From Longimicrobiales bacterium (GTDB taxonomy: Bacteria; Gemmatimonadota; Gemmatimonadetes; Longimicrobiales; Gaopeijiaceae), in NCBI GenBank assembly GCA_965248195.1, contig CBDFIQ010000002.1:3008001-3072000 (forward strand): 64,000 nucleotides of DNA. The letters run 5' to 3'. This document shows, piece by piece, positions 1 through 64,000 of the stretch. Below the pieces are notes generated by a model that was not told the origin of the DNA, searched no databases, and saw only the letters and a list, made by a program, of their open reading frames with translations. Made by a program: the position numbers and the translations under genes. Each line of letters starts with the position of its first letter. Position 1 is the stretch's first letter.

Positions 1-3000
1 TACCTGGACGCCCAGAGCGAAATCACGGTCACCGCGGGCACGACCACGACGGTGACCCTTGTCCTCCGGGAGACGGCGCTCAACCTGGATGGGTTCGTCG
101 TGACGGGGTATGGCACACAGCAGCGGCGCGAGGTGACCGGTGCCGTCCAGTCAATTAGCGGCGCCACGATTACCGAGATCCCTGCGCCGAACTTGCAGAC
201 GGCGCTTCAGGGGCGCCTGGCCGGAGTCAACGTGGCCGAATCGAGTGGTGAGCCGGGTGCGGCTCCACAGATCATCATTCGCGGGACGGGGTCGATTTCC
301 GCCGGTACCGAGCCACTCTACGTGATCGACGGCGTGCCCTTCTCGTTGAACCTGACCAATCAGCTTTCGATCGACCAGCAGAACTCGAATTTCGGTGAGA
401 CCAGGCTCAATCCCCTGGCCAACATCAATCCGAACGACATCGAGAGCATCGAGGTCCTGAAGGATGCGGCGGCGGCGGCGATCTATGGTTCCCGCGGGGC
501 GAACGGGGTGATCCTGATCACGACCAAGCGGGGATCTTTCAACCAGGCTCCGCAGATGAGCCTCCGCGTGACTACGGGCGTACAGAACGCGTTCAATATT
601 CCAGAATTCATGAACGCGGCGGAACAGGTCGAGTACGTCAAGATCTCCCGCAACGTCCCTTACCTAGCGCTTAGAGATCCTGAGAATCCTGCGAGTGCAT
701 TTTACAATCCGCTCTATGATCCCGACACGAATGCCGGCCGCGAAGCAAACGGCGCGAGCGGCGGGCAGATGATTCCAGAGGCGTTTGTGAACTGGGACGG
801 CGTTACGGATACGGATTGGATCGGCGAGGTTCTCGAACAGGCCTCCCTGCGGAACGTGGATCTGTCTGTCCGTGGCGGGTCCTCCAATTTCACTTACTTC
901 GTCTCCTCGAATTATACGGATCAGGCCGGCATCATCGACAGATCCAACTTCCGGCGGCTCGGACTGCGGGCGAACCTGACCATGGAGGCGTCGGAGAGGC
1001 TTCAGCTGAGGCTCGACTTCAATTTCGCCTACACCGACCAGGACCGTGTGAGTGCGCAGGCACCGTATTTCGGTCGGCCCCCCGGCATCATCTACTCGGC
1101 GATGGTCGCGTCTCCCGTGGTGGAGATCTATGACGACGACGGAAACTACCTCCAGCGGGGTACGGGCAGCATCAATGGCCTCGGCAACGGCATGACCAGC
1201 TCCAATCACCCGCTTGCCGCAAGAGACTATATCACCGACGAGATCACGCAGGGCCGCGTCTTCGGAAGCTTCTCCGCGGGCTACGCGGTTCGGGACAATC
1301 TGAGATACAACCTGCTCTTCGGGTACGATTACGATACGAATCGCAGGAACTTCTATCAGGGAGTGCTTCTGCAGTACCGTGGCAGGACGACCCCCGAACC
1401 GTACTCGCAGACCTCGTCGGGGGAAAGCAACAACTGGCTGCTCGAGAATACCCTGACCTACAACGGGTCGAAGGGATCGCACACCTACAGCTTTCTTGCC
1501 GGCTACACGGCACAGAAGCAGTTCGACGAAACGAGCAGCATTATCGCGCGTAATTTCCCGGACGATCAGGTCACGACGATCAACGGGGGAGAAGTCACCG
1601 GTGGAAGCCAGAATCGGCAGGAATGGTCGCTGGTTTCAATGCTTGGGCGAGTCAACTACACCCTTCGGGACCGATATCTTGCGACGTTCACCTTCCGCTC
1701 GGACCGGTCTTCACGTTTCGGCAAGGGGAATCAGACGGGTTACTTCCCGTCGGTCTCGGTGGGATGGCAGATGACCGAGGAGCCGTTCATGCGGGGGGTC
1801 GATTTCTTCAGCCAGCTAAAGCCGAGGATCAGCTACGGCACGACCGGCAACTTTTCGATTCCGAATTACGGAGCGATCGGCTTGGTCGGCAGCGACCCGT
1901 ATGTCTTCGGCGACGCCGTGACGCCCGGTGCTACGCCACAGACACTCGGTAACAACGAGTTGACGTGGGAGACGAGCAGACAGGTGAATGTGGGCCTGGA
2001 CTTCGGCCTGCTAGGAGATCGCATTTATGGATCCGTCGACGGTTATGTCAGTAAGACCGAGGATCTGCTGCTGAACGTGAACGTTCCGTCCTCCACCGGT
2101 TTCGCGACGGCGCTCACGAACATCGGCGAGGTGGAGAACAAGGGATTTGAAGCTCAGATCACGTCCAGGAATGTCGTTGGCGGTTTTACTTGGACGACCG
2201 ATTTCAGCGTCGGCGCGAATCGGAATGAAGTGAAGGCGCTTGGGCCGGAAGGCGATCCAATCCTTTCGAGGGGTGCCGCCGGTGTTCGGCACAGAACTGC
2301 GGTCGGCGGTGAGGTCGGAGCCTATTTCGGCTACGTGCACGACGGGATCTACATGACACAGGCAGACCTCGACAACGCGCCGATCGACCAGGAGGGAACC
2401 GTCACCCTCGGCAATATCCGCTGGAAGGATATCAACGAGGACGGCTTCATCAATGCCGACGACCGCACCGAGATCGGAAGCTACAATCCCGATTTCACCT
2501 GGGGCCTGGGGAACCGGTTCAGCTGGCGCGATTTCGACCTGTACGTCTTCTTCAACGGCGTTCAGGGCCGCGAGATCCTGAACCTGACCAGACGCCATCT
2601 GACGGGTCAGGGGAACTTCAACCATTATAAGAATCTCCACGGGAACTACTATAAGTCTCCCGAGGAGCCCGGAAATGGATTTGATCACATTCCCGATCGC
2701 GGGGACACCGGAGGCGACGGCCGGGTGTCGAACTACCTGGTGGAAGATGGATCCTACATCAGCCTGAAGAACGTTTCGCTGGGTTGGGACGTACCGACTG
2801 ATCTGCTCCAAAGCTTGATGGGATCCTGGGCGCCTGATGGGATGCGCATCTATGCTTCCGTGAACAATGTGTTTATGTGGACGGATTATTGGGGCTGGAA
2901 CCCTGAGGCGAGCATTCAAGGAAATGGGCTGACCCCCGGTCAGGATTACGGAGTCTATCCCTTGATGAGAGCATTTCAGCTTGGCATGGATATCGATTTT

Positions 3001-3003
3001 TAA
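1..3003 (+). CDS. SusC/RagA-family TonB-dependent outer membrane receptor (5' end lies upstream of the window)
   Basis: Frame open from base 1; VVTGYGTQ, plug motifs PLYVIDGVP and INPNDIESIEVLKDAAAAAIYGSRGANGVILITTK, LTWET, C-terminal YP...F. Confidence 0.95.
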   Translation, partial: YLDAQSEITVTAGTTTTVTLVLRETALNLDGFVVTGYGTQQRREVTGAVQSISGATITEIPAPNLQTALQGRLAGVNVAESSGEPGAAPQIIIRGTGSISAGTEPLYVIDGVPFSLNLTNQLSIDQQNSNFGETRLNPLANINPNDIESIEVLKDAAAAAIYGSRGANGVILITTKRGSFNQAPQMSLRVTTGVQNAFNIPEFMNAAEQVEYVKISRNVPYLALRDPENPASAFYNPLYDPDTNAGREANGASGGQMIPEAFVNWDGVTDTDWIGEVLEQASLRNVDLSVRGGSSNFTYFVSSNYTDQAGIIDRSNFRRLGLRANLTMEASERLQLRLDFNFAYTDQDRVSAQAPYFGRPPGIIYSAMVASPVVEIYDDDGNYLQRGTGSINGLGNGMTSSNHPLAARDYITDEITQGRVFGSFSAGYAVRDNLRYNLLFGYDYDTNRRNFYQGVLLQYRGRTTPEPYSQTSSGESNNWLLENTLTYNGSKGSHTYSFLAGYTAQKQFDETSSIIARNFPDDQVTTINGGEVTGGSQNRQEWSLVSMLGRVNYTLRDRYLATFTFRSDRSSRFGKGNQTGYFPSVSVGWQMTEEPFMRGVDFFSQLKPRISYGTTGNFSIPNYGAIGLVGSDPYVFGDAVTPGATPQTLGNNELTWETSRQVNVGLDFGLLGDRIYGSVDGYVSKTEDLLLNVNVPSSTGFATALTNIGEVENKGFEAQITSRNVVGGFTWTTDFSVGANRNEVKALGPEGDPILSRGAAGVRHRTAVGGEVGAYFGYVHDGIYMTQADLDNAPIDQEGTVTLGNIRWKDINEDGFINADDRTEIGSYNPDFTWGLGNRFSWRDFDLYVFFNGVQGREILNLTRRHLTGQGNFNHYKNLHGNYYKSPEEPGNGFDHIPDRGDTGGDGRVSNYLVEDGSYISLKNVSLGWDVPTDLLQSLMGSWAPDGMRIYASVNNVFMWTDYWGWNPEASIQGNGLTPGQDYGVYPLMRAFQLGMDIDF

Positions 3004-3043
3004 CGACTTCAGGAATCCAAGTCCTTTGATGATAGGTGTCAAC

Positions 3044-4465
3044 ATGAAGCTGAAAATGAAAGCGTTTTTGATCGTACCGTTGGTTGTCCTCGTGACTTCA
3101 TGTAGTGAGGATTTCACGATTCTCAACCCGATTTCCGAACGGAATGTGGAAAATTTCTACCAGACCGAGACTGACTTCATCGTCGCAATCAACGGGGCGT
3201 ACGCCACGCTCGCGAGCAATGGCGCGTACAATAGAGCGTACCCTCTGCTCGAGGAGATGCGATCCGACAACACCCAGAACGGAGGCGGATCGACCGGACT
3301 CGCGGAGGTCTACTTCCGCCTCGCGTTCTTCGAGGAGGTGGCGACGGCGTCTGAGTTGTCTGATCCCTGGACCACGGCGTATCAGGGCATCGCCCGGGCC
3401 AACTTGATTTTGGATAGGTTGGATAATCTTTCCGACGCGGACCTCGCGGAACAGATTCGTGGCGAGGCGCTCTTTATCCGTTCTATCTTCTACTACCACT
3501 TAGCCATTCTTTGGGGGAATGTGCCGTTGCAGCTGGAGGCGGTGTCCTCTACGAGCGTAGAGGTGAACCAGGCATCTGCCAGCGTGATCTTCGATCAGAT
3601 CGCGAGCGACCTGGAGATCGCGCAGGGCTTGCTTCCGGCCTCCTATGCCGCCGAAGACTTAGGGCGCGCGACGGGGGGGGCCGCCAACGCGCTTCTCGGC
3701 CTCGCCTATTTGACGGATGGCGAGGACGCTCTGGCGGCGACGGCTCTCCAGCGTGTTGTGGATTCGGGGTTGTATTCGTTGGTCCCGAATTACGCCGACC
3801 TGTGGGGAGCGGCAAACGAGAATAATGTCGAGTCCGTCTTCGAGATTCAGTACAAGGAGGGCGGAACGGGCACAGGAAGCCAGTTCACGGACTACTATAC
3901 GCCCTTTGGTGGGTCTGGTGGAGTGGGCGCGGGTAATGCCCCGCAAAATCTTTCTCCTGGACTTGAGGATATCCACCTCATTCAGTATGGGATTGCGGAG
4001 ACTGACGAGCGCGGGATGGGCGGGACCTTTGACCTGAGCGGGACCGGCGGCGTCTACGTCAAGAAATGGGAAAGCATTCCCTTTGGGCCTGGGGACGCGG
4101 ACAACAACATGCCCGTCTTCCGTTACGCGGATGTTCTTCTCATGCTGGCGGAGGCCCTTGGAGACAGTCCCGCAGCGTATGCTCTGATCAATCAGGTACG
4201 TGCGCGCGCCGGTGTGACTCCGATCAGTGCGGCGACTACAGGAACGTTCGATGAAAAGCTGCTCTTCGAACGACGTTTGGAGTTCATCACGGAGCTGAAG
4301 CGTTGGGCCGATCTGACCCGGTTCGGCGTCGCCAAGCAGGTAATGGCGGCCTTCGCACCGCTTGCCACTGCTGGGAAAACGGAAGCAGACATCAGGCTAT
4401 TCTTCTTGATTCCGCAGCGTGAGATCGACGTGGCTCCCAACTCGATGACACAGAATCCCCTTTGA
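3044..4465 (+). CDS. SusD/RagB-family lipoprotein
   Basis: Lipoprotein signal ending VTSC; GEALFIRS.FYY.L, FRYADVLLMLAEA, ERRLEF..E.KRW.DL.R and IPQ.EID motifs; directly follows SusC. Confidence 0.93.
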   Translation: MKLKMKAFLIVPLVVLVTSCSEDFTILNPISERNVENFYQTETDFIVAINGAYATLASNGAYNRAYPLLEEMRSDNTQNGGGSTGLAEVYFRLAFFEEVATASELSDPWTTAYQGIARANLILDRLDNLSDADLAEQIRGEALFIRSIFYYHLAILWGNVPLQLEAVSSTSVEVNQASASVIFDQIASDLEIAQGLLPASYAAEDLGRATGGAANALLGLAYLTDGEDALAATALQRVVDSGLYSLVPNYADLWGAANENNVESVFEIQYKEGGTGTGSQFTDYYTPFGGSGGVGAGNAPQNLSPGLEDIHLIQYGIAETDERGMGGTFDLSGTGGVYVKKWESIPFGPGDADNNMPVFRYADVLLMLAEALGDSPAAYALINQVRARAGVTPISAATTGTFDEKLLFERRLEFITELKRWADLTRFGVAKQVMAAFAPLATAGKTEADIRLFFLIPQREIDVAPNSMTQNPL

Positions 4466-4563
4466 TTTAGACATCAAGGAACTTTGCGGCGGGCGAATAT
4501 GGGGCCTCGGTCGGCGATTCCCGTGCGTTCCTCGGAGTGAATTTTCCGGGCCTCCTCTCACCG

Positions 4564-6429
4564 ATGGTTCGCGCGAGACTTCTCCTCCTGGCCGCGGTCG
4601 GCTCCCTGTGGTGCGATGTGGTCGCCGAGCAGGGGTTCACTGGCAGCTCCGCCGACGAGACGACCACAATCGTGGTCGACACTCCGATGTCCGTACCGGC
4701 CTGGGCACTTGCCGAGCGGGCGCTACTGGGGATCAACGCGGCCGGTGTGCAGCTGTATGACGACGCTCTTTTGAGCGATCGGGGTTATCTACCGACGACG
4801 CCGGGTTGGGGTGTTGGAAGTGGCCCCGACGACCTGATGGAGAATCTCCGGAAATGGCCGTTGGCTCACGCGCTCGGCGGGCATGATTCGATCATCGAGT
4901 CGTGGGAAAAAGCCTGGGAAGGGCACCTCCAACAGGTCGGTCAGACGCGGGTTCCGGAACTGGAGATGGCCCGAGAGGGCATCTACCACCAGGAATTCAT
5001 GACCTCCTACGACTGGGAGCACAACAGCGAAGGGCTCGGGCCGTTTTACTACTATGGGCTGAGTCGTCCGAACGATCCGCTTTACGAACAGCGACTACGT
5101 CGCTACGCCGGCTTCTATCTGAACGAGGATCCGGGTGCGCCAAATTACGATCCCGATCGGAAGATCATCCGGAGCCTCTTCAATGGAAGTCGCGGGCCGA
5201 AGATGACGCCCGCGACGGTCGACGATTGGGATGGCCCGGTCGGCGACAATGTGGATCCGAATTCGGGGAGGCGGACACGGTTTTTGGAGTCCAGCAATAT
5301 CGTTGGAGACCATCCCCTCAATTTGAACATCGCGATGTTGCATCTACACGCTTACATGGTCACTGGTGATGAGAAGTACCGGGACTGGGTGCTCGAGTAT
5401 GTCGATGCGTGGAGTGAACGGATCGACGCGAGCGGAGGAAATATCCCCTCGAACATTGGGTTGGATGGGACGATCGGGGGTGAATGGGACGGTAACTGGT
5501 TTAGCGGAATCTTTGGCTGGAGCTCTCCCGATGGGGGTGTGCGAAACTATACGCTGAGAGGCCCCCCCGAGGCTTTTGGCGCTGCGCTCCTGCTCACGGG
5601 TGATCAGGCGTATACCGGTGTTCTGAGACGTCAATTCGACAATCTCTTTGCCGCCAGTAGGGTCGAGGATGGTCGGATCATGTTACCGCGCTACTTCGGC
5701 GACGATGGCTGGTACGGGTACGCACCGATCGGTGGCGGTGCTTCCGGTGCACTCGGGAATCATGTGAATGTGCTGCTCGACATCTACATGTGGTCGCAGC
5801 GTCCGGAGGACCGTGAGCGCCTACCGGCACCGGAAGAGGCACAGATGAGTCATCACCCGGACCTGCGATGGATTGACTACTTGGAGGGTCGGAATCCTGA
5901 CTACCCACTCTCCGCACTTCAGGACGGAATTGAGGAAGTCCGAGCAACCGCGCAGCGACTTAGCGCGAGAGGCAACTTGACGGCGAATCCAGTCTCCACC
6001 TCTGCACTGATCAATTTAACCATGGGAGCGAGTGACCCCGGCGGATCGACGCACGGGCCACTCCCACTGCACGCGCAGGTTCGGCACTTCGATCCGGAAC
6101 TGCAAAGGGCCGGGCTTCCGGATGATGTGGCTGCGCTGGTGGAGCGTATCGAACCAGGCAGCGTGAGGTTGGTGCTCGTAAACATCAATCCACTACAGGC
6201 ACGGACGGTGACCGTTCAGATGGGGGCCTACGGTGAGCACCATGCGACGAGCGTCACGACCGGTGACCAAACGATTCCGATTGATGATTCCCACTTCAAT
6301 GTGCGGCTTGAGCCCGGTGCCGGGGCCTCGCTGACGATCGATGTTCAGAGATATGTTCATCAGCCGACGCTGAGATTTCCATGGGACGGCGCACCGCAAC
6401 CAAGGGGCAACCCAGGATTCCCTCGATGA
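4564..6429 (+). CDS. Secreted hypothetical protein, possibly a helical-barrel glycan-active enzyme
   Basis: Long ORF with signal-peptide-like N-terminus; W/Y/D/E-rich, AY.VTGDEKY-type helical motif; inside the SusCD cluster; start codon and function inferred. Confidence 0.6.
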   Translation: MVRARLLLLAAVGSLWCDVVAEQGFTGSSADETTTIVVDTPMSVPAWALAERALLGINAAGVQLYDDALLSDRGYLPTTPGWGVGSGPDDLMENLRKWPLAHALGGHDSIIESWEKAWEGHLQQVGQTRVPELEMAREGIYHQEFMTSYDWEHNSEGLGPFYYYGLSRPNDPLYEQRLRRYAGFYLNEDPGAPNYDPDRKIIRSLFNGSRGPKMTPATVDDWDGPVGDNVDPNSGRRTRFLESSNIVGDHPLNLNIAMLHLHAYMVTGDEKYRDWVLEYVDAWSERIDASGGNIPSNIGLDGTIGGEWDGNWFSGIFGWSSPDGGVRNYTLRGPPEAFGAALLLTGDQAYTGVLRRQFDNLFAASRVEDGRIMLPRYFGDDGWYGYAPIGGGASGALGNHVNVLLDIYMWSQRPEDRERLPAPEEAQMSHHPDLRWIDYLEGRNPDYPLSALQDGIEEVRATAQRLSARGNLTANPVSTSALINLTMGASDPGGSTHGPLPLHAQVRHFDPELQRAGLPDDVAALVERIEPGSVRLVLVNINPLQARTVTVQMGAYGEHHATSVTTGDQTIPIDDSHFNVRLEPGAGASLTIDVQRYVHQPTLRFPWDGAPQPRGNPGFPR

Positions 6430-7694
6430 GCGCACCTGATTCGAGCAAACGTCTCTCCCGCAGAGTACTCATCGCGCTGAGCGCAGTAGGTCCAGGCCTG
6501 TTCTTGATCGGGTACAATATCGGCACCGGCAGCATCACGACCATGGGAATGGCGGGTGCGCAGTATGGAATGAGCATGCTTTGGGCCGTCGTGCTCTCGG
6601 GAATCTTCACGTATGTCCTGATGGTCGCGTTCGGACATCTGACGCTCGTCACCGGCCAAACCGCCCTGCAAAGCTTCAAGACCAAGATCCCGAAAATCGG
6701 CAAGTACGTGGCCCTGTACCTCATGACCGCGCTGATTTTGGGCGAACTCGTCGCCCTGATCGGAGTCATGGGAATCGTTTCGGAGTTGATCCAGGAAGGG
6801 ATACGTCTCGCCTCGGCGGGCCAGACCCTCATGATTCCCACCGTGCGGATCATTCTGGTCGTTAGCACCGGGATCTTCCTGATGCTTTGGTTTGGCCAGT
6901 ACAAGCTCTTCGAAAAAGTCCTGACTGCGTTCGTGATCCTCATGGTGTTCTGTTTCGTTGCGGTCTTCTTCGTGGTGTCTCCTTCCTATTCGGCGATTAT
7001 GGCGGGACTGGTTCCCGCCATACCTAGCACGCCTGACGCCAGCCGGCTCATCGCGGCAATGGCCGGAACGACCGCTTCGGCGGCCGTTTTCATTGTTCGA
7101 AGTACGGTCATTGCCGAGAAGGGTTGGACGATTGATGATCTCCAACACGAGAAAAGGGATGCCTTCGTGTCCGCGTCCGTGATGGTCTTTCTGAGCACGG
7201 TCGTCATGGCTGTAGCGGCGGGAACCCTGCACGTCACGGGCACGACGATGGAATCGACTCTCGAGATGATCGGACTTCTCGAGCCGATCGGGGGCGACCT
7301 CGCCGCCTTCTTGTTGATCATCGGGGTTGCTGGGGCCGGTCTCTCCACGGTCTTTCCTATCGTCCTGATCGCCCCGTGGTTGGTGGCGGATTACATGGGC
7401 TGGAAGCGGGACCTGCGATCCCCGGCCTTCAGGCTGTTGATCGGGGTAGGGCTGATCTTTTCCTTTGGTTCGGTCCTCTTGGAGCAGACGCCGCCGGTGC
7501 TGATGGTCGTCGCCATGGCGCTTCAGGCCGCGATCTTACCCGCCGTGGCCATCCCCGTCTTTCATCTGCTGAACAAGAAGGAGGTGATGGGTGAAGAGTA
7601 CCTGCCTTCAGGGAAGTGGAATGCCGGCCTGATCGCGGTGATCCTGTTCTCCCTGGTGACGACCTGGTTCGCGGTTGAAGGTCTCCTCGGTTGA
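6426..7694 (+). CDS. NRAMP-family (YcsG-like) permease
   Basis: About 11 hydrophobic segments; GPG...IGTGSITT..AGAQYG.S.LW N-terminal motif; ATGA overlap with the upstream gene. Confidence 0.8.
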   Translation: MSAPDSSKRLSRRVLIALSAVGPGLFLIGYNIGTGSITTMGMAGAQYGMSMLWAVVLSGIFTYVLMVAFGHLTLVTGQTALQSFKTKIPKIGKYVALYLMTALILGELVALIGVMGIVSELIQEGIRLASAGQTLMIPTVRIILVVSTGIFLMLWFGQYKLFEKVLTAFVILMVFCFVAVFFVVSPSYSAIMAGLVPAIPSTPDASRLIAAMAGTTASAAVFIVRSTVIAEKGWTIDDLQHEKRDAFVSASVMVFLSTVVMAVAAGTLHVTGTTMESTLEMIGLLEPIGGDLAAFLLIIGVAGAGLSTVFPIVLIAPWLVADYMGWKRDLRSPAFRLLIGVGLIFSFGSVLLEQTPPVLMVVAMALQAAILPAVAIPVFHLLNKKEVMGEEYLPSGKWNAGLIAVILFSLVTTWFAVEGLLG

Positions 7695-7888
7695 TCGACA
7701 ACGCCCCGATGACCCCGCGCTGTTCGAAACGTCCTCCTTCTGGACGGATTTTCGGCGGCAGAAGATTAGTTCAAGCACACCTGGGAAGATGGCCCGTCGT
7801 CTCCTCTGAGTATTCCTCTGGGGAGAAGCGGTGAACAGAGGCACTGATGCGTGAGACGTCCCACCACTTCGAGGCTACAAGGAATCGC

Positions 7889-10558
7889 ATGAAGAAGCTC
7901 CTGACGGCAGTATTCGCGACCGCAAACATGCTACTGCTCCTCCCGGCCATCCTCTTGGCTCAGATCCCGGTCACGGTCGACGGGGAGCAGGCGGGGGCGC
8001 CGGTGACCTTCGGAATCCCCTTCCCGCGAGGGGAGTTGAGCTCCGCGGCTAATGTGCGGGTTTTGAACAGGGCTGGAGAAGAGATCGCGTCGCAGATCAC
8101 CCCAGTTACGACCTGGCTCCCCGCTGATGAGAGCATCAAATGGATCTGGGTCGACTTCTTCACAGATGGATCCGGACGGTACACGATCGACTACGGTCCG
8201 GATGTCCGGCGGACCGTACAGACGACGTCGCCGATACAGTTTGTGAACAACCAACGGGCAAACGGGGGTGCGGCGATCGACACCGGTCCGCTCCGGTTTC
8301 GGGTGCAGAAGGGCGGTAACAGTAGCGGATTCATCGATCAGGTCGAGTTCAATCCGGACGGCGACGAATTTGGGGCAGAAGACCTGATCGCCCAGGGGAT
8401 CAGAGGGCGAGGGTCCTTCCTGGACCTGTTGGACGGAAACGGGATCGATCCCTCCTCGGCCGTCATCCTCCAGACCTTCATTGAGAAGGGTTCCGGCCCC
8501 ATGCACGCCATCGTTCGCGTTGAGGGCGAATACCGTTACGGGCAGCCCGATCACTTACCGTCGCCATTTGTGGCCTACATCCATGCATATGCCGGAATGT
8601 CGCACGTGAGGGTCCTTCACACGATCACCTACACCGGGACACCCGATCAGAGCGCCCCCCTCGACGGCGGACAGCACCGCGACATCGCGACGCAGGCAGA
8701 GTTGATCATCGATGAGGCGGCTCGAAGCAGAGACCCCGGCCTCACGGTGCCGAAGGACATGATCGCCGGAGCTGGGTTCGGTCTCACCTACAACATCGAG
8801 GGCGATCCGGTCTTCAGAACGGGCCTCAGGGAAGGAGCTTGGTGGGACGCAGGTGAGCCGGATCTCTTCGAGGTGCCGGCGGGCGTCGAGTCGCGCTTCT
8901 CCGTGTATCAGACTGGACCGGATCCGAACGGGATCCCGCCGGTCATCGAATCCGGCCTGGACGAGCGGATGGGCGGATTCTCCGCCCGGGTCGAGACCGA
9001 CCGAATCCTACGGGAAGCGGAGCGGGCCGAGGGCTGGATCGACTTTTCGGATAGCCAGCGAGGCGTCAGCATCGGGATCAGGAACATGCTGGAGGAATAC
9101 CCGAACCAATTGGAGGTGGACCTCGAACAGGACCAGATCCACGCCTACATTTGGCCGCCGAGTGAGGTGCCGAAGAGCTTCGAGCGCGCGAATTCTCGGG
9201 GTGACGGCGGGATGGTCGGGAATTTTGCACAGGGCATCACCAAGACGACCGAGCTCGTTTTGAATTTTCACGATGGAGCTCAGGACATCGCCGAGGTGCG
9301 GGCAACCATGAATTCCGTACTCGATCCGGCGGTCGCCCACGCCCGGGCCGAGTGGTATCGGGATTCTGGTGTGTACGGAACCTATGCGATCGCCGACAAC
9401 GACATCCCGGTCCTAGAGAGAGGTCTGCAATACAAGTTCGATTACATGCAGTTCAACCAGGCCTGGGCCCCCTGGTATGGGATGTTCGACTACGGGGACC
9501 TGAAGCTCTACTTCCGGGGTGGGCGGTGGGGCACTTGGGGGAACAACGAACCCGCCCAAGATCTTCAGTGGTGGATGAATTTCATGCGGACGGGGGACCG
9601 AGGTGACTACCTGACGGCGGAGGCGATGAGTCGCCACACGATGGATGTCGACAACTTGCATTGGCCCACCGGTCCCGTATATCGCGGCGACACCAATTCC
9701 GCACTGGATTACTGGCAGTCTCTCGAACAACCGGAGGGCAGCCCCTACCTGGGAATGGGCTCCCGGCATTCGAATCAGCAGGCGGTTTCAAAGCTCTCGG
9801 CCCACGTATGGGTGCCCGGTTGGATCGCGAGCTATTACCTGAGCGGATATCACCGGGGGCTCGAGGTCGCGCGCCTCACCGGTGACTACTACCTGCGAAG
9901 GATCTTCGGGGAGCACGGTCTGACCGGGCGCCGCCTGTACCTTTCGGTCTGGAACCTCTCCGAGCTGTATGGCGCGACGAATGACGACGAGTATCTGGCG
10001 GAACTTCAGTACAGGGTCGATCACGTGCTCGAGTTGCAGAAGAACCAGGGCGGCCGCATGGTCATCGACCGCTACGGTTACTCCCAGAATTACGCCTCCC
10101 ATGGGTTGAGCAAGTATCGACAGCTGTTCGACGACCGAGAGGTAGAGCTCTCGCAGATCACCCACGCGACAAGCTTGCTCCTGAATCCACCCTTCGACCA
10201 CGAGATGGAGTCGTATCTCTCGAGCATTCATGCGTTGGTCGTCGGCTACGATTTGACGGGAGACCGCGCGTTCCTGGCGGAGGCCTGCCAGCGGGCGGTG
10301 AATCTGCGAACTGCTGAAATGGCCCAACCGTTCGAGAGTTACACGACCCAGCGCGCCCTCGTCGCACAGATGGAGGCCGTGAGCAACCTGCCCGGGCGAC
10401 CGATAGGCGACGCCGTGTTTTCCGGTGAGAGGGGGCCGATCTGGAACTTCTCGGGCGGGCTACGAATCTTCGGATGGACTCACGTAAATGGCGTCCCCTA
10501 CCTCATCGACCGGCTACAGTCGGCCGATGAAGTTCTCGGAGATCTCCCGTGTGTCTAA
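7889..10558 (+). CDS. Secreted YetA/PcRGLX-like (exo-rhamnogalacturonan lyase, PL26-like) protein
   Basis: Signal peptide MKKLLTAV; PVTFGIPFPRGEL...W..D.SIKW N-domain; WYGMFDYGD...W.NNE and SRHTMDVD motifs. Confidence 0.6.
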   Translation: MKKLLTAVFATANMLLLLPAILLAQIPVTVDGEQAGAPVTFGIPFPRGELSSAANVRVLNRAGEEIASQITPVTTWLPADESIKWIWVDFFTDGSGRYTIDYGPDVRRTVQTTSPIQFVNNQRANGGAAIDTGPLRFRVQKGGNSSGFIDQVEFNPDGDEFGAEDLIAQGIRGRGSFLDLLDGNGIDPSSAVILQTFIEKGSGPMHAIVRVEGEYRYGQPDHLPSPFVAYIHAYAGMSHVRVLHTITYTGTPDQSAPLDGGQHRDIATQAELIIDEAARSRDPGLTVPKDMIAGAGFGLTYNIEGDPVFRTGLREGAWWDAGEPDLFEVPAGVESRFSVYQTGPDPNGIPPVIESGLDERMGGFSARVETDRILREAERAEGWIDFSDSQRGVSIGIRNMLEEYPNQLEVDLEQDQIHAYIWPPSEVPKSFERANSRGDGGMVGNFAQGITKTTELVLNFHDGAQDIAEVRATMNSVLDPAVAHARAEWYRDSGVYGTYAIADNDIPVLERGLQYKFDYMQFNQAWAPWYGMFDYGDLKLYFRGGRWGTWGNNEPAQDLQWWMNFMRTGDRGDYLTAEAMSRHTMDVDNLHWPTGPVYRGDTNSALDYWQSLEQPEGSPYLGMGSRHSNQQAVSKLSAHVWVPGWIASYYLSGYHRGLEVARLTGDYYLRRIFGEHGLTGRRLYLSVWNLSELYGATNDDEYLAELQYRVDHVLELQKNQGGRMVIDRYGYSQNYASHGLSKYRQLFDDREVELSQITHATSLLLNPPFDHEMESYLSSIHALVVGYDLTGDRAFLAEACQRAVNLRTAEMAQPFESYTTQRALVAQMEAVSNLPGRPIGDAVFSGERGPIWNFSGGLRIFGWTHVNGVPYLIDRLQSADEVLGDLPCV

Positions 10559-10611
10559 CCCGCGGAGCTCGTCCCAAGTAGGCTTCGACGAGTCGCGTCC
10601 TCGACGACGGG

Positions 10612-10654
10612 GAGCACCACGGCAGGAGCCCGTCGGCTCCGGCCGTGGTGCCTC
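10612..10654. terminator. GC-rich hairpin between convergent genes
   Basis: gcaccacggc-a-ggagcc / ggctcc-g-gccgtggtgc inverted repeat; no clear U-tract. Confidence 0.45.
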
Positions 10655-10661
10655 ACCCACC

Positions 10662-11972
10662 CTAACGTGCCGCGAGCTGTGCCTCGATCGACTCCCGCAT
10701 CGATGGCAAGTACTCCAGGACATTCTCGTAGTAGATTTTCCGCAGCACCTCATCCGGGAGGCCGAGCCCGGAGATGTTGTACCGGCCATGCCCGGGGGAC
10801 CCGCCTGGTGTGCGGACCTGCGCCGGATGGTAGAAATGTTCGTCGAAGGTCTCTAGGAAGCGCCAGTGCGGAGTCCAGAACTCATCGACTCCCCGCCGGG
10901 CGTTCCCATCGGATCCGAAGATGATCTGATCCTGGTATCTGATGAAAAACTCTCGCCACAACCTGGGAGCCCGGCCCAAGTCTTGGACCGCCGCCGAGAT
11001 CTCGACGGCAACGTTTGGAAACTCGTCCAAGAATGCCGAGAGCGCCTGGGGGTTATAGTACTGCATGGTCATGTGCGCCCAGATGAACCGCGTATTCGGA
11101 TGTCGCCGCATGAGGTTTTCTCGTGCCTGCTCGATCAGCTCACGCGGCGGCCCGTCGTCGTAGATATTGGTGTCGCCCGGGTACCGCCACAGACCGGCTT
11201 CATGCCGTTCGTTGAGGGGGCCTATCGGGTAGAACCGGCCGACAGAATCGCTCGTGTGGATGACTATCGGCAGGTTGTATCGTGCGGCCATCTCCCAAAT
11301 CGGATCGAGGCGCGGGTCGTCCGCCTGGATGAACGTCCCGTCCGGGTTCTGCCACCCCTGTCCGATCGACTTACTCACCTCTCCCATACATGCGGCACCC
11401 GCCTGGATCGACCGCTCCATCTCGGCGGCGAAGCGCTCTGCCCACCCGGGGGTGGATAGGCTGTCACCGTTCCCACTGATGTTGACGCAGTTCACGACCC
11501 GGTCCCGGTAGGGCTCCCCCGCCGCCAGAATCTCATCGAGGCGCTCCCCGCTTCCGCCACTCATGTTCCAAATCACGCCGATCCCCGCGGAATCCATCAC
11601 CGCGATCAGCTGTTCGTACGCCTCGGGGGTGGTGAGGCCCCCGGCGTGGACGTGGACGTCGACCGCCGGATATTTCGCGCGAAAGATGTTGGTCCTAGGA
11701 AGCTGGAGCAGGATATAGGGCATCGCCGGTTGCTCGATCTCGCTGGGTTCCCATCCCGGCGGCGGAATCGTGGCCTCCAAGGGAGGCATCTCCGGGATGT
11801 AGATCCCGCCCTCGGGCACGCCTGCCGGCGCGTGCGGAATGATCGGAACCAGGGTCCCGTCGCGCGCCCGGATATCGTCGTTCGACCATTCCTGAGCACT
11901 CGCGGAGGGAGCCGAGAAGCCGACGACGAGTGCCGCTGCGAGGAGAGCCCTTACTGCTGATGAAGCGCGCAT
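10662..11972 (-). CDS. Secreted amidohydrolase family protein (amidohydro_2-like)
   Basis: Signal peptide ending ASAQ; DVHVH metal motif, DDPRLDPIWE...LPIVIH, IIFGSD, LRKIYYEN. Confidence 0.85.
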   Translation of the reverse strand: MRASSAVRALLAAALVVGFSAPSASAQEWSNDDIRARDGTLVPIIPHAPAGVPEGGIYIPEMPPLEATIPPPGWEPSEIEQPAMPYILLQLPRTNIFRAKYPAVDVHVHAGGLTTPEAYEQLIAVMDSAGIGVIWNMSGGSGERLDEILAAGEPYRDRVVNCVNISGNGDSLSTPGWAERFAAEMERSIQAGAACMGEVSKSIGQGWQNPDGTFIQADDPRLDPIWEMAARYNLPIVIHTSDSVGRFYPIGPLNERHEAGLWRYPGDTNIYDDGPPRELIEQARENLMRRHPNTRFIWAHMTMQYYNPQALSAFLDEFPNVAVEISAAVQDLGRAPRLWREFFIRYQDQIIFGSDGNARRGVDEFWTPHWRFLETFDEHFYHPAQVRTPGGSPGHGRYNISGLGLPDEVLRKIYYENVLEYLPSMRESIEAQLAAR

Positions 11973-12267
11973 GGATGAAACTCCCGTTCCTTAGGATGGA
12001 CACGAACCATCGCCTCGACATCGACCGGGCGCGAGTGACGACCCGCAATGATGCGATTCTTCGTAGCTGATACCGGATGGGGCTTTCCCGACCGATCTTG
12101 GCGCAACCAAGAACGGGCTGATCATAGCATGCTATCCTTCATTCCGCACACAAGGGGCGGGTAGCCAAACCGCGAGGTCCGAATTCAGGCTCGCGGGCCC
12201 CGACGGGCACACTTCATGCGTCGATGTTTATCTGATATGTAGGTACCCCCTCAGACCCGCATAGGCC

Positions 12268-12683
12268 ATGGCCAACATACTGATTGTCGATGACGATGAG
12301 ATGATCTGGCTTGCGGAGGGTAGAATCATCGAGCAGGCCGGGCACACACCCATCTTTGCGGGCGACGGTGAAGCTGGCCTGCAGATGTACAGGAGAACGA
12401 GATCGCCCTCGTTATCACCGATCTTCGGATGCCCCAGGTGGATGGGCTGAGCCTCATCCGAGGCATTCTCGAGCACGATCCCGAGGCGGCCATAATCGCG
12501 GTGTCCAGTATGGCCCAACACCTCGATGCCGCCGAGGAGTCCGGAGCCGTCGTGGGAATGGTCAAGCCCGTCGGGTCGGAGGACCTCATCGAGAAGGTCG
12601 AAGAGATCCTGGGAAAAGTGCCACCACCGCCACCGCCAGCGGGCCCCCCCACCGCAGAGGACCCTTGGGGAATGGGAGTTTAG
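12268..12683 (+). pseudogene. Single-domain response regulator receiver (CheY-like), frameshifted near 12393
   Basis: ILIVDDD in one frame; LVITDLRMPQVDG, IIAVS and KP in the next; one added base near tacagg/agaac restores the ORF; may be a sequencing error. Confidence 0.8.
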
Positions 12684-12751
12684 CTCCCCCCCCAAGACAG
12701 AAACCGCCCACAAACCGAGCGATTTCCCCCCATTCTGGGACCTTCCTTTCA

Positions 12752-12854
12752 GGGTAATCTTTACCCGGTGACGGGAAAACTTTACCCGAATCTCTGACAG
12801 CATCAAGGGAAAAGGCCCGTGGCTATTGGGACTCTTGCATGGCACGGATCTCGC
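12752..12854 (+). promoter_or_regulatory. Tandem palindromic activator-like sites plus a sigma54-like -24/-12 element upstream of pilin genes
   Basis: gggtaatctttaccc (12752) and gggaaaactttaccc (12773), 21 bp apart; tGGcacggatctcGC at 12840-12854 (GG-N10-GC). Confidence 0.5.
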
Positions 12855-13327
12855 GGATTGTCCAGCGAGCCCTCCCATCGCTAACGTCAGGCTTTTCAAT
12901 CATCGAACTCGTCGTTGTGATGATGGTCGGATCCGTCCTCACCAGCATCGCCATGACGAGCTTCAACGGTGTCTCCGGTCGCTTCGCCACAACGGGGGCC
13001 CGGCAGACGTTCGTGGCTATGAACGCTCGTGCCCGGGCGCAAGCCGTGGAGTATGGGCGAACAGTGCGGCTGAACCTCGATCCGGACGCTGACAGCGTAT
13101 GGCTGAGTCGAGCTGGCGAAGTCCTCGAGGTCCTGGATTTTAGGGAGGAGTTCAACGTGGACATCCGCACGTCGACCAACGCTGAGCTGACCGTGTGCAT
13201 GAACGCTCGTGGCTTCGCCGACATGACATGCAACAACTTCGATTCTCCCGTGACCGTCTCCTTCTTGTTCGCGTCGGACACGGCTTCGGTCCGGGTTCTG
13301 ACGCTCGGACAGGTGGTGGTCGACTGA
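12839..13327 (+). CDS. Type IV minor pilin / GspH-FimT-like protein
   Basis: Prepilin cleavage/methylation motif G-FSIIELVVVMMV; ARAQAVEYGRTVRL. Confidence 0.8.
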   Translation: MARISRIVQRALPSLTSGFSIIELVVVMMVGSVLTSIAMTSFNGVSGRFATTGARQTFVAMNARARAQAVEYGRTVRLNLDPDADSVWLSRAGEVLEVLDFREEFNVDIRTSTNAELTVCMNARGFADMTCNNFDSPVTVSFLFASDTASVRVLTLGQVVVD

Positions 13328-13776
13328 TGTCCCGACGCAAAGGTATTCGAGCTGACGCCGGCTTCTCGCTGGTCGAGCTGATCATGGCTCTCTTCGTACT
13401 CGCCTTCGGTGTGGTGGGGCTCGCTACGACGACGCTGTTCATCACCCGCCAACTCACGCTGGCGGAGGTCACCACGGCGCGAGTCGCTGCCAGCGCCGCG
13501 CGCGTGCTGCTCATGGCGGTCGTCGGCTACACCCTGCCCCTGATCCTGGGCGATGCGCTGGGCTGGATCGCGGTCGGGACTGACGCTTACACGCTGCTCG
13601 GCGGGCTCGTGACGATCCTAGGCGCATGGGCCGGTGGACCGCACGCTATACAGTACCTCGGCCCGCAGGTGGGCGCGGTGCTCTCCCGCGTCGGTGGCGG
13701 ACGTCGCGGCTACTCAGGGCCCGAGGTGTCCGTGCGCGTGGGAGACAACCCGGCGACGGACGATGAACGCGGCTGA
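13327..13776 (+). pseudogene. PilV-like pilin N-terminus fused in frame (about 13490) to a holin-like membrane protein C-terminus; left prophage junction
   Basis: G-FSLVELIMALFVLAFGVVGL prepilin motif, then two further TM segments unlike pilins; overlaps the start of the endolysin. Confidence 0.55.
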
Positions 13777-14329
13777 ACTCGCGCTCTCGTTCACGCCCAG
13801 CATGATCGAGCTCCGTCCCAAGGCCCACGCTTGGAACGATCGGCTCAGGGAGACCCGAAAGGGCGTCATGCTCCACTACGACGCTTCGCGGTCGGACGCC
13901 GGAGCCGTCGCGTGGCTCGCTTCGCCCGACATCAAGGCGTCCTACAACCTGATCGTCTACGACGATGGATCGTGGGCCACGGTTGTGCCGCTGGAAGCCC
14001 GTGCGTGGCACGCCGGGAAGTGTCGGCCGTCTGACCGTGTGACCTCATACGAAGACGCCAACTCCGCGTTCTACGGGATCGCGATCCTGAACTCCGGGCG
14101 CGAGGACGTGACACCGCGTCAGATGCTCACGACCGCTTGGCTTACCCGGCGGCTCTTCCTGCGGCACGGCTGGCCCGTCAGCGAGGCATGGCGTCTGACC
14201 ACGCACTCCGCCGAGGCGTGGCCACGTGGCCGCAAGATCGACCCCGAAGGACCCGATCCAGCGAACCCGATACTCAGCCGGGCCGACATCCTCGATCTGC
14301 TGCCCATCGTGCACGGACCGCCCCTGTGA
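13763..14329 (+). CDS. N-acetylmuramoyl-L-alanine amidase (Amidase_2), endolysin
   Basis: GVMLHY, ASYNLIV..DG, RAWHAG, NS.FYGI, TH...RKIDP zinc amidase motifs. Confidence 0.88.
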   Translation: MNAAELALSFTPSMIELRPKAHAWNDRLRETRKGVMLHYDASRSDAGAVAWLASPDIKASYNLIVYDDGSWATVVPLEARAWHAGKCRPSDRVTSYEDANSAFYGIAILNSGREDVTPRQMLTTAWLTRRLFLRHGWPVSEAWRLTTHSAEAWPRGRKIDPEGPDPANPILSRADILDLLPIVHGPPL

Positions 14330-14970
14330 GCCTCCTGCTCCGCTACCCGCGTGAGATCGCCGTCCTCGCGCTCACCGCGCTGGCCTTCGCCGCGTTCTGG
14401 GGCTGGGTCGGTGAGCGTGAACGCGCGGCGGCCGCACAGGCACGAGCCGAGATCGTTCAACAGCGCCTCGACGCCTCCCTGGACTCCCTGGACATCGAAC
14501 GCGATCACAGGGCCAGGGCCGACTCCCAGGCTGCCCGCAACCTGCGCGAACTGGTTGACGTACGTGCCGAGAGCGAGAGAGCCGAGCGGGCAGCTGAGGA
14601 TGCGGTTCGATTGGCCGAACAAAACGTCAGCCTCACCCTGGACAGCATCCGTGACAATAATACGCCTGAAATCCGCGACGTCGCGAACATACTTGAGATG
14701 CATCTAGACCAGGAACGGGCAGCCAGCCGGACACTCGTCCGGTCGCTACGCTCACAACTCGCGGTCGCTGATTCCACTGCCCGGCTCTGGCAGACTCGCT
14801 ACGTCGCCGCCGAAAGGGTGAGCGCCACCCAAGACCAGGTGATCCAGGACTACGAGGCTCGCCTACGGGTCGAGCGGCAGCGGAACGACACGAGGTGGAC
14901 GGGCCCTTTCGTCCGTGTCCTCAAGTACGTCGGGGTGTTCGCGGCTGGGTATGCGCTGGCGAGCCGGTGA
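14326..14970 (+). CDS. Membrane-anchored coiled-coil protein, spanin-like
   Basis: N-terminal TM, long Ala/Arg/Glu coiled coil, hydrophobic C-terminus; GTGA overlap with the endolysin stop. Confidence 0.55.
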   Translation: MSLLLRYPREIAVLALTALAFAAFWGWVGERERAAAAQARAEIVQQRLDASLDSLDIERDHRARADSQAARNLRELVDVRAESERAERAAEDAVRLAEQNVSLTLDSIRDNNTPEIRDVANILEMHLDQERAASRTLVRSLRSQLAVADSTARLWQTRYVAAERVSATQDQVIQDYEARLRVERQRNDTRWTGPFVRVLKYVGVFAAGYALASR

Positions 14971-15169
14971 ATGATGAGCTTCCGAGCCCGAGCCCCGCGC
15001 TGCTAGCAAATCCACTTCAATGAGCCGAAATTGGCCCCCCAGGCCCTATTCGCCGTTTCGTGGCGGCGCTCACCCTAAGATGGTTAGGGGGTTCGGTACC
15101 TGGTGGGGCCGCACCTGCAATATTGTACCTATATTATAACGCAACGCAACGGGCCAGCACCAAGGCAGC

Positions 15170-15244
15170 TGGTCCGACCCAGTGATCGGGGTCCTCCGGT
15201 ATGTCGGGGTGTTCGCGGCGGGTTATGCGATCGCGAGTCGGTAA
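15170..15244 (+). pseudogene. Orphan diverged copy of the last 24 codons of the 14326-14970 gene
   Basis: WSDPVIGVLRYVGVFAAGYAIASR* versus WTGPFVRVLKYVGVFAAGYALASR* (14896-14970). Confidence 0.8.
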
Positions 15245-15286
15245 GGCCGCCGTTCCCTAACGGCTACCTCAAAGCAGGCGGCTGGA

Positions 15287-15874
15287 TTACTCCATGCCCA
15301 GCTGCACCTTTAACCATGACAACAGAAAGTTGCCGAGCGTGGTCCCCACCCCAAGGAGCACGGTCCCCACGCCGAGCAGCAGGACCTTGAGCCGCTTCCC
15401 TAACAGACTTCCTTCCCAACTCGTGGTGGGAAAGCCAATCTCATCCAGAACAATGAACGGAATCCGGGCAAACCACATCAGCAGTCTGAAGAGCCACCAA
15501 AACGGATTGATCGTGCGAAAAAGCGCTGCCCGACGAGTAGACTGGTAAACGCCAATAGCCCTCTCTATCAGGTCGGTTACTTGGCTTTCTGGAATCTCGA
15601 ATTCGTCCAACTTGAACACATTATAAATCACGTCGACGTCGTGCGTATATCTGCCCACGTTAGATGGCGCCCTCCACTTAATGATAGGATTTACGTTCGC
15701 CCCGTAGATGATATGATGAGCCCAGTCAACTGTGTGGGTGATTCGTTCCCGTGCCTGTACGCTTTCAGTTTTCTTAGGACTGTTGAAATAGATTACGACA
15801 TCACTGTGAAATTTTTTCAAGATCTGCAGACGCCTAGTGTTTTCCCAAAAGTGGATGCGCCTGTATGAATTCAT
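15287..15874 (-). CDS. Low-GC hypothetical membrane protein (moron-like)
   Basis: 195-aa ORF, visibly AT-richer than its flanks, hydrophobic C-terminal segments. Confidence 0.6.
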   Translation of the reverse strand: MNSYRRIHFWENTRRLQILKKFHSDVVIYFNSPKKTESVQARERITHTVDWAHHIIYGANVNPIIKWRAPSNVGRYTHDVDVIYNVFKLDEFEIPESQVTDLIERAIGVYQSTRRAALFRTINPFWWLFRLLMWFARIPFIVLDEIGFPTTSWEGSLLGKRLKVLLLGVGTVLLGVGTTLGNFLLSWLKVQLGME

Positions 15875-15879
15875 AGCGA

Positions 15880-16793
15880 TTGTACCGGCAGTTGTATTCG
15901 TTGTCGCCGGGGATCATCTGGCCGTTCGAGTAGCTTTGGTCGCCGTGCGCCTCTTCGCCCTCCATGTCCTCGTGGCTTTGTCGGCGCCTGGAGTCATTGA
16001 CGCCAAGCCAGCGCCGGTAGAGAGCGGCCCTGGGGATGACACCGCGCTGTACGGCGTCCAGCCACGAGAGCCGTTGACCGCGTTTCTGGGCCTCGAGCGC
16101 GATGCTCTTCGCCTGCGTGTCGGCGTTGTACGCGATCATGCGCCGGCGGTAGGCGCCGCTCATCTGATCGACCTGCGCAGCCGAGAGGCCAGTACCACGC
16201 TGACCCAACGCCTTCCGCAGCGTGGGATCGAAGCGTCGGTCACGGAGCTCACGGGTGAGCGCCTGTCGATCGCCGCGACGGAGCATGTCTTCGAGGTTTC
16301 GGATATCCCGCTCCTGGTTCGGAGCGAGCCCGATCACTCCCCGGATCCGGCGTGCGGCGGTGCGGGGATGCTGGCGGCGAGTGCCTCAATCCCCAGCCCT
16401 ACGCACGGTCTCACGCACGCCGGCCTTGATTCGAGCGATGGCGATCGCGTTGCGATCCCGTGCGGCATCGAGGATAAGCGGGTTGAGTACGTCGAAGGCG
16501 GCAGGCCGGAATGCTCGCGGGAGTTCCGCGGTTGCCATGGCCGCGGAGCTCGCCAGCGTCTGGTTCATGGCGACCCGGAACGAAAGAAGCCCCGGCTCGA
16601 GCGCTTCGTCGGAGAGCAGCTCTGCGATCATCGGCTCGATGAACCCGAGCTCGATGGCGTCAACGAGCTCGCGCTCGGTGAGTAGTCGACGGATGAAGTC
16701 GTAGAGCGCCAACTCGCGGCGCGCTAATATCGGTGACTGTTCGAGAGCCCGACGCTGTAGCCGCCTCCGCAGTGCTCGTTCGCCCGGAGTCAC
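15880..16793 (-). pseudogene. Phage head morphogenesis / minor capsid protein (Mu gpF-like), frameshifted near 16350-16395
   Basis: Follows the portal; C-terminal RRWLGVNDSRRRQSHEDMEG...PG...YNCR motif; needs frame changes to join the 16386-16793 and 16337-15880 parts. Confidence 0.7.
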
Positions 16794-16839
16794 GCCGGGC
16801 ACGCCTGGGCGGGTACTGGCTTCACCATGCTGACGATGC

Positions 16840-18432
16840 TCACCCGTCCTCCTCATCGTCGGGATCGCCTCGTCCCGCCATCCGGGCCAAGGCATCGAAG
16901 TCACGGTCGTCCTCACCCTCACGCTCGGCCTCGATGCGCGGCTTTTCGACAGCCCAATCGATACCGTCGTCTCCAGCCCAGCCCTCACGCGAGAGGACCT
17001 TCGCGTCGTGCCGGATCTGGTTCGCCCGCGTGTGCTTCAACTCGTCGCGAGCGAGCAGCGGCGGATAGGCGATCGCGACGTCCATGGTGTCGATGTCCTC
17101 GGCACTGAGCCCTTCGATCTGGTTCGCCTCGGCCGCAGCCTTCATGACCCAACGGTAGATCTCGAGATAGACCGGCGCGAAAAAATCCTGCCAGGCTTCG
17201 AACTCCCGGATGGCCGGCCCTTCGGCCGTCATGGTCGAGGCGAAGTTCGAATTCGATGCGTCGCCCGTGAACATGTACTCGGGCAGACCCGTCGCCGCGG
17301 CCTCGGAGAGCAGGATGTTGCGGCCGTCGTGTTGAGCGTCTTGGGCCTGCAGGTTCGGGGTCAGGAACTCGTAGCTGATCCCCGGGGTGGCGTGCACCGT
17401 TGTGCCGGGCTTCAGCATCTTTTGCCTGCGTGTGTTCGCCGCCTCCTCGCGCTCGGGCGCGTGGTTGGAGCGCACACTGGAGAGCTGCGCGGCCGTGCCC
17501 TCGACCTTCTTGACCAGCACGACCGCCGCCCTGACGAGGTTGAGGATGACACGGTATTCGAGCCAGTCCTCGTATTGCTTGTTTCGTTTCAAGATCGGCT
17601 CCAGGAGCGAGCGGCCGCGCTTCACGTCCTGGGCGACGCGGATCTTGACGTGCATGACCTCCTTCGCCGCGAGGACCTCTTCGACCTTCGTCCCGTCCGG
17701 CGCCCACAGGTACGCGAGGACGGTGCACACGTCTTTCGCGGCGGTGAGTATCCCGTGCGAAATCTTGTTCTGTGGATCGGTGATCTGGTCCGCCGGGATC
17801 AGCCGGAGGATGACCATGCCCTCTGGGATGTCTTCGGGCTGGAGCTCGGTCTCGTCGACCCCGATGCCGAGGCCTCGGAGGTACGCTAGCTGCTTCGCGG
17901 CTGGCTCCCACTCCTGCGGCGGGCCCTCGTCGATCTGCTCGAAACGCCGAATGAAGGTCTCGCCGTCGCGCCACGTGCGCAGCGGAATCTCGTCCTCGAG
18001 CTGCTCGTCCCACTTGTTGATGACCTTGAACCGATCCCACCAGTTGGACATGGCCTCCGTGGTCTCGTCGGGCATATCAACGGGCGAGAACTCCGGGCCT
18101 TTGCCGATCACGAATCGAGCCATCGATCGTAGGTAGCCGACCATGTGGGCTGACTTGAGCGACACCTCGATCGCTTTCTTGCGGAGCGACTCGGCGGTAT
18201 CGGGCTCGAGTTCCCGCGCGCCGGGCTTGCCCAGCATGTTGTCCGTGAACCCGTCGTCCTCCGGGGTGACGCGTCTCACGACCTCCTCGAGGGTCTGTGA
18301 GGCAGCCTGCAACGACAGCCTTTCGAACCTCGCATGGTCCTCCCGCGCCATGCGCTCCTCGCACGGGGCGCGCAGGAGCGAACCCATCATCCGCAGGAAT
18401 CCGGGGCGCTGCTCTCCGCTGCTCTCGTTCAC
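16840..18432 (-). CDS. Phage portal protein (module B)
   Basis: About 530 aa directly after TerL (GTGA overlap); RDGETFIR, KRGRSLLEPI, GLPEYMFTGDASNSNFAS motifs. Confidence 0.85.
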   Translation of the reverse strand: MNESSGEQRPGFLRMMGSLLRAPCEERMAREDHARFERLSLQAASQTLEEVVRRVTPEDDGFTDNMLGKPGARELEPDTAESLRKKAIEVSLKSAHMVGYLRSMARFVIGKGPEFSPVDMPDETTEAMSNWWDRFKVINKWDEQLEDEIPLRTWRDGETFIRRFEQIDEGPPQEWEPAAKQLAYLRGLGIGVDETELQPEDIPEGMVILRLIPADQITDPQNKISHGILTAAKDVCTVLAYLWAPDGTKVEEVLAAKEVMHVKIRVAQDVKRGRSLLEPILKRNKQYEDWLEYRVILNLVRAAVVLVKKVEGTAAQLSSVRSNHAPEREEAANTRRQKMLKPGTTVHATPGISYEFLTPNLQAQDAQHDGRNILLSEAAATGLPEYMFTGDASNSNFASTMTAEGPAIREFEAWQDFFAPVYLEIYRWVMKAAAEANQIEGLSAEDIDTMDVAIAYPPLLARDELKHTRANQIRHDAKVLSREGWAGDDGIDWAVEKPRIEAEREGEDDRDFDALARMAGRGDPDDEEDG

Positions 18433-19719
18433 AGTACGAATCCTCCCTCTTCGGCGAAGTCGTACTCGACTTCGGTGGCTTCTGGCAGCTCTGGCTCGGA
18501 CAGCTTCGACAGGATGTAGCGCTCGGCGTCCATGAAGTGGAACGTGCTTTTGTCCTCGATCTTCGCGGTCGGCTGGTCCATGTCGTCCAACGCCCGCCGG
18601 TAGGTTTCCTTCTCCTCGAGGTAGCCCTCGCACGTGTCGAATACTTTGATTTCGCCCCTGGCGTGGAAGGCGTACACACGATCGATGCCTACCTCGACGT
18701 CACTGAAATCCGGGCCCTCTACGCCGAGACCTGCGGCTGCGAATTCCTCTCGCCATTGGTCCTCTGACTTCGAGCCTCCCGCGCAGAGGGTCGGATATTT
18801 CTCGCCGCTCGTCATGGCCTCGACGTGCTGCGCCGCCGTGCGGCCGCCTGCCTTGTATTCCCGGTACAGGTAGAGCGTCGGGCTCCCTGGCTCTTGGGCG
18901 TAGAACAGAGCGGTCGTATTCACGCCTCCGAAGTCGAGGCCCATGTAGCGATGCCAGCGGGCGGGCACCTTGAAGGCCGGGATCTTGTCGTGGTCCGGAT
19001 CGAATGCGTCGTAGATGACACCGGCCGGGCGTGTGAAGATGCCGCGGTAAAAGAGATCGAACTTCCACCGCGGAAGATCCCTTTTCGCACGCTCCCATTC
19101 GGCACGCGGAAACATCGGGTTGGCGATGGACTCGAAACGGATGAACTCGATGTCCTCGCCTCCAGCCTTCCAGGGATCGTAGAGCTTTTGTTTGAGCCAG
19201 CCGAGGTCGTAGGCACCGCCCCTCATGGATCGACAGGCGCCGCAGAATGGCCTCCCAACTGCCGAGCTTGAACTTCCGTTGCCCCGCTTCGTCCAACCAC
19301 GCTGCTTTCGCGGTTGCAGACTCGAGCGATTCCGGATCCTCCGCGTAGCCGAAGAAGATCTGCGTGGGCTCGTCTTGCTCAGCGCCGAAGAGCTTCACCT
19401 CGCCGCCCTTCGAGACCACGAGGACCTTGTCCGAGGAGCGGTAGTTCCCGAGACCAAGTAGGTCCTGGAAGAGCCGTTTGAATTCCGGGAGCGCCTTCTT
19501 GTCCAAGAGCTTGTAGGTGGGACTCACGACGAGGTAGTCGCCTGGGCCGCGGCGTGTGATCTCCCGATGAAGCCAAGCCGGCCCGACGACAGTTTTACCA
19601 GCTTGGGTGCCGGCCACAATCGCGATCAACCGCCGGACGCTCTTCATCGCCTTCGCCTGCCAACAATGGAAGTTGAACCTCAGGACACCCGCATCAGAGA
19701 TCTCCATGAACGGCTTCAT
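18429..19719 (-). pseudogene. Terminase large subunit (Terminase_6-type, module B), split near 19211
   Basis: Walker A AGTQAGKT, Walker B WLDEAG, nuclease GLDFG and HFMDAERY; frame break where the TT.P coupling motif is expected. Confidence 0.88.
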
Positions 19720-20050
19720 TCGGATTCCTCGTCGTCGGCTTCCGTGACGTTGTGCTCGACGGATGTGATCTCGATCGCGCCGCCGCCCTTGCCGAAGAGC
19801 TCGTGCGCGATCCTCGGCGGAGCCAGTTCTGGGATACGTCTCTCCGTCACCCTGAAGGCGAGGTTGGCGTCGCCTCCGTCAATGGCCGCATAGAGCGTCC
19901 GTTGGGAAACTTCGACGAGTCCTTTCAGCCATCGGTCACTCGCCTCATGGCACGCATCCGGCCACCAAGGCGATACCTCCCAACGCTGTAATGTGCGAAA
20001 GCCGATCCCGGCGCTTTTGGCGGCTTCTTTTTGGGTGAGTCCGGTAAGGC
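19716..20050 (-). pseudogene. Terminase small subunit-like HTH protein (module B), N-terminally truncated
   Basis: GLTQKEAAKSAGIGFRTLQRWE HTH and HELFGKGGGAIEI tail; stop overlaps the TerL start; no own start codon. Confidence 0.65.
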
Positions 20051-20659
20051 GTCCCACATCCAGTATGCGACGGGCCGAGCCCACTTGTCCGTCTCGACGC
20101 CCATGCGGATCTCGTTCGTACCCTTGCCCGCGGGCCTATTGAACTCCTCGTCGAGTTGGTCGGCGTCGAGAAGCTGGACGGCGAAACTGAAGTCGTTCCG
20201 GAAGCCGGGCAACATGCGCAGGATCCCCTCGCCGTCCATCGCCTCGGTCTGCAGCACGACCTCCGAGATCCCCTGCCACGACAACCGCCCATCCGCCGAG
20301 GAGGATCTCGGATCACCCCAACGACGCCACGCCTCTTCGATCTTCTTAGCCGCGCCCTCATCGAGTTCGCCGTCGAAACCGAGCGGCTGAGACTGAAGCC
20401 GAATCCCGTGCGGGCCGATGATGTTGTCGGCGAGCAGATCGACGAAGCGGGAGCAATGCGCCGTATTCCGGGCCATCTCGCGAGCTCGCTTCCGGAGCGT
20501 GCGAAGGTCGCCACGCACCTCTGCGTCCGCGCTCCGGATCGAGGCGAGGATCCAGTCTTCGGTGAGACGATTCTGCACCGCGCCGCGGAAGGATGTCCCC
20601 TTCGGGTGAGCCCGTGCACCGCGCATCCGCCGAGATGCCTCGCGCAGCGGGTTACCCAT
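20050..20659 (-). pseudogene. Lambda-family portal protein (module A), N-terminal about 200 aa only
   Basis: LRKRAREMARN, NIIG..GIRLQ, DGEG, QLLDADQL, IRMGVE.DKWARPVAYW; then runs into TerS-B sequence. Confidence 0.85.
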
Positions 20660-20915
20660 CGTCGGTCTTCGACTTGCTCAGGTCGTAAAGCCCCGCGCTC
20701 ATCACGTTAAACATCCAGCGCCAGCCGGTGAGCGAGAGGAGTAGAACGCCGCCCGAGAATATCCAGGCCTCGACGCTCGTAAGGCGCGCGATGCCCCATG
20801 TGACCAGCGCCCAGCCGCCGAGCAGCGTGACCGATACCGTGATCTCGGCCGCCACGGAACGGACCGCGCGTAAAGCCTCACGAAACCGCACCGAAGACCA
20901 CCTTCCGCCTTTCAT
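20652..20915 (-). CDS. Small two-TM phage membrane protein
   Basis: Hydrophobic ORF between the head-joining-like gene and the portal; start uncertain. Confidence 0.5.
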   Translation of the reverse strand: MKGGRWSSVRFREALRAVRSVAAEITVSVTLLGGWALVTWGIARLTSVEAWIFSGGVLLLSLTGWRWMFNVMSAGLYDLSKSKTDDG

Positions 20916-21426
20916 GGCCTTGTCTCCGTGTGGCCTGGATCCTAGCCCATATTATCCCCCGCTCCTGACGGTACTCCGGCAGACGCTCGGACTCGAAGCG
21001 CCGATCGCCGACCTCCGTCACCCTGAAGGGGTCCGACTGGATTGCTTGGATCGCCTTGGTGAGCTGGGCGGCTTCCATCTCGTCGAGCGTGAGGCCATCG
21101 ACAACGCTGGCGTCAGTCAGGTCGGGCAGCAGCCAGACCGTGTCGTAATAAATCTGATGGCCGTTCGCGCCCGAATCGACTCGGCCTATCAGGGAGTACG
21201 TGCCGGACTGGAATCCCTGGCTGGCGGCTTTGTTCTCGCGAACCTCGTAGTAGTCGCCAGCGGAGGAGGTCGCCGCGGTGATCGCCGCGACTTCCGACGT
21301 GCCCTTCAGCTCATACGTGAGCGTCCAGCCCTCGGAGGGTGGGTATTTGACGGAAGTGCGATCCCACTCCCAGTTTGCGCCGATGACCAGTATCGCTGGC
21401 TCTGATGTCGGTGGAGTTGCGGGCAA
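20878..21426 (-). CDS. Phage protein, head-tail joining (gpW-position) candidate
   Basis: Located between TerL-A and portal-A; YPPSEGWTLTY N-terminus and EVGDRRFE...L..YRQE C-terminus. Confidence 0.55.
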   Translation of the reverse strand: MPATPPTSEPAILVIGANWEWDRTSVKYPPSEGWTLTYELKGTSEVAAITAATSSAGDYYEVRENKAASQGFQSGTYSLIGRVDSGANGHQIYYDTVWLLPDLTDASVVDGLTLDEMEAAQLTKAIQAIQSDPFRVTEVGDRRFESERLPEYRQERGIIWARIQATRRQGHERRKVVFGAVS

Positions 21427-21505
21427 AATACCGTCCCTTGTGTGGTACTATGGATTCATCCACTAGGAACAGTACGGGAACGGAGATTTTCGCGTAATCC
21501 CCGAA

Positions 21506-21547
21506 ATCGGTAGGTACCGGTATCGGTAGGTACCGGTATCGATAGGT
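21506..21547. repeat. 16-bp tandem repeat atcggtaggtaccggt, about 2.6 copies
   Basis: Copies at 21506-21521 and 21522-21537, degenerate third from 21538; intergenic. Confidence 0.85.
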
Positions 21548-21562
21548 TGCGGGAGGAGCGAG

Positions 21563-21883
21563 TCAGCCCGCTTGAGGAGTGGCGATTCCCGCGCTACGGA
21601 GAGCTTCTGCTAGGGGCCTGAACTCCGCTATCCTGGCCTCGTAAAGAGCCACGAGCGTGTCGCGTGGCGTTCTCTCACTCTCCACAAGCCTCCTGATTTC
21701 TTTCGCATATTGCCGGACCGTGTGAGGCGAGATCGAGAGCATCTCGCCTGTCTCTCGGTAGGGCATCCCGAAGCCGACGAGGGCGACGACCTCCCGGTAT
21801 CTCAGGGTCAGGCGCGCGTCCTTGTTCACGGTCCTCGCCTTCAGGCGCCACTTGCGTGCGCGGGGATCTGATGACCGAAACAT
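21563..21883 (-). CDS. LuxR/GerE-type HTH regulator
   Basis: LTLRYREVVALVGFGMPYRETGEMLSISPHTVRQY. Confidence 0.75.
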   Translation of the reverse strand: MFRSSDPRARKWRLKARTVNKDARLTLRYREVVALVGFGMPYRETGEMLSISPHTVRQYAKEIRRLVESERTPRDTLVALYEARIAEFRPLAEALRSAGIATPQAG

Positions 21884-22116
21884 TCGATGTCCTCCTTGTA
21901 GCGCTCTCCGATCTCGCGCTGGCGATGAAGGAACGCATAGATTGAGACCGTGCGGTCCCACGGGTCTCTCACGAACGTGAAAACCTGGAGAGCCGCTCCG
22001 CGTCGGCTCCGGAGCTCGGCCAGCGTGAGGTGGATCTCGTGCATCGAAAGCCCGAGCGCGGCCCGCACGGCCTGGCCGCCGGTACGGGGGACGTGAGCGA
22101 ACACGGCTGGTCTCAT
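21841..22116 (-). pseudogene. Sulfotransferase family 2 remnant with internal deletion
   Basis: 5'-PSB-like FAHVPRTGG, 3'-PB-like FTFVRDPWDRTVS.Y, terminal RYKEDIECFG; only about 90 aa. Confidence 0.7.
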
Positions 22117-24008
22117 TTCTTCCATCCCGTAGCCCAGTTCTTTTTACGAGGGGGCGCTGGACGTGCGGGCTTCTCCTCGGCCTCCTCCTCGACGGGCTCC
22201 CGAAGTTTGTCCGCCATCGTGCCGAGCCGCTTCACCAGCGGGTCGCCGAGCGAGTAGAGCGCTGCGAGCGCGTAGACCTCGAGGTCGATGGCCTCGTTGC
22301 GGTCGCGGTTCTGCACGAAAGCGTATACGAACTTCCTACCCTGGCGGACTTTCTTGCGGGTCTCAGCACCGAATTGGGCGAAATACTCCGCGTCCGCGCC
22401 CGTCTTCGTCGGCCCACAAAAGTGCATGTAGCCGGGTCCGCCGGGCTCCTCGCGGGAAGCGGTCAGAGCGAGCCGGCGGAAGATGATCGTCTTGAAGCTG
22501 TGCGTGTTGATCGTCCACGGCTTCACGCGAGACCGATTCGGGCGCTTCAAGCGCTGGAGCGCCTCTCGCACCCGGGCGTCCGCACCCTTCGACGCGTAGA
22601 TCCCACGGCCTTCCTTGCCACGGATGAACCGGAACACGCGATCCTGCAAATAACCGGAGTCGATCATCGTCGCGCGAATCCGGAGATCCCGGCCGGACTC
22701 GTGACGGTACGTCTTCGTGAGCATGTACTCGAGTTCCTGCCAGACCTCGTCCTGCTCCGGATCGCCATGCAGACGTTCGTGCGTGATCAGCCACGACTCT
22801 TCGCGGTCGCCCCAGCCTTTGACAGCGACCTCGAGCCGGTCGTCCTGGACGTCGACGGACGCGGTGAGCACACCGACGCCGTTCGGTATCTCGGCCGGGT
22901 ATTTCTGTGCGGTACTGGCGAGGTCGCCAGGCTCGAACGTCTGGTCTCGTTCCTCCCACGGCTCGCCGAGCTGCAGGTTGATGAACGTCTTCAACTCCTC
23001 GGGGCTGCGCTTCTTCTCGAGCCATAGCGCCGCGAGCTCCGGCCACGTCACCCATGGGGAGTAGAGCGCCGAAATGTGGAAGCCGGGGAAGCGGCCCTCC
23101 GGATTCGTGGCACGCCACTCACCCCCCTCGAGCATCCGGCGCTTTTCGATTTCCTCGATGATCGAGCCGCACTCCCCGCAGACGTACACCGCCGTCTCGG
23201 GCCGATAGACCGTCTCGCCGTCTACCTCCGCACTCTCCCATTTCACGCTCTTCCACACGAGCACCTGGTGCTGATCGCAGTGCGGGCACGGCACGAAGTA
23301 CCTGCGCATATCCGACGCGAGCCATTCCGGCCAGATCCGGCTCGTCTCCAGATCGCCCGGTGAGGAGACCAGCAAGACCTTGCGGTTCCAGAAGTTGCGA
23401 GTGCGCTGGATGCCGAGGCTCAACGGGTCGCCCTCCGTGCCGGCCGAAGCCGGGTAGCGGTCGATCTCGTCGCCAAGGAAATCGCGGATCGGATCCGACG
23501 ACAGATCGGCCGCCGAGTTCGCGCCTACGATCGTCAGGAGGCCTCCCGGGTAAGTCTTCTGGAGCGTCGTGTTGCCCGAGTCACGGGTCCTCGCGTCCGC
23601 CACCTTACCGCGCAGTGCCTTCGAGTCGCGGAGCATCGGAGCCAGCCGCGTCTTGCTCCATCCCTGCGCCTTCTTGAGCGTCGGCTGTACCACCATCGCC
23701 GGGCATGGGTCCTTGTGGATCCGTGATCCCAAGTAGTTCATCACCACTTCGGTCTTCCCGACCTGAGACGCGGAAGCCCACACCACCTTACGCACCAAGG
23801 GATCGCCGAGCGTGTCCATGATTTCGCGGAGGTACGGCACACGACTCGTGCGCCATGGCCCCGGCTCAGGACACGACTCGGGCGAGAGGACGCGGTAGCG
23901 GTCCGCCCATTCGGAGACCGTCATGCGGACCGGCGGCTGGAGACGGGCACGTATCTCTTCCGCGCCGACCGCATGGGCCCGGGCGCGGGAGTCCGCGACC
24001 ACGCTCAC
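22113..24008 (-). CDS. Terminase large subunit, lambda GpA family (module A), intact
   Basis: VSEWAD, PGPWRT, SQVGKT, DEIDRYP, VPCPHC, GFHISALYSPW, DVQDDRLE, RNEAIDL.VYALAA. Confidence 0.95.
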   Translation of the reverse strand: MSVVADSRARAHAVGAEEIRARLQPPVRMTVSEWADRYRVLSPESCPEPGPWRTSRVPYLREIMDTLGDPLVRKVVWASASQVGKTEVVMNYLGSRIHKDPCPAMVVQPTLKKAQGWSKTRLAPMLRDSKALRGKVADARTRDSGNTTLQKTYPGGLLTIVGANSAADLSSDPIRDFLGDEIDRYPASAGTEGDPLSLGIQRTRNFWNRKVLLVSSPGDLETSRIWPEWLASDMRRYFVPCPHCDQHQVLVWKSVKWESAEVDGETVYRPETAVYVCGECGSIIEEIEKRRMLEGGEWRATNPEGRFPGFHISALYSPWVTWPELAALWLEKKRSPEELKTFINLQLGEPWEERDQTFEPGDLASTAQKYPAEIPNGVGVLTASVDVQDDRLEVAVKGWGDREESWLITHERLHGDPEQDEVWQELEYMLTKTYRHESGRDLRIRATMIDSGYLQDRVFRFIRGKEGRGIYASKGADARVREALQRLKRPNRSRVKPWTINTHSFKTIIFRRLALTASREEPGGPGYMHFCGPTKTGADAEYFAQFGAETRKKVRQGRKFVYAFVQNRDRNEAIDLEVYALAALYSLGDPLVKRLGTMADKLREPVEEEAEEKPARPAPPRKKNWATGWKK

Positions 24009-24649
24009 GCGGCAGGCTCCATCTCGTCCACGATGCGCTTGGCCAGCTTCGGCCCGATGCCCTTGATCCGGGTCACATCCCCAAGCGCGCGGAGCTGGGC
24101 GAAGGTCTCCACCCCCGCAGCGACAAGCGCCCGATACCCTGGAAAGTCCTCCGGGAGGGGATCGGCCGCAGCTTCGCCTTCCAGTTCGAGCGAATCAGCG
24201 ACGCTCGCCATATCCCTGAGCAACCCCTCGCTGCACACCCGCATCGCTTCCGTCCCTTCCGCCGGCGTCGGGATGCCGACAACCTGCGGGCCCCACGATC
24301 CGGGCACAGACAACAGTGCCGCACGGAACGCGTCGGCTACCTTGCCCACGACGGTGCGATGGTCAGCGATGGCGATGAGTTCGCCCTCCGCCTTCGCCAC
24401 CTCGATTCGACGACGCCGCACTTCGAGCTCCGCCTGCTCGAGCTTGGCCCGGCCCAGCGCTGAATCGGACGGGCGAACACGCTCACGCTCGCGCTCTACG
24501 TACCAGGCGACCGCTTCGCGCAGATCGTAGAGGCGTGTGCCCCGCCGACCCGGCTTCGATGGCAAACCCAGGTCGTCGAAGTTTCGTATTTGGCGGCCCG
24601 TAAGGCTCAACACCTCGGCCAACTCCTTCTGTGTGACCTCAAGGGTCAT
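24005..24649 (-). CDS. Terminase small subunit (Nu1-like) with a C-terminal helix-hairpin-helix
   Basis: N-terminal wHTH VTQKELAEVLSLTGRQIRN..GLP...YDL; coiled coil; IKGIGPKLAKRI HhH motif; precedes GpA. Confidence 0.8.
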   Translation of the reverse strand: MTLEVTQKELAEVLSLTGRQIRNFDDLGLPSKPGRRGTRLYDLREAVAWYVERERERVRPSDSALGRAKLEQAELEVRRRRIEVAKAEGELIAIADHRTVVGKVADAFRAALLSVPGSWGPQVVGIPTPAEGTEAMRVCSEGLLRDMASVADSLELEGEAAADPLPEDFPGYRALVAAGVETFAQLRALGDVTRIKGIGPKLAKRIVDEMEPAA

Positions 24650-24689
24650 AGGAAACGGAAATCAGTTTTTTCAACCCCCGTCGCTAGCG

Positions 24690-24741
24690 AAATTCGGCTC
24701 TCTTGCGTGACCCGTCGGGGGAAGTGACGAGAAGGACCCGC
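24690..24741 (-). other. Lambda-like cos site (cosQ plus cosN flank)
   Basis: Minus strand CGGGTCCTTctcgtcacttccCCCGACGGGTCACG resembles lambda CGGGTCCTTTCCGGTGATCCGACAGGTTACG; just upstream of TerS. Confidence 0.65.
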
Positions 24742-24764
24742 GACGATCTAACCGGCAGTCCCGC

Positions 24765-25442
24765 TCACCGCGCTGTCCTCACCGCCCGATCGAAGCTCGC
24801 CTCGAAGTTGCTCTCGAAGCTCTGCTCGAACACGGTCTGGGCCGTGACCTCGAACTCGAGCGAGGGCTCGATTTCGGCTTTCGGCGTGAACGAGAAGAGC
24901 ATCCTGAGCTTTCCGACGCGACGCTGACCCCGTGGCTTACGCTTTCCCCCACGCCGTCCAAGCCGCTGCAATATCGCCCCGGTGCCGTCGGACTTGCGGA
25001 TCATGAACGTGCGCTTCTTGCCCCTGTGGACCTCGGCCCTCGGGCCGCTGCCCCAGCGTTCGAACTCCAGACGCCGGGGTCGCATGACCCTCGACACCAC
25101 ACCGGTCTTGCCCCTCCGCACTTCATCGGGCACGGCCAGGCGTGTGCCACGAGGCCGCACTGTCCCGCCCTCCTCGAACTTGAACAAGAACCCACGGCTT
25201 GGGTCGATTTCTACGATGGCCTCGAGGTCTCGCTTCGTGCTGAACTTGCTGACCTTCACGCCCTGCAGCACGTAGGGCCTGCGGATCGTGAAGCGCCGGC
25301 GCATCCCGTCGCGCTGCACAGCCTGGATTCCTTTGGCGGTGTGATTGATCGCCAGCGACGTGGCAAACGGCACCTGGTCGCGGAACAGGAAGCGGAGCGA
25401 CCGCACGACCTCGGCCGCATTGGTATCCACGTCGATTCTCAT
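24765..25442 (-). CDS. Phage protein (gpZ / HK97 gp10-like neck-tail completion candidate)
   Basis: QVPFATSLAINHTA motif; basic protein immediately upstream of cos. Confidence 0.6.
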   Translation of the reverse strand: MRIDVDTNAAEVVRSLRFLFRDQVPFATSLAINHTAKGIQAVQRDGMRRRFTIRRPYVLQGVKVSKFSTKRDLEAIVEIDPSRGFLFKFEEGGTVRPRGTRLAVPDEVRRGKTGVVSRVMRPRRLEFERWGSGPRAEVHRGKKRTFMIRKSDGTGAILQRLGRRGGKRKPRGQRRVGKLRMLFSFTPKAEIEPSLEFEVTAQTVFEQSFESNFEASFDRAVRTAR

Positions 25443-25554
25443 GCCACCGCCCTCCGGTCATGCCCCTCGACCGTGATGTGCCCCAAGTTATCGGGCCCGA
25501 GCATGGAAGTATTCGGTGCTATTTGGCACCTCTGTGACGCCCTTCGCATGAATG

Positions 25555-25607
25555 AAAAAACCCGACACCTCGATCCCCTTGCGCTCTCTGGGGGTCGTGG
25601 TGCCGGG
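25555..25607 (-). terminator. Long intrinsic terminator / attenuator hairpin ahead of the packaging genes
   Basis: Minus strand cccggcacc-acga-cccc...gggg-atcga-ggtgtcggg followed by tttttt. Confidence 0.7.
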
Positions 25608-25643
25608 GTCCCGGTATGGGGTGCCCGACGTCGCTTTTACTGT

Positions 25644-25886
25644 CTACAAAGCTAGGGCTTCTGGTCCTGCCGGGTCAACAGGAGCAGCCTCGGTCTCGCT
25701 GCCGGGATCGGTCGTCTCGCGCATCACGTCCGTGCTGTCCAATGTCCGCCATTCCACCGTCCGGATGCGGCCCGCTTTGAAGTGCACGTACAGGTGGCCC
25801 GTGTGCTCGTTCTCCGGCAGTAGACCTAGCCGCGCATCCACGATCTCCTGGAGCACCCTGCGGACCTCGGTGTCGGAGCTCACCAC
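25644..25886 (-). CDS. Small phage protein (DUF2292/YezD-like)
   Basis: TGHLYVHFKAGRIRTVE motif; lies directly before the hairpin. Confidence 0.4.
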   Translation of the reverse strand: MVSSDTEVRRVLQEIVDARLGLLPENEHTGHLYVHFKAGRIRTVEWRTLDSTDVMRETTDPGSETEAAPVDPAGPEALAL

Positions 25887-25959
25887 CCCATGTCCACGAT
25901 CCAGCGCCAGGCCCAGACGTTCAGCGCGATCACCGATAGCTTCCGGGGATCTGCGTCAT

Positions 25960-26358
25960 TTATTCTGGCTCCTGCTCAGTGGCCCAACTGCGCTCCGCTA
26001 TCTTCTGGCGAGCAATCAGATCACCCAACACGGGATTGATGCCCGCTTTCATCCACGCCAGGTTCGATACCTGGGGGGTGTAGACCATGATCACCATGCC
26101 GTTTTTTTCGGTCGCGTCCTCCTCCATGAGCCGGAGGGTTTCCCTCGCACAGAGCGCAGCTATCTTCTTGGGTGCCAATGCCTCAAAGGCGCCGGCAAAC
26201 GACCTTTCTATGATTCCGCGAGTAAATGCGGTGACTCTGCGCTTCGCGATGAACACAGGTGGCTCTTTGTTTTTTTGGCCCGGCGCGATGTAGAGATCCC
26301 CGTCGGTATCGCCGTTCCCTTGGAGGTAGACAACCAAATTGTCGGGAAGCCGCCTCAT
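25960..26358 (-). CDS. Hypothetical phage protein
   Basis: ATGA overlap with the methyltransferase stop; 132-aa ORF starting MRRLPDNLVVY. Confidence 0.55.
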   Translation of the reverse strand: MRRLPDNLVVYLQGNGDTDGDLYIAPGQKNKEPPVFIAKRRVTAFTRGIIERSFAGAFEALAPKKIAALCARETLRLMEEDATEKNGMVIMVYTPQVSNLAWMKAGINPVLGDLIARQKIAERSWATEQEPE

Positions 26359-27322
26359 GCCACCTCCTTCACGTCCCGGTAGGCCCGGATGAACGCCGCC
26401 GCGACTTGCGGGATGATCGCGTTGCCGTAGGCGCGCAGGCGTCCCACGCGGTTGGGTACCCCCATGAGCCAGCGGGAATGTGCCGGATTCAACGCGCCGC
26501 GCTTTCCCGTCCGCACAGTCCAAAAAACTTGATCCCTCAACCCAAAAGTGGCACATGGATCCTTCCTGTTCTCCGCCGCGCCATTGTGATCCGATGCCAC
26601 CGGGGTCTGCCAGCCCGCAAGCGCCGCCACGTCGTCCAGGTTCAGCATGTGCCCCTGCTCGCGCCGCTCCAATGCCTTCTCGGGATTCGTCTGCAACCCG
26701 CCCCGGCTCTCTGGTATCGCATTGGGCGTCGGCCAGCCCGCCAGCAGATCCGTCGTCTTCCGGCTGGAATCCGTGTTGCCCGCTGCGTTGTATCCCTTCT
26801 GCGCTGGCGTCCCGGCCATCGGCGTCGGCCACCCACCAAAGCCGCTGCCGGATGTGCGGTGCACCGACGCACGCAGCCGGCAGATCGGCAGCCCCGCAGG
26901 CATATCCCATGTGCTCCTAGATCAGCGCGTACTCCGGCGAGCCATTCACGTCCAAGGTTGCTCGCAACCTGCTCTCCAAAGACCGTTGCAGGTCGGCGCT
27001 CGGCGATGAGCCGGAAAAAAGCGGGCCACAGGTGTCTTCGATCGGCATGGCCACGTCGCTGTCCAGCGCTCGAAAGCGGCTGACAGGGAACGGAGCTGGT
27101 CCAGACGGGCCGCTCGTCGGGCCATCCGGCGAGGCGGAGCGCATGGCCCCAGCCGCCGATCCCGGCGAAGAAATGACACTGGGTGTAGCCTTCGAGTTCA
27201 TCCGGCGCGACCTCTTCGATGCTCCGCTCGTCCACGTCGCCGGGCGCGATCAGCCCCTCCGCGATCAGGTTCCGCAGCCACTCGGCGGCATACGGCTCGA
27301 TCTCGTTGTAGTAGGCTGTCAC
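26355..27322 (-). pseudogene. Phage C5 cytosine methyltransferase (permuted type), main frame, with two +1 insertions (26918 and about 26460)
   Basis: YYNEI, FFAGIGG (I), SVPCQPLS (IV), FGEQV (VI), PHIRQRLWWV (VIII), RLRAYGNAIIPQVA (X). Confidence 0.85.
26370..27201 (-). CDS. Overprinted +1-frame ORF within that methyltransferase gene (putative second subunit carrying TRD-like repeats and motif IX), broken by the same insertions
   Basis: GAGG 9 nt before the ATG; three GW(P/Q)TP repeats; LNPAHSRWLMG(YP) motif IX-like; end approximate. Confidence 0.65.
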
Positions 27323-27413
27323 GTGCTTTCATGTCCACTCACGCCACGCTTCTCCGGTCGCTGCCCTGTACGGGTCACATGCCGGTAGTTCTGAGGCCCG
27401 GGCCGCGAAGTGC

Positions 27414-27818
27414 TCATTCGACTATCCCCACGCCCTCCCAACCAAGAGGGCGCTTACCGTCGGCCCAAGCATTCATCCGCTCATGCCATTCTGCGTGACA
27501 CGGTGGGCATAGATCGCCAGTCGGCCAATCGTCTGCTTCCGCGCCGAACACCATCCGCGGCGCCCAGTGATGAAGTTCGACACCAGGCACGCCACAATGC
27601 TCGCATATCCCGCCGATGAAGTCCTTCTCGATTGGTATTTCGTCAAGACAACTATGTCCGTGCTCGCCCATCCACCTCAGCAATTCCGGGTCCGTTCTAG
27701 CAATATTGAGCGCCCCAGACCTCTCAGGGTCGGCCCGAATATGAAACCTGCCCGACCTCATCCGAACCCGGAAAAACCGCGTCTCAAGTTCGTCGTCCCA
27801 CAGGCCCGGCTTGATCAT
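27414..27818 (-). CDS. HNH-like endonuclease / zinc-finger protein
   Basis: CEHC...ELHH...LCPPCHAEWH. Confidence 0.65.
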   Translation of the reverse strand: MIKPGLWDDELETRFFRVRMRSGRFHIRADPERSGALNIARTDPELLRWMGEHGHSCLDEIPIEKDFIGGICEHCGVPGVELHHWAPRMVFGAEADDWPTGDLCPPCHAEWHERMNAWADGKRPLGWEGVGIVE

Positions 27819-29464
27819 CCAATACCCCAGGACGGTTCTTCATCCGGCATGCTCTCCCGCATCTGGAGCGTGTTCGTATCTAGGATCATGCCCCACTCGA
27901 CGGGTGGCCCGAAACGGTTCTTGTCCAGCTTTACATCGGCCTTGTACAGCCCCTCGCTGTGACGCTCTTGCTTGCCGATGAGCATGACTTGGTCGGCATC
28001 GTTTTCGAGGCTAGAACCACCCAAAAGCCCTTCCTTCCGGAGCTCTCCGCCACCAAAACTCATCTGGCGGTTGACCTGAGAGAGACCGATCGACAGGAGG
28101 CGATGTTTCTGTGCGAGGCCTCGGATGGTGTGTGATACTTCGGTCACTTGGTGCACCATCGTCTCAGCGCTCTGGACCCAAGCCAATTGCAGGTAATCGA
28201 CGATAAACGTTCGGCACCCCTCGCCATGGTACCGCTCGAAGACGAGCGCAATTTGATCTAAGCGATATATGGGCTCCGGGTTCACGCGGATGGAGCCACC
28301 AGCCTCCTGGAGTATCTCTGTCGCCGCGTCCCACGCATCGGGCGAGAATCGGCGGCCGTGCTCCATCTTGCGAGCTTCCTCCCCGGAATAGATCGTGAGA
28401 AGCCGAGTCAAAACCTCCTGTTGACTCATCTCTAGAGAGATCAAGCACACGTGCTCACCTGCCCGGACGGCAGCTGCCGCGAAGTTGACGGCTGCCAGAC
28501 TTTTTCCAGCTCCGGAGCTCGCCCCGATCAGAACATGCCATCCGTGGGCCAGCCCCTCTCCACCGCCCGCCCCCCGGCAGACCCGGTTCCACGTGGGCCA
28601 CGGCGTCCTCACGACGGAAAGGGGTTGAAGTTTTTCGTCCCGGATGCGCTCCAGCACAGCCCTGTCAGCCAGTTCCATAACGGGTGCACCGGTTACACCG
28701 CCGCCTTCGGTCGCCGGTGGGTCACTCGGTGCTAGTGTGTAACGGGCAACGGAGTCGGCGATCTGCCTGAGTTCGTCGTCAGGTAACGCTGGAATGCAGC
28801 GGGCTTCGTTTTCGGCCTGAATCGCTGCGAGTATCGCGGCACGCGACGCGCCCCTCCGTCTGAGTGAACCGGCCAGGCTCGTCAGGGTCTCGTTGCGCCC
28901 TCCCTCCATGATCCGCTCCGGGATCGGATCCGCTGGCCCCTGGCGTCCGTTCGAGGGACCGCCGACCAATTGCAGCAGCCACGGAGGTGCAGCGGTGAAA
29001 CGGGCCTCATTCGGCCCTCGGCCACTCACCCAACTGTATGCATCGCCTGTCGGATGCGGGCTCGGTGGAAGCACGACATACCCTCCTGTCCCACGGACGT
29101 CGATTCCCTCCCCAACCTTCCCGGCCGAGTTTCGAACGTCGGTATTTGTCGGCATCCGAAAGAAAAGGTGGTAGCCGCGTGCGGTCTTGCTGGCGACGCC
29201 CTTCCCGACGGTTCCATGTTCGTTTTGAAGGTCCACGAACCGCTGGATGGCCTCTGGGCCATCTAGGTCAAGAACCCAAGCACCGGACGGCTCGCCAGTA
29301 GCCAGAGCTAGCCCCCTGTCGGGGTGTCGTTCGAACCAGATTGCCGCCAATCGTTCTTCGGTCGAAGCGTCCAACACTCCATTCGACGTTGCGGGGATTT
29401 TGCCTTTCACCGGGAAGACCGCCCAACCCCGCGCCATCGCGTCGAGCGCCGCAGCTTCGATCAC
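27815..29464 (-). CDS. Bifunctional primase-polymerase + PriCT + DnaB/RecA-type helicase
   Basis: GWAVFPV, WVLDLDG, GYHLFF, IDVRGTGGYVVLPPS; EGGRNETL; Walker A GASSGAGKS, IVDYLQL, LSQVNR, LENDADQV, LDKNRFGP. Confidence 0.9.
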   Translation of the reverse strand: MIEAAALDAMARGWAVFPVKGKIPATSNGVLDASTEERLAAIWFERHPDRGLALATGEPSGAWVLDLDGPEAIQRFVDLQNEHGTVGKGVASKTARGYHLFFRMPTNTDVRNSAGKVGEGIDVRGTGGYVVLPPSPHPTGDAYSWVSGRGPNEARFTAAPPWLLQLVGGPSNGRQGPADPIPERIMEGGRNETLTSLAGSLRRRGASRAAILAAIQAENEARCIPALPDDELRQIADSVARYTLAPSDPPATEGGGVTGAPVMELADRAVLERIRDEKLQPLSVVRTPWPTWNRVCRGAGGGEGLAHGWHVLIGASSGAGKSLAAVNFAAAAVRAGEHVCLISLEMSQQEVLTRLLTIYSGEEARKMEHGRRFSPDAWDAATEILQEAGGSIRVNPEPIYRLDQIALVFERYHGEGCRTFIVDYLQLAWVQSAETMVHQVTEVSHTIRGLAQKHRLLSIGLSQVNRQMSFGGGELRKEGLLGGSSLENDADQVMLIGKQERHSEGLYKADVKLDKNRFGPPVEWGMILDTNTLQMRESMPDEEPSWGIG

Positions 29465-30201
29465 TCCCCCGCCCACTCTTTCACCTCCTCCGCCGTCATG
29501 TGAAGCCTGGGTGACCGAACTCCCCCGGCCGTGCCATCGGCGGCCGGACGCCCGTATTCGCTACGCAGCCAATTGCGGAACGCCGCGTCCCAGTCGATCT
29601 GCACCCGGCCGTTCGACAGCGCATGGTCGCGGAACCTCACGGCCTCCAACGCCAGGTCTCGGCCCTCAGCGATCTCCGCATGGGCGGCGTTCGGTTCCCA
29701 ACCATCGGGTATCGGCCCTTTTCTTTTTGCCCCCCGATAGGGGGGTTTTTCTTTTTTGTCCCTGTCGGGGGTCACGTGACGGGTCACACCCATGTCACGC
29801 CCTGTCACGGGGGTGTCACGCGTGACATCCGTGACATCCGTGACATTACCGTGACCCTCCTTCTGCTGCCGTTCCCGCTCCCGCTGCCGAGCCTTGCGCT
29901 CAGAGGCGGTGGAATCCGGCTCCTGATACTCTTCCCAATTGACGACGATCAGGAGCTCACCGTCGATCCGCAGTGCCCCGTTTTGGAGAGCCGCGTCCAT
30001 CAACTCGACCACCGCCTGGCGTGTCACCCGCCATCGGCGTGCAAGTGTGCCCCGGTCGGGTATTTTGCATTGGCCCTTCTTTCCCCGGAGCTTTACCCAG
30101 CACAAGAGGCGGGGCCAACACCCCGCTGCCTGGCCGTCCAGTGCATCGATCCATCCGCTCTCGTCCCACTCAACATCGAGCCGTATCCATCGGCTCGTCA
30201 T
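29461..30201 (-). CDS. Phage replication initiator (O-like, DnaT-like C-terminus)
   Basis: WIRLD N-terminus, NWEEYQ..ERKARQRER, IPDGWEP...FRDH...DWDAAFRNW; contains iterons. Confidence 0.75.
   Translation of the reverse strand: MTSRWIRLDVEWDESGWIDALDGQAAGCWPRLLCWVKLRGKKGQCKIPDRGTLARRWRVTRQAVVELMDAALQNGALRIDGELLIVVNWEEYQEPDSTASERKARQRERERQQKEGHGNVTDVTDVTRDTPVTGRDMGVTRHVTPDRDKKEKPPYRGAKRKGPIPDGWEPNAAHAEIAEGRDLALEAVRFRDHALSNGRVQIDWDAAFRNWLRSEYGRPAADGTAGGVRSPRLHMTAEEVKEWAGE
29771..29856. repeat. Iteron cluster, putative phage replication origin
   Basis: Five GTCAC and five GTGAC around the palindrome tgtcacgcgtgaca; T-rich tracts at 29719-29759. Confidence 0.75.
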
Positions 30202-30590
30202 CGAACTCTCTCCCATCTCTTGGGCGCTCGCCCGCCCTCGCCTCGCTCCCCGCCGTTGAGCTTCGTGATCTCGACGTACAGACACCCGATGGCGAGCGCC
30301 AAAAGCAGTACGTCGCCACCGTCGCGGGCGTAGTGTGACGTTTTCATCTTGAACCCCGTACCCGCAGCTTCCGCGGCCGCAGGGGCCCCTCCGGCTCCTG
30401 CCACTCTCCACCCTCCAGCAGCTCCAGCGCCCGCCCCGCGATCGCCTCGAAATGCCCTGCACGGTGCCCTGAGATCCCGCATCGCTTCTAGCCGCTCCAT
30501 CAACTCGTCATGCGTCCCGTGCGGACAGCCCGTCAGCAGCCGCCGCGCTATACGCTCTAGCTCGCGTGGCACCAGAGGCTGATGGCTCAT

Positions 30591-31100
30591 TCACTCGCTC
30601 CCCTTCGGCAGCAACCATAGCGCACCGCTTCCGGGTTGCAGCGACATCCGACGCGCCACCAGCTCGGCCATCGTGACCACCTCGTCGGATCCATCGTCCC
30701 ACACTTCCACGTTCGCCATGAACGCGCCCGCGATGTCGAACAGGCCCGTCTCTACCGCGAGCAGTGCCTGCTCCACGAAGTCCCTCAGCTGACGCCACGC
30801 GATCCGGTAGGCTAGCTCCTCCTCGACGCACTTCTCGTATTCCAACCGATTGCGCCTCATCCGGTCGGAGTAGGGCTTCTTCTGTAGTATGATCTCGGCC
30901 ACTCTCTCCACTCGCGCCCCCAGGCGAACCGGCACCTCCCCGTGTTCGGTCTGGATCGCGAAGCGGACACCCCGCAGGCCGTGATTTCCCCATATCATCT
31001 CGAAGCGGGTCCCTCCATACGCTCTGACGAGCTGCATGATCTCCGCCGCGCTCTGCTCAGGCTCGACCGTGGTGGATTCGTACTTGATCGCCTGGCTCAT
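30591..31100 (-). CDS. Hypothetical phage protein
   Basis: ATGA-coupled to the methyltransferase; YESTTVEPEQSAAEI...AWRQLRDFVEQAL. Confidence 0.65.
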   Translation of the reverse strand: MSQAIKYESTTVEPEQSAAEIMQLVRAYGGTRFEMIWGNHGLRGVRFAIQTEHGEVPVRLGARVERVAEIILQKKPYSDRMRRNRLEYEKCVEEELAYRIAWRQLRDFVEQALLAVETGLFDIAGAFMANVEVWDDGSDEVVTMAELVARRMSLQPGSGALWLLPKGSE

Positions 31101-32413
31101 GGAAAGCGCCTCCCGATCCACTCGATCACGTGCACCGTCACCGCATTCCCCATCATCCTGTAGCGTGGGCCGTCCGCGAGTCCTTCCGTCCAACCGTCAG
31201 GGAAGCCTTGTAGTCGTTCGCATTCGGTTGGGGTCAGCCGGCGGGGTACGGCAGCCAGGACGGCACCAGCACCTACGCCAGCCCTACCACCATTGGGAGT
31301 GAGTAGGGCGTTCGCCTTGCCATCATCACCGAGTTCGGCCTGGGGTGTGCCGTTACGACCACGCACGGCCAGACTTTGCGGCTCCAGCGGAACCACGCCC
31401 GCTGTGTCACCCTGCCCGTTGAGCGTGTTCGCGTAGTCGGCCTCCTCCCATCTGACGATCGGCGTGTTGTCCGGCCCGTCTCCCGCGCCTTGGTCCCTAC
31501 CGCCTACGTGGAGCGTGTCAGCGACTAGATTGCCACCATGGCAATCCGAAGTCGGCCCCTTCTGCTCCCGCGCCGTGATCGGGTGAGCCACCCCGTGCTG
31601 GTGCCCAGCCTGGAGCGAGTACATGGGGTCATCGGGGTCACCAATGCCGATTCCCGCCCGTGGGTCATCGGTGCTCTTGCCTGTCCGTGCACCCACTTCT
31701 TGGAGCGGGTAGGCCCCGTGATTGTCTAGGTCGTTTCGTTGTCCGCCCTCGCCGCCAGCGCGCCCGCCAATGCTTCCGGCAACCTCTTTCTCCGTCGTTC
31801 GGCTCGGCGCAAAATCCCCGAACACGCCTTCGGGCTCAAGAAGTATTTCGGGGGGACAGAGTCCTCCAGCACGTCCGACAATGAACACACGACGGCGGCG
31901 CTGGGCCACTCCGAAAAACTGTGAGTCACACACGCGCCACGAGACACCGCGACTGGGTCCGATGGCGAACCCAGCGTTGCGCCACCCGCCTTCTGGGACG
32001 GCTGGCCGCCATCCTGTGAATCCCTCCAGGCATACGGCGAAATCTTCGCCTTGCTCGGAAGACAACAGACCAGGGACGTTCTCAAAGAGAACCCAACGGG
32101 GAGCGAGCTCATCAAGGATGCGTATTGCCTCGAGGAACAGCCCGGATTGGTCGTCAGCCAGGCCCTTACGCTTTCCAGCCACACTGAGACCCTGGCAAGG
32201 GCTTCCGAAGGTGATGCAGTCCACGGGAGAGAGATTTGCGACTCCGACATTCCTCACGTCCTCATATTTTGGGACATCCGGCCAATGGTGTCGAAGCACT
32301 TGGCGGCACTGCTTGTCGATTTCCACCTGCCATGCGCACGTCCAGCCCGCACGGTCCATTCCGAGGTCAAACCCGCCCACGCCAGAGAATAGCGAACCGT
32401 AGGTGGGCGTCAT
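31097..32413 (-). CDS. DNA (cytosine-5)-methyltransferase with long variable region
   Basis: SLFSGVGG (I), GSPCQGLS (IV), FENVPG (VI), QRRRRVFIVG (VIII), RRLTPTECERLQGFP (IX), GNAVTV (X). Confidence 0.93.
   Translation of the reverse strand: MTPTYGSLFSGVGGFDLGMDRAGWTCAWQVEIDKQCRQVLRHHWPDVPKYEDVRNVGVANLSPVDCITFGSPCQGLSVAGKRKGLADDQSGLFLEAIRILDELAPRWVLFENVPGLLSSEQGEDFAVCLEGFTGWRPAVPEGGWRNAGFAIGPSRGVSWRVCDSQFFGVAQRRRRVFIVGRAGGLCPPEILLEPEGVFGDFAPSRTTEKEVAGSIGGRAGGEGGQRNDLDNHGAYPLQEVGARTGKSTDDPRAGIGIGDPDDPMYSLQAGHQHGVAHPITAREQKGPTSDCHGGNLVADTLHVGGRDQGAGDGPDNTPIVRWEEADYANTLNGQGDTAGVVPLEPQSLAVRGRNGTPQAELGDDGKANALLTPNGGRAGVGAGAVLAAVPRRLTPTECERLQGFPDGWTEGLADGPRYRMMGNAVTVHVIEWIGRRFP
31726..32250 (-). 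CDS. Overprinted +1-frame ORF nested in the C5 methyltransferase (M.EcoHK31I beta-polypeptide-like)
   Basis: GAGGA 8 nt before the ATG; 174 aa; C-terminal CSLSDVLE..VPPKYFLSPKACSGILRRAERR.KRLPEAL. Confidence 0.65.
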   Translation of the reverse strand: MSESQISLPWTASPSEALARVSVWLESVRAWLTTNPGCSSRQYASLMSSLPVGFSLRTSLVCCLPSKAKISPYAWRDSQDGGQPSQKAGGATLGSPSDPVAVSRGACVTHSFSEWPSAAVVCSLSDVLEDSVPPKYFLSPKACSGILRRAERRRKRLPEALAGALAARADNETT

Positions 32414-33589
32414 GCGCTCACCCCCACGTTGGCGAACATCGGCGCGTCCTCGTGGATCCGGCGCTCGGCCATCTCCGCGTATTCGGGATTGAGTTCGATC
32501 AGGATTGCGTCACGGCCAAGACGATCCGCCACCAGGCCCACGGTGCCCGATCCCCCGAATGGATCGAGCACCGTGGCGGGGACGGGCTCGGTGTCGTGTT
32601 CGCACGACGGCTCCCAGCCTTTTGTGGTGCGATCGGATACTACACCCGGGGTGTTGCTGAAATGCCGGGCGACACCCTGAGATTCGAGCGTCCGGTCCTC
32701 CGTCTCGCGCTGAATCGCTTTCTGCCGCCGATAAGCCTCGGTGTCCTCCACTTGTCGCGCCCACGGCGCCCCGCACGCGGAGCAACAGCCCTTCTCGCTC
32801 GTGCCCGCCTTGATGCACGGCTCAACGAGCTTGGGCGGGAAGGTGGCGAAGTGGGCCTCGGAGAATGGATGCGTGGCAATCGTCCAGAGGTTACGGAGGT
32901 TGCGGCCACCACCGTTCCTTCCCTCGGCCGTTCGGATACCTCTGTGAGGCGGCAAAATCCCGCCAGACGGCTCGGGGCGGTGCAGGATGTTCCTTGGATG
33001 GTCAGTACCCGCATCCTCTTCTCGCACCGCCTCCGCATCGTAGAAATACCGTGCGCTCTTGGTGAGCAGGTAAACCTTCTCGTGTGTGCTTGTGGGCCGA
33101 TCCCTCACGCTCTCCGGCATCGGGTTCGGCTTGTGCCACACGATCTCGCTGCGCAGCCACCAGCCGTCCGCCTGGAGCGCCAAGGCGACGCGGGCGGGCA
33201 TCATCACGAGGTCCTTGGGCTTGAGGCCGGTTCGCTTGGCGCTTCCGATGTGGGTGCCTTTCGGCGCTGCACGGACTTGACCTGCGGAGAGCGTAGAAGT
33301 CTCGACGCCAGGATTGCCCCCTTGACTGGGCTCCCCATGAACCGGCGTAAGCATCTCCGTAGTTCAGCCAGAGCGTGCCGTCCTTGCGTAGCACTCGCCG
33401 CACCTCGCGGAACACGCGAACTAGGGCGTCCAGGTGCTCGCCAAACGTTGGCTCCAGCCCGATAGCACCCTGCACGCCGTAGTCACGAAGCCCCCAGTAC
33501 GGCGGGCTCGTCACGACGCAGTGCACGGACTCTTCCGGGAGGGTTCGCAGCCGGTCCAGGCAGTCGCCCACGAGGATCCGCACCCTCAT
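32410..33589 (-). pseudogene. Beta-class N4C/N6A DNA methyltransferase, frameshifted at a C5 tract (33317-33321)
   Basis: VVTSPPYWGLRDY, KPKDL, WHKPNPMPES, HFATFPP.L, VLDPFGGSGT, IELNPEY; one fewer C joins the halves. Confidence 0.88.
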
Positions 33590-33602
33590 CCGCTCGCTCT
33601 CC

Positions 33603-34403
33603 TCAGACACCGCACATCCCTTCGCACTCGTTGCTCCAGAGCGTCATCTGGCCGCGCTCCTCAGCCGTCGAAAGGTCCACTTCGTCGAGCGGGACACGGG
33701 ACACGTGGACGAAGCAGCTGTCGGAGCTGCCTTTCCGTATCGTGCGGTCGAACTCGACGGCCTCCCGCCAAGACTCAGGCTCGTTGTCTCTCAGGTCGCG
33801 CCACTCGACGTCCGAACGGTAAGGGCACGCCACGCACGCGGACCTAGCGAGCTCGCGGCCGGGATAGGCGCGTGCGAACCAGGAGAGGCAATCGGCCCGC
33901 GTCATGTGCTTCTCGACGAGCGGGTAGCGATTGAGCCACCAGGCATCGCGAGTCGGCTTCATGCGCTGCGCCTCGTCGATGGTGATGCCCATCCACTGCG
34001 TGGCCGTGACGCCCTCGGGCACGCGGCGACCCTTCGGGACGCCCAAGAGTTCGCGGACCTTCCGTTTGATCGGCGCGATCTTGTACTCGCGGGTGCATTG
34101 TCTCCGACCCATGCCGCCAGACGCCGTGAAGAGCGGCATTGAGGTGAAACGCCGCTTCCCACCGAGCCCGCCGCTCCGGATGTCGCCCGCCGTCACGCGA
34201 TGGATGGGCAGCTTGCCGTCCGTCAGGCGTTGGACCTCGCCTTCCAGCCACTCCAGGTGCTGGTAGACCCGGCGCGGCTCCCACTGTGTGTCGGCGAAGA
34301 CGGCGGCGGTGGGGAAGGGCTGGATCTCGCCCTTGGCGGCCATGAGAATCATGACGCTGGACTGCACACCTGCCCCAAGCGAGATCACGTGGAGGAGGCT
34401 CAT
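33603..34403 (-). CDS. PAPS-reductase / DndC-like PP-loop protein with cysteine motifs
   Basis: SLGAGVQSS, FADTQWEP, RRQCTREYKIAPI, GITIDE..R, YPL, SACVACPY, ECEGMCGV. Confidence 0.75.
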   Translation of the reverse strand: MSLLHVISLGAGVQSSVMILMAAKGEIQPFPTAAVFADTQWEPRRVYQHLEWLEGEVQRLTDGKLPIHRVTAGDIRSGGLGGKRRFTSMPLFTASGGMGRRQCTREYKIAPIKRKVRELLGVPKGRRVPEGVTATQWMGITIDEAQRMKPTRDAWWLNRYPLVEKHMTRADCLSWFARAYPGRELARSACVACPYRSDVEWRDLRDNEPESWREAVEFDRTIRKGSSDSCFVHVSRVPLDEVDLSTAEERGQMTLWSNECEGMCGV

Positions 34404-34441
34404 TTCTCGCGCACGTCGCCCACAAGGATCCGCACTTTCAT
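34400..34441 (-). pseudogene. 13-codon methyltransferase N-terminal stub MKVRILVGDVREK*
   Basis: 34415-34441 matches the methyltransferase start at 33563-33589 at 24/27 nt. Confidence 0.7.
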
Positions 34442-34830
34442 GGCGAGACCTCCATCAGCCAGGGCTGCCCCGCACGGAGTAGCTCTTCGAGCCGCGCCTC
34501 CACCTCCGGCCGCGACAGATCCTCACCGAGCGACCAGGCGTAGAAGCCAGCCACGTAGGGCCGGAACCATTCAGAGTGGGGGAGGAGGTACGCCTGATCC
34601 ATCCGGACGCGGCCCTGGATGGTGAGGTGGCACGCCTGGCAAAGCGCCGGAATGTTCCACCAACGGCAATTCGCCTTGTCGCCGTCGAGGTGATGCACCG
34701 TCAGCGTGCGGCCGATCCTGGGCGCGTGCGGATGTCCGCAGCGAACGCATCGCCAGTCGGCCTCGTCCTTCGTGGCCTTCGCGATCACTGGCCAGTCGGC
34801 GGGATATTCCCCACGGAAGCGGACGCTCAT
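34438..34830 (-). CDS. HNH endonuclease-like protein
   Basis: YPADW, CVRCG, LTVHHLDGDKANC..WN..ALCQACHL. Confidence 0.8.
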   Translation of the reverse strand: MSVRFRGEYPADWPVIAKATKDEADWRCVRCGHPHAPRIGRTLTVHHLDGDKANCRWWNIPALCQACHLTIQGRVRMDQAYLLPHSEWFRPYVAGFYAWSLGEDLSRPEVEARLEELLRAGQPWLMEVSP

Positions 34831-35073
34831 GCGCCCACCCCCCGCTGGCTCCTTGGCCACTCGGCGCCCGCGTCGTCGAAGATCCGGTCTAGGAGCTCCC
34901 GACAGGGGTCCGGGGCGGACCTACGCCAATGTGAGGCGTTGTGAAAACCGTTGACAAAGGTACCGACTTTCGGGCGCGCTTCGGGCCTGCAACGACGCGA
35001 TCCGCTACCCCCGCTACCGTGCGTATTAGGCGTATCTGTGCGGTTTAACGGGTTCTGTGAGGGTTCTGCTGAC

Positions 35074-35280
35074 GAACGACACCATCTCCTCCACGTTCTG
35101 GATCGGAATCGCGACGTGATCGAGAGGCCCAATCCCTGATTCCTGCGTCGCGCCCGCGGCTTCTCGACCGGTAAGCGCGCTCGATGCCGAGACCGCCGCA
35201 CCCGCGGCGAGCACCTGCTTGATGAAGGAGCGACGGGGATTGCACTGTTTCGGGATCGAGCCCGTTTTCGAGCTGCTCAT
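35074..35280 (-). pseudogene. Tat-exported VOC/glyoxalase-family gene truncated at the right prophage junction
   Basis: PRRSFIK Tat signal; LDHVAIP..NVEEMVSF VOC start, then unrelated sequence. Confidence 0.65.
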
Positions 35281-35476
35281 GGTGTCCCCCTGATGGTGAA
35301 CCGTGACAACAGGCCAGCCGGTTTTTCTACCAGACACGCACCGATCGTAACATAACGTCTGCTTTGCGAGAGTGAGCTTTTGTGCGATGGGCCCCGCGCA
35401 GCATGGATGACATCGCATCTCAAGTTACGGTGCCTTCGGCTTCCCCGTCGACTCGGTCTCGTCGCACATCTAGTTC

Positions 35477-35504
35477 TTGACAGATCGGTCTGAAACTATA
35501 TCTT
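35477..35504 (+). promoter_or_regulatory. Sigma70 promoter with an overlapping TetR operator; second operator near 36116-36131
   Basis: TTGACA-16 bp-TATCTT just before the tetR ATG; core agaccgatct shared with the site upstream of the SDR gene. Confidence 0.65.
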
Positions 35505-35511
35505 CTCTTTT

Positions 35512-36093
35512 ATGATAGGCAGACCCAGAGAGTTCGAGCGTGACGACGCGCTGGACAAAGCCATGCAGCTTTTCTGGTCGCAGGGGTACGAGGCGACCGG
35601 CGTGGCCGACCTGTGCTCGCACATGCGCTTGGGTAGGCAGAGCCTCTACAACACCTTCGGCGACAAGGAGTCGCTCTTCATCGAGGCCCTTCATCACTAC
35701 CGGAAAACCCGACTACAGCCGATGGTGGAGACGTTGCGGAGATCGGGCTCAGGGCTCCAGAACGTGAGGAGGATCCTCGATGGCTGGGAAACGGCGGGCG
35801 CACAGATGGCGCAGCGAGGGTGTCTGATGGCCAACTCGATCGCCGAGTTCGGGATGCGAGACACTCGGTTCTCCGCCGTGCTCGGACAGATGCTGGGCGA
35901 GATGGAAGACGCTTTCACCCACGCGCTCGAGAAGGCGCGAGCCGACGGGGAGCTTCCACCGGGGCGCGATCCGCGGACCCTGGCCCGGCTTTTCACGACC
36001 CTGGGCCAGGGCCTGTCCACCGTGGGCAAGCTCGATCCCACGGGGGCGTTTCAGCGCGACGCGGTGGCGTCCGCCCGCATGTTGCTGGCGTAG
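35512..36093 (+). CDS. TetR/AcrR-family regulator (NemR/ComR-like)
   Basis: GRPREF..ALDKAMQLFWSQGYEAT...SLYNTFGDKESLF; RGCLMAN. Confidence 0.92.
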   Translation: MIGRPREFERDDALDKAMQLFWSQGYEATGVADLCSHMRLGRQSLYNTFGDKESLFIEALHHYRKTRLQPMVETLRRSGSGLQNVRRILDGWETAGAQMAQRGCLMANSIAEFGMRDTRFSAVLGQMLGEMEDAFTHALEKARADGELPPGRDPRTLARLFTTLGQGLSTVGKLDPTGAFQRDAVASARMLLA

Positions 36094-36148
36094 GGGATTG
36101 TTTTTTTGATTCATTCTAGACCGATCTTTCCATAAAGGAGACACAACG

Positions 36149-36901
36149 ATGAGCGAGAGACTTGCAGGAAAAGTGGCGGTGATCACGGGTGGCAACAGCG
36201 GGATCGGCCTCGCGACGGCTCGGAGCTTCGCGAGCGAAGGAGCGAAGGTCGCGATCCTGGGGCGAGACCCGACGACCCTCGAAGCGGCCGTCTCCGAGTT
36301 GGGTGACGCGGCCATCGGGGTCGTGGGCGACGTGCAGAACCTTCAGGACATCGACCGTTTCTATGAGACGGTCAAGCAGGACTTCGGCTCGATCGACTTC
36401 CTGTTCGTGAACGCGGGTGTGGCCAAAATGCGGCCGGTCGAAGCGGTGGACGAGGAGCACTTCGACGAGCTCTTCGCCGTGAACGTGAAGGGAGCCTTTT
36501 TCACCGTGCAAAAGGCACTGCCCCTCATGAACCACGGGGGTGCGATCGTGCTCAACACCTCGATCGCGAACCAGACCGACAACCCGACCATGAGCGTGTA
36601 TTCCGCGAGCAAAGCGGCGCTCCGTTCCCTGGCCAGGACTTTGGCGGCCGAGCTCGTCGAGCGCGGGATTCGTGTGAACGCCGTGAGCCCCGGCCCCATC
36701 GAGACGCCCATCTACGGCCGTCTGGATCTCCCCCCGGAGGCACAGGAGGAGATGGCTGCGTCCTTCACCGAGCGGGTTCCGCTGAAGCGCTTCGGTTCCG
36801 CCGAGGAGGTCGCCAACGCCGTGCTGTTCCTCTCCAGCCCCGAGTCGTCGTTCGTGCTCGGCCACGAGCTCGTCGTCGACGGCGGAATGACTCAACTCTA
36901 A
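36149..36901 (+). CDS. Short-chain dehydrogenase/reductase
   Basis: TGGNSGIG, VNAG, YSASK, IRVNAVSPG, VDGG. Confidence 0.95.
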   Translation: MSERLAGKVAVITGGNSGIGLATARSFASEGAKVAILGRDPTTLEAAVSELGDAAIGVVGDVQNLQDIDRFYETVKQDFGSIDFLFVNAGVAKMRPVEAVDEEHFDELFAVNVKGAFFTVQKALPLMNHGGAIVLNTSIANQTDNPTMSVYSASKAALRSLARTLAAELVERGIRVNAVSPGPIETPIYGRLDLPPEAQEEMAASFTERVPLKRFGSAEEVANAVLFLSSPESSFVLGHELVVDGGMTQL

Positions 36902-37006
36902 CCGTAACTCACACTAACCATTCGAGGTGATAGATCATGCATCACGTACACGTAGACCGAGTGATTGACCAGCCGGCCGACGCGGCACAGGCAAAGGAGT
37001 ATTCTC

Positions 37007-37375
37007 ATGGATGACCATTTCCACCAGCTGGAACGACCGGACGGACGCGTGACGGCCCGGTTGGGTGACGAGGTCCTGGCTCGGTCTGAGCGGACGATCC
37101 TCCTGAAGGAGTTTGCACACGGGAGAACGCTCGATCCGGTCTATTACTTCCCACCCGAAGACGTAGCCGTGGACAGGCTCAGGCCGACCGAGACCCGAAC
37201 GTACTGCCCCATCAAGGGGGATGCGTCGTACTGGACGTACTCGGGCGACGCAGGTGCCGAGGAGGATCTCGTCTGGGGGTACCCCGAGCCCATCGACGAC
37301 TCCAGGCATATTGCGGGCCGCATGGCGTTCGATGCGCGGAGGGTGAGCTTCGAAGTGGAGGCACTCGACGCCTGA
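37007..37375 (+). CDS. DUF427 domain protein
   Basis: VYYFPPEDV, TYCPIKGDASYW, WGYPEP. Confidence 0.85.
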   Translation: MDDHFHQLERPDGRVTARLGDEVLARSERTILLKEFAHGRTLDPVYYFPPEDVAVDRLRPTETRTYCPIKGDASYWTYSGDAGAEEDLVWGYPEPIDDSRHIAGRMAFDARRVSFEVEALDA

Positions 37376-37502
37376 CGTCGTGCACCTCCGCCCGTGAAGG
37401 CCCCGCTCGACCCTCAGGGTCGGGCGGGGCATTACAGAATCGGCATTCGGATGGTAGAAGTCACCTTGCCGCCGCACCCGACTCGAACGCATCTTCCCCG
37501 CC

Positions 37503-37940
37503 ATGTTCGAACGTCCCCTCGAGCGCTTCATGCGCCCGATCACCCGCCTGACTGCTGCCCGGCTCTCCTTCGTTGCTTTGTTGCTGTTGTTGGTTCTCGT
37601 GGTGTTGAGCAGAGCCGCCTCCGACGCGCCTCGCCCCATAAACGCCGCCGAAAGCGCCGCCAACGAGCAGCTGACTGACCCGACGGCCGGGGTGGACCGG
37701 GACTCCGCACGGCAGGCCCTCGATGGGACGGTGGCGCGGACTCCGGCGGAGACCAGCGAGCTGCCTCTGGCCACCGGCTGCTTTCGGTCGGGGAGTTCCC
37801 GCGACGAGGTTCGCGCGGTCATGGGAGCGCCGGACACCGTCGTGTTCGGAGCCTGGGAGTACGGGCAGTCCAGTGTGACTTTCGGGTATGGGGTAGTCTT
37901 GGACTACTCGAACCAGGGCGGCAACCTGAGACTCTGCTGA
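37503..37940 (+). CDS. Hypothetical membrane-anchored protein (SmpA/BamE-like C-terminus)
   Basis: TM segment; GSSRDEVRAVMGAPD...WEYG.S.VTF. Confidence 0.55.
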   Translation: MFERPLERFMRPITRLTAARLSFVALLLLLVLVVLSRAASDAPRPINAAESAANEQLTDPTAGVDRDSARQALDGTVARTPAETSELPLATGCFRSGSSRDEVRAVMGAPDTVVFGAWEYGQSSVTFGYGVVLDYSNQGGNLRLC

Positions 37941-38008
37941 GAAGGCACGCGACGTTACGTGGGCGGGTGATGGGGGCACCGAGGCTCGCACCAGTCGAGT
38001 CGAATCCG

Positions 38009-39574
38009 CTAAAAGATCGTCACGGGCATCGTCAGGAGGGCCGCATATAGGTCGATGGCGTACCAGAGATTCGCGATCCGCAGGTTTTCGTCCGGGGCGT
38101 GCTGGTTGTTGTCGTGATTCGCCACTGAAACGATGATCGCCGGCTTTTGTGCGATCCCGGTGAAGAGGCTCAGCGGGAGCGTGCCACCCATGCCGGGGGC
38201 GATCACTAATGACCCGGGGCCAAACGCACGGTCCGCCGCCGCGCCCGCGGCCGCCATCATATCCTGCGCGAACGGATTCGCCATGGAGGTTCTCGCCGCG
38301 ACCGAACCGCCTCCGCCGGTAACCTTCGCGATCCTGGGATAGAGCAGCCGGGTCTCCATGTCGGGATCCTCGGTCACGACGTGGAAGCCCTGCCGCCGGA
38401 TGTGGTCGACCACGAGCCCGCGCAGTTGGGTCGGGTCGTTTCCCTTCACCAGTCGGATGCCCAGCGCAGCCACAGCCGTGTTGGGGATCACGTTGCGCAC
38501 GAGCGCACCGGTGTTTCCGCTCGTGATCCCCCGCACGTTCAGGGCCGGGACCATCAGCCGCTCGGGGAGCGTCTCGGGCTCCCCTTCGGTCCGCACGAGG
38601 CCGAGCTCCCGTTTGAGCTCCTCGTCCCAAGCGGGCATACCCTCCAGGGCCGCGCGCTCCTCCTCACCGATGGGCTCCACCGTGTCGTACCAGCCCTCGA
38701 TGAGGACACGCCCCGTGTCGTCCTTCATGGACGAGAGAAGGCGGGCGAGAATGTTGCCGGTATCGGGCGTCCAATTGCCGTAGTGCCCCGAGTGGAGATT
38801 CCTGCTCGCGCCATAGACCGTGACCTCCATCCCCATCGAGCCACGGACGCCGAATACGATCTGAGGCCGGCCACTCGGATGCGCGGGGCCGTCGAAGAAG
38901 AGCCAGATGTCGATATCCTCGATGCGGTCCTTCCAACGCTCCATGTACTCGCCCAAATGCGGTGATCCCGCTTCCTCTTCTCCGTCCAGGAAGAAGATCA
39001 GGTTGGACGTGGGCGCGATGCCCGCCTCGCCAAAGGAACGGAGCACCGGAAGGATCGCGGCGATGGGGGCCTTGTCGTCCCCAGCGGAGCGCGCGTAGAT
39101 CCTCCACTCGGGATCGACCGCCTCCCCCTCCTCGGGAAACATCCGCGGCTCCCCTCCGGCCTCCATCGCCGCCGTATAGAACGTCGGCTCGAAAGGGGGA
39201 TGGGTCCAGTTGGTCGGGTCCACGGGCTGGCCATCGTAGTGGGCATAGATTCCGAGCGTTCGCACGGCCCCGGGCACCATCACCTCGCCGTACACGATCG
39301 GAGGGGCACCCTCGATCTCGAGAAGCTCCGAGTTCACTCCCACGGCCAGAAGCTCATCGCGAATGTAGGCCGCGGCGCGGCGGATATCCTCCGTGTCACG
39401 AGCGCGGTTCGGATAGGAGAGCAGCTCGGTGAAGTCCCGTAGGATCGATATTTCATTGGCCTCCCGGAAAGCGCGGGCGACCTCAGGCCCGGATTGGGCC
39501 GCGAGCGGGATCCTCCCGAGGGCGAGCAGCGCCACAAGAGCGATGGACCTGAGTGAGGGGACAAGTGCTGTCAT
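38009..39574 (-). CDS. M20/M25/M40-family metallopeptidase, secreted
   Basis: YAHYDGQP, ARSAGDDK, GEEEAGS, LHSGHYG, HAPDEN. Confidence 0.9.
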   Translation of the reverse strand: MTALVPSLRSIALVALLALGRIPLAAQSGPEVARAFREANEISILRDFTELLSYPNRARDTEDIRRAAAYIRDELLAVGVNSELLEIEGAPPIVYGEVMVPGAVRTLGIYAHYDGQPVDPTNWTHPPFEPTFYTAAMEAGGEPRMFPEEGEAVDPEWRIYARSAGDDKAPIAAILPVLRSFGEAGIAPTSNLIFFLDGEEEAGSPHLGEYMERWKDRIEDIDIWLFFDGPAHPSGRPQIVFGVRGSMGMEVTVYGASRNLHSGHYGNWTPDTGNILARLLSSMKDDTGRVLIEGWYDTVEPIGEEERAALEGMPAWDEELKRELGLVRTEGEPETLPERLMVPALNVRGITSGNTGALVRNVIPNTAVAALGIRLVKGNDPTQLRGLVVDHIRRQGFHVVTEDPDMETRLLYPRIAKVTGGGGSVAARTSMANPFAQDMMAAAGAAADRAFGPGSLVIAPGMGGTLPLSLFTGIAQKPAIIVSVANHDNNQHAPDENLRIANLWYAIDLYAALLTMPVTIF

Positions 39575-39688
39575 CGGTTCGCCCTGGGTTGTGAGTGCAG
39601 GGCATACGAGCTCGCGTAGATGGACCTCATGATCGTGGTTTGCGACAGACTTTTTTCACAAAGATGCTCGTGACGAAGCCCTTTCTAC

Positions 39689-40783
39689 TCAGGGATCGAT
39701 GTATCTGACGTAGCGCTTCACCGCCCGCGGTCCGACCTCGGCGCTGTAGATCACGCCATCGACGTCCGCCACCACACCCTCACCGCCGCTGCTACCCGAG
39801 ATGGGTCCGTTGTTCGCATCCGCCGGATCGGGAATGAACGCCCACACCTCGCCAGTCCGGGCGCTGCCCACACGAATTCCGCGCCTCCAGTCGCCGCGGC
39901 CCCGGCCCTCATTCGACTCCGAATCGACCCCGTACAGGATGTCGTTCTGGTCGATATAGATCCCGCTCAACCGGCTGAACTGATACCACTGGTCGAGGAA
40001 GTTCCCATCCTGGTCGAAGATCTGGATCCGACTGTTGCCACGGTCGGCCACGAAGAGCCGCCCCTGTGAGTCCATGGCCAACCCGTGGGGCGTGTTGAAC
40101 TGACCCGGCTCCGATCCTGCCTCGCCCCACGCAGTGATGTACGTGCCGTCGGGCGCAAACTTGACGATTCGCACGTTGCTGTTTCCGCCATGACCATCGG
40201 CGACGAAGATGTCTCCGTTGGGTGCCGTGTGGACGTCGGAGGGCATGTTGAAGTGGCGCTCGTCGTTCCCGGTCTCACCGGGCACGCCAAGACGGAGGAG
40301 GATCTCCCCCTGCGGACTGAACTTGACGACCTGATGCCCTTTGTTGGCGGCCCCCACCCCCTGCACGAACGGGGCGTCCGTCACCCAGACGTTACCGTCC
40401 CGATCCACGTGGAAACCGTGGGGGATCGCGAAGATCCCACCGCCGAAGCTCCTCACCAGGATACCGTCGGGATTGAACTTGAGAACGACCGGCAGCTCCG
40501 AGTCGGCACAGCTGTTCGGTGAATAGCGCGGATTGAGCGAATCGGACCCACAACGTTCGGCGACCCAGATCGACTTGCCGTCCGGGTCGACGTCGATCGA
40601 ACTCGTCGCTCCCCAGTGTCGACCGATCGGCATCTTGGCCCAGCCATCGGTCGACTGGTAGGGGTTCGGCAGGTCGTCGTTCGGCCCTGAACCCGCCTGG
40701 GCGAACAGAAAGTCGGTGGCCGCCCCGAGTGTGGCAAGAACCAGAGTCAGTTCGAACAGGGTTCGGATTGCGCGCGTCAGCAT
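39689..40783 (-). CDS. NHL-repeat protein (peptidyl-alpha-hydroxyglycine lyase-like)
   Basis: PHGFHVDRDGNVWVTD, FNMPSDV, FNTPHGLAMDSQGRLFVADRGNSRIQIF. Confidence 0.85.
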   Translation of the reverse strand: MLTRAIRTLFELTLVLATLGAATDFLFAQAGSGPNDDLPNPYQSTDGWAKMPIGRHWGATSSIDVDPDGKSIWVAERCGSDSLNPRYSPNSCADSELPVVLKFNPDGILVRSFGGGIFAIPHGFHVDRDGNVWVTDAPFVQGVGAANKGHQVVKFSPQGEILLRLGVPGETGNDERHFNMPSDVHTAPNGDIFVADGHGGNSNVRIVKFAPDGTYITAWGEAGSEPGQFNTPHGLAMDSQGRLFVADRGNSRIQIFDQDGNFLDQWYQFSRLSGIYIDQNDILYGVDSESNEGRGRGDWRRGIRVGSARTGEVWAFIPDPADANNGPISGSSGGEGVVADVDGVIYSAEVGPRAVKRYVRYIDP

Positions 40784-40871
40784 CGTTTCCTCCTCTCTTG
40801 TCCGATCCTACAGTCCAGAACACATCAGCGTTCAGGTAAGAACATCATGGGCGTTCCGCTAGGGCACGAAA

Positions 40872-41429
40872 TCACTGCCAAATCCGCTCAGCTTGCACGA
40901 CGTGGCGCCGCTGATGTTTGGGCAGGATCACGAACGTGGAATACAAGTTGTATCGCAGCCGCCGATCGAACGGAGAAATCACCCACACGCGATTGATAGG
41001 GTTCCCGTCTGCCTCTCGCACAATCCCCGCCTGTTCTTCTTGAATCCGATCAAATTCGGCAACCACCTGCGCCCGGGGCAAGCCACGTGCGGGCACGAAT
41101 TCCGGTATCGTGCGAACCGCACCGAGCCTGAAACGACCGATTCTTGGCACCGGCCCCATGGCAAGCGACAGCATCCACCCCAAGGGGTCGCGACGATACC
41201 GAGCCGGGGGCGGTTCGTCCCGGTTGCTCGCCTCCTCGAGCGCCTCCCAAAGCAGTGGAAGGTAGGCTCGACCCGTCAGGTTGAGATGAGCCACGCACTC
41301 CGCGACCGACCATCGAGCTGGGTCAGCACGCTCTGCCCACCGCATTTCAGTCAGGTTGTCGGCGAGTCTGTGGACCCGGGCCTGGACCGCGTCGAACTGA
41401 TCGAGGATGCTCGTCAACTCAATATGCAT
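40872..41429 (-). CDS. DinB-family protein
   Basis: RWSVAECVAHL ... HQRRHVVQA. Confidence 0.8.
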   Translation of the reverse strand: MHIELTSILDQFDAVQARVHRLADNLTEMRWAERADPARWSVAECVAHLNLTGRAYLPLLWEALEEASNRDEPPPARYRRDPLGWMLSLAMGPVPRIGRFRLGAVRTIPEFVPARGLPRAQVVAEFDRIQEEQAGIVREADGNPINRVWVISPFDRRLRYNLYSTFVILPKHQRRHVVQAERIWQ

Positions 41430-41558
41430 CGGGCATTTCGTTGTCGTTGGCGTCGGACGGATCGTGATGAAGCTCCACCCGCTTTGTCGCGTCTGGTCGT
41501 GTCCGGCTCTCCTGCGAGACAAGATGTCGACCGTAGCTGAAGCGCGCGACCCACGATG

Positions 41559-41657
41559 ATTCTTGCCAGCCCGCTCATCAGCGTTCATGGTGACCGTCCT
41601 TCTCAGTGCTCCCTCAGTGCTCCGCAAACGGAGGAACATCATGATTCGGTCGGGACG
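41559..41657 (+). repeat. Promoter-RBS-N-terminus module, copy 1 (copy 2 at 57244-57331)
   Basis: attcttgccagccc...tcatggtg..gtcctt.tca...ctccgcaaacg...atcATGATTCGGTCGGGACG present in both. Confidence 0.8.
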
Positions 41658-42588
41658 CGAGGTGTTGATCGTGCCGATGCCGTCCATCCGGGCGCGGGTG
41701 AGAGGGTTCGCTCTCGCGGTCGCGCTCGCCGTGTGGGTCGGTGGGGGGGCGGCCCAGGACCGAGACGTCTCGCTCGCTGGCGCCATCGATTTTCACGTGC
41801 ACTCGGGCCCCGATTCCCGCCCGCGGTCGGTGACCGATCTGGAAGTGGCTCGCATGACTCGCCGCGCCGGTCTGCGCGGCATCGTGCTGAAGAACCACTT
41901 CACCATGACGGCCGACCGCGCCGCGCTCGCGATGGCGCAGGTCGATGGTCTCGAGATCTTCGGTGGGGTCGTCTTGAACCGAGCCGTCGGCGGGCTCAAC
42001 GCCGAAGCGGTCCGCCAGATGGTACAGTTCGACGGCGGGAGGGGGAGGGTGGTCTGGCTGCCGACGTTCGACGCAGAGTACTACGTCACCGCACAGGGCG
42101 GGTCCGACCCGTTCGTGTCGGTGACACACGAGGGGGCGCCGGTCCCCGAGCTGTCCGAGATCTTCACGCTCGTGGCCGAGAACGACCTCGTGCTCGCCAT
42201 GGGGCACTCCTCACCGGAGGAGGTGCTGGTACTCATCTCCGAGGCGCGCCGCCATGGCGTCGAGCAGATCCTCGTGACACACGTCTTCTCGCAGCGCCCC
42301 TCACGAGCGCAAATGCGGCAGATGGCGGACGCCGGCGCGCTGCTCGAGATCGACTGGTACGCGGTGTATCTCGGCAACCAGAGCCTGGCCGCCTACGTCT
42401 CGGCCATCCAGGACATGGGCGCCGAGCATTTCGTGATGTCGTCCGATCTCGGACAAGCGACCAGCCCCTCGCATGTCGACGGCCTGCGCGCCTACGTCAC
42501 CGCGCTTCGCGGCGCCGGCGTCACCGACGACCAGATCGACCTGATGCTGCGGCGCAACCCCGTGCGGCTGCTGGGTTTGGAGCCCTGA
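41641..42588 (+). CDS. DUF6282 / amidohydrolase-fold protein
   Basis: GAIDFHVHSGPD, IVLKNH, GGVVLN..VGGLN, VWLPT, GH, VTH, SSDLGQ. Confidence 0.75.
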   Translation: MIRSGREVLIVPMPSIRARVRGFALAVALAVWVGGGAAQDRDVSLAGAIDFHVHSGPDSRPRSVTDLEVARMTRRAGLRGIVLKNHFTMTADRAALAMAQVDGLEIFGGVVLNRAVGGLNAEAVRQMVQFDGGRGRVVWLPTFDAEYYVTAQGGSDPFVSVTHEGAPVPELSEIFTLVAENDLVLAMGHSSPEEVLVLISEARRHGVEQILVTHVFSQRPSRAQMRQMADAGALLEIDWYAVYLGNQSLAAYVSAIQDMGAEHFVMSSDLGQATSPSHVDGLRAYVTALRGAGVTDDQIDLMLRRNPVRLLGLEP

Positions 42589-42727
42589 CGGGTAGAGCCT
42601 TCGGCGCACGGCGACTCCCCTCGCTGCTTGTGGACTGCTAGGCACCTTCGTACCATGCCTTTCAGCTTCGGTGGTCGGTTGGATCACCTATCCGTGAGGC
42701 GTTCAAGTACTGCAAAAGGGGGCCGTC

Positions 42728-43483
42728 ATGAGGCATCTGCTCGCCGTGGTCGCATTGCTCTTGTCGGGCGGGACTGTGCTCGCCCAGTCGACCTCCGTGA
42801 TGATCGACGACCTTACGACAACCGAGGTGCAGGCGGCGATCGACGCCGGCAAGACCACCGCCATCTACTACGTTGGCGGGACCCATCAGAGCGGTCCGGC
42901 GGTGGCGCTCGGGAAACACAACATGATCTCTGCACACGTCTCCCGGCGCATCGCCGAGACGCTGGGTAACGCGCTCGCGTATGCCCCGAATCCGTACGCC
43001 CCGGCCGGCGACCCGATCGAGAAAACCGGACACATGCGCTTCGCCGGGACCATCAGCGTGTCGCACGAGACGCTCGCCGCGGTCTCTCGCGATGTCGCCG
43101 TCAGCGCCCTAGCTGTCGGCTTCACGCACGTCGTCATGTTGGGCGACCATGCCGAGACGCAGGGGGTCATCAGAGAGGTCGCCACGGCGCTGGACACCGA
43201 GTGGCGGCCCAAGGGCGGTCATGTGTTCTTTATCCCCGTCTATGAGGAGGGGGAGGGACGGATGCGCGAGATTCTGGAGGAGCTCGACGTGCCCAGAAAC
43301 CAGATGACGCCGATCGACGATGCCAGCGAGATGATGGCGATGGACGCCGACGGCCGGTGGTTCCGCCCGGACCAGCTCGCCGACGAGATCGCGGCGGTGG
43401 CGTCAGCGGAGCTCGGCAGGCAGTTCATCGACGGCAAGGTCGAGGTGGCGGTGGCGAGTATTCGGGAGTTGGTCGGCCGATAG
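42728..43483 (+). CDS. Creatininase-family protein, secreted
   Basis: DLTTTEV, GGTHQSGP..ALGKHN, HMRFAGTIS, LGDH. Confidence 0.75.
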   Translation: MRHLLAVVALLLSGGTVLAQSTSVMIDDLTTTEVQAAIDAGKTTAIYYVGGTHQSGPAVALGKHNMISAHVSRRIAETLGNALAYAPNPYAPAGDPIEKTGHMRFAGTISVSHETLAAVSRDVAVSALAVGFTHVVMLGDHAETQGVIREVATALDTEWRPKGGHVFFIPVYEEGEGRMREILEELDVPRNQMTPIDDASEMMAMDADGRWFRPDQLADEIAAVASAELGRQFIDGKVEVAVASIRELVGR

Positions 43484-43599
43484 ACGCGGTCCCTTGCGGC
43501 ACCAAGTCGCCGGATCCTAAGCTGGACGTCAAATGGTCGGACCCGCCCTTTCACCGCCGCCGACCGCTTCTCCACATTGGTCCGAGTCAGGAGGTCACC

Positions 43600-44676
43600 A
43601 TGAAGTACCTTGCCCTCGTGGTCACGCTCACCGCATTCGTCAGCACTCCAGCGGTCGCGCAGCAATCCGCGCCAGAGATCCCGTTCGAGTCGGTTCCCCG
43701 CCCGCTCAAGTACTCGCCCGACATGAACCTCGGTGAGGTTCTCGGTGTTGCGGTGAACTCCGAGGGCCACATCGTGATCTTGAACCACCCCGGCAGTGCC
43801 AACACCGGCCCGATCTGGATGAACTCCACGACGCAGCTGCTCGAATTCGACGAGGACGGCGACTTCGTGCGCGAGATCGGAAAGGGCGTCTATGGCATCG
43901 CGTACGCTCACCAGGTTCGGTTCGACGAGGACGACAACCTGTGGGTCGTGGACAAAGCGGCGAATACCGTCATCCAGTTCGATCCGGACGGGTACGTCAT
44001 GATGAACCTGGGGCGCAGGGAAGAGGGCTTTCACGGCATTGTGGAGATTCCTAGCCCGCAGGAAGCGAGGGCCAACGCGGGTTACTTCAACGGGCCGACG
44101 GACGTCGCGTGGGACCCCGATGGCAACATTTTTGTCAGTGACGGCTATGTGAACTCCCGCATGGTGAAGTTCGACAAGCACGGGAACTTCCTCATGGACT
44201 GGGGATCCCTCGGTAGGGAGATCGGCCAGTTCCGCCTACCACATACCATGGTGGTCGACCGGGCCGGTGAGGTGTACGTGGGGGACCGCTCGAACTCGCG
44301 GATTCAGGTTTTCGACTCGGACGGCAACTTCTTGAGGGTGCTCCTCATGAACGTTCCGTACCCCCCGGACTATCAGCCGCCGTTCACCGGGATCAATGCG
44401 GAGCGGCCCGTGAGGGGTTCGACGCAACCTTGGGCCATGTGCCTGACGGAGTCGACCCCTCAGGAGCTCTGGGTGTCGGACGCCGAGCCCGGACGCATCT
44501 ACCGGATGAGGCTGGACGGAACGATCCTGGGTTGGCTCGGCAGTTCAGGCCGGCAGATGGGGCAGTTCAACTGGATCCACGGGCTGGATTGCTCACAGCT
44601 GGATGAGGGCGTGCTTTGGGTTGCCGACATGAACAACTGGCGGGTCCAGAAGCTCCTCATCGACCCCAGGCGGTAG
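43600..44676 (+). CDS. NHL-repeat protein, secreted
   Basis: GGAGG RBS, signal peptide, FNGPTDVAWDPDGNIFVSDGY.NSR, VYVGDRSNSRIQVF. Confidence 0.85.
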   Translation: MKYLALVVTLTAFVSTPAVAQQSAPEIPFESVPRPLKYSPDMNLGEVLGVAVNSEGHIVILNHPGSANTGPIWMNSTTQLLEFDEDGDFVREIGKGVYGIAYAHQVRFDEDDNLWVVDKAANTVIQFDPDGYVMMNLGRREEGFHGIVEIPSPQEARANAGYFNGPTDVAWDPDGNIFVSDGYVNSRMVKFDKHGNFLMDWGSLGREIGQFRLPHTMVVDRAGEVYVGDRSNSRIQVFDSDGNFLRVLLMNVPYPPDYQPPFTGINAERPVRGSTQPWAMCLTESTPQELWVSDAEPGRIYRMRLDGTILGWLGSSGRQMGQFNWIHGLDCSQLDEGVLWVADMNNWRVQKLLIDPRR

Positions 44677-44720
44677 GCTCGACGCCGGTCCTACACTCGA
44701 GCCACCTCAACCCAAGATCC

Positions 44721-45518
44721 ATGACCCCGAAAACCCATCGGTCCCCTCCGCGCCACAGCGGCGTCCGGCTGCTCATCGTCTTCGCTGCAGCTGTTCCCTT
44801 ACCCATGTCTGCTCAGGTCAACGTCGAGGCGCTCCGGAGCGACGATCCTCCGCTCGGATACTCGGGCACGTTCGGTGGTGATTTGGCCATTCGGACCGGG
44901 AACGTGGACTTTGTCCAGTTCGGTCTGAACGCACGCCTCTACAGAGTCACGGAATCGGTAACCAGGCTAATGGTGGGAAACGGGGGGCTCGGCCTTGTCG
45001 GTGGGAGCCGCTTCGCATCGTCGGGGTTGTTGCATTATCGCCAGACCTACGATTACAACGATCTCGTGTCACCGGAGTGGTGGGGGCAAGTGAACTACGA
45101 CCGGCCTCAACTCCTCGACTTCCGAGCCGTCGCCGGGGGCGGAGTGCGGATCTCCTTCGCCAGCGGGGATTGGGGACAGTTCGGTATGGGCGCCGCCCTC
45201 ATGTTGGAAGACGAGCGACTGAACCTCCCCGATACCGCGGTGCACGATGATCACACGAGCACCCTCCGGGGGAGCTCCTTCCTCACGCTGCGCTTGGTAC
45301 CCAGCGAGCAACTCGTGATCACGTCTACGACCTATCTACAACCCGCGGTCGGCAACTTCGGTGACCTTCGCACGCTTGCGAACCTTCGAATCGCCACGTC
45401 CGTGACGAATGAGCTGGACCTCACGGTATCGTTCGATCTCCGCTACGACAGCGGACCGCCCGACGGGATCAGCGCGCTGGATACGAGCCTGAGGACCGGG
45501 CTCAGGTACACCTACTGA
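44721..45518 (+). CDS. DUF481 outer membrane beta-barrel protein
   Basis: AQVNVE.LR, RTGNVD, alternating beta strands, YLQP, LRYDS.P, terminal aromatic residue. Confidence 0.7.
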   Translation: MTPKTHRSPPRHSGVRLLIVFAAAVPLPMSAQVNVEALRSDDPPLGYSGTFGGDLAIRTGNVDFVQFGLNARLYRVTESVTRLMVGNGGLGLVGGSRFASSGLLHYRQTYDYNDLVSPEWWGQVNYDRPQLLDFRAVAGGGVRISFASGDWGQFGMGAALMLEDERLNLPDTAVHDDHTSTLRGSSFLTLRLVPSEQLVITSTTYLQPAVGNFGDLRTLANLRIATSVTNELDLTVSFDLRYDSGPPDGISALDTSLRTGLRYTY

Positions 45519-45629
45519 GTATTGAGCCGCTAGGGCCGGATAAACCCCACCTCGCGCCCGATCACGAGATTGGCGCCATGAGGGCCCCGGCCATAGGCTA
45601 GGGCATGCTAGAACCCAAGCCCACTCTGA

Positions 45630-46739
45630 ATGTCTGACCGGATTTGGACCCGTCGGGGCGTCGTCACAACCCTCGCAGGGGCGGCCGCGGCGGTCCCATT
45701 CCTACCACGTGGACGGAGCCGGGGCACTGGAGACGTGGTCCTTCGCTTCACCTCCCACGTGCCCCAGTCGCACGGCTTTGTCCCCGTTTTCACCCGCTTC
45801 TACCAAAGAGTGGAGGAGGAGACCCAGGGTCGTCTCCGAATCGAACCCATGTGGAATGGGCTCCTCCATGGGCCCCTGGACGGATTCAAAGCGTGCATCA
45901 CCGGGCTCACCGACTACACGCACGGTTATATAACGTACCAGCCGGGCAGCTTCCACCTCATGCAGGGGCTCCAACTCCCGTTCATCTTCCCGAGCTCTCC
46001 GGTGGCCTCGCTGGTGGCGGAAGAACTCTACCCGCGGTTCTTCAAGTCGGAGTACGAGGCGATGGGCGTTTACCTTGCCACTTGCGACTCCACGTCCCCA
46101 TACCAGGTCATCTCCAGGGAACCGGTGCTGACCCTCGAGGATCTTCGAGGGCTGAAAATTCGCGCCACCGGTGGCATCGTGGCCGACATCTATCGCGAAT
46201 TGGGGGCTGTTCCCGTGGTCATGGCGGCGGCCGAGGTGTACCCGGCCTTTCAGCGGGGCATCTTAGACGCGGTCTCCCTGGGAGTGCCGGATATAGCCTC
46301 TTACCGCCTCCAGGAGATCGGGCGATTTCTTACCCGTGTGGACCTGAACGTCACGGTGCTGCAGTACTGTCTCAGCCGCCGCTCGTTCGACGCGCTTCCG
46401 GACGACCTCCGCCAGACGTTCCATGACCTCCTCCGCATTCGGAGCCAGATGTGCGCCCAGGACTATTATTCCGGCCCGGTCGAGGAGGAGGCCTATGCGG
46501 ACCTCCGGGCCGGTCGGTGCGAGATCCTGGACCTCGAGCCGGACGAGAGAGAGAGGTGGCGAGAGGCCCTCCTCCCACTCAGGAACCGGTTCGTCGCGGA
46601 AAACGAGGCGGAGGGTCGTCCAGCGACGGAAATGCTGGAAGAGATGGAAGCGTTGTCGGCACTGTACTCCCCATTGAGCCGGGGAGAGCTCATGAGCAGA
46701 GTGGCGGAGGACCCGATTCAAGGCATTATCGACTTGTGA
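45630..46739 (+). CDS. dctP: TRAP transporter substrate-binding protein (Tat-type signal)
   Basis: TRRGVV signal, LPFIFPS, EDLRGLKIR, LGAVPV.M...EVYPAFQRGILDA. Confidence 0.9.
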   Translation: MSDRIWTRRGVVTTLAGAAAAVPFLPRGRSRGTGDVVLRFTSHVPQSHGFVPVFTRFYQRVEEETQGRLRIEPMWNGLLHGPLDGFKACITGLTDYTHGYITYQPGSFHLMQGLQLPFIFPSSPVASLVAEELYPRFFKSEYEAMGVYLATCDSTSPYQVISREPVLTLEDLRGLKIRATGGIVADIYRELGAVPVVMAAAEVYPAFQRGILDAVSLGVPDIASYRLQEIGRFLTRVDLNVTVLQYCLSRRSFDALPDDLRQTFHDLLRIRSQMCAQDYYSGPVEEEAYADLRAGRCEILDLEPDERERWREALLPLRNRFVAENEAEGRPATEMLEEMEALSALYSPLSRGELMSRVAEDPIQGIIDL

Positions 46740-47293
46740 AGGGTCCGCTGGCACTCCTGGATGCCGTGCTGGAGGGCGTAGATGTCTGGTCCAACCGGAT
46801 CTCGTTGGCGCTTTTCCGCGTGGCGGTCGACGCGGCGCTCCCTGCTCTCATGGTGATCGTCACCCTGGACGTGATCCTCCGGTACGTGTTCAACTCCCCC
46901 CTTCCCTGGGGAAGGGACGTCAATGGATTACTCCTCCTGATGACAACTTTCTCAGCCCTGCCCCACGCATGGGACCGGGGGTACCACATCCGAATGGAGG
47001 TGTTCTACAGCCGACTCCACGGACGGGTGCGTGGCTTCGCGGACGTCGCCACGGGGGTGGCCGGCATCCTCTTTTTCGGCTTGATGGGGGTCCAGGCACT
47101 TCGATTCACACCGTATATGGCGGCCACCGGCGAGACGGGAGAGGATCTCTTACTGCCCGTCTGGCCGTTCATGGCGTATATGGGGTTCTGCTCCCTGGTG
47201 CTGGCGGCTCGGTTGGTCGGGAATCCCAACGGAGAAGAACGAACCGGGATCGGCGCCGAGGTCGAAGCCGGGGTCAGAGCCGAGCCTCAGTGA
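46736..47293 (+). CDS. dctQ: TRAP transporter small permease
   Basis: DVILRYVFNSPLPW, HIRME; four TM. Confidence 0.88.
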   Translation: MKGPLALLDAVLEGVDVWSNRISLALFRVAVDAALPALMVIVTLDVILRYVFNSPLPWGRDVNGLLLLMTTFSALPHAWDRGYHIRMEVFYSRLHGRVRGFADVATGVAGILFFGLMGVQALRFTPYMAATGETGEDLLLPVWPFMAYMGFCSLVLAARLVGNPNGEERTGIGAEVEAGVRAEPQ

Positions 47294-48591
47294 TCCTCAC
47301 CCTCGTCGGCGTCGCGTCGGTATTCCTCCTGCTTCTTCTCATCCTCGTGGGGGTACCGATCGCCTTCGCGATGGGGGGCGTCGGACTCCTGGGAATTCTG
47401 GTCTTGGAGGGCTCCGCGGCGGCCATGGCGCATGCCGCCCTCGTCCCCTGGGACGAAGCGCGGAGCTTTGTACTGGTCACCATCCCACTGTTCGTTCTCA
47501 TAGGCCAGTTGGTCTTTCATACAGGGTTGGCCACGGAGCTATACGACGGCCTCAGAGCGTGGATCGGGTGGGTCCCCGGAGGCATGGCCATTACATCGGT
47601 TCTGGCCTGCGGCGGGTTCGGGGCTGTCACGGGCTCGAGCATCGCCACGGTGGCGACCATGGGCGCGATCGTGATGCCCGAGATGGACCGCTTCGGGTAC
47701 GACCGACGCCTGGCCACCGGTGCGCTTGCCGCCTCCGGAACCCTCGGGATCCTCATTCCCCCCAGCGTCATCTTCATCTTCTACGGAGTGATGACCGAGA
47801 CTTCGATCGGCGCCCTCTTTATTGCCGGGATCATCCCGGGAATCCTGACGGCGGCAATGTTCTCGGCCATCATCTTCTTCCGGTGCATCTTCCGGCCGGA
47901 GCTCGGGCCTCCGGGACCGGTCGGTAGCTGGCGGGAGCGGCTCGACGCGGTGAAGCGATTGGGGCCGATCCTCGGCCTTTTCCTCCTGGTCATCGGAGGC
48001 ATTTACGGGGGGATCTTCACCCCCACTGAAGCAGCCGGCGTTGGGTGCGCCGGCGTCCTGGTGGCGGCCCTCCCCCGACGAAGGCTGAATCTGCGGGACA
48101 TTCGTAAAGCCCTGGGGGACACGGCCCTCATCAGCGTCATGCTCCTCGCCATCATCGTTGGGGGTTACGTATTCGCCCGACTCATGGCGGTGACAGGGGT
48201 GACCGAGTCGTTGGTAGAAATTCTCGTGCAGCTGGAACTGGGACGAGCCGGTTTTCTTTTCGTTCTCGTTCTCCTCTACCTCGCCCTAGGCGCGATGCTC
48301 GACGTCTTCGGCATGTTGGTGCTCAGCATCCCGTTCGTGATGCCGGTAGTACTAGCACTCGGCATCGACCCCGTCTGGTTCGGTGTCTTCGTCGTGATCA
48401 TGGCCGAGGTGGCCCTCGTGACACCCCCCATCGGGGCGAACGTGTTCGTGATGCGCCGGATCGCACCCGACGTCCCCATGGAGGACATCTTCAGGGGGGT
48501 GGCACCCTTCGTCTTAGGGGAGTTCGTGGTGATCCTGCTCCTCGTCCTCTTTCCCGCGCTCGCCCTCTGGCTGCCCAGCTTGATGCCCTGA
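47290..48591 (+). CDS. dctM: TRAP transporter large permease
   Basis: GVPIAFA, IPLF, GSSIAT, GTLGILIPPS, FTPTEAA, GIDPVWFG, TPPIG. Confidence 0.93.
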   Translation: MILTLVGVASVFLLLLLILVGVPIAFAMGGVGLLGILVLEGSAAAMAHAALVPWDEARSFVLVTIPLFVLIGQLVFHTGLATELYDGLRAWIGWVPGGMAITSVLACGGFGAVTGSSIATVATMGAIVMPEMDRFGYDRRLATGALAASGTLGILIPPSVIFIFYGVMTETSIGALFIAGIIPGILTAAMFSAIIFFRCIFRPELGPPGPVGSWRERLDAVKRLGPILGLFLLVIGGIYGGIFTPTEAAGVGCAGVLVAALPRRRLNLRDIRKALGDTALISVMLLAIIVGGYVFARLMAVTGVTESLVEILVQLELGRAGFLFVLVLLYLALGAMLDVFGMLVLSIPFVMPVVLALGIDPVWFGVFVVIMAEVALVTPPIGANVFVMRRIAPDVPMEDIFRGVAPFVLGEFVVILLLVLFPALALWLPSLMP

Positions 48592-48717
48592 GGCGACCGC
48601 CTGGTTTACACGCGGGGCCAGTAGGGGCCGTATTTCACGAAATACGAGGAGGAATAAGGGAATCATCCACTATTCCCGAGTACGATTTTCGATCCATACA
48701 TGGGGTTAGTGGACGCC

Positions 48718-48739
48718 AACGTACACAACAACGTACACA
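48718..48739. repeat. Left 22-bp inverted repeat aacgtacacaacaacgtacaca
   Basis: Perfect reverse complement of 52380-52401; internally a direct repeat of aacgtacaca. Confidence 0.85.
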
Positions 48740-48751
48740 GTCTTCGGATGG

Positions 48752-48781
48752 GGGGAGGGGCTTCGGCCTCTCCCCTTTGTT
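48752..48781 (+). terminator. Intrinsic terminator-like hairpin
   Basis: ggggagggg-cttcgg-cctctcccc followed by tttgtt. Confidence 0.6.
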
Positions 48782-48860
48782 GCACTGCCCGGATCGAAAT
48801 GCCGCACTGCTCGTGTGAGACCCTTGCCGCCGCGTACGTCTTAAACGCATGTTGTCCACC

Positions 48861-48950
48861 ATGTCCGACATGGCCGAGCGTCTCAACGCAGCCCTAGAAG
48901 GCCGCTACGCCATTGAGCGTGAGCTTGGCGACGGCGGGACGGTGATGTGA
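48861..48950 (+). pseudogene. 29-codon Ser/Thr kinase N-terminal stub MSDMAERLNAALEGRYAIERELGDGGTVM*
   Basis: 48894-48931 matches 49541-49578 at 37/38 nt. Confidence 0.8.
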
Positions 48951-51900
48951 CTGGCTCAAAGGAACGTCGCCTTCTCGCCGTGATGTTCACGGACGTGGTG
49001 GGCTACACGGCGTTGATGCAGCAGGACGAGGAAGCGGCCCGGATCATCCGGCGACGCCACAGAGAGGTGTTGGAGACAGCTGTTTCAGCGCACAGGGGTG
49101 ATCTTCTTCAGTATTTGGGCGATGGAAGCCTCACCATGTTCCCAAGTGTGGTCGATGCGGTACACGCCGCCATCGAGGTTCAACGCGGGCTCCGCCAGGA
49201 ACCCGTCGTCCCGTTACGAATCGGCATCCATCAGGGTGACATCTCCTACGATACCCAGGGGGCCTATGGCGACAGTGTAAACGTCGCCTCTCGAATCCAG
49301 TCACTGGGGACAGCCGGCAGCATCTTGGTCTCTGCCAAAGCTCGTGACGAGATCAAGAACCAGCCTGACATCACTACGACCCCGCTCGGTGAGTTCGAGC
49401 TAAAGAATGTCGAAGAGTCGTTGGAGGTTTACGGGATCGTTGCAGACGAGCTCACCGTCCCGACTCGCAGTGACGTTCTGACAAAGATTCGAGATGCACC
49501 TGCTACTGGGTTGAATGCCACCATCCGCCTGAACACGGCTCTAGAAGGCCGCTACGTCATTGAGCGTGAGCTTGGCGAGGGCGGCATGGCCACCGTCTAC
49601 CTGGCCGATGACCTGAAGCACCAGCGTAAAGTCGCGCTTAAGGTCTTGAAGCCCGAGTTGGCTGCGGTCGTCGGGGCCGAACGCTTCCTGGCCGAAATCA
49701 AGACGACGGCCAACCTGCAGCATCCGCACATCCTGCCGCTCTTCGATTCTGGCGAAGCCGACGGTTTTCTCTTCTATGTGATGCCCTACGTGGAAGGGGA
49801 GAGCCTGCGGGAGAGGCTTGACCGTGAACAGCAGCTTCCGGTGGACGAGGCGGTCAGGATCGTGACGAACGTGGCGGAGGCACTTGACTACGCTCACAGG
49901 CAAGGCGTAATCCACCGAGACATCAAGCCGGCGAATGTGCTCCTACAAGCAGGTAAGCCCGTAATCTCCGACTTCGGCATCGCGCTGGCCCTCAGCGCTG
50001 GAGGCGGGAGCAGGCTTACGGAGACGGGCCTCAGTCTCGGGACGCCGCACTACATGAGCCCGGAGCAGGCCACGGGCGATCAGCATGTGGGTCCGGCCAC
50101 GGACATCTACGCACTCGGCTGCGTGCTCTACGAAATGCTCGTGGGTGAGCCGCCATATACGGGAGGCACGGCGCAGGCGGTCCTGGGGAAGATCATAATA
50201 GGCACTGCGGACCCAGTGACTGAGAGCCGGGCGTCTGTCCCTCGGAATGTGGATGCGGCCATCCGGCGAGCTCTAGAGAAGGTACCTGCCGACCGCTTCG
50301 GCTCAGCGCAAGACTTCGCAGACGCCCTGGCCGATCCGGGGTTCCGGCATGGAGAGGACGCTCTTTCAGCGGTAGCAGCGAGTCCAGGTCCTTGGAGGGG
50401 ACTGTCGATGGCTCTTGGTGCGTTGGCTTTCCTGTTCGGCATCGTCGCTGCGTGGGCGTCTCTCCGGCCTGAGCCGCCCCAGCCGGTGTCCAGGCAGGTA
50501 CTGAGCACGGTGGGGTGGGCCGGTGTGGACCCCGCGTTCGGACAATATGCCGCCGTCGCCCCCGATGGATCGAGCATGATCCTCCCTGTCGGATCGCTGC
50601 CGACCGACGTCCAGCTTGGGCTCAAGATGCGGGGCTCTGCCGAAGTCATGCCCATCCCCGACACTGAGCGGGCCCGAGACGTTGTCTACTCCCCCGACGG
50701 CCAATGGATTGCCTACGTCGTAGGCACAGAGCTCTTGAAGAGGTCCCTTGTGGGCGGCTCTCCAGTGACACTGGCCGAGGACACGGACGTCCGCATTGTC
50801 GGGCTGGCATGGCTCGACGACGGGACCATCCTCTACGAGCAGTTCATCCCTGGGTCCGACCGGCCAGGGAGGATCGTACGGATCTCCGAGGCTGGAGGAG
50901 AGCCTTTGGAGGTGGTCTTTTGGCCCGAGGAAGGTCCGTTCGCGGCGGGGTGGGTGCACGGCCTTCCTGATGCCCGCGGGGCGCTTGTGATCGGCTGCTC
51001 CGGATTTTCCCTGTGTGGCACGCTGGATCGCGCCAATCTCTACGTGCTGGATCTGGAGGATCTCTCTTCCGAGCTCCTCTTAGAGCAGGTCGCCAGAGCG
51101 TGGTACGCACCTACGGGGCACATCGTCTACGTCAACGCGGACGGGGTTGTCTTTGCCCTACCGTTCGACCTCGGCGCACTCAGGCCTGCGGGAAGCGGAG
51201 TTCGTCTCTTCGAGGGCGTCCGCGTTTGTTTTCCCACTGACATGCTGCTGGGTGCTGATGGAACCCTACTCTACGTGGAGGGTGACTGCGCCCCCGAGGG
51301 AGCTTCCCAACTCGTCTGGGTGGATCGGTCCGGGCGCGAAGAGCCGGTGGACGCAAACATGCCTCTGCAACTGTACCGTACGCTCGCGCTGTCGCCCGAC
51401 GACCGACGGCTAGCTGTGACTTTTGAGACGGACAACCCCGCGGAACTGTGGGTGAAGGAGCTCCCCGATGGGCCCTTGGCCCGGCTGACCACTGATCCCC
51501 TCAACACGCGACGGCCGGTCTGGAGTATTGACGGCTCGACGATTGCCTACGTCGCAGCCTCGCCGCTGTCGACCCCCCACGTGCGGACCGTGCGCTCGGA
51601 CGGTGGGTCAGTGGGAGACTTCGAGCTGCTTCTCCAGCGCGAACGAGGCGTCCTCGAGATTCTACATACGCCCGACGGTCGGGGTCTGATTTTCCGCCAG
51701 GGAGATGCAAGCATCGGAGACGCAGATCTTGGGTTCGTGAATCTCGAGACTGGTACCATAGACGAGAGCCTCCTCGCTTCGGAGTTCAACGAGGCGGCCA
51801 TCGCCCTTTCGCCGGACGGAAGGTGGCTCGCATATGTATCCGACCTGACGGGACAGAACGAGGTGTTTGTGCGGCCCTTTCCTTCCCTTGGGAGTGGCAG

Positions 51901-52219
51901 GAGTCAGGTGTCGACGAACGGGGGCATCGAACCGGTCTGGGCCCACCACGGGCGCGAGCTCTTCTATCGGGAGCCCAACAGTGGCTCGATGATGGTCGCG
52001 ACCTACACTTCAGATCCGACCTTCGAGGTCGAAAGTCGGGAGCAGCTCTTCGACGCGGGGCCCTACGCGACGACAAATGGTTGGCGCGGATACGACGTAA
52101 CTAGCGACAATCAGCGCTTCGTAATGATACGGTCCCTCCCCGGCGAAGAGGCGGAAGCGGCTCGCCTGATCCTCGTCCAGAACTTCTTCGAGGAACTAGA
52201 GCGCCTGGTGCCCAATTGA
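48947..52219 (+). CDS. Class III adenylate/guanylate cyclase + Hanks-type Ser/Thr kinase + TM + PD40/TolB-like propeller
   Basis: VMFTDVVGYT, GDG, RIGIHQGD, GDSVNVASR; LGEGGMATVY, VALK, HRDIKPAN, DFG, GTPHYMSPEQ; SPDG repeats. Confidence 0.92.
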   Translation: MTGSKERRLLAVMFTDVVGYTALMQQDEEAARIIRRRHREVLETAVSAHRGDLLQYLGDGSLTMFPSVVDAVHAAIEVQRGLRQEPVVPLRIGIHQGDISYDTQGAYGDSVNVASRIQSLGTAGSILVSAKARDEIKNQPDITTTPLGEFELKNVEESLEVYGIVADELTVPTRSDVLTKIRDAPATGLNATIRLNTALEGRYVIERELGEGGMATVYLADDLKHQRKVALKVLKPELAAVVGAERFLAEIKTTANLQHPHILPLFDSGEADGFLFYVMPYVEGESLRERLDREQQLPVDEAVRIVTNVAEALDYAHRQGVIHRDIKPANVLLQAGKPVISDFGIALALSAGGGSRLTETGLSLGTPHYMSPEQATGDQHVGPATDIYALGCVLYEMLVGEPPYTGGTAQAVLGKIIIGTADPVTESRASVPRNVDAAIRRALEKVPADRFGSAQDFADALADPGFRHGEDALSAVAASPGPWRGLSMALGALAFLFGIVAAWASLRPEPPQPVSRQVLSTVGWAGVDPAFGQYAAVAPDGSSMILPVGSLPTDVQLGLKMRGSAEVMPIPDTERARDVVYSPDGQWIAYVVGTELLKRSLVGGSPVTLAEDTDVRIVGLAWLDDGTILYEQFIPGSDRPGRIVRISEAGGEPLEVVFWPEEGPFAAGWVHGLPDARGALVIGCSGFSLCGTLDRANLYVLDLEDLSSELLLEQVARAWYAPTGHIVYVNADGVVFALPFDLGALRPAGSGVRLFEGVRVCFPTDMLLGADGTLLYVEGDCAPEGASQLVWVDRSGREEPVDANMPLQLYRTLALSPDDRRLAVTFETDNPAELWVKELPDGPLARLTTDPLNTRRPVWSIDGSTIAYVAASPLSTPHVRTVRSDGGSVGDFELLLQRERGVLEILHTPDGRGLIFRQGDASIGDADLGFVNLETGTIDESLLASEFNEAAIALSPDGRWLAYVSDLTGQNEVFVRPFPSLGSGRSQVSTNGGIEPVWAHHGRELFYREPNSGSMMVATYTSDPTFEVESREQLFDAGPYATTNGWRGYDVTSDNQRFVMIRSLPGEEAEAARLILVQNFFEELERLVPN

Positions 52220-52379
52220 GGCTCAGATCCCCTGGCTTCGCGTCTTCGTGGAAGGCGTGGTGATCGTGGGCGGACTGGAGAACTAGCGGCCCCGCAGCAA
52301 TCGTAGCTGGGGCTCCTGCCATTGCAGCCGGCGGTCCGCACCCTGTTCATCCCTTAACTACGCCGAGCCGGCCCGGCTG

Positions 52380-52401
52380 TGTGTACGTTGTTGTGTACGT
52401 T
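52380..52401. repeat. Right 22-bp inverted repeat tgtgtacgttgttgtgtacgtt
   Basis: Perfect reverse complement of 48718-48739. Confidence 0.85.
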
Positions 52402-52469
52402 CAAGCTCGAAATGGCCGCAGAACCGAGATGGCCGTTTTTCGTTATGCCACGAAGCGAAGGTGAGAAGG

Positions 52470-53666
52470 CTAGCTGGACTCGAAGGCCACTCTGCGCTCG
52501 AGAAACCCCCGAACTTCACCCTCAGTGTAGCCCAATTCAGCTAGGACCTCGCCAGTGTGTTCACCCGCCGCGGGCGGCGGGCGGGTGCCTCGAGGCCTCT
52601 CACCGTCCACGCGCAGCGGCAAGGCGACGTCCTGGTAGTTGGAAACCTCAGGATGAGCGGCCATTGGGAGTAATCCGGCTTCAGCCACCTGGGGATGTGC
52701 GGCCACCTCTGCCATGTTCTGGATGGGCGAGCACGGAACCGCGTGGTCGTGCATGAGCTCGAGTAAATCCTCGGTGCTGTGACCCTTGGTTCGGCTTTCG
52801 AGAAGCTCGGAAAGCTCGTCTCGGTTCGCCACTCGGTCCGGATTGGTGAGAAAGCGGGGATCTTCACCCAGCTCGCTGAGCCCGAGGGCGTCGCACAGCC
52901 TCACGAAAATCCGGTCACTCCCGCCTGAGATCATCACGCTCCCATCGGCGGTCTGGAACGCCTGATACGGTACGATGGAGTCCATGGCCGACCCCATGGG
53001 GCCCGGCACGTCGCCCGTGGCGAAGTAGCCTATCATGTGATACGCCACCCACCCGACGGCTGTATCGAGGAGCGCCGCGTCCAGTTTGGCACCGCGGCCC
53101 GTCGCATCTCGGGTGCGTAGAGCACTGAGGATTGCGATCGTCGACCACATGCCGGTGCCGAAGTCCACCACGGATCCACCGACTCGGGCGGGCGGGGCCC
53201 CCGGATTGCCGGTCACCGACATGATCCCGGAAAAGGCCTGCATGAGTGGGTCATATCCCGGAAGCTCGCGCATCGGACCTCGGTCGCCGTACGCGCTGAT
53301 CGACAGATAGATGATGTCCTCTCGGAGCGCCCGGATCGTTTCGTAGTCATACTCCAATCGCTCCGGGACGCCGAAACGCGCCGACTGAACGAGGACGTCG
53401 GACTCGCCCGCGATCCGATGAAGGATCCCCCGCCCTTCCGGACTCTTGAGGTCTAGGATGATGCTTCGCTTGTTGCGGTTCGCCGACAAGAAAAGTGTGC
53501 TGTCGCTTCCCCAGAAGGGCGGTCCCCACGCTCTTCCAGGGTCACCGCCGGGCGCCTCCACCTTGATGACGTCCGCCCCGAGGTCTCCCAGGATTTGAGC
53601 GCACAGGGGTCCGGCGAGATTCTGGGTCAGATCGCAGACTCGTACGCCATGAAGGGAGGGAGTCAC
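52470..53666 (-). CDS. CaiB/BaiF family III CoA-transferase
   Basis: DLTQNLAGP, LGADVIKVE, NRNKRS..LDLK, GYD..QA.SG. Confidence 0.93.
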   Translation of the reverse strand: MTPSLHGVRVCDLTQNLAGPLCAQILGDLGADVIKVEAPGGDPGRAWGPPFWGSDSTLFLSANRNKRSIILDLKSPEGRGILHRIAGESDVLVQSARFGVPERLEYDYETIRALREDIIYLSISAYGDRGPMRELPGYDPLMQAFSGIMSVTGNPGAPPARVGGSVVDFGTGMWSTIAILSALRTRDATGRGAKLDAALLDTAVGWVAYHMIGYFATGDVPGPMGSAMDSIVPYQAFQTADGSVMISGGSDRIFVRLCDALGLSELGEDPRFLTNPDRVANRDELSELLESRTKGHSTEDLLELMHDHAVPCSPIQNMAEVAAHPQVAEAGLLPMAAHPEVSNYQDVALPLRVDGERPRGTRPPPAAGEHTGEVLAELGYTEGEVRGFLERRVAFESS

Positions 53667-53754
53667 GAAGTAACCTCAGACCTCTTCACAAAGAAAAGCC
53701 AGACGGAATCACGAAGCGACCTCAGGCGTCGTCATGAAGCAAACTCGGACAGAG

Positions 53755-54942
53755 TCACGAAGCAATCTCAAAAAGACCCGCTGCACCCATGCCTTTGGCA
53801 ACACACATCGTGCAAACTACGTATTTGGCTCCCCTACGTTTCCCCTCGATGAGGGCATGCCCGACCATTCGGGCGCCGCTCATGCCAAACGGATGGCCTA
53901 TGGAAATGGCACCACCGTTTACGTTCAAACGGTCGGGGGGAATGCCTAACTGATCCCGACAATAGACCGCCTGGGATGCGAAAGCTTCGTTGAGCTCCCA
54001 CAAGTCGATCTGCTCCATCGTCATACCGAACCGTTCCAGTAAACGCGGTACGGCATACACCGGCCCGATACCCATCTCATCAGGCTCACACCCGGCAACC
54101 GTATATCCCCGAAAAATCCCAAGGGGCTCGAGCCCGCGCCGTTCAGCCAGCGAAGAGTCCATCACGACACAAGCCGACGCACCATCGGAAAGCTGACTCG
54201 CATTCCCCGCGGTCACACTTTTCTCTTCACCAAGAACCGGTTTCAACGCCGCGAGCGCTGCCAAGGTCGTTTCGGGTCGGTTCCCCTCGTCCTTGGTCAG
54301 GGTCACCTCTTCGTAGGTCACCTCGTCGGTTTCCTTGTCGTAGATCTTCTTGATACTGGGCAAGAGAACGATTTCATCGTCGAATCGACCCTCGTCTTGG
54401 GCAGCAGACGTTTTCTGCTGGCTCTCCAATGCGAATTGGTCCTGGGCTTCACGGGAGATCTGGTATCGTTCGGCCACGACTTCGGCCGTTTCAAGCATTG
54501 AGTCATAAATGGAGGGTTTGTTCTCCAACAACCATTCGTTCTGTGCATAGGACTGATTTCTCTCTTCCCGTCCGGTGAGAGAGATCGATTCCAATCCGCC
54601 CGCCACCATGATGGGAACCCGATCGACAATCACCCGATGCGCCGCAGTCGCGATGGCTTGCATCCCCGACGAACAATCTCGTGAAATGACGGCCCCGGCA
54701 GCGCTAGCGGGCAATCCTGCCCGACATGCGGCTTGCCGACCGATATTGAACCCGGTCGCCCCTTCGGGTCCCCCACATCCAAGGATCACGTCCTCGACTT
54801 CTGTGGGGTCGACCCCGGCCCGTTCGACCGCATGCCGAATCACATGACCACCCAAGTCGGCACCATGAGTGTGATTGAAGGCACCTCGCTTGGCCCTTCC
54901 GATCGGTGTCCGTGCTGTAGACACGATGACGGCTTCTCTCAT
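53755..54942 (-). CDS. Acetyl-CoA C-acyltransferase (thiolase)
   Basis: [47 protein letters not shown]. Confidence 0.95.
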
Positions 54943-55006
54943 CCCACTTGCCTCTATGATTTGAACCCGGATCCGTCAGGAACTCATGCTGTAATCGGCC
55001 TGATAA

Positions 55007-57124
55007 CTAAGCGGCCACGTGGTCCTGTCGCACAAAATCCCGGAACGATTTTCCTTCCCTCGCGAGCTCGCGCAACAAAGGCGCGGGCTCGAGATCGGGG
55101 TCATCATACTCCTTCGAAAAGCGTTCCAAATCGTCCACGATCATCTTCAGTCCGATCTGATCCGCATAGTAGGTCAGCCCGCCCCGATAAGTAGGCCAAC
55201 CGTAGCCGTACACCCAGATCACGTCGATGGCGGCAGCTCGTAGCACAATGCCCTCATCCAATATTTGCGCCGCCTCGTTCACCATCGTGTAAAGCATTCG
55301 CCTCAGCATGTCGTCCTGAGAAATTTCCTTGCGAGTGATTCCCGCATTCTTGGAAACATCCCGGATGATTTGTTCTACCTCCGCATTGCGAATGGGCGTT
55401 CGGCTGCCATCCCTGTAATCGTAGAACCCTCCTCCCGTTTTCTGGCCCCGGCGACCACGCTTGCAGAGCTGGTGCCGAATATTCGTGTCTTTGTCGGGGG
55501 TCTCATCTCCCAACCAGCCGATATCCAAACCCGCTAGATCGCGCATCTCAAAGGGACCCATCGGAAAACCGAAATCGAAAACGACCCGGTCGATCTCATG
55601 GGGCATCGCGTTCTTCAGAAGCAGATCCTCGGATTGTCGCATGCGCGCGGAAAGAATCCGATTGCCCACGAATCCACGACACACTCCCACGACCACCGCA
55701 ACTTTGCCGATGTCTGTGCCCAGTTTCATGCACGTCGCGATCACTGTATTCGACGTCTGATCCCCTCGCACGATCTCCATCAGGCGCATGACGTTCGCCG
55801 GACTGAAAAAGTGCAGGCCTATCACGTCCTGCGGGCGAGACGTCACAGCCGCGATCTCGTTGATGTTCAGATAGGAGGTATTGGAAGCCAAGACACAGCC
55901 TGGTTTGCAAATGTTGTCGATCATCTCGAAAACCGACTTCTTGAGGTTCATGTCTTCAAAGACGGCTTCGACAACCAGGTCCACGTCGGATAGAGCTTGA
56001 TAGTCCAAAGATCCCGTCAGCAAGGCCATTCGCTGCTTCGCATCGTCTTCGGTAATCCGCCCCTTTTTGGCAGTGGTGGCATAGTTTCTTTCGATGATTC
56101 CGAGCCCACGATCTAAGGCCTCTTGGGTCGCTTCCAAGAGGGTGACCGGAATCCCCCGGTTGAGGAAATTCATCGAAATTCCGCCACCCATGGTCCCCGC
56201 ACCGATCACACCCACGCTCTTGATTTCACGGGTGGGTGTGTCTTTGGGGACATCGGGTATTTTCTTGGCCTGTCGCTCGGCAAAAAAGAAAAATTGTTGT
56301 GCCCTTGCCTCCGGACTGGTTTGGCACTCCTCGAATAACCGTCGCTCGTTTCGTAAGGCCTCGTCGAAGGGTAAACGAACAGCTGCTTCCACCGACTGGA
56401 TGATCGCTTCCGGAGCCTTGAATCCTCGGGTTTTTCGAGCGATGGATTTGCGAAAGTCATCAAAAATTGCGGGGTTTTCTCGGGCACTCTCCAGTTTTTC
56501 GTCGAGATCCCGAATCTTGACCAAGGATCTGTTCTCGCTGACCACTTTCTTGGCGAATGCGATTGCACCTGACAAGAGATCCCCTTCCACGATTTCATCC
56601 ACGAGGCCTCCGGCGAAGGCTTGTCTCGCCGAAATAGGATTTCCGGATGTCATCATTTCCAAGGCCTTTTGCACCCCCATCACCCGCGGAAGTCGAACCG
56701 TACCACCCGCCCCAGGGATGATCCCCAGCTTCACCTCGGGCAGCCCGAGTTTCGCCGAAGGCGCGGCCACTCGGTAATGACAACCCAGCGCCGTCTCCAG
56801 CCCACCGCCGAGCGCCGTCCCATGTATGGCCGCAATAACGGGCTTCGACGCCCCTTCGAACTCTTCAATCAAGCCGGTCGTCGTAGGCGCCTCGGGCACC
56901 TTCGGATTGGCGAATTCGGTGATGTCCATACCGGGGAAGAAGGTCCGCCCCTCACAATGAAGCACGATGGCCTGCGCGTTTTCGTCGCTTTGAGCCATCT
57001 CCAGACCGTCGACGAGTCCCTGCCGGACGTGGTAGCTCATGGCATTGACCGGAGGATTGTTCGAAATGAGGATGCCAACACCGTCTTTGAGGTCATAGGA
57101 AACGGATTGGCTCAACTCTTTCAT
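55007..57124 (-). CDS. Enoyl-CoA hydratase / 3-hydroxyacyl-CoA dehydrogenase (FadB-like)
   Basis: NPPVNA, ALGGGLE, GLPEVKLG; GAGTMGGG, EAVFED, ASNTS, HFFSPAN, GFVGNR. Confidence 0.95.
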   Translation of the reverse strand: MKELSQSVSYDLKDGVGILISNNPPVNAMSYHVRQGLVDGLEMAQSDENAQAIVLHCEGRTFFPGMDITEFANPKVPEAPTTTGLIEEFEGASKPVIAAIHGTALGGGLETALGCHYRVAAPSAKLGLPEVKLGIIPGAGGTVRLPRVMGVQKALEMMTSGNPISARQAFAGGLVDEIVEGDLLSGAIAFAKKVVSENRSLVKIRDLDEKLESARENPAIFDDFRKSIARKTRGFKAPEAIIQSVEAAVRLPFDEALRNERRLFEECQTSPEARAQQFFFFAERQAKKIPDVPKDTPTREIKSVGVIGAGTMGGGISMNFLNRGIPVTLLEATQEALDRGLGIIERNYATTAKKGRITEDDAKQRMALLTGSLDYQALSDVDLVVEAVFEDMNLKKSVFEMIDNICKPGCVLASNTSYLNINEIAAVTSRPQDVIGLHFFSPANVMRLMEIVRGDQTSNTVIATCMKLGTDIGKVAVVVGVCRGFVGNRILSARMRQSEDLLLKNAMPHEIDRVVFDFGFPMGPFEMRDLAGLDIGWLGDETPDKDTNIRHQLCKRGRRGQKTGGGFYDYRDGSRTPIRNAEVEQIIRDVSKNAGITRKEISQDDMLRRMLYTMVNEAAQILDEGIVLRAAAIDVIWVYGYGWPTYRGGLTYYADQIGLKMIVDDLERFSKEYDDPDLEPAPLLRELAREGKSFRDFVRQDHVAA

Positions 57125-57243
57125 TTGAATCCTTGGGAAACAAGCCGGGGGAGACCACCGCCAAAATATATGCGAACCCGCCAGCCGCTTGCTACTCAAT
57201 GACGACTCGCCCTGGAGAGTCTGAGACGCTTGTCGGCTCTTCA

Positions 57244-57331
57244 ATTCTTGCCAGCCCCCTCGTCGGGGCTCATGGTGTCGGTCCTTGTCACGTCTCCGCA
57301 AACGAGGGGAAATCATGATTCGGTCGGGACG
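57244..57331 (+). repeat. Promoter-RBS-N-terminus module, copy 2
   Basis: Similar to 41559-41657, including identical first 17 coding nt. Confidence 0.8.
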
Positions 57332-58250
57332 AGCAGGATTGCTAGTTCTCATAGCGTGGGGTCTGACACTCGCGTGTGCTCCGGCGGGCAGCGCGCAGCA
57401 GGCTGATGGTTACGCGCGTTCCAGCACGGGGACGCGGGTGCTGGAGCTCGCCAGCGGTACGGTGATCAAGATGTTGCTCGACGCGAGCAACCTCGGAAGT
57501 GACGAGATCGAGGTCGCGGAGATCACGTTCGCGGTGGGCCCGAGCCCGACTACCGGCCACCACCACGGCGCGATGGAGATCTTCTACATCGTCGAGGGGG
57601 TGCTCGGCCACGTGGTGAACGGAGTCGAGCATCGGCTCGATCCGGGCATGGCTGGCGTCGTGAAACCCAGTGACGAGATCATCCATCGCGTGCTGAGCGA
57701 CGTGCCGGTGAAGGCGCTCGTGCTCTGGGTACCGGGCAGCGAGGGGGACAGGATCGCTCCGTCGGATCGCTGGACGCGCGTGGGAGCGAGGCTCTCGGGC
57801 TCCCCTCTGACCGTGGCGGCGGGCGTCGAGGCTCAGGGCGACGAGGAGCGCGCGGTGATCGCCGCCGCCCAGGCCTTGTTCGACGCCATGGAGGATCTGG
57901 ATCCTGAGGCCTTACGGAACTCGATGGTTCCCGACGGATTCCTCCTGTCGGTCGGGCTCGAGACCACACGGCGGACCACCCGAGATGATTTCGCGGCCCG
58001 CGTCGCAGACCAGACGAGGCCCATGATCGAGCGCATGTGGGATCCGGAGGTCCGCATCGATGGGCCGGTCGCCACGCTCTGGGCACCCTATGACTTCTAC
58101 AGCGCTCTGGAGTTCAGCCACTGCGGAACCGACGCCTTCCAGCTGGCCAAGACACGGCAGGGCTGGAAGGTGGTCATGGTGAGCTACACGGTGCAGATGC
58201 CGCCGAGCTGCAGCACCCACCCCGACGGTCCCCCAGAACCTACTGATTAG
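57315..58250 (+). CDS. Secreted cupin domain + NTF2/SnoaL-like domain fusion
   Basis: HHHGAMEIFYIVEG...H cupin; ERMWDPEVRIDGPVATLWAPYDF...HCGTDAFQL...WK. Confidence 0.7.
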   Translation: MIRSGRAGLLVLIAWGLTLACAPAGSAQQADGYARSSTGTRVLELASGTVIKMLLDASNLGSDEIEVAEITFAVGPSPTTGHHHGAMEIFYIVEGVLGHVVNGVEHRLDPGMAGVVKPSDEIIHRVLSDVPVKALVLWVPGSEGDRIAPSDRWTRVGARLSGSPLTVAAGVEAQGDEERAVIAAAQALFDAMEDLDPEALRNSMVPDGFLLSVGLETTRRTTRDDFAARVADQTRPMIERMWDPEVRIDGPVATLWAPYDFYSALEFSHCGTDAFQLAKTRQGWKVVMVSYTVQMPPSCSTHPDGPPEPTD

Positions 58251-58371
58251 TGGACCTGGTAGCTCATGGTATTAACCGGAGGATGCGGAGCACTAGGGTA
58301 CTTGCCACTCCACACTCCTTAGACGCATCTTGTGTTCCATGTTCGATTTAGCGTCGCGCCCAAACCCCGCT

Positions 58372-59133
58372 ATGAGGGTTCTCGCCGGTGTGTCCCTGCT
58401 CGCGTCGGCGGCGCTCGTTTCGGGAGCGCCCGGCACACAGCTGTTTGCCCAGACTCAAGCGGCTCCCCGAGTGACTGAGACCGTCTTCAAGCTGTCCGGC
58501 GGAGAGGAGATGCTGTACGGGATCTCACTCCCCGCTGGGTACGACAGCGAATCCAATGACCCGCGCCCCTTGATCCTCGCCCTGCACCCCGGCGGTCGAG
58601 CTCCGTATTACGGAAGCAACTTCATGCGGCAGATCGTCGAACCGGCGTTGCGCGGCTGGGGGGCGGTGATCATAGCACCCGACGTTCCAGCACGGAATTG
58701 GGCGAACGAGGACTCGGAACAGGCAGTCCTGGCCCTCCTGGACGACGTGCTCGAGAATCACACCATCGACCGCGCGCGAATCCTCGTCACGGGCTTCAGC
58801 ATGGGCGGTCGGGGCACGTGGTACATGGCAACTCGTCACGCCGACCTCTTCACCGGCGCCATCCCGGTTGCGGCGTCTCGAGGGGACGATTCGCTGGATG
58901 GCCTCGGGGCTATGCCGGTTTTCATCATTCATAGTCCGGACGACGAAGTCGTCCCATATGGGCCCGCCGAGGAAACCGCCGAGCTCCTCGCGGAGCGGGG
59001 TCATCCGGTGCAGATGACACGGCTCGCAGGGGCCAGTCATTACATGATGGGAGACTACGTCGCTCCCTTGCAGGCCGCGGGGGATTGGATGAAGGAGCGA
59101 TGGCAAGCCGGACAGGTCGAGGTCGGTAGGTAG
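58372..59133 (+). CDS. Secreted alpha/beta hydrolase (carboxylesterase/peptidase-like)
   Basis: PLILALH, GFSMGG nucleophile elbow, HSPDDEVVP, terminal His. Confidence 0.85.
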   Translation: MRVLAGVSLLASAALVSGAPGTQLFAQTQAAPRVTETVFKLSGGEEMLYGISLPAGYDSESNDPRPLILALHPGGRAPYYGSNFMRQIVEPALRGWGAVIIAPDVPARNWANEDSEQAVLALLDDVLENHTIDRARILVTGFSMGGRGTWYMATRHADLFTGAIPVAASRGDDSLDGLGAMPVFIIHSPDDEVVPYGPAEETAELLAERGHPVQMTRLAGASHYMMGDYVAPLQAAGDWMKERWQAGQVEVGR

Positions 59134-59142
59134 GGGGGCCTC

Positions 59143-60750
59143 CTATCGGTCGAGCGGCCGGTAGTTGACGCCGAGCGCCTCGAGCCGGTCGAAGTGCCAA
59201 TCCAGGCGCTCGACGAAACCTGCGAAGTTTCTCCTTTCGCTGGGCGACCAGACGACCTCGGACAGCGCCAACATGCGGGGGAAGACCATGTACTCCACGT
59301 GGTCCTCGGTCGTCATGTATTCCGTCCAGACGTTCGCCTGGGCCCCGAGTACGTGCCTCGCCTCGGTGGGCGTGAGCTCCGAGGGGACGGGCTCGTAGGA
59401 GTAGACGGTGTCGAGCGGTAGGAAGCCGCCGATCGCGAGTGGCTCGCCCTCCTGGTCCTCCGTTTGGTAGTAGTCGAGATAGAGGTGGCTGTACGGAGTC
59501 ATGATGACGTCGTGTCCCTGCCTGGCCGCTTCGATTCCGCCCTCGGTTCCCCGCCACGACATGACCGTCGCATTCGGAGCCAAACCCCCGTCGAGGATCT
59601 CGTCCCACCCGATGAGTCGACGTCCGTTCGCGTTCAGGTAGCGTTCGATACGCTGGATGAACCAGCTCTGCACCTCGTTCTCGTCCGCGAGGCCCTCGCG
59701 CTCCTTGAGCTCTTGGACGAGCTCGCTCTCCTCCCAGCGGTCCTTCGGTGCCTCGTCCCCACCCACATGAATCAGCTCGCCCGGGAAAAGTTCAATGACC
59801 TCTGAGAGCACGTTCTGAAGGAACGCGAACGTCTCTTCCGAAGGGCAGTAGATGTCCTCGTGCACGCCCCACGTCATCCCGACCTCGAAGGGGCCCTCGG
59901 TACAGGCCAGCTCCGGGTAGGCGGCTAATGCGGCCAACGAGTGCCCGGGCATCTCGATCTCCGGGATGATCGTCACGTAGCGTGCTTGCGCGTACGCCAC
60001 GATGTCGCGGATCTCGTCTTTTGTGTAGAAGCCGCCGTACCGCTGGCCGTCGCCGTTGAAGTCGTCCCGCCCATGTCCGATGTGCGTCTGCGCTCGGTAC
60101 GCGCCCACTTGAGTGAGTAGCGGATAACGTTCGATCTGGACGCGCCAACCCTGATCCTCGGTCAGGTGCCAGTGGAAGCGATTGATCTTGTAGCGCGCGA
60201 GCATGTCGACGTAACGCTTTACGAAGTCCGGGCCGAAGAAGTGCCGAGCGACGTCGAGGTGCATACCGCGGTACGAGAAACGGGGCGCGTCGTCGATCCG
60301 GACGGAGGGAACCTCGAGCGGCGCCTGGACCATCCCGGCCCCGTCTTCCAACCCCGGGGGAAGGAGCTGCGACAGCGTTTGCAAGCCGTAGAAGAGGCCC
60401 GAGTGATCACCCGCAGCGATCGAGATGCCCGACTCGGACACGGTGAGTCGATAACTCTCCGGACCCCCGCTTCCGTCGACTCCGAGGCGCAGCGCACCGT
60501 CGGTGGAGAAGGGCAACGCGAGGCCCGTGCCGACCCGGACCGGACCGGCCCAGAGCTCCACGACCTCCCGAGCCTCGGTATCGCTCGGGTCGATCAGCCC
60601 TATCGCGCTCGTTGCATCGAGGACGAAGACACCTTCCCCTGTTTCAAAGCTCCGCGGTATCGGCACGATGCTGTGGGGCGGCCCGCGGCCGCACGCGGAC
60701 AGGGCGACCGCGCTGATCAACAAAAGGCCCAGAACGTTGCTGTGCCTCAC
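59143..60750 (-). CDS. Beta-N-acetylhexosaminidase (GH20), lipoprotein
   Basis: LSAC lipobox; DAPRFSYRGMHLDVARHF, HWHLTEDQGWR, PEIEMPGH, HVGGDE, WTEY. Confidence 0.95.
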   Translation of the reverse strand: MRHSNVLGLLLISAVALSACGRGPPHSIVPIPRSFETGEGVFVLDATSAIGLIDPSDTEAREVVELWAGPVRVGTGLALPFSTDGALRLGVDGSGGPESYRLTVSESGISIAAGDHSGLFYGLQTLSQLLPPGLEDGAGMVQAPLEVPSVRIDDAPRFSYRGMHLDVARHFFGPDFVKRYVDMLARYKINRFHWHLTEDQGWRVQIERYPLLTQVGAYRAQTHIGHGRDDFNGDGQRYGGFYTKDEIRDIVAYAQARYVTIIPEIEMPGHSLAALAAYPELACTEGPFEVGMTWGVHEDIYCPSEETFAFLQNVLSEVIELFPGELIHVGGDEAPKDRWEESELVQELKEREGLADENEVQSWFIQRIERYLNANGRRLIGWDEILDGGLAPNATVMSWRGTEGGIEAARQGHDVIMTPYSHLYLDYYQTEDQEGEPLAIGGFLPLDTVYSYEPVPSELTPTEARHVLGAQANVWTEYMTTEDHVEYMVFPRMLALSEVVWSPSERRNFAGFVERLDWHFDRLEALGVNYRPLDR

Positions 60751-60792
60751 AGTGGCCTCGTAGGCATCGACACCGCTCGACGGGGCCTGGCG

Positions 60793-61527
60793 CTAGGTAC
60801 CCTGCGATGGTTTGCTACCAGGGGCGGCGGCCTGAGCGGCCCGAGCTCTAGACCCCTTTTCCCTGAATCCGATCCGGTGGTAGGGATTCACCACACTGGT
60901 CGCCACGTTCTTGAGGTGCGCGCTGACACGTTTCAGATACCGCAGGTAGAGTGCCACCGTGACCGCATGTCCGGACCGTCCCGACAACGCCTCACCCGAG
61001 CACAGGGCAGGCACCTGCTCGTCCACTTTGGCCGCGATGATGGTGTGGGACCCTATGATGCCCCTGGCCTTGGCCTCGTCGGATTCCTCGAGGGCGGGCA
61101 CGATATCGTCGAACATCCGAACCATGATCTGCTCGATCTCAGCCACCTCGCCGTGTAGCTCAAGCCCATCGAAGGGCCCCGGAACCGCACCCGCCAACTC
61201 CACGATGTTCTTCGTGTAGTCGCCGATGCGCTCGATGTCGATGACGATCGCGGTGAGCACCAGCCCCAGGTTGATGTCGGGCTTGGCCGACACGGACATG
61301 TGCGTGACGATCTTCCGACGAACCCTCCGCTCGTACTTGTTGAGCTGCTGATCGCGTTTGTAGATGTTGGTTTCCATCGCGCCTTCAGCGTGGAGCGCCT
61401 CGAGCGCGTGATCGAACATGTCGTGGGAGGCCCGAAGCATCAGGATAGCCTCGTCATACGCGTCCTGCAGCGGGCCCCCGGACCGGAAAAGCGTGACGAT
61501 TGACTTCCACATAGTTTGCTTCGCCAT
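60793..61527 (-). CDS. phoU: PhoU-family protein
   Basis: DIERIGDYTKNI and RYLKRVSAHLKN helical repeats; next to the Na/Pi symporter. Confidence 0.8.
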   Translation of the reverse strand: MAKQTMWKSIVTLFRSGGPLQDAYDEAILMLRASHDMFDHALEALHAEGAMETNIYKRDQQLNKYERRVRRKIVTHMSVSAKPDINLGLVLTAIVIDIERIGDYTKNIVELAGAVPGPFDGLELHGEVAEIEQIMVRMFDDIVPALEESDEAKARGIIGSHTIIAAKVDEQVPALCSGEALSGRSGHAVTVALYLRYLKRVSAHLKNVATSVVNPYHRIGFREKGSRARAAQAAAPGSKPSQGT

Positions 61528-61547
61528 AGCTTGCCAACCTTTCCTGC

Positions 61548-62687
61548 CTACAAAATGAGGTAGAGAATCGGGATGATGTGTAGTACCCCATACACGATGA
61601 TGATCGCCGCCGAACTGAGCTTCGTTCTGGCCGCAAGAGCACCGACCTTCTCCGCCATCCAGATGGGGAGCGCACGGAGAGGATAGAAAATAACCATACC
61701 CAGGATGTTGAAGCTCAGGTGAGCGAGAGCGACGACCACCGCAGCGGCGCTCGCCGTGGAGAACGATGCGAGCAAGGCGGTGACAGTCGTTCCGATGTTC
61801 GCTCCGAGCGTGTACGGGAAGATCTGCCTCAGCGACAGAACGCCGGTCCCCGCCAACGGCACGACCAGCGAGGTCGTTGCGGAGCTGCTCTGAACCGCCG
61901 CCGTGGTCACCGCCCCCAGAGCGAAGCTCGTCGCGTCGTTACGGAACAACACCCGGTCGAACAGGCTCGCCATGCGCTCGAGGAAGACGCCGCGCATGAG
62001 CTTCATGAGCTGGGTAAGCACGGTGATGAGCAGGACCAGCGCGATGCCGATCAGGGGTAGCTCGTACGGCACCAGACCGGTCACCAGGTCCGAGAGCGGC
62101 GTCACCACCGCCTTGAGCGGACTGGCCAGGCTCATGCCGCCGACTCCGGCGAAGACCTCCTGAAGGAACATCGCCATCCTCTCCACGGGGTGGAAGAGGA
62201 TCTCGATCGGCAGTATCGCCAGGGCGGCGAGGACGTTGAAGAAATCGTGCACTGTCGAGGCCGCAAAGGCCCGTTCAAACTCTGCCGGTCGCGTCACGTG
62301 GCCGATGGACACGATCGTGTTGGTGGTCGTCGTCCCGATGTTCGCACCCATGATTATGGGGATCGCGAGTTGGATCGTGAGCGCGTCCGACGCCACGAGT
62401 CCGACCACGATTGTCGTGGTGGTCGACGAGCTCTGGATCAGGCTCGTCGCGAGGAAGCCAATGATCACCCCCGCCACCGGATCGGAGGCCGTGTTCAGCA
62501 ACTGCTCCGCGAATCCACGGCCACCCATCCTGAAGGCGCTGCTCATCAGCTCGATGCTGAAGAAGAACAGGTACAGTAGGAGGATGAAGTAGACGACGTG
62601 CCACACCCCGAGGATCGGGTTGGCCTCGCCTTCGATTTTCGATAGGGTCGGGCTGGGCACTAAGCGTAGATCCTGGTGGAATGTCAC
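61548..62687 (-). CDS. Na+/Pi cotransporter (NptA-like)
   Basis: Two QSSS...GANIGTT repeats. Confidence 0.92.
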   Translation of the reverse strand: MTFHQDLRLVPSPTLSKIEGEANPILGVWHVVYFILLLYLFFFSIELMSSAFRMGGRGFAEQLLNTASDPVAGVIIGFLATSLIQSSSTTTTIVVGLVASDALTIQLAIPIIMGANIGTTTTNTIVSIGHVTRPAEFERAFAASTVHDFFNVLAALAILPIEILFHPVERMAMFLQEVFAGVGGMSLASPLKAVVTPLSDLVTGLVPYELPLIGIALVLLITVLTQLMKLMRGVFLERMASLFDRVLFRNDATSFALGAVTTAAVQSSSATTSLVVPLAGTGVLSLRQIFPYTLGANIGTTVTALLASFSTASAAAVVVALAHLSFNILGMVIFYPLRALPIWMAEKVGALAARTKLSSAAIIIVYGVLHIIPILYLIL

Positions 62688-62821
62688 CGATGAGCGACAG
62701 AGAAACTAAAGACTCCTCGCCCTTGGGGAAAACCCGAGCACCGGCCGGCCCACCCACTCGTCACCCCCAAAGTACGTGAGATCCTTGCAGCCCCGCATGC
62801 CGCATACCCATTTTGTCCGCC

Positions 62822-63262
62822 ATGCCCGGCACCGTCACTCGAAGTCCCACGCAGCGCATTCTGTTCCTATGTGTCGCGAATTCCGCCCGCAGCCAAATGG
62901 CCGAGGGCCTCGCCCGGCGAATTCTCAGCCAGCGGGCTGCGGTGTTGAGCGCCGGTTCGAATCCCACGCCCGTAAATCCTCACGCCGTCGAGGCCATGGC
63001 CGAGATCGGTATCGACATTACAGGCCAAGTTTCCAAGTCCGTGGACACGATCGATTTATCGGGGCTCGACCTGGTGGTGACGCTTTGCGCCGAGGAGGTT
63101 TGCCCGGTGCTGCCAGGGCAGGTTCGGCGGCTGCACTGGCCGATTCCCGACCCTGCTGCAGAGGACACCGGTGAGCCACAGGCACGTTTTCGCATTGCCC
63201 GCGACCTGATTCAAGAGAAAATCGATGCTTTGGCGGAGACGCTTGCAGTCCCCCACTCCTAG
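62822..63262 (+). CDS. arsC: Arsenate reductase / low-molecular-weight PTPase family
   Basis: [37 protein letters not shown]. Confidence 0.85.
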
Positions 63263-63280
63263 GCAGGAGGACCCGAGCCA

Positions 63281-64000
63281 ATGAAGCGCCATCTCCCTAT
63301 TTTCCTCGCCGCACTGTGCTTCCCCGGTCCCTCCTCGGCTCAAGTGTCGAATGAACGATTGCAGGAAACTGTGTTTGGGCGCATGCCAGATGGAACGGCC
63401 GTGGAACAGTTCGCCTTACGCAACCAAGATGGGATGACCGTGAAGATCATCTCATACGGCGCGATCGTGACGGAGATTCACGCGCCCGACCGAGACGGGA
63501 ACACGATCAATGTGGTCTACGGTTCCGACACGCTCGAACCGTATCTGGATGGATTTCCCGCCGCTGCGGTCATTGGCCGAGTCGCAAATCGAATCGCTAA
63601 CGCGCGATTCTCGATCGACGACGTCGAGTATCGCGTCACGGTCAACCACCGCGGCAGGCACCATATTCATGGTGGCGATAGAGGATTTGCGAAGGTGGTC
63701 TGGGCTGCCGAGGCGCTCCCGGTCACTGGGAACGAAGCCGGAGTCAGGTTGACGTATATGAGCGTCGATGGCGAAGACGGCTATCCCGGCAACGTGACCG
63801 CGACGGTGACCTATACGCTGACAGATGACAACGAGTTGCGACTCGACTACACGGCCAGCACCGACAGGCCGACCATCATCAACATGACCAACCACGCCTA
63901 CTTCGACTTGGGCGGAGACGGCGATCTGTCAACACACGAGCTGTGGTTGAACGCTGATCGTTATACGCGGGCCGATAGCGAGCTGATTCCGACGGGGGGG
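63281..64000 (+). CDS. galM: Aldose 1-epimerase (galactose mutarotase), runs off the window
   Basis: My translation: FGRMPDG, YGAIV, GRVANRI, HGG, DGYPGN, NMTNHAYF. Confidence 0.9.
   Translation, partial: MKRHLPIFLAALCFPGPSSAQVSNERLQETVFGRMPDGTAVEQFALRNQDGMTVKIISYGAIVTEIHAPDRDGNTINVVYGSDTLEPYLDGFPAAAVIGRVANRIANARFSIDDVEYRVTVNHRGRHHIHGGDRGFAKVVWAAEALPVTGNEAGVRLTYMSVDGEDGYPGNVTATVTYTLTDDNELRLDYTASTDRPTIINMTNHAYFDLGGDGDLSTHELWLNADRYTRADSELIPTGG

Follow-up and report, generated by a model that had tools for sequence, protein, structure and literature searches.

Multispecific C5 DNA methyltransferases are known from Bacillus phages (M.SPR, M.phi3TI and M.rho11s); these are single chains with tested specificities whose modules lie between motifs VIII and IX. 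C5 methyltransferases made of two chains have also been described. M.EcoHK31I of E. coli (YGGCCR) consists of an alpha and a beta chain, with the beta gene nested in the alpha gene and carrying motif IX and with I-VIII and X in alpha (excerpts of PMC2836561 and PMC3404938), while in M.AquI (CYCGRG) the small chain holds part of the variable region together with motifs IX and X (excerpt of PMC3404938). Natural permuted enzymes, including M.BssHII, are all cut in the variable region and place IX-X first, according to the available part of PMC5944983. Lastly, prophage m5C enzymes of about 700 aa with relaxed specificity occur in Paracoccus and Sinorhizobium and are not described as two-chain in the accessible portions of PMC3925955, PMC5537653 and PMC6536676.

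Here, we analyze a prophage gene in a 64-kb stretch of DNA from a Longimicrobiales bacterium (the window, at its full length). An earlier note, made from the letters of this stretch, had proposed a two-subunit, dual-coding phage methyltransferase resembling M.EcoHK31I. This proposal is strongly supported at the level of the family, through stop avoidance in both frames, a conserved ATG with a Shine-Dalgarno element and the co-folding of the two chains, and it concerns a predicted complex. The gene in the window reads as a damaged member of a prophage gene family that is widespread and likely uses two frames for two methyltransferase chains.

Locus and reading frames

The methyltransferase locus, on the minus strand, belongs to the replication region of a lambda-like prophage whose host genome measures 4.86 Mb in two contigs; the same prophage region carries a primase-helicase (29476-27815) and a terminase (24649-22113). 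As written, the locus is divided into four ORF pieces, three of which match PHROG 363 'DNA methyltransferase' (phrog_363) in succession. These three make up the alpha gene (26355..27322, minus strand), which would encode the catalytic chain. Alpha opens at GTG 27322 and stops at 26355, and its reading frames are 27322-26919, 26917-26464 and 26458-26355: the protein continues in another frame past an extra base at 26918, and in a third frame past a run of C at 26459-26463.

The beta gene occupies the +1 frame of the same strand (26369..27201). It begins at ATG 27201, preceded by the Shine-Dalgarno-like sequence GAAGAGGTC (27209..27217; GAGG element, duplex -7.0 kcal/mol), has its natural stop at 26371-26369 and is broken here at 26918 and 26459-26463. 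The base at 26918 shifts alpha and creates a TAG that interrupts the beta ORF; downstream of this break lie three GW(P/Q)TP cassettes and LNPAHSRWLMG. The second extra base, within a run of five C, joins the beta cassettes and motif IX to motif X of alpha. The +1 ORF at ATG 27201, its ribosome-binding site, the three repeats and LNPAHSRWLMG had all been pointed out earlier, and each is present.

Comparison with close relatives accounts for both interruptions. A paralog in the same genome (L091, G000:C2:3344222-3345402; 95% nucleotide identity) lacks exactly the two extra bases, reads ALIWSTWDMPA, AHGVPNRVGRLRAYGNAI and WLMGYPTAW at these sites, and keeps both frames running to the end past them. 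The C run is four long in the alignments of L091, L092 and L084. The closest named relative, L187 from a Longimicrobiales MAG (95% nucleotide identity), also lacks the base at 26918, has an intact C-run site and has both frames intact; its alpha cluster comprises six full-length members, which are intact close relatives of 348 aa. The T at 26918 and one surplus C at 26459-26463 are thus the frame-breaking bases, as had been suspected. Rfam gave no match in the 64-kb window.

Several neighbouring genes are of separate interest. Immediately upstream, a 134-aa ORF (27414-27818, minus strand) weakly matches an HNH/zinc-finger family (PHROG E 0.006). A second C5 methyltransferase (31097-32413, minus strand; Pfam 7.9e-58) has the canonical motif order and divides the work differently: its TRD-like repeats, together with IX and X, all remain in the main frame. 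It contains a nested +1-frame ORF of 174 aa with a start signal (31726-32250, minus strand), which recurs in L114, L115 and L117 and is matched by 313 plasmid records; a 99%-identical paralog of this methyltransferase (G000:C2:569911-571203) has a different central repeat block. Next to it, an N4/N6-type amino-methyltransferase (phrog_67; 33610-32410, minus strand) is split between two frames near 33330-33250, so that the prophage carries three methyltransferase genes, two of them frameshifted.

Stop avoidance in the family

The decisive evidence for dual coding comes from family statistics and not from the window sequence alone. In the GC-rich window copy only 2.2 stops are expected by chance in the +1 frame (P of none 0.09), so this single sequence is no proof of dual coding. 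We therefore rely on two sets of homologs. In a scan of viral contigs, at least 596 of 600 candidate stretches were confirmed and 80 loci were kept, of which one without a motif IV match, four truncated and seven failing the motif X pattern (on inspection two nonsense, two frameshifted and three intact variants) were left out, leaving 68. From a further 80 genomic loci, five were left out and 75 used. L002 and L039 were omitted from the 50-gene set, and L015 and L033 also from alignments A1 and A2. Among GenBank phage records, 326 matched alpha and 228 matched beta.

The +1 frame was stop-free from codon 36 to just before motif X in 67 of the 68 complete viral alpha genes and open in 74 of 75 homologs of the independent set, drawn from bacterial genomes of many phyla. 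Under synonymous resampling of 52 viral representatives (<80% identity), 248 stops were expected in the +1 frame and one was observed (0/35, 0/45, 0/57 and 1/110 observed/expected by segment), so the frequent stops that would speak against the proposal are not seen. Control frames behaved as expected by chance, with 100 stops versus 97 expected in the +1 frame before codon 36 (that is, before the start of beta) and 577 versus 546 in the +2 frame; homologs are kin and hence not independent, and the control frames share the same kinship. Alpha likewise stays open across the cassettes although resampling of beta predicts 431 stops in 51 genes, in a set whose members were selected for an intact alpha (68 of 75 complete loci). 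Selection acts on both frames over a length of about 230-500 codons. Of 52 homologs, 49 have an ATG accompanied by a Shine-Dalgarno element within alpha codons 23-42 (20.4 expected), which indicates that beta has a conserved start of its own.

Alpha, the probable catalytic chain

The alpha pieces in the window carry motifs of C5 DNA methyltransferases (PF00145), in the likely order II-III-I-IV-VI-VIII-filler-X: motif I (FxGxG) as FFAGIGG at 27152..27172, identified by sequence and alignment; motif IV at 27077..27097, with the catalytic Pro-Cys (PCQP, 27088-27077); a GEQV variant of motif VI at 26966..26977, aligning to the ENV of M.HhaI; motif VIII as PHIRQRL at 26839..26859; and motif X as YGNAI at 26415..26429, which lies in the alpha frame in intact homologs. 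Across the intact homologs, the Pro-Cys of IV and the Gly-Asn of X are present in 122/122, the Glu of VI in 121/122 and the Arg-x-Arg of VIII in 116/122. The earlier note had listed motifs I, IV, VI, VIII and X without IX in the main frame; every coordinate agrees, and an IX-like pattern occurs in none of the 122 alphas, but the probable reordering of the first motifs had been overlooked.

Alpha aligns with M.HhaI over motifs IV-VIII (E 3e-16), and the model of a homolog (L001) matches the M.HhaI structure (Foldseek E 7e-7; VIA-align Z 13.2, rmsd 4.8, 171 aligned), starting only at motif I (model residue 42-43). The middle of alpha is unconserved and modelled at pLDDT <50. The model thus gives alpha the M.HhaI fold, with motif IX absent. 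By motifs and fold, the family is likely a PF00145-type C5 methyltransferase, for which formation of 5-methylcytosine is predicted.

The canonical one-chain order I-X is not followed, as IX is missing and the spacing from I to IV is short: 27 residues in 125/125 homologs versus 62-85 in 17 canonical enzymes. The 38 residues preceding motif I align best to canonical motifs II-III, as a weak profile match (P 0.02), and when this block is relocated to follow motif I, the profile score climbs from 56 to 78, a value exceeded by one of 60 shuffled inserts (mean 63.5). A narrow HMM of the first 38 residues found nothing significant in PDB or five canonical enzymes. On the basis of spacing, profile alignment and this reordering, the order in alpha is likely II-III-I-IV, with the N-terminal segment (27206..27322 in the window) as the candidate for motifs II-III moved ahead of I; we regard the identity of the moved block as moderately supported.

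Beta, cassettes and motif IX

Beta spans nearly all of alpha and measures 193-499 aa in 50 viral homologs. Its layout comprises a predicted disordered N-terminus (the first 70 residues), a confidently modelled helix and hairpin (77-123), the cassettes and then LNPxxSxWLMGxP, which aligns to canonical motif IX as a weak profile match (P 0.015). In the window, the motif IX equivalent, LNPAHSRWLMG, lies in the beta frame at 26460..26492. Three unusual forms were observed: L015 has an alpha of 545 aa and a beta of 499 aa, with a long insertion before the hairpin that is stop-free in both frames; L051 has a long alpha tail beyond the end of beta; and the short variants L029 and L045 have a beta with LPTPSGTSN and a divergent IX, with RNAI as motif X.

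The W-x-T-P cassettes vary in number (0-6 per gene) and order, and 6 of 122 betas have none under the pattern used. At 60% identity, 250 cassettes form 122 types, and the position of a common type differs between genes whose alpha cores are only 59% identical. In the window, cassette 1 (32 aa, 26739..26834) belongs to a type with 11 examples in the set, placed at positions 1, 2, 3, 4 and 6; cassette 2 (41 aa, 26616..26738) is without a partner at 60% identity among the 250; and cassette 3 with its linker (41 aa, 26493..26615) is common to L091 and L187. The window copy has three cassettes and L091 five (two with altered heads), with two types in common. Shuffling of cassettes is seen even between two prophages of the same genome.

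PHROG 1008 and 31772, both 'DNA methyltransferase', match the beta piece of the window, and the Atlas neighbours of beta are unnamed viral clusters throughout. The 'Mte8-like' label attached to beta occurs a single time, unexplained, in PMC5582158. Beta had no PDB sequence match at E 10 and no NCBIfam match, any given Pfam family matched at most 1 of 48 members, and its model matched no solved fold above Z 3.6. The cassettes had no sequence match to the variable regions of 17 canonical enzymes or to PDB, with the Bacillus phage enzymes outside this comparison. These missing database and fold matches do not show a new fold. The cassettes' position before IX and their shuffling, by analogy with the multispecific Bacillus phage enzymes, incline us to see them as specificity (target-recognition) modules. 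The description of the repeats as TRD-like, and of the enzyme as possibly multispecific, is thus based on position and shuffling and not on a sequence or fold match to a known TRD.

Predicted complex and mechanism

Co-folding of alpha and beta from L001 gave an ipSAE of 0.92, versus 0.01 for the best of three controls; in a benchmark, the mark used was reached by 116 of 157 solved pairs and 2 of 215 mismatched pairs. The runs had at least 82% of contacts in common, with partner pLDDT of at least 58. The IX region of beta is predicted to contact alpha at residues 12-21, 57, 151-153 and 249-260, and the hairpin to contact alpha residue 144; the predicted beta contacts include motifs VIII and X. 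Halves of a known fold can pass such a test by likeness to solved single-chain enzymes, and the score, partly expected on this ground, therefore supports binding of the two chains and does not show it. We regard a two-chain DNA cytosine-5 methyltransferase encoded by the two-frame gene as likely.

In the proposed mechanism, both chains would be translated from one mRNA. Alpha would bring the catalytic and cofactor-binding motifs, and beta would bind alpha, supply motif IX and likely recognize DNA through its exchangeable cassettes. Motif IX of beta would pack on the relocated motif II helix, the motif I helix and motif X of alpha, thereby completing the enzyme. Each W-x-T-P cassette would be one target-recognition module, and several cassettes would give several or relaxed targets. 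The middle of alpha would be a filler linking VIII to X that needs only to stay stop-free, which would permit cassette swaps in whole codons. The likely role would be protection of replicating phage DNA against host restriction.

State of the window copy

Beyond the two extra bases, codon 27097-27095 in motif IV reads Ser in the window and Gly in 122/122 intact homologs; contigs of runs X1-X3 and X5 also read Gly. The match of the portal gene (19925-20659, minus strand) to a 521-aa paralog ends at residue 206, and by such signs the prophage appears defective and mosaic. Terminase and portal pieces of another phage type (15287-19719, minus strand) follow the truncated portal. Five copies of the gene were found among 12 genomes of the genus searched, all broken in different ways, including a one-base deletion in L091 and large internal deletions in L092, L084 (G005) and L083 (G011). 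In L092 (G000:C1:397892-398552), both frames are open and the cassettes, IX and X are kept, and the catalytic motifs are gone.

Read-derived contigs and host genes bear on the quality of the assembly. In run X1, 594.7 of a contig depth of 606.4 omits the base at 26918, as does nearly all depth across X1-X3; the X1-X3 contigs, many of which belong to other copies, agree with the flanks at over 99%. With no more than about two thirds of the words present, these runs probably come from another strain; a near-identical X1-X3 prophage without the base fits an assembly error and a strain-specific lesion equally. Compared with G005, none of 168 host genes in 20 stretches of 20 kb was frameshifted, in a test that found 68 of 156 after one insertion was planted per 2 kb. 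Counting indels at the DNA level across distant homologs gave results too noisy for use. Phase variation at the C run is unlikely, as the run is only four long in relatives. Aligned to the window, two prophage regions of the assembly (G000 C1:839451-853237 and C2:3339219-3356648) gave the same statistics, which suggests a single prophage that was duplicated or assembled twice; of the two regions, the two-frame gene was detected in C2 alone.

Alternative explanations

The main alternative for the window copy keeps the same two-chain enzyme and supposes that the gene is intact in the cell, both extra bases being assembly errors among near-identical prophages. It draws on the presence of at least four related prophage regions in the two-contig assembly, the placement of one lesion inside a homopolymer, the near-complete omission of 26918 in X1-X3 and the existence of six intact 348-aa relatives. 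We consider it less likely than decay, as host genes show no frameshifts where planted insertions were often recovered, 26918 lies outside any homopolymer, the invariant Gly has changed as well, the portal is truncated, the nearby amino-methyltransferase is frameshifted too, the other four copies of the genus carry different lesions and X1-X3 are probably another strain. The window copy is therefore probably a truly decayed gene, rather than the product of a mere sequencing error, and this copy most likely no longer works. That the insertions are themselves functional, re-splitting the enzyme to give an M.AquI-beta-like chain (ORF 26903-26355), is hardly credible: the 182-aa ORF as written does join cassettes, IX and X, with a Shine-Dalgarno-like AGGAG that includes the 26918 base 9 nt before ATG 26903, but alpha is interrupted between VI and VIII, motif IX is missing its second half, the invariant Gly has been replaced and this layout occurs in neither close relative.

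Two further alternatives concern the family. A single polypeptide could arise if programmed frameshifts took translation from the alpha frame to the +1 frame past motif VIII and returned it ahead of motif X; this would yield the canonical VIII-TRD-IX-X in a single chain and would suit the frame swaps seen in the cassette region of L056 and L052. We judge this very improbable, because two shifts would be needed, some 130 codons of the +1 frame ahead of the cassettes are free of stops (0 versus 137 expected), this frame has its own start signal, and alpha stays open over the cassettes, which a shifted chain would not require. Improbable, too, is a beta that is a real protein but no methyltransferase subunit (for example, a regulator or a counter-defence protein), with alpha acting alone or with a host partner. 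The lack of Pfam, NCBIfam and PDB matches and the predicted disorder of the first 70 residues agree with such a role; against it, the one motif missing from alpha sits in beta, the co-fold separates from its controls with contacts to motifs VIII and X, and the PHROG families matching the beta piece are methyltransferases. The two-chain enzyme remains our preferred reading.

Implications

The layout is maintained across considerably more than a hundred related genes from viruses and bacteria and represents a long, conserved same-strand overlap in which control passes between frames along the gene. Recoding alpha in cloning would destroy beta. If the cassettes are specificity modules, the family would be a natural library of swappable 5mC writers (122 types among 250 cassettes), which would extend to such well-studied phages as epsilon15 and N15, and anti-restriction methylation of phages would be predictable from sequence. 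The window copy itself offers little functional gain, but makes cassette exchange and decay visible within one genome. As a wider and tentative proposal, which we would not yet favour, a very large phage family may combine a programmable two-frame methyltransferase, a II-III-I-IV chain and a recombining cassette array (>100 types, each having to be free of stops in both frames) with repeated loss of the gene in lysogens of this lineage because an active, broad 5mC writer is costly to the host; the five broken copies and the frameshifted amino-methyltransferase next door would be examples of such loss.

Comparison with known systems

Members of the same alpha family are already on record as single genes, including the epsilon15 cytosine methylase (AAO06104), N15 gp58 and PHROG 363, and the epsilon15 gene has an open +1 frame with cassettes and IX. 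No functional study of epsilon15, N15 gp58 or PHROG 363 members was found, and no description of two-frame coding in this phage family was found in the full-text literature searched, which included few subscription papers. One CDS is annotated in epsilon15, N15 and EBPR podovirus 2, only beta in Tunturi_1 and both in fTaEco01; the expectation that pipelines would miss the dual gene therefore applies often, but not always.

With the M.BssHII-type permutants, the family shares an altered motif order on the same fold; however, II-III probably stand before I while X is still last, which is not a circular permutation. The order II-III-I-IV is not among the natural C5 permutations surveyed in the available part of PMC5944983, a survey whose search required X before I. 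The likeness to M.SPR, M.phi3TI and M.rho11s consists of tandem exchangeable modules just before IX in orphan phage enzymes, but the modules here are putative, lie in a second frame and have no similarity found to known TRDs. M.AquI similarly has two polypeptides, with part of the variable region and motif IX in the small one; its small chain also holds motif X, which here is in alpha, and here the genes are nested in two frames.

The closest parallel is M.EcoHK31I, in which beta also lies wholly inside alpha in another frame, with IX in beta and X in alpha (the IX match here having P 0.015). The analogy drawn in the earlier note is upheld for a nested beta with its own start and motif IX and fails for the TRD, which in the published excerpts is in alpha; here, tandem cassettes lie in beta and the middle of alpha is an unconserved filler. 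Beta also spans nearly all of alpha here, the motif order is likely II-III-I-IV and the gene is an orphan in phage replication modules. Likened by layout rather than by the sequence of its chains, the two-frame gene appears to be a variant of the M.EcoHK31I kind.
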